Positions 1-18,822 of a stretch of 18,822 nt of DNA are shown one piece after another. A program made the position numbers and the translations under genes. The stretch comes from Macrostomum lignano (Eukaryota), in the NCBI GenBank assembly GCA_002269645.1, contig NIVC01001207.1, forward strand, positions 1-18,822, written 5' to 3'. Within the stretch, counting starts at the first letter, position 1, and every line of letters starts with the position of its first letter. The notes beneath the pieces are model-generated. The model saw only the letters and a program-made list of their open reading frames with translations, did not search any database and had not been told where the DNA came from.

Positions 1-226
1 ATGACTAGGAACCTTTGTGACTAAATTTAGTTTCATTTCTAACAATTAAACAAAGTTAAAAGTTTTGCCTTTTATAACAAGTACTAAGCATTCACTTATT
101 AACATTGTCGTTGAATATTCTGCAATCATTATATAGAGAAAATATTCTAAAATTTAAATTTCTATTTATCTACAATGGTATTTTTAGTTCTAACAACAGT
201 AGAACCTGGAATTGGTTTTTAACTTA

Positions 227-724
227 GGGTGCGTTCGAGTGACTTAAAATGACTTAAACTGCCATTTTAACGTCCTTAGTAAAACAAATGTTAAGCAGAC
301 TAAATGTAAAAATAATCTAGGTAAATGATAGTCAAATTAACAATTAAAAATTAATTCAATTTCTAAAACCGGTCTAAGATTAAAAAACGTCACCTATACT
401 TCTTCCAACTCAACCTGAACGCCTAGGCACCGTTATATTAATTGTTATTACATAGTAGTTTATTTGGACTTGGAATATAGTCACTATTATTGTTGCTACT
501 GTTATATTATTTTTCTATTGGAGTTTTGTACTTTTTCAGCTTGGTTCTTATTCTTCAATATAGTATCTGAGTGAACTTCATGTTATAGTTTTGTCTTTCT
601 ATTTACGTGAAAGCAAATGATAGAACAAAGGTGAAGAATACAAAATATTCAATTACGATAAATTTGTTTTACTAAGGACGTTAAAATGGCAGTTTAAGTC
701 ATTTTAAGTCACTCGAACGCACCC
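227..724. mobile_element. PIF/Harbinger-type (Tourist-like) MITE, 498 bp
   Basis: Perfect 63-bp terminal inverted repeats (227-289 GGGTGCGTTCGAGTGACTTAAAATG...; 662-724 is the exact reverse complement). Flanked by a TTA target-site duplication (224-226 and 725-727). Non-coding AT-rich interior. A 3-bp TWA TSD with GGG termini is typical of PIF/Harbinger. Confidence 0.9.
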
Positions 725-1825
725 TTATTCTTGATAATTTATTAATGATCGTTTCAAGAAAGTCGTCCTTGGATCGTTTGTGTGTGTGAATGTAGGGCCT
801 AGGTAACGGCTACACGAAAAGTGCAGTGTTGTGTTTGGCATGTATCAAAATCTAATATAGTAAATTAACTTTGCACAAGTAGTTAATTAATCTTACAATT
901 ATAAAGCTAAAGCTGTCAACAACAAAGACAAATTACATATTTAGGCCTAGTCCCTTTTTAAAAAATCACTTAGGATATTCATATTCCTAAAGAGAATAAT
1001 CATTTTAAAAAGATATTCTCTTGGTCTTATGGCCTGTAGCCATAGGTCATAGCCATAGGAATGCAAATATTACATTTTTTTACTTTTACCCTATCAATTT
1101 TCACAAAACTTTTATTTATTATAAAATGCCAATGCCATGTCAATACTATTGCTAAACTCGTGCTCAGAAATAACAAATAGGCCTAGCGCCTAGTTTTATT
1201 TTTAAGCTTTTCTTTGACTTTGTGGCATAAGTTCCATGATCCATGACTTATGTCATCACTTATATCCTTTTTATATTACCAATTCCAGAACCAGAATTGG
1301 TTCAAAGCTTTTCATTTGGCTGTTCCATTTTTAGAATCAGTTCCAGAACTGTGATCTAATTCTAGAATTTGGTTTGAGAAATTTTCTTAATCCATTGTCA
1401 CATTTCTACAGAAACAAAAAGACAAATTTGAAATAACATTTCAAAAAGAATACTGGTTTCTTAATATTAAATAAAAATATGTTTATCTTTTAAGAAGTAA
1501 TATAATTAGACAGAAATAGAATTGAAAATTTGATGCTTTTCATTTTCCTATTGATTCTGGTTCTGGAACCAATCTTTGTGAAAAGCCTATTTGAGAGTTG
1601 AACTTTTAAAAAGCATAATTTAAAATTAGAACTAGTATATAAAATTTTTATATATTATAAGAAACTAGTTAATGATTTCTATTTAATTTTTTAACTTGAA
1701 TATGCATTTAAATTTTGTATTGAATTTTGTATTTAAATTTTGAAGGCTTTTTACTTATATGATCTATTTTGGAAAAAGAAAGCTAGTCTATTATTCTTAT
1801 TATTACTTTTGAAAGATGCTTGCTA

Positions 1826-3614
1826 GGGTCCTAGTCATTTACTCAATTGGTGTTTGTGTTTTGTCAACTGGCCATTTTGTCAACTCAGTTTTTGCATTGG
1901 TCATTTTGTCAACTAGCCAATGAAACAGTCTCCAACCTTGGTCATTTCGTCAATTGACCAACAGGGAGTTCCCCAACATTGGTCACTTTGTCAACTGCCA
2001 ATAAACTACCCCTGCCACTAGTAGCCACAAAAATACTAAAACTAAACTATGAAATGACTAAGTTGACAGGCTAATTAATATTTATATCTAGATACCCTTC
2101 TGTGCAACATCTGCCAGTTTCAATTGATGCATCTCTGACTATACATTTACATCTGACTATACATTTACGTGTTTGAAATGTGGAATGTGGCCAAGTCTTA
2201 TGTAGCTGAGCAGGAATGCACAAATCAAAAATGTGCCACTATGATACTATGCCTAATATTGCTCCACTTGCACTTGCAGCCAATCATACTACCCCCAATG
2301 CTGCCTACCACTCCTGTATTCCTTGTTGCACTAGCGCGGTGTGCATAGGTACCAGCAGCGCCTCCAAGTGGAGCAGTTGAATGAGAGGATACAGGATAAG
2401 TTGCACTCTTCTAGCCTACTGCTTCAGTCGCTGATGCCAGCCTTTTACCTTGTTGTTTGTCCGAATGGACTAGCCATAAATGTTTATTTCAGCAGCGCTA
2501 TGCACTAAGTTGGTCAGCCATGTACTATTGACATACTTAGCTAGGTCCAATAAAAGCAGCACTTGCACTTGGGTGACAACTTATATTAGGCTGCGTTGTT
2601 CATATGCTAGTACAGCAGGTAGGGCAGGCCCATCAGCATCCTGGTGAAATTCCAGAAAAAAAGGGTCTTATTAGGTAGGCCTGTTGCAATCCTAGATATT
2701 GAACGCGACAAAATATTTCCTATGCGTAGTGAAAAAGGCAGCCTTGAAGCTAACAATAAGGAAGATGGCTCACAAGGCCTGCCATCCAGTAGCTCAAAGT
2801 TCAGTATGCAGACTTCAGGTGTTGTGTTACCAATTGCCTCCTGCAACAATTGAAATACAACAGTATAGTTGTTGATAGCCTTGCCTGACATAGCGAATGC
2901 CAGGGGCATTGGTTTGACTGACATTGTTCCTTGCTGGATATAGCAGTACACAGAGTAGAGTTGCTTGAATGGTGCATGGATGACATCAAAAGTGCCATCT
3001 AGAAACTATAGCCAATAAGATGCCAGCAGCTTGATTTGATTGGTAGTAAAAAGTAGCAAATGGTGCTTGCTAGTTCCTTCAACTCGAATGTTAGCCTGAA
3101 CAAAATCTGGAGGGATAGGGTCCATAGCCAGATTGAACTGGAGGTCAGATAGGGGGCACTGGATACTCAGCTTCCCAAGCTCTGTTTGCAATGCGCACCA
3201 GTTGACAAATAGTAGGTACTTTCTGGCCAAAGATTCATTGATGCCCGGATGCATATAGGTATGAGTTTGCATATATAGGTGATGCATTTGCATCTAGAGT
3301 ATTTGCATCGGAACATTTAACCTATCGAATATATGTATAAATAGGCATGCAGTTAACATATACTATATTGTAACAAAATTGCAAAGTTTGATTGTTTCAA
3401 ATAAAATTAGGTAATTATTAAAACAAACTCATCAATATAAAAATTATTAAGCTACGCTGCTGTATAAACTAAATATCATTCATATAATAACAATTTTGGT
3501 CACTTTATCAACAAGCAAATAGGGAAGACCTAGGCATTAGTCACTTTGTCAATCACCAGTAAAGTTGCCTTAACTGAGTTGATGAAATACCAATTGATGA
3601 AATGACTATCACCC
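1826..3614 (-). mobile_element. Mutator/MULE DNA transposon, internally deleted and decayed
   Basis: Imperfect TIRs: GGGTCCTAGTCATTTACTCAATTGG at 1826 versus reverse complement of the right end GGGTGATAGTCATTTCATCAATTGG. 8-bp TSD with one mismatch (GCTTGCTA 1818-1825 / ACTTGCTA 3615-3622). Multiple subterminal copies of a ~16-bp GGTCAYTTTGTCAAYT motif at both ends. Internal MULE transposase remnant. Confidence 0.85.
2320..3255 (-). pseudogene. MULE (Mutator-like) DDE transposase remnant
   Basis: Minus-strand translation across stops and frameshifts gives, in order: DLQFNLAMDPIPPDF..HHLLLFTTNQIKLL..DGTF (2999-2988; first Asp), PFKQLYSV..PLAFAM..Y..VF..L, NFE (normally DFE; second Asp), GCLFH (2743-2729; CxxH), VQYLGLQQAY, RMLMGLP, RTNNKVKGWHQRLK (2463-2434; normally RTNNxxEGWH). 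Several in-frame stops. No N-terminal DNA-binding region seen. Confidence 0.9.
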
Positions 3615-4504
3615 ACTTGCTATCTTGGGTGCTTGCTATTTAAGGGGGAAGATGGTTGTCATTTTGGGAATGCTTTTAACTTAAGGGGAATCCATAGTCC
3701 CAAGTATGCACTATGGCCATGCATGCAAGATTTTTTTGCTCTGCATGCTTCACATGGGAAGTTTGGATCAAATCAACCAAATGTGCATCAATAGACCTTT
3801 TTGCATTGCTAAAGAAAAATAAAACTTATGGTAATGCTTTTCTTTTTGCAAGCAAAATACATTTGGTTGCATTTCAGTAATTAAATAATTTATAGCTCTT
3901 TTTTATTCCATAGGCCCCTATATGTAATAGTGTGTACTCTTCTCTCTTCTGTAATGACTTTACTACTATTACCAAGTTGTATTAGGGGTCTTTCTTCTCT
4001 GATTGTAAATTCCACTGATGCCACCAAGTTGTTATAAGTGTTAGGGATTTTCTTTGTTATTAATATATTTAATATTAACCTAGCTATTTCTTAGAATAGT
4101 ATCTAGTACATTTCTAGAAATCGTCTTTATGTATGATAATGTTCTGCTAGCATTCTGGTAGCATTCTGGTATTTAGGCCTGAGCAATCTAGTACTAGTAT
4201 ATGTACTTGTCCAATTGGGCATTACTGAAATCTGAGTGTCACAGCGCTAATTCTCAGTATTCCTTTTGCATAGATCACTAAATATCTTCTTTGCAACCTC
4301 TTTGTATCTTTCTCACAATCCCTTATCCCAAATGAAAAAGTCATCCTTAAGTCTCTCTAGACGTCTAAGTAATAATATTGAACTGAGTGCTTCACTCGAG
4401 TGCTTATATTCAATAATAGAATACATAAGAATTGGCTCCTAAAACATTAAAAGATCAAATCCTAGTAGCTTTGGAAGTAAAAGAAAACGCATTATGTACT
4501 TCTT

Positions 4505-4967
4505 ATGCCATCTCAACAGGACGACACTGAGCTGCTTCAGCCGCTTCTAAATGAAGCAGATGCTGCAGAAGCTGATGCATCAATGCAACAGGAGCAGCAA
4601 ATATCCTCAACAAATCCTGATGCCAGTTCAGATGGCCGGCAGCAGCAGCAGCAACAGACCAATCCTCGTATTCCAGTTTTAACTCGCACCCGAGCCTGGT
4701 TCTGCACCCGCTTAGCCAATGCGCGTCGAGATAGCGAGCTGCTGGACCCCTATCAGGAGGCCAGCCGCAACCTGCCAGCAGCGGTTTGCTCCGGTTGCGT
4801 GCTGGCACTGCTGGCCATGTCCAGCGGCGCGGCCGATTGGTTCTACACGCGAGGCGGCGGCTGTAATCGGGTGTACATTGGCACCGGCGCATTCCTAGCC
4901 AATGGCGAATTGTTTCAACGAACCCGTGGCGATGCCAGTAGTCTGGTGTGGCGCGTTGGCGACGATT
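4505..4967 (+). CDS. TMEM127: TMEM127 orthologue, coding exon 1
   Basis: ORF from ATG 4505. SRNLPAAVCSGCVLALLAMSSGAADWFYTRGGGCNRVYIG resembles human [40 protein letters not shown] (recalled from memory). Donor T|GTAAGC at 4968, phase 1. The start codon is the first in-frame ATG; an upstream exon cannot be excluded. Confidence 0.85.
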
Positions 4968-5194
4968 GTAAGCGAGATTGGATCTTAAGGGGCTTTATTT
5001 GTTTATCTAATTAGATGGCGATGCATTTATATAGCTTAAAAAAGTCATAGTTACTCCCGCCGTCTACCCAGAACATTAGAACGTGGCTTTTCCTAGAAAA
5101 TCATCTGCATCTCCTGCTTAGGCTTGACTTAAATTGGGGAGTTAATTGTCATAAACAATACTGGTATGATAGTAATAATATACTACTATATACT

Positions 5195-5460
5195 GGGGTT
5201 GTAGCCTAGTGGTTACAGCGTCGGACTCACCACTTGAAGGTCGGGAGTTCGATTCTCGACCCATTCGGAACAATTTTTGTCCTTGAGCAAGACACTTAAC
5301 TTTGCAGTGCCTTAGCTCACCCAGCTGGGGTAATTGAGGGTATGTGGCGACCCCCCCCCCTCAGTCCTTGGACTGAACAGCCGTACGCGGCCTTCAGATG
5401 CGCCGCGCAATAGCTGCGACTGAGCTGTCGGTTGCACATCAATTAGTAATCAATTATTTA
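5195..5460 (+). mobile_element. tRNA-derived SINE with conserved central (CORE/Meta-like) domain, in TMEM127 intron 1
   Basis: tRNA-like head with Pol III A box (TAGCCTAGTGG) and B box (GAGTTCGATTC) but poorly pairing anticodon and T stems. Followed by GTCCTTGAGCAAGACACTTAAC...CAGTGCC...CACCCAGCTG, resembling the conserved central domain of animal SINE superfamilies, then a GC-rich 3' part and an AT-rich tail. The 3' boundary is approximate. Confidence 0.8.
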
Positions 5461-5770
5461 TTAGCGAAATCTACGCAAAAAGATAAGATTGGACTAACAA
5501 AATGACATTGCAATTTTGTGCGCTATAAGAAATTCTAAAGGCCCCTCTTATCTACCAATAGATTTAATTTTATTGCCTAAATTCTAGCGCTGAATAGAGC
5601 TTCTCTAGGAAGTATGGGAAGTAATGCTCGTAGGCAGTATAATGCGCTAATTATTTAATAATAGAAATTTGCGCAGACAGATTTAATAGAAAATGACGTT
5701 TTTCGTAATGAAAAAAATATTCTTTAAATAAAAGCTTTTCTGCATATATTTTTTCAATTGCAATTTTTAG

Positions 5771-5941
5771 CGTACATCGACTGCGTTAACAACGACGTTG
5801 TAATTACGGTTCGCACTGTGCTTACACTACTATTAGTAGCTGTTGCGTTCACTATTATGCAACTATTGTTGGATTTATTTGCGCCTAATGCGCGCCTGTT
5901 GAAAGTGGTGCAGTTCAATGCTACTGGCAGTATTACCACTT
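5771..5941 (+). CDS. TMEM127: TMEM127 orthologue, coding exon 2
   Basis: Acceptor TTTTTAG|CG (5769-5770) and donor T|GTGAGT (5942), both phase 1. Encodes YIDCVNNDVVITVRTVLTLLLVAVAFTIMQLLLDLFAPNARLLKVVQFNATGSITT, resembling human [54 protein letters not shown]. Confidence 0.9.
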
Positions 5942-6070
5942 GTGAGTATTTGGCTTTTTTGGGTGGGGAAATATTTGCCTTTTGTTATTCTTACCTGTCA
6001 ATATTTTCTGTTCCACTAAATACTGCATCTTCTTTTGTTAAATATCCTTTCCTGTTCATCTTTACAACGG

Positions 6071-6935
6071 TCCCTGTTCTCAAGTATTCTCCCCTGTTTC
6101 TCTCAAGTATTCTCCCCTGTTCCTCCCAAGTATTCTCCCCTGTTCTTCCCAAGTATTCTCCCCTGTTCTTCCCAAGTATTCTCCCCTGTTCTTCCCAAGT
6201 ATTCTCCCCTGTTCTTCCCAAGTATTCTCCCCTGTTTCTCTCAAGTATTCTCCCCTGTTCCTCCCAAGTATTCTCCCCTGTTCTTCCCAAGTATTCTCCC
6301 CTGTTCTTCCCAAGTATTCTCCCCTGTTCTTCCCAAGTATTCTCCCCTGTTTCTCTCAAGTATTCTCCCCTGTTCCTCCCAAGTATTCTCCCCTGTTCTT
6401 CCCAAGTATTCTCCCTTGTTCTTCCCAAGTATTCTCCCCTGTTTCTCTCAAGTATTCTCCCCTGTTCCTCCCAAGTATTCTCCCCTGTTCTTCCCAAGTA
6501 TTCTCCCCTGTTCTTCCCAAGTATTCTCCCCTGTTTCTCTCAAGTATTCTCCCCTGTTCCTCCCAAGTATTCTCCCCTGTTCCTCTCAGATATTCTCCCC
6601 TGTTCCTCTCGAGTATTCTCCCCTGTTTTTCTCAAGTATTCTCCCCTGTTCTTCCCAAATATTATGCCCTGTTCTTAGATATTCTCCCCTGTTCCTCTCA
6701 AGAGTTCTCCCCTGTTCCTCTTAAGTATTCTCCCCTGTTCCTCTCAAGTATTCTCGCCTGTTCTTTCCAAATATTCTCCCATGTTCTCAGATATTCTCCC
6801 CTGTTCCTCCCAAATATTCTCCCCTGTTTCTCCCAAATATTCTCCCCTGTTCCTCCCAAATATTCTTCCCTGTTCCTCCCAAATATTCTTCCCAAATATT
6901 CTGCCCTGTTCTCAAATATTCTCCTTTGTTCTCCC
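6071..6935. repeat. 23-bp minisatellite (CAAGTATTCTCCCCTGTTYYTCY)n in TMEM127 intron 2
   Basis: About 21 near-perfect 23-bp units from 6081 to 6563, followed by progressively diverged units to ~6935. Confidence 0.95.
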
Positions 6936-7002
6936 AACAGTCTCATTTCACACATTGCGTCAATCTCAAGCCCGATAATGCTTATTCTTATCATCTGATC
7001 AG

Positions 7003-7583
7003 CTCTGGTCTGCGTCACGGCTTGCGGCTTGACCTATTGGGCCGCAGAATTAATCCGAGGTGTACAAGAAGCCACTCAGCTGCGACCGGACAGTCACGTG
7101 ACAGTGTCCCTGTGCTCTGGTTACTATCTAGTTGGAGCAGCCGGTCTCCTATCAATATTAGCCGCCGCATTCAACTGTCTTCATCAGCCTAGGCATATCA
7201 GACGATTGAGGATGTCGCTGACACAGACTCCGGCATCTTCGGCTAGATCGTCGCGTTCCAGACGGCATCGCCGTCGCTCTCAGTCGCAGTCGCAGTCGCA
7301 GTCTAGTAGATCCCGACGTTCTCTATGGCCATTCCGGTTGCGCAACAGGCTGAGCTTGAATAGCGGCGATGTTGTTGTCAATTCGAATCAGCCGTCGGCA
7401 CAGCCGCCGAGCGCTTATCCCGACGACGGCTTAGGACCTCCGCCGGATGACGAGTTCGACGAGGCGCAGCTGTTGCTGGGCATAGCGGATTACGATCCGC
7501 CGGCTTACGAAGTTGAGTTTGGAGAGCAGCCACAGCAGCAGCCATCTGAAGCTGACACTGATGTGGCACCTGTGCAGCCTTAG
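7003..7583 (+). CDS. TMEM127: TMEM127 orthologue, coding exon 3 (to stop TAG 7581-7583)
   Basis: Acceptor CTGATCAG|CT (7001-7002), phase 1. Encodes LVCVTACGLTYWAAELI..SHVTVSLCSGYYLVGAAGLLSILAAAFNCLH, resembling human [49 protein letters not shown]. C-terminal PPAY motif. Exons sum to 1215 nt = 404 aa plus stop. Confidence 0.9.
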
Positions 7584-7850
7584 TTTGTAAACATAAAAAA
7601 ACTGTTTAACACATGTCATTTAATGATCATAGAGCAGATGTTCCAGGTAAAAAAGTTTAATTACTTTTCTTCTGTCTGTGCATGTATGCATAATGCATTC
7701 TATTGTTTATCTACCCAGCTTTGTAACAACAGTAATTTATGTCTACACTGGCATTGTTTGTAATGTTAATCAGTCTTTACTGTGGGGCTGTTGGTTCTAT
7801 CTAGTATAGGCATGATATTCGTATTGTGCCATATTTATTCATACTGTGTC

Positions 7851-8390
7851 CTAGGGTTTCTGGTACTGTCACTCTGTGATGGTGTACAAGGGTTTCTGGT
7901 ACTGTCACTCTGTAATGTGTACAAGGGTTTCTGGTACTGTCACTCTGTGATGGTGTACAAGGGTTTCTGGTACTGTCACTCTGTAATGTGTACAAGGGTT
8001 TCTGGTACTGTCACTCTGTGATGGTGTACAAGGGTTTCTGGTACTGTCACTCTGTAATGTGTACAAGGGTTTCTGGTACTGTCACTCTGTAATGTGTACA
8101 AGCGTTTCTGGTACTGTCACTCTGTAATGTGTACAAGGGTTTCTGGTACTGTCACTCTGTGATGTGTACAAGCGTTTCTGGTACTGTCACTCTGTAATGT
8201 GTACAAGGGTTTCTGGTACTGTCACTCTGTAATGTGTACAAGGGTTTCTGGTACTGTCACTCTGTAATGTGTACAAGGGTTTCTGGTACTGTCACTCTCT
8301 ATGCTCTGTACAGGTTTTTCTGGTACTGTCACTCTCTATGCTGTGTACAAGGGTTTCTGGTACTGTCACTCTCCATTCTGTGTACAAGTT
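7851..8390. repeat. 35/36-bp minisatellite (CAAGGGTTTCTGGTACTGTCACTCTGTAATGTGTA)n downstream of TMEM127
   Basis: 15 tandem units counted by hand. No unique spacers. Confidence 0.95.
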
Positions 8391-9934
8391 TTTTTAAGTC
8401 GTCCTTTCTTCCACTGTACACAATGCATGGTACTCAATTTAATTTTAATATAGTAGGTTTTGGGGGCATTCTTAGTGCTTAAAACATGAACAGCTACGTG
8501 CGTCATATTTTCATATTATATAGTTTAAAATAGTTCCCGCTTCTGAATTTACAGCTGTTATTTAATGTTAACTTTGTACTGCACCTATATATATTACTTA
8601 GTAGTGTATAGTAGTGTGTATTTGATTTGATTTTGTACTTTAATTTTATACTACGAGCGTACTTTCTTTCTATCCAATAGCTTTCTTTATCAACCAAAAC
8701 AAAATTAATAGCCGTCTTTTTGAAATCATATTTCCGCCCCTCAAAATGCTTATTTGTGCATAGAGAAGTTTATAGAAATAAAATTTTACTGTCTTACCTA
8801 AAAAGAGTGATCGTGTACTACTATATGCTACTACCAGTAACAAAGTGTGCTGTGTACATGAAATGTTTTTCAAAAAAAGTGTTGCCATTAGAGTTCAGCT
8901 GCATGGAGTAATGTATTTGCCAAGGACCACTAGAAGTTACCGTTGTATCAGGACGCAACACTCGTAAATATTGCAAATTTATTTGAAGGCCCGCTTGTTT
9001 GCATTGCAGCTGAACTTTAAATGCTCATAACTCCGGACTGGTTGCACTTAAAAAGATATTTTTTTTCGCCAGGTTGCTCAAAATTTTATTTTCTTTAACA
9101 TGATGCAAAGTTTGGCGCTATATCTACATGTAGGAGCGGCGGGCGTACAGTAAAGTAACGGCAATACACAATATTTCATTGCATACAGAATGAATAAAGT
9201 TTCAGTTACTTCAATCATTGCCTCCTAGTCTCGATAAAGTAGCAGACCATACTTTATATCCTCCAGTTTGGAAGCTTTATAAAGCAGATAATCTGTACAG
9301 AGTTGAGTAGGCTGCAAAGGCATTATATACACTTCACTATCAAAAACCAGTATAATCAAAATCAGGAAGGCATAATATTTCCGAAATCTTGGCACACCTG
9401 CCCAACAAGGACTCCAACATTCAAAATCTTTCTTTTGTTGTTGAAATGAACAGTAGGAGTCAAATAAAACTTGTACAGTATCACAACTTTATTTTTATTC
9501 AAGTTCACATTCGATATAAGAATATCTAGTTTCAGAAAAATGCATGCGAAATTAGAAAACAAAGTTAAAAACTAACAGTAAGCCAATGTATTTTAAACAA
9601 TTGAACCTTCATATCAATCAACAATCAAGTCACATTGTCAAAAAGTCTCTTAAAATCACAAAACATAATTAATTACAGTACTTCACTATGGTAGCTCAGC
9701 AGACATTGATGGATGAACATCTAGATTGGATGACTCAGCACAACTGAAATGAAACCAATGTGGGATTAATAAATACATGCTTTGCAATGAACAACAAAAT
9801 AAAAGCCTTGTTTCTAGTTAATGAATATATTTTCTCTATAATCCAACATGTATGAAACAAAGTTTAGAATATCAAAATCATAGCTGGTTTAACTAACATG
9901 AAACTGACAAAATTAAGGTATATTGAATATAGAT

Positions 9935-10196
9935 ATAAAGGTGAATAGACAAGATATGAGAGATAAGAGAAGAGGAAGATGAGAGAGCAGAGAGGAAAGA
10001 TGGAAAAGTAGAGAACAGAGGAAAGAGAAAAGACAAAGAGGAGAGGAAAGATAAGATAACAATGGAGAGAGAAGAGAGGAGAGGGAAAGAAGAGTAGAGA
10101 GCAGAGAATAGAAATAAGAGTTAAGATAAAAGAGGAGGGATAAGAGAGGAGAGAAGGGAGAGATGGCAAGATGATTTAGATGAAATGAAAAAACAA
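9935..10196 (+). repeat. Purine-rich (GA) low-complexity tract, continuing at 11374-11430 after the hAT insertion
   Basis: A/G-dominated sequence on +, with the same composition resuming immediately after the hAT right end. Confidence 0.85.
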
Positions 10197-11373
10197 CAGT
10201 GTTGGGCAAGTTACTCAAAAAAAGTAACTTGCGTTACTGTAACTTAAGTTACCACTTTTTAAAAAGTAACTTACGTTAGCCTAGTAACTTTGAACAAAAA
10301 CCCGGTAACTTTTAAGTTACTTCCGTTACTTACTTCCGTTACCTATGTTATAAACAAAATTTTCTGCTTTTTTAACATTGCAAATGTGCTGGAACAGCAC
10401 AAATGATCGCGAAAGCCAGAAGGAAAAATACAACAAAATTAATTTCAGTAACTGTATTAAATTTTAATCACTTTAGGCCCTTTCCGTAAAAAGAAGAGAA
10501 GCTGAAGGTCAGAAACGTTAAAGGCAAAACGCAATTTAATTTTTAATAACATTATAAGTTATAATACACAAGGACAACTTAACGTAACTTCAGTTGTCCT
10601 TGATAATACATCGCTCGTAATAAGTACCTGGCTTTACTCCACTCTACAGTCTGCTTTACTAGTCTTTTTATTTTCAATTATTTGAAATTTTTTTCAATTT
10701 TTTCAATTATTTTTCAATTCATTAATATTAAATTATTGTGCAGTGCAGTGCAGTGCCAGTGGACTTTAGTGGTGTAGCCAGGGAGGCCGCCTTAACAATC
10801 GTTGGGGCGGCAACTTCACCCCACCTGCAAGACACCCCACCAGGGGGGGGGGTGGGGTTGGGCGTGGCGGGTGCATGAGGCATGGCCAGCCAGGTCAACC
10901 CGCCCCCCCCCCCAATTAAAATTCCTGGCTACGTCGATCACTGAGTGGATTTGTGGAGACTACAGATGAATTTCTTTCTTTGGTTGTTTGTTTCTAAGAA
11001 CTAAACAAAATATTTTTATTAACTTAAAAACGAAAAGCAAAAATATTTTACCGAAAATAACAAAGTAAAAACATGTTTCAAGTATTTCTTTATTAATTAC
11101 AGCGTAATACCGTATGATATTATTCACTTAGTTTTGAATTTAAGAATGAAAAATGCTAAAAATGTGACAACTGGCGTAATAGCTAAGCATATCAGTTTTA
11201 AATTTAAATATTGCGATTGTTGCAAAGTAACTGTAACGGACTTCCGAAATTTGAGTAACTTACCGTTACTCCGTTACCAAAATAGGAAAGTAACTTGCGT
11301 AAGGAACGCTTTACGAAAAAGTAACTTGCGTTACCATTTACAAGTTACTCGGTAACGGAAGTGCCCAACACTG
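10197..11373. mobile_element. Non-autonomous hAT DNA transposon, 1177 bp
   Basis: 12-bp TIRs CAGTGTTGGGCA / TGCCCAACACTG. Perfect 8-bp TSD AAAAACAA (10189-10196 and 11374-11381). About 20 subterminal GTAAC/GTTAC motifs clustered at both ends. No transposase ORF. Confidence 0.92.
10767..10943. mobile_element. Small GC-rich MITE nested in the hAT element
   Basis: Imperfect TIRs TAGTGGTGTAGCCAGG ... CCTGGCTACGTCGATCACTG. Flanked by near-duplicate AGTGGACTT / AGTGGATTT. G/C-run-rich interior contrasts with the AT-rich host element. Confidence 0.7.
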
Positions 11374-11584
11374 AAAAACAAGAGAGAGAAAAGAGAAGTC
11401 TCAAAGAACCAGAGGGATTAAGAGAGGAAAAACATTTTTTTGCATATTGAAGGTACTAACTAACATAAGAATGTCATGTAAGTAATGAATATATATATGC
11501 CTATATAATTAATTATAAATAGAACCCTATATCTAACAAAATTTTCAACAAATTATCAAACCAATAGTGAAATATAGGAATAAA

Positions 11585-11620
11585 AATAAATAATAATAAA
11601 TAATAATAATAATATATATA
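11585..11620. repeat. Imperfect (AAT)n/(AT)n microsatellite
   Basis: AATAAATAATAATAAATAATAATAATAATATATATA read directly from the sequence. Confidence 0.8.
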
Positions 11621-12210
11621 AAGATTAAAGATAACTGAAAGCCAAAAGGTTTTTTGCAAATAAATAATTCTGTATTATTTTAATACAAAGAATTGCAAGC
11701 AAACAGAAACTGCCAACTGGTAATAAAAGAAAACTAAAGAAAAAAGTTGCAGCAATATAACTTCTAAAAATAGGCCTAGGACTAGGTGCTATAAATATCC
11801 ATATCTTTAAGATAGTATGTAGTACATTATAGTATTATTGTTAAAAGTAGAAAAAAGTATTTTAGTAAAAAATACATTCAGAAATTAAAAAAAGCCAATA
11901 TAATAAACTTTAGCCTTGTTGTTCCTAGGCCTATGTGAAAACAACTTCAATAGGCCCTATGCTAAATTATATACTCAATACAAATTAAAGCATAGGTTAA
12001 GGGTTAACTATAGCAATATCTTATTGGTTGGATAGATTAAAAACAAATAGTAAACTATCATTTGACTTGTCTGACACTAACATGTCATTAGGCCTAAGCA
12101 TGAGTAGGTCCTATATGAGATTAGTCTTCAAGTCTTCCAATAATTGAATTTGGCATGATATATTAAATATATATAGGGAAATTATTGATTTGACAATTTT
12201 TACCTTAAAA

Positions 12211-12470
12211 TAGGGTAAGATCTCATCAACCGAACATGAAAGTGTCATTTTTCGACATTCTCTCATAGATAGGAAAGAAAGTTTTATATGTAATGAAATG
12301 AAACTACCCCGAAGTTGTTTAAAACATTTTTTTCTTTCAAATGAATGTTCGCTTTACTTGATTGCACAAGTAGAAAGAAAGTTATTGATGATTTTATATC
12401 AAAACCGAACGATGATTCTAGGGTATCTTCAAACCGAACAGGATATCTGATGTTCGGTTTTTGTGTTTGA
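12211..12470. mobile_element. Probable terminus of a TA-targeting (Tc1/mariner-pogo-like) DNA transposon
   Basis: TA|GGGTAAGATCTCATCAACCGAACA at 12211-12236 is repeated internally as TAGGGTATCTTCAAACCGAACA (12419-12440). Further AACCGAAC copies at ~12403 and inverted at 12451-12460. No matching opposite end found in the window. Confidence 0.45.
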
Positions 12471-13478
12471 ACACTAATAACTTTTTTATTTCTTGTTCGT
12501 TTTTTCTGAAATATATATCATTGTAAAGATTAGTTCATACTCTTTCTAAAAGGTATAACTTTTGCATGGATAGATTCCGAAAAATATTGTTTATCTGCAT
12601 TTGAATATAGTACCCCCCATTGAACAGAAAAATCGTGATTTTTTACTTTTTTGCGATTTATTTGAACTCTTTCATGCTAAATTGATAAAAAGTTATATTT
12701 TTCTACGTATTTTAGACTTTTTTAATTAAGCAATCATTTACGAAGGTAAAAAATCCTGTTTTTTTTAAACAGACCTCATATTTTGTTCATTTCAGATTTC
12801 TTCAAAGGGACCTTCGCTTCCTAAACTTGCCTGTATTTCACCATTATACCACGATTTAAAAAAAATCAAGGTACCACTAGTTTCGTCTACTGCTCTTCTT
12901 GCTATATTATTGGTCATTTTTAAACATTAAAGAAGAAAAAGCGAAAAATTCAAGAAATAGTAAAAAAAAGTCCATTTTTCTGCAAACAAATTCTGCAAAT
13001 ATTCTGTTTCTTTTTTTCTTACCATACTCATATGTTTCTACTTCAAGTAGATGAATCCAATATGCAGAGAAAAATGCTGTAAGTTCTTAAAATTTTGTTG
13101 AAAACAATCATCTCGTTCTGAGTCTGCAGAGTCTGATGACTCTGAGCACTGAGTCATCACTGGGCCCCTTGACACAACCAGCAAGATGGGGCCGCTAAAC
13201 CCTCCCTAAAAAAGGCTCATTGGGTGCGCCTGTGCGCTTAGTATACATATTGAATACTTGTATTGCATACATTTTGTACACATACACATTGCAAAAGAGG
13301 CCACAATCCAACATTTCTCTGGGGCTAGGTCTAAACTTAATGTATACAGGCTCAAGAAGATCTTTGAAGAGAGTGCAAAACTAATTGCCACATAGGCCCA
13401 ATCGATGGCAGGCAATCGGCTGACCCTTTTTATAGGTTTAAGATATGTGCGCAGTATAATAGAGTAAACGTCTTAATA

Positions 13479-13649
13479 CAAGGGCATATAGCCAGAATTT
13501 CTAATTGGGCGGATGGGCAAGCTTGGTGGCAAGAGGGGGGGGGGAGCCAAGCCCACTGGCAATGGGGCGCTACATACTTTTACCAGCCTGGGGGGTGGGG
13601 GCGCAGCTCCCTCTTGCCCCCGACTCCTGGCAGCCAGGCTATAATACTG
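13479..13649. mobile_element. Degenerate GC-rich MITE, similar in style to 10767-10943
   Basis: Ends CAAGGGCATATAGCCAGAATTT ... CAGCCAGGCTATAATACTG share a TATAGCC/GGCTATA inverted core. G-run-rich interior. No clear TSD. Confidence 0.5.
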
Positions 13650-14536
13650 ACCTGACTTACATATTTGCGATACTGTACACAGACTATAGGCGCCAAACTC
13701 GCAGAGGCCAACTAGAGATATAGGCTCGTACATGTATACGCGAAATAGAAATACAAAAAGCAAATGCTACATACATATATGTAATACATAATTATAACTC
13801 AGCAAGAATAGCTCATCCTTAAATATTCCACAGTAATTAATATGCCGAAAGATATTAAAGATATAGACTCGAATGCACTCAAACTTTATTGAGTTTGTTT
13901 TTATGCTTCAGAATATTTGAAATGACTAAATTCGCTGGCCAATGATTAAGCCTATAAGGCACTACAAAAACGTAACTACATGTATTGTCATTCTTAATTG
14001 GATAGAAGCTAGGCCTTTTGACATTGATAGCTTCCAGGATATTGCTCAATTCCTTCTCGTCGTGACTCAAAAAGTGACAGTTGCATTTTTAATTTCTTTT
14101 TAACTGTCACCTTTCTTCCTTGGCTTCGTCGGCAGGGGCTTTTTTAACCGAGAAGGAGGCCCTTCCCTGCCGCAGCAGCAAGCATATCTTCCGCACTATC
14201 AGTTTGAGTTCATCTTTAATTATAAAAAATTCTGACATTAGTCAGGCACATAAAATAAATCCAATGGTTTTGTATAAGAACGCATAATGTTTCTATTGGG
14301 ATTACAAGTAAAAGTATTACAGTTCCATAAAAAATTTAAAGGCTTATTAAAACCTACTGTATCTAGCTCGTATGTTTTCCCATTGTTGATAATAGGCTTT
14401 TGACCCAAATTTAAATTAATGTGCGTTGGAAATGCTTGTTGCTGAGTCACCAAGTCAAAAGTCACCAATATTACGCTCGTAAGATTTATAGACATATATA
14501 GCGCCATGTATCAAGACAAGGAAAATTAATGATAAT

Positions 14537-16045
14537 GAGCAGTCAGTATGCAGTAATTTTTAGTGCGAATGTGCTGAAGCAAAATAGGCAAGCAATGCTT
14601 GTAATTTTTTTGTTTTTCAATTTTGAGTACAGTGCAAAGATGGGAGAGGGGAGCTGAGAGATGATAGGCGGAGATGAAAGAGAATAAAGAGGAAGGGAGA
14701 GGGAAGAAAGAAGATGAAAAAGGGGGTGAGAGGATAGGGCAGAATGGAGAAGGGAGAGAGGCCGGAAGATGAGAAAGGAGGGAAAAAGGAGATGAGAGAG
14801 GAGAGGGAAGAAGGGAGATGATAGGGGAGATTGGAGAGAGGAGATAGGGAAGATGAGAAAGGAAATGAGAGCGGAGAGGGAGAGGAGAGAGGAGAAGGGG
14901 AGAGAGGAAAGGATGGTAGAGAGGAGAGGGGATAGAGGGATGAGAGGGAAGATGATAAGGGAGAGAAGAGAGAAGCGACAGAAGAGGGTGAGAAGAGAGC
15001 GAGATGACAGCTGAGGAGAGGAGAGGAGAGGAAATATAGATGAGAGAGCTTGAGTCAGTGAGCAGTCATTTTAGTGCGAATGTGCTGAAGAAAAATAGGC
15101 AAGCAATACTTGTAATTTTTTGTTTTTTTTTTAGATTTTAAACTTTTGATGAAAGTCTTGTGCATGGTGATGTTTGATAGAAGCAATGTACAAGTCAAAG
15201 TGAGTTAGTATTCATTATGATTTAAATAGAGAGTGCAGGTTAGGCAATGAGGCAATTGTTGAACAATGCAGGAAATTAAATGAAAGTTAATGAGCAATCA
15301 GTGTGCAGTAATTTTTAGTGCGAATGTGCTGAATCAAAATAGGCGAGCAATACATGTACTTGTAATTTTTTTGTTTTTTTTTTCAATTTTGAGTACAGTG
15401 CAAAGATAAAGAGGGAAGATGAGAGGTGAGAGGTGAGAAAGGAGATAGAGAGCGGATGAGAGGGGAGAAGGGAGATGAGAGAGGAGAGAGAAGGGAAAAG
15501 CGAATAGATTAGAGTCAAGCTGAGAGATGATAGGCGGAGATGAGAGAGAAAGAAAAAGGGAGAGGGGAGAAAGGAGATGAAAAAGGAGATGAGAGGATAG
15601 GTGAGAATGGAGAGAGGCCGGAAGATGAGAAAGGAGGGAGAAAGGAAATGAGAGAGGAGAGGGAGAGGAGAGATGAGAGAGGAGAAGGGGAGAGAGGAGA
15701 GGATGGTAGAGAGGAGAGGGGATAGAGGGATGAGAGGGATGATGGTAGGGGAGAGAAGAGAGAAGCGACAAGAGAGGGTGAGAAGAGAGCGAGATGACAG
15801 GGGAGAGGAGAGGAAATATAGATGAGAGAGCTTGAGTCAGTGAGCAGTCATTTTAGTGCGAATGTGCTGAAGAAAAATAGGCAAGCAATACTTGTAATTT
15901 TTTTGTTTTTTTAGATTTTAAACTTTTGATGAAAGTCTTGTGCATGGTGATGTTTGATAGAAGCAATGTCAAAGTGAAGTTAGCATTCATTATGATTTGA
16001 AGGTTAGGCAATGAGGCAATTGTTGAGCAATGCAGGAAATTAAAT
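14537..16045. repeat. Tandem duplication of a ~755-bp composite unit (14537-15291, 15292-16045)
   Basis: Each unit is a ~70-bp motif (GAGCAGTCA..TTTTAGTGCGAATGTGCTGAAGAAAAATAGGCAAGCAATACTTGTAATTTTTT), a ~400-bp polypurine tract, a second motif copy and an AT-rich spacer. Motif copies start at 14537, 15060, 15292 and 15842, with a partial fifth at 16046. Confidence 0.9.
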
Positions 16046-16130
16046 GAGCAGTGAACGGTCATTTGAGTTCATAAAATTCATAAAATGTGATAGAACGATG
16101 GGGACGTAATTTCTAGGCCTAGTGATCAAC

Positions 16131-17239
16131 TCAGTGAATAAGGCGGCTGCGAGCATTCATGAGCTGATCACGGGTCCAGAGGAATCCAGGATTCCTTCCC
16201 GTAGGAAAATGGGGATTGGGTAAAACTGCGACCTCACTCACCAATGCGCTGAACTCGTCACTCTTGGCCGGGAATATGAATGGCTTTTGACCTCCAGCCA
16301 TCCAGTTTGTCACCGACTGAGTGCAGGCAGAGACAACGACTTGGCCATCGCCCTGGAGTTGAATGACTCGACACGGGTAATGCTGCCAAGCTTTTCGTCC
16401 TCTGCAAGTTGCCTGCACGGCAACCAGCACCCAGCAGTCAACGCTTAGCTCCGGCAGAGGTAGCGGCAGCATCGGCAGATAGTGCAGCTCTGGGATGTGC
16501 GCCAGCTTGATTGGTTGCCCTTCTGGGTGGCGATCCTCTGGCATGATGACTACCGGCTCCGGACGGTCAGGCTGGTAAATCTGAAAAGGCCTGTCTAAGA
16601 AATTGGCTAATGCAACGATAATAAGATGATCAGCATAGGTACTTGAACGTTTCATTTTTTGTAAATAGTCATTAAGTGGCATTTCCAAAAAGTCAACGAT
16701 ACTCTCACCATTTACATAGGAGTTTTGCTCTAGGAAAGCGCAGCTGTCTGATCGAAGTCTGTCGGCGTCGGAATTGATGCCTTCGGAACTCAGCACCTGC
16801 CGGACGGAGTCAAAAAAACAATTTCCAAAAGAATCTGCCTTACCTAAGGAGCAATTCAACGACTTCGCCTTGCTCTCAAGCCGACCTAAAGCGACGGACA
16901 TATCCAGCACGGCAGATTGGGCGACCGGTTGCTCAGCTGCGACCGTCTGCTTCGACTGCAGTCGCCGGGAACCTTGACGCTGACGCTGCTGTGCCCGAAG
17001 CCTCCGAGCGGTCTGCCGTGCGGCCTTGGCGTCCAGAGCAGCCTGACGCTTTTGCTGTCTTAGTCTGAAAAAGGCTAAAGTAGAGCGGCTAGTTAAGTTA
17101 GGATGCGGAATGTCCTGGTAAACGGACGTTCTTCTTTTCTTGCCGGAAACTGGAGTCCGGTTCCGCTTTATCGGGAACGCCATCGACTCGGCTGTTTCTC
17201 GAGCTGCGGGTGATACTGACGTCACCGAGCAAAAGGCAC
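16131..17239 (-). CDS. Last exon of a pogo/Fot1-like transposase gene: basic LTS helix + OTU-like cysteine protease domain + Tudor-like C-terminal domain
   Basis: Intact ORF of >364 codons. Acceptor TTTATTTCGTTCAG|GT at 17241-17240, phase 1. KKRR..NLTSRSTLAFFRLRQQKRQAALDAKAARQTARR resembles the post-DDE basic helix of DDE_1 transposases. OTU Cys box ADSFGNCFFDSV (Cys codon 16820-16818), helix YLQKMKRSSTYADHLIIVALANFLDRPFQIY, His box IKLAHIPELHY (His codon 16484-16482). Followed by LSVDCWVLVAV..HYPCRVI..FIFPAKSD, a Tudor-like pattern. Confidence 0.8.
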
Positions 17240-18163
17240 CTGAACGAAATAAATAATTTGTAGCTCAAACTTAGCAATCATGAAGAAAAAAATATATATG
17301 AATGATGAAGTCGATAAGCTTTTAAGTTAATGATCAGATATAAAATATAGCGCATGACTGTGTAACATAGACAGGAGATGAGAAAGAAAGAAGGGAGAGA
17401 GAAGAGGGGGAAATAAGGAAGATGAGAGGAGAGGGGAGAAGGGAGAGGATGGGAGAATGGAGAGAAGGGGAGAAGGGAGCGAAGAGGGGAGAAGGAGAGG
17501 AGGGGAGAAGGAGAGGAGGGGAGAAGGAAGAGGAGAGGGAGAAGGGAGAGGAGGGAGAAGGAGAGGAGGGAGAAGGGAGAGGAGGGAGAAGGGAGAGGAG
17601 AGGGGAGAAGGGAGAGGAGGGGAGAAGGGAGAGGGGGGAGAAGGAGAGGAGGGGAGAAGGGAGAGGAGGGAAAGGGAGAGGAGGGGAGAAGGGAGAGGAG
17701 GGGAGAAGGAGAGGAGGGAGAAGGGAGAGGAGAGGGGAGGAAGAGAGAGAGGGAGAGGAGGGAGAGAAGGGAGAGGAGGGGAGAAGGGAGAGGAGGGGAG
17801 AAGGGAGAGGAGGGGAGAAGGGAGAGGAGGGGAGAAGGGAGAGGAGGGGAGAAGGAGAGGAGGGGAGAAGGGAGAGGAGGGGAGAAGGGAGAGGAGGGAG
17901 AGGGAGAGGAGAGGGAGAAGGGAGAGGAGGGGAGGAGGGAGAGGAGAGGGAGAAGGGAGAGGAGGGGAGAAGGGAGAGCAGAGGAGAGAAGGAGGGGGAG
18001 AGAGGAGAGAGGAGAGAGGAGAGGAGAGAAAATTAGGAAGATGGTCTTAAAGTAGTGTACAATGTAATTTACAGTGTCACATCTTTTACGTCTTTAACGT
18101 GAAATTTACTTGTATACTATACGTTAATTTGAGTTTACTTTTCAAAATTTACCGACTACTCAC
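17240..18163 (-). other. Predicted 924-nt intron of the transposase-OTU gene
   Basis: Donor TCTG|GTGAGT at 18163 and acceptor TTCAG| at 17240. Phases are compatible (1/1) when the upstream exon ends in the frame reading ..DEDTVEAVEPQSEDLLDAERQS-G. Confidence 0.65.
17373..18032 (+). repeat. Polypurine minisatellite, ~17-bp unit GAGAAGGGAGAGGAGGG
   Basis: No pyrimidine found between 17481 and 17978 (498 nt) on +. Clear 17-bp periodicity at 17765-17900. Confidence 0.95.
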
Positions 18164-18822
18164 CAGACTGTCTCTCTGCATCGAGCAAATCCTCACTCTG
18201 TGGTTCAACCGCCTCGACGGTATCCTCATCGAGAGAGGGATGATGCAGTGGGCTGCTCTCGATCTGTCCTCGCTGTCAGTGCTCTGCTGGTCGGAGCTCA
18301 CGTGCTCGTCACTGATCTGTTGGCAGTTCACCTGTCCGGTCAGGCGCAGCAGCAGCTGCTGCAGTACGCGATCATTGTCGGTCGTTGCTGGCTTCGTTTG
18401 CAAGTCGTGAAGCTTAGCGGTGCCAAGAACATCCTCGAAGCAGCGCTCCACAGAGCCTGAGGCTGTTTGGCACTTTTTTGATTTAAATTTTTTCTGTGGG
18501 AGGCTAGAGGTGGGGGCGGTGTTGCTTGCTTTTAGCACGCATTCACAATCCTTCTCACCTGCTGCTTGCTGCTTAGGAGCCGGGTCTTGCCGCTTGCAGA
18601 GCTTGTCATACGCTAGAGCATCAGGGTTCCGCGGAAAAATGCCACTTTTTCGGAAGCCAGCCATGATGTTCTGCGGAGTAGCCCGCTCTGCCAGGACCTC
18701 GCGGAGCATATCACGAATCGCAGCTGGTGACAGAGTCTCCAATCGCCAGCACTCCGGGACCTGTCGGCGAGAAGCTCGCGCCATCCCATCTTGACGGGAC
18801 GAAACACAGCGAGGTCCAGAGG
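18164..18822 (-). pseudogene. C-terminal part of a DDE_1 (pogo/Fot1/CENP-B-like) transposase catalytic domain with two apparent -1 frameshifts; 5' part lies outside the window
   Basis: From the window edge the minus strand reads PLDLAVFRPVKMGWRELL (the QPLD..VF.P.K..W motif carrying the last catalytic Asp). After a frameshift near 18735-18760 it reads LSPAAIRDMLREVLAERATPQNIMAGFRKSGIFPRNPDAL (the conserved NI.xGF.x.GI.P.N motif). A second frame change near 18260-18280 leads to the splice donor. Confidence 0.85.

What the first reader, a model, noticed from the sequence alone, without database searches (positions are those of the whole stretch)
16131..18822. pogo/Fot1-like DDE transposase fused to an OTU deubiquitinase-like domain and a Tudor-like domain
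Seen: DDE_1 C-terminal motifs (18822-18590), a phase-compatible intron, then one intact exon carrying the transposase-typical basic LTS helix followed in frame by OTU Cys and His boxes and a Tudor-like tail. The LTS helix and the OTU share one ORF, so the link to a transposase does not rest on the splice model alone. Established: many invertebrate and fungal DDE_1 transposases carry a PHD finger or nothing at this position. Ubiquitin/SUMO-type proteases are known as cargo in Helitrons (OTU) and in Zisupton and plant MULEs (Ulp1). I do not know of a described pogo family with an OTU inside the transposase, but cannot check the literature. Inference: the element may carry its own deubiquitinase to stabilise the transposase or alter ubiquitinated chromatin at target sites, with the Tudor-like domain reading histone marks. 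Alternatively it is a domesticated gene.
Basis: partly seen in the sequence, partly recalled or inferred. Interest (0 to 1): 0.85.

Follow-up and report, generated by a model that had tools for sequence, protein, structure and literature searches.

The report
Pogo-type transposon carrying a deubiquitinase domain
The window ends in a slightly broken copy of a pogo-type "cut-and-paste" transposon whose transposase has an OTU ubiquitin-protease domain built into its tail; such fusions are known in other transposon groups, but I found no report of one in pogo.

Summary
On the minus strand, 18822-18164 encodes the C-terminal end of a pogo/DDE_1 transposase. A GT..AG intron-like gap (18163-17240) follows, and then an intact 364-codon ORF (17225-16131). 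That ORF holds a conserved "LTS" basic helix, an OTU domain and a conserved about 100-aa tail. The OTU domain passes Pfam's cut-off, is modelled with pLDDT >90, and matches OTUD3/OTUD5 folds.

The link does not rest on the splice model. Two independent public contigs carry DDE_1 and OTU in one uninterrupted ORF (P0001, 644 aa; P0071, 838 aa, intact, with HTH_psq and HTH_Tnp_Tc5).

- The transposase part needs two frameshifts, near 18711 and within 18275-18258. The 18164/17239 junction is in phase only after the second one, so this copy is most likely a dead transposon copy.
- "Tudor-like" is unproven. The tail has no sequence match; the low-confidence model gives non-significant matches to SH3-like/Tudor barrels.

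OTU fused to transposases is already described for Ginger1, Medicago MULEs and Helitrons. Two large pogo surveys do not mention OTU. Verdict: a new variant of a known kind, of moderate interest. Deubiquitinase activity and any role in transposition are inferred, not shown.

The parts
18712..18822 (-). End of the DDE_1 catalytic domain, frame -1: PLDLAVFRPVKMGWRELLAD...LRFV. It includes the QPLD-type third acidic residue (D at 18816-18814). It is cut by the window end.
   Evidence: tblastn with the L001 protein gives 25/37 identical residues, E 2e-9. The aligned L001 residues lie inside its Pfam DDE_1 match, 219-352.
18710..18711 (-). Frameshift 1. Two leftover bases sit between ...LRFV (frame -1) and MLREVL... 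(frame -3). Relative to L001 this is equivalent to a 1-nt deletion in one codon.
18302..18709 (-). Transposase region after the DDE domain, then a variable linker, in frame -3 (MLREVLAERATPQNIMAGFRKSGIFPRNPDALAYDKL ... SDEH).
   Evidence: tblastn with L001 residues 359-474, E 1e-17. Identity is 67% over the AGFRKSG block and 31% in the linker.
18258..18275 (-). Zone holding frameshift 2 (frame -3 to frame -2).
   Evidence: Frame -2 is open only from 18275. SSPLHHPSLDEDT aligns with STPLPENFADDDT of L001.
18164..18257 (-). Acidic linker in frame -2 (SSPLHHPSLDEDTVEAVEPQSEDLLDAERQSG). It ends at the splice donor, phase 1.
17240..18163 (-). Probable intron of 924 nt (GTGAGT...TTATTTCGTTCAG). It is AT-rich at both ends. 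Its middle is a 17-nt CT-rich (GA-rich on the + strand) tandem array at 17424-18027.
   Evidence: Sequence, phase, tandem array. Removing it restores colinearity with L001...ERQSG|AFCSVTSVS against ...EGRQFSPLESVS. There is no RNA evidence.
16131..17239 (-). Last exon: an intact reading frame to stop codon 16133-16131. It encodes the basic NLS-like patch, LTS helix, basic helix, OTU domain and tail.
   Evidence: 45% identity to L001 over 378 columns, E 1e-83
17058..17144 (-). GKKRR basic patch and the conserved TSVYQDIPHPNLTSRSTLAFFRLR ('LTS') motif.
   Evidence: Near-identical in L001. An analogous P-x-V/L-x-T/S-S plus basic helix occurs in the OTU-less pogo transposase P0113 and in P0071.
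16464..16913 (-). OTU domain (ORF aa 105-254). Catalytic Cys136 is at 16820-16818 (FGNCFF). His248 is at 16484-16482 (PELHY).
   Evidence: Pfam OTU. AlphaFold2 pLDDT is 90-97 over this stretch. Foldseek matches OTUD5, Otu2, OTUD3 (TM 0.84) and OTUD1, with E about 1e-8 to 1e-7. PDB sequence search hits OTUD5 at E 0.002.
16134..16439 (-). Conserved C-terminal tail (aa 263-364), predicted mostly beta. It may be an SH3-like/Tudor-like barrel followed by a helix.
   Evidence: It is 55% identical to the L001 tail, P0003. The model has pLDDT 60 and five strands. Foldseek matches are non-significant (E 0.1-0.5), to bL19 and to the TDRD4 and PHF20 Tudor domains.

Best explanation
This is the 3' two-thirds of a copy of a pogo-superfamily cut-and-paste DNA transposon in an animal genome. 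A TMEM127-like host gene lies about 9 kb away.

The family's single protein is a transposase with this order of parts: HTH_psq/HTH_Tnp_Tc5 DNA-binding domains, the DDE_1 catalytic core, a variable acidic linker, a conserved 'LTS' basic helix, an OTU-type cysteine protease, and a conserved beta-rich tail of about 100 aa.

Shown:
- The architecture, and its recurrence in two unrelated public contigs.
- The OTU fold, with Cys and His in place.
- Stronger conservation of the DDE end, LTS, OTU and tail than of the linkers between two elements whose synonymous sites are saturated. So the OTU and tail were selected parts of the element as it diverged.

Inferred:
- The OTU acts as a deubiquitinase travelling with the transposase. 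It would either remove ubiquitin from the transposase itself, protecting it from the proteasome, or trim ubiquitin marks of the DNA-damage response or chromatin at the excision and integration site. This is the idea earlier authors proposed for Ginger1, MULE and Helitron proteases.
- The tail could be a targeting or oligomerisation module.

The window copy itself is most likely dead. It has two frameshifts in the transposase part, and the rest of the gene lies beyond the window end. The 924-nt interruption is most likely a true intron whose middle was swollen by a 17-nt tandem repeat.
For: - Fusion elsewhere: P0001 (644 aa, one ORF on L001) has Pfam DDE_1 and OTU. P0071 (838 aa, intact ORF on L002) has HTH_psq, HTH_Tnp_Tc5, DDE_1 and OTU.
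- The window is colinear with L001 in three segments.
- OTU: Pfam 33.9 bits; model pLDDT >90; Foldseek OTUD5/Otu2/OTUD3 at E about 1e-8.
- Cys136, His248 and the E-x-H-Y motif are kept in the window, L001 and P0071.
- Selection: pN is 0.27-0.33 in the DDE end, LTS, OTU and tail, against 0.49-0.51 in the linkers, with pS 0.66-1.09.
- Transposon-like decay: the window has two frameshifts. L001 has one in-frame stop, one frameshift, and N in place of the second catalytic D.
- Intron: consensus GT/AG sites, phase 1, and colinearity restored on removal.
Against: - No terminal inverted repeats or target-site duplication could be examined. The 5' end lies outside the window, and neither L001 nor L002 shows terminal repeats.
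- Copy number in the source genome is unknown.
- There are only three examples in total, so the family is rare or poorly sampled.
- The Asp of the usual DGNC motif is Phe in the window and Tyr in L001. It is Asp in P0071. Catalytic competence of this subfamily is therefore uncertain.
- P0071's OTU is only about 26-29% identical to the window's, no closer than the other OTU relatives in the alignment. One acquisition versus two is unresolved.
- L001 has no gap where the window has its intron. It is unknown whether L001 is genomic or transcript-derived, so the intron is not proven.
- No activity data exist for any transposon OTU (PMC9741609).
Confidence: 0.78

Rival explanations
1. Domesticated host gene. 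The OTU-plus-tail exon, with or without remains of the transposase, is now a cellular gene kept by selection. The intact 364-codon ORF would reflect that.
For: The last exon is intact over 1.1 kb, while the upstream 660 nt carry two frameshifts. It has consensus splice sites. Pogo transposases are often domesticated (PMC7386202).
Against: No close orthologue appears among about 15 billion proteins. The best hit is 46% identical and is itself broken. No upstream exon in frame gives a start without the broken transposase part. The only internal ATG (aa 15) would give an orphan protein. The relatives look like transposon copies with full transposase domains.
Confidence: 0.1
2. The 924-nt gap is not an intron. 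It is a satellite or other insertion into a dead, originally intronless copy, and the GT..AG ends are coincidence.
For: L001 and L002 have no interruption between DDE_1 and OTU. Two-thirds of the gap is a 17-nt tandem array like the arrays just downstream at 14.7-15.8 kb. The copy is already broken.
Against: Both ends match full splice consensus (G|GTGAGT; T-rich tract plus CAG|G). The ends are AT-rich and unique. Removal is in phase, and it restores residue-level colinearity with L001. Ginger1 transposase genes carry 1-4 introns (PMC2836005).
Confidence: 0.22
3. Chance neighbours. A pogo fragment lies next to an OTU exon from another element (Helitron or Ginger1) or gene, and the two are not part of one protein.
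For: OTU domains are common in other transposons. Among the OTU relatives, 3 carry rve and 1 carries a hAT dimerisation domain. The window's own join depends on two frameshifts and a splice model.
Against: The same order (DDE end, linker, LTS, OTU, tail) is found in L001 within one contig, with DDE_1 and OTU in one ORF, and again in P0071. No Rep/Hel or rve domain appears in these relatives.
Confidence: 0.02

Closest known systems
pogo superfamily DNA transposons (Tigger / pogoR / Fot-like; Pfam HTH_psq + HTH_Tnp_Tc5 + DDE_1)
   Same: The relatives carry HTH_psq, HTH_Tnp_Tc5 and DDE_1 with FNxDE, (L/F)xD and QPLD motifs. The window has the QPLD...FRPxK...AGFRKSG end of that domain.
   Different: A long C-terminal extension with an enzymatic OTU domain and a conserved tail. 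Two broad pogo surveys never mention OTU, protease or ubiquitin (PMC7386202 and PMC7325037).
Ginger1 DNA transposons (Bao, Kapitonov and Jurka 2010, PMC2836005)
   Same: A DDE-type cut-and-paste transposase with an OTU (or Ulp1) protease fused at its C-terminus. The genes have introns and the elements occur in invertebrates. The proposed role is in ubiquitin-dependent steps of transposition or repair.
   Different: The Ginger1 core is a Gypsy-integrase-like (rve) domain with YPYY, H2C2 and GPY/F motifs, not DDE_1 with HTH domains. Here the OTU is followed by a further conserved tail.
Helitron/Helentron RepHel proteins with OTU (and VTD) domains
   Same: Animal transposon proteins carrying OTU-family domains with catalytic residues kept. 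Activity of transposon OTUs is untested (PMC9741609; PMC6431247).
   Different: These are rolling-circle elements with Rep and helicase domains and no DDE transposase. No Rep/Hel is seen in the relatives here.
Medicago MULE transposases with a C-terminal OTU-superfamily protease (Babu et al. 2006, PMC1702500)
   Same: A C-terminal fusion of an OTU-superfamily protease to a cut-and-paste transposase.
   Different: A different transposase superfamily (Mutator, with WRKY-GCM1 DNA binding), in plants. The authors suggested polyprotein processing. No conserved Gly-Gly type site is seen here.
Cellular OTUD-type deubiquitinases (OTUD5/DUBA, OTUD3, OTUD1, yeast Otu2)
   Same: Best structural matches of the modelled domain, with TM up to 0.84 normalised to the target. 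Cys and His boxes are present.
   Different: Only 14-18% identical. The Asp of the DGNC motif is replaced by Phe. The H-x-N/D third residue is not present; instead there is the E-x-H-Y motif that the consensus of these OTU relatives also shows.

Membership tests
pogo superfamily transposon | DDE_1 catalytic domain with three acidic residues | tested here: inconclusive
   The window holds only the last part, with the third acidic residue (PLD at 18822-18814). There is no Pfam hit on the fragment alone. It is 68% identical to the DDE_1 end of L001. P0071 has all three motifs. L001 has N at the second.
pogo superfamily transposon | N-terminal HTH_psq / HTH_Tnp_Tc5 (CENP-B type) DNA-binding domains | not testable with these tools
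   These would lie beyond window position 18822. They are present in the relatives L001 (HTH_Tnp_Tc5) and P0071 (both domains).
pogo superfamily transposon | Terminal inverted repeats and TA target-site duplication | not testable with these tools
   The 5' end is outside the window. No inverted repeats were found in 13000-18822 or spanning L001 or L002.
pogo superfamily transposon | Multiple dispersed copies in the genome | not testable with these tools
   The source genome is not available. No second copy is in the window. Exact-protein look-ups found nothing.
OTU deubiquitinase | Sequence match to the OTU family above the curated threshold | tested here: met
   Pfam PF02338 scores 33.9 bits against a cut-off of 23.3, E 5e-8. 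OTUD5 is hit in PDB by sequence, E 0.002.
OTU deubiquitinase | OTU papain-like fold | tested here: met
   AlphaFold2 pLDDT is 90-97 over aa 105-254. Foldseek finds 93 PDB matches at E<=0.001. The listed top 50 are nearly all OTU-domain proteins (OTUD, otubain, A20, viral and bacterial OTUs), and the best matches are OTUD5, Otu2 and OTUD3.
OTU deubiquitinase | Catalytic Cys and His present | tested here: met
   Cys136 lies in FGNCFF and His248 in PELHY. Both sit in nearly invariant columns of the OTU alignment.
OTU deubiquitinase | Asp three residues before the Cys (DGNC motif) | tested here: not met
   The residue is Phe in the window and Tyr in L001. It is Asp in P0071. The position also varies (G/S/Q/N/E) in other relatives. 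It is not essential in all OTUs (my own knowledge), so this lowers but does not remove the case for activity.
OTU deubiquitinase | Hydrolysis of ubiquitin or ubiquitin-like conjugates | not testable with these tools
   This needs a biochemical assay. Transposon OTUs had not been tested as of PMC9741609.
Tudor domain | Sequence match to Tudor, chromo, Agenet or a related family | tested here: not met
   No Pfam hit besides OTU at E<=1. A profile search of PDB gave nothing at E<=10. The only relative in 5.8 billion protein clusters is the L001 tail.
Tudor domain | Five-stranded SH3-like beta barrel | tested here: inconclusive
   The tail-only model has mean pLDDT 60 and five strands. The best Foldseek matches have E 0.1-0.5: ribosomal protein bL19, TDRD4 Tudor and PHF20 Tudor (TM 0.74 to the target). 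None reaches E<=0.001.
Tudor domain | Aromatic cage for methyl-lysine or methyl-arginine | not tested
   Model confidence is too low to place side chains.
Ginger1 transposon | Gypsy-integrase-like (rve) core with YPYY, H2C2 and GPY/F motifs | tested here: not met
   The relatives carry DDE_1 and HTH_Tnp_Tc5, not rve.
Helitron/Helentron | Rep (HUH) and helicase domains | tested here: not met
   None is found in L001, P0071 or the window part.

The most novel reading that the evidence does not exclude
An undescribed lineage of pogo transposons in invertebrate-type genomes has made an OTU deubiquitinase, plus a beta-barrel tail, an integral and selected module of its transposase. At least one member (P0071) is an intact 838-aa ORF. 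This would be the first enzymatic ubiquitin protease in the IS630-Tc1-mariner/pogo group. It would be a fourth independent capture of OTU by transposons, after Helitron, Ginger1 and MULE. That argues that removing ubiquitin is a general need of eukaryotic DNA transposition. A small one-protein system would make this directly testable.
Probability: 0.45. Interest if true: 0.65.

Novelty: new variant of a known kind. Interest (0 to 1): 0.5.

Why it matters
Transposons from unrelated superfamilies (Helitron, Ginger1, MULE, and now pogo) repeatedly pick up ubiquitin or SUMO proteases. No transposon OTU has been assayed, and its role in transposition is unknown. A pogo-type element is the simplest setting in which to ask the question: it has one protein, a cut-and-paste mechanism, and cell-based assays already established for relatives such as Passer. 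If the Cys mutant of an intact family member transposes less well, or its transposase is less stable, that would link deubiquitination to transposase stability or to repair of the excision site. For genome annotation, the result also warns that OTU exons near DDE_1 fragments in invertebrate genomes may be transposon parts rather than host deubiquitinase genes.

Tried and rejected
- Word-indexed protein search with the 364-aa ORF found nothing. The exhaustive HMMER search was needed.
- Searching with the window+L001 alignment gave only P0001 plus OTU-less pogo transposases. The tail profile gave only P0003.
[quoted passage not shown] BLASTP found nothing. hhalign gave E 0.13 and probability 0.5%, although the aligned motifs look alike. 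I do not claim homology.
- A short 38-nt 'mini-intron' (18301-18264) as an alternative to frameshift 2. Rejected as too short, and because the unspliced length matches L001.
- Rfam found nothing in the window.
- No inverted repeats in 13000-18822 or in L001-L003 that could be element ends. The 19-nt repeat of L001's 5' region is absent from the window.
- Exact-protein look-ups for the window ORFs, to find the source organism, found nothing. The run accessions of the related contigs appear in no paper.
- The metagenome scan returned only distant pogo relatives without OTU.
- P0006, a close OTU relative, sits on metagenome contigs with unrelated neighbours. I dropped it.
- dN/dS proper could not be computed because synonymous sites are saturated. 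Only the pN contrast between domains and linkers is used.
Full report
**What is in the sequence**

All features lie on the minus strand.

- Positions 18822-18712 read PLDLAVFRPVKMGWRELLADRSRSAGDWRLCHQLRFV in one frame.
- After two stray bases (18711-18710) the sense continues in another frame. It reads MLREVLAERATPQNIMAGFRKSGIFPRNPDALAYDKL..., followed by a poorly conserved linker down to ...SDEH at 18302.
- A third frame, open only from 18275, reads SSPLHHPSLDEDTVEAVEPQSEDLLDAERQSG. It ends at a consensus donor G|GTGAGT (18164/18163).
- A 924-nt stretch follows. It is AT-rich and unique at both ends, and it holds a 17-nt CT-rich tandem array at 17424-18027. It ends in TTATTTCGTTCAG|G (17240/17239).
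- From there a reading frame runs without interruption to the stop at 16133-16131. The ORF listing reports it as a 364-aa ORF, 16131..17225.

**Checking the splice claim**

The donor at 18164 is phase 0 in the long open frame (-3). Joining that frame to 17239 gives VPFAR-stop. The donor is phase 1 only in the short frame -2 stretch, and phase 1 is what the OTU frame needs (G + GT = Gly, then AFCSVTS...).

**The OTU domain**

- Pfam OTU matches ORF aa 134-227 at 33.9 bits, against a cut-off of 23.3.
- AlphaFold2 was run on aa 95-364 with a 35-row alignment. It gives pLDDT 90-97 across aa 105-254.
- Foldseek against PDB returns 93 matches at E<=0.001. The best are OTUD5/DUBA, yeast Otu2, OTUD3 (TM 0.84 to the target, rmsd 2.2) and OTUD1.
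- Sequence search of PDB also finds OTUD5.
- Cys136 (FGNCFF) and His248 (PELHY) sit in the nearly invariant columns of the OTU alignment.
- The Asp usual in DGNC is Phe here. This is a caveat for activity.

**Is the OTU really part of a transposase?**

The exhaustive HMMER search of 1.84 billion cluster representatives gave one strong relative. P0001 has E 4e-58 and 46% identity, and it aligns from ORF residue 2 onward starting at its own residue 349. P0001 carries Pfam DDE_1 (6-104) and OTU (480-578) in one 644-aa ORF.

Its contig is L001 (Logan SRR30276804, 3.2 kb). On one strand it carries HTH_Tnp_Tc5, DDE_1, OTU and a 77-aa ORF (P0003) that matches the window's tail at 56%. tblastn of the L001 protein against the window reproduces all three window segments in order:

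| Window segment | Identity | E-value |
|---|---|---|
| 18822-18712 | 68% | 2e-9 |
| 18739-18380 | 36% | 1e-17 |
| 17234-16146 | 45% | 1e-83 |

Homology resumes 5 nt after the proposed acceptor.

A second, more distant example is P0071 (L002, Logan DRR639055). It is an intact 838-aa ORF with HTH_psq, HTH_Tnp_Tc5, DDE_1 and OTU. So the physical link between a pogo-type transposase and an OTU domain does not depend on the window's splice model.

**Transposon or domesticated gene?**

- L001 is itself damaged. It has one in-frame stop in DDE_1, one frameshift before the tail, and N in place of the second catalytic Asp.
- The window copy has two frameshifts.
- No near-identical orthologue exists in the protein collections.

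This pattern fits decaying copies of a mobile family.

The comparison between the window and L001 elements also shows past selection. Synonymous differences are saturated (pS 0.66-1.09). Non-synonymous differences are 0.27-0.33 in the DDE end, LTS motif, OTU and tail, against 0.49-0.51 in the two linkers. The OTU and the tail were therefore functional parts of the element while the two lineages diverged.

**The tail**

The tail is conserved: 55% identity to L001, with invariant W, YPCRVI, GQKPF-FP and PTGR-GFLW.

- It has no other relative, no Pfam hit and no PDB sequence hit.
- Modelled alone it reaches a mean of 60, with five strands and a terminal helix.
- Foldseek then gives only E 0.1-0.5 matches. 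They are a mix of SH3-like barrels: ribosomal bL19, TDRD4 Tudor, PHF20 Tudor and SH3 domains.
- An OTU-less pogo transposase, P0113, ends in a tail with a similar motif pattern (F-V-I-F, FPGQIL, W-K-W-P-K-D-D-D, DPP...SRG). The profile comparison is not significant, E 0.13.

'SH3-like/Tudor-like barrel' is a reasonable guess, not a finding. Histone-mark reading is speculation.

**The intron**

For an intron:
- full consensus at both ends
- AT-rich unique flanks
- correct phase
- restored colinearity with L001 (...ERQSG|AFCSVTSVS against ...EGRQFSPLESVS)

Against an intron:
- L001 and L002 have no gap there, and it is unknown whether they are genomic or transcript contigs
- most of the gap is a tandem array like those just downstream

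I put about 0.7 on an intron.

**Comparison with what is known**

- OTU domains fused to the C-terminus of a DDE transposase are described for Ginger1 in Hydra, Aplysia and aphid. The genes have introns, and the authors suggest a link to ubiquitin-dependent repair (PMC2836005).
- A fusion to MULE transposases is described in Medicago (PMC1702500).
- OTU and VTD domains are known in Helitrons and Helentrons. That paper states that transposon OTUs had not been tested for activity (PMC9741609; PMC6431247).
- Among the window OTU's own relatives, three carry rve and one carries a hAT dimerisation domain. This OTU type is common cargo of mobile elements.
- Two broad surveys of pogo diversity do not contain the words OTU, protease or ubiquitin (PMC7386202, PMC7325037). 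Full-text searches for the combination found nothing else.
- I could not query Repbase, Dfam or InterPro.

**Verdict**

This is a real feature, correctly spotted in outline. It is a degraded, window-truncated copy of a pogo-type transposon whose transposase carries an OTU domain and a conserved tail. It is a new variant of a known kind (protease-bearing transposases), not a new principle. Deubiquitinase activity and its role in stabilising the transposase or editing ubiquitin marks at the transposition site are inferred by analogy.

Noticed in passing
window 7029-7583 (+), probably with upstream exon(s) near 4505-5014: Host gene. The ORF matches the C-terminal part of Pfam TMEM127 (E 1e-12, profile positions 64-113 of 113). 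The window therefore comes from an animal genome, and the transposon copy lies about 9 kb downstream on the other strand.
   Followed up: partly
window 6081-6893 and 7845-8372: Two long tandem arrays flank the TMEM127-like exon: 23 nt x 35.6 copies at 89% match, and 35 nt x 14.9 copies at 93% match. The first creates spurious ORFs of up to 306 aa on both strands.
   Followed up: no
window 14506-16047: A two-copy tandem duplication with a unit of about 770-790 nt (pieces 83-97% identical). It contains GA-rich microsatellite blocks and ends about 85 nt past the OTU ORF's stop codon. The GA-rich blocks resemble the array inside the intron at 17424-18027. Whether it belongs to the element's 3' region is unknown.
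   Followed up: partly
window 2607-2951 (-) and 3006-3293 (-): Two adjacent ORFs of about 100 aa in a locally GC-richer patch. Neither has a Pfam match. They may be remains of another mobile element.
   Followed up: partly
L001 2-134: Six tandem copies of a 19-nt unit (CGTTGCTTAAYTACTTRAA) lie just upstream of the transposase start. They look like subterminal transposase-binding repeats. They are absent from the window.
   Followed up: partly
L001 (protein residues about 229 and 297): The related element has an in-frame stop in DDE_1. It also has Asn where P0071 and P0113 have the second catalytic Asp (LFTNLHD against MFTDLHS and LFLDGHS). That copy is therefore also inactive.
   Followed up: yes
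proteins P0007, P0013, P0020 and others among the OTU relatives: The nearest OTU relatives include other mobile-element proteins: three with integrase (rve) cores (Ginger1-like or retroelement) and one with a hAT dimerisation domain. P0007 (836 aa) has an unannotated N-terminal part and the same HIPELHY His box as the window. Others are large kinase, Roc-COR, Mab-21 or TPR proteins, as in expanded invertebrate immune-type gene families.
   Followed up: partly
P0113 (L003 412-2685): An OTU-less pogo transposase of 757 aa has the same kind of long C-terminal extension: an acidic linker, a P-x-V-x-T-S plus basic helix, then a beta-rich tail with a motif pattern like the window's tail. This suggests the OTU was inserted into a pre-existing extension. 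The similarity is not statistically significant.
   Followed up: partly
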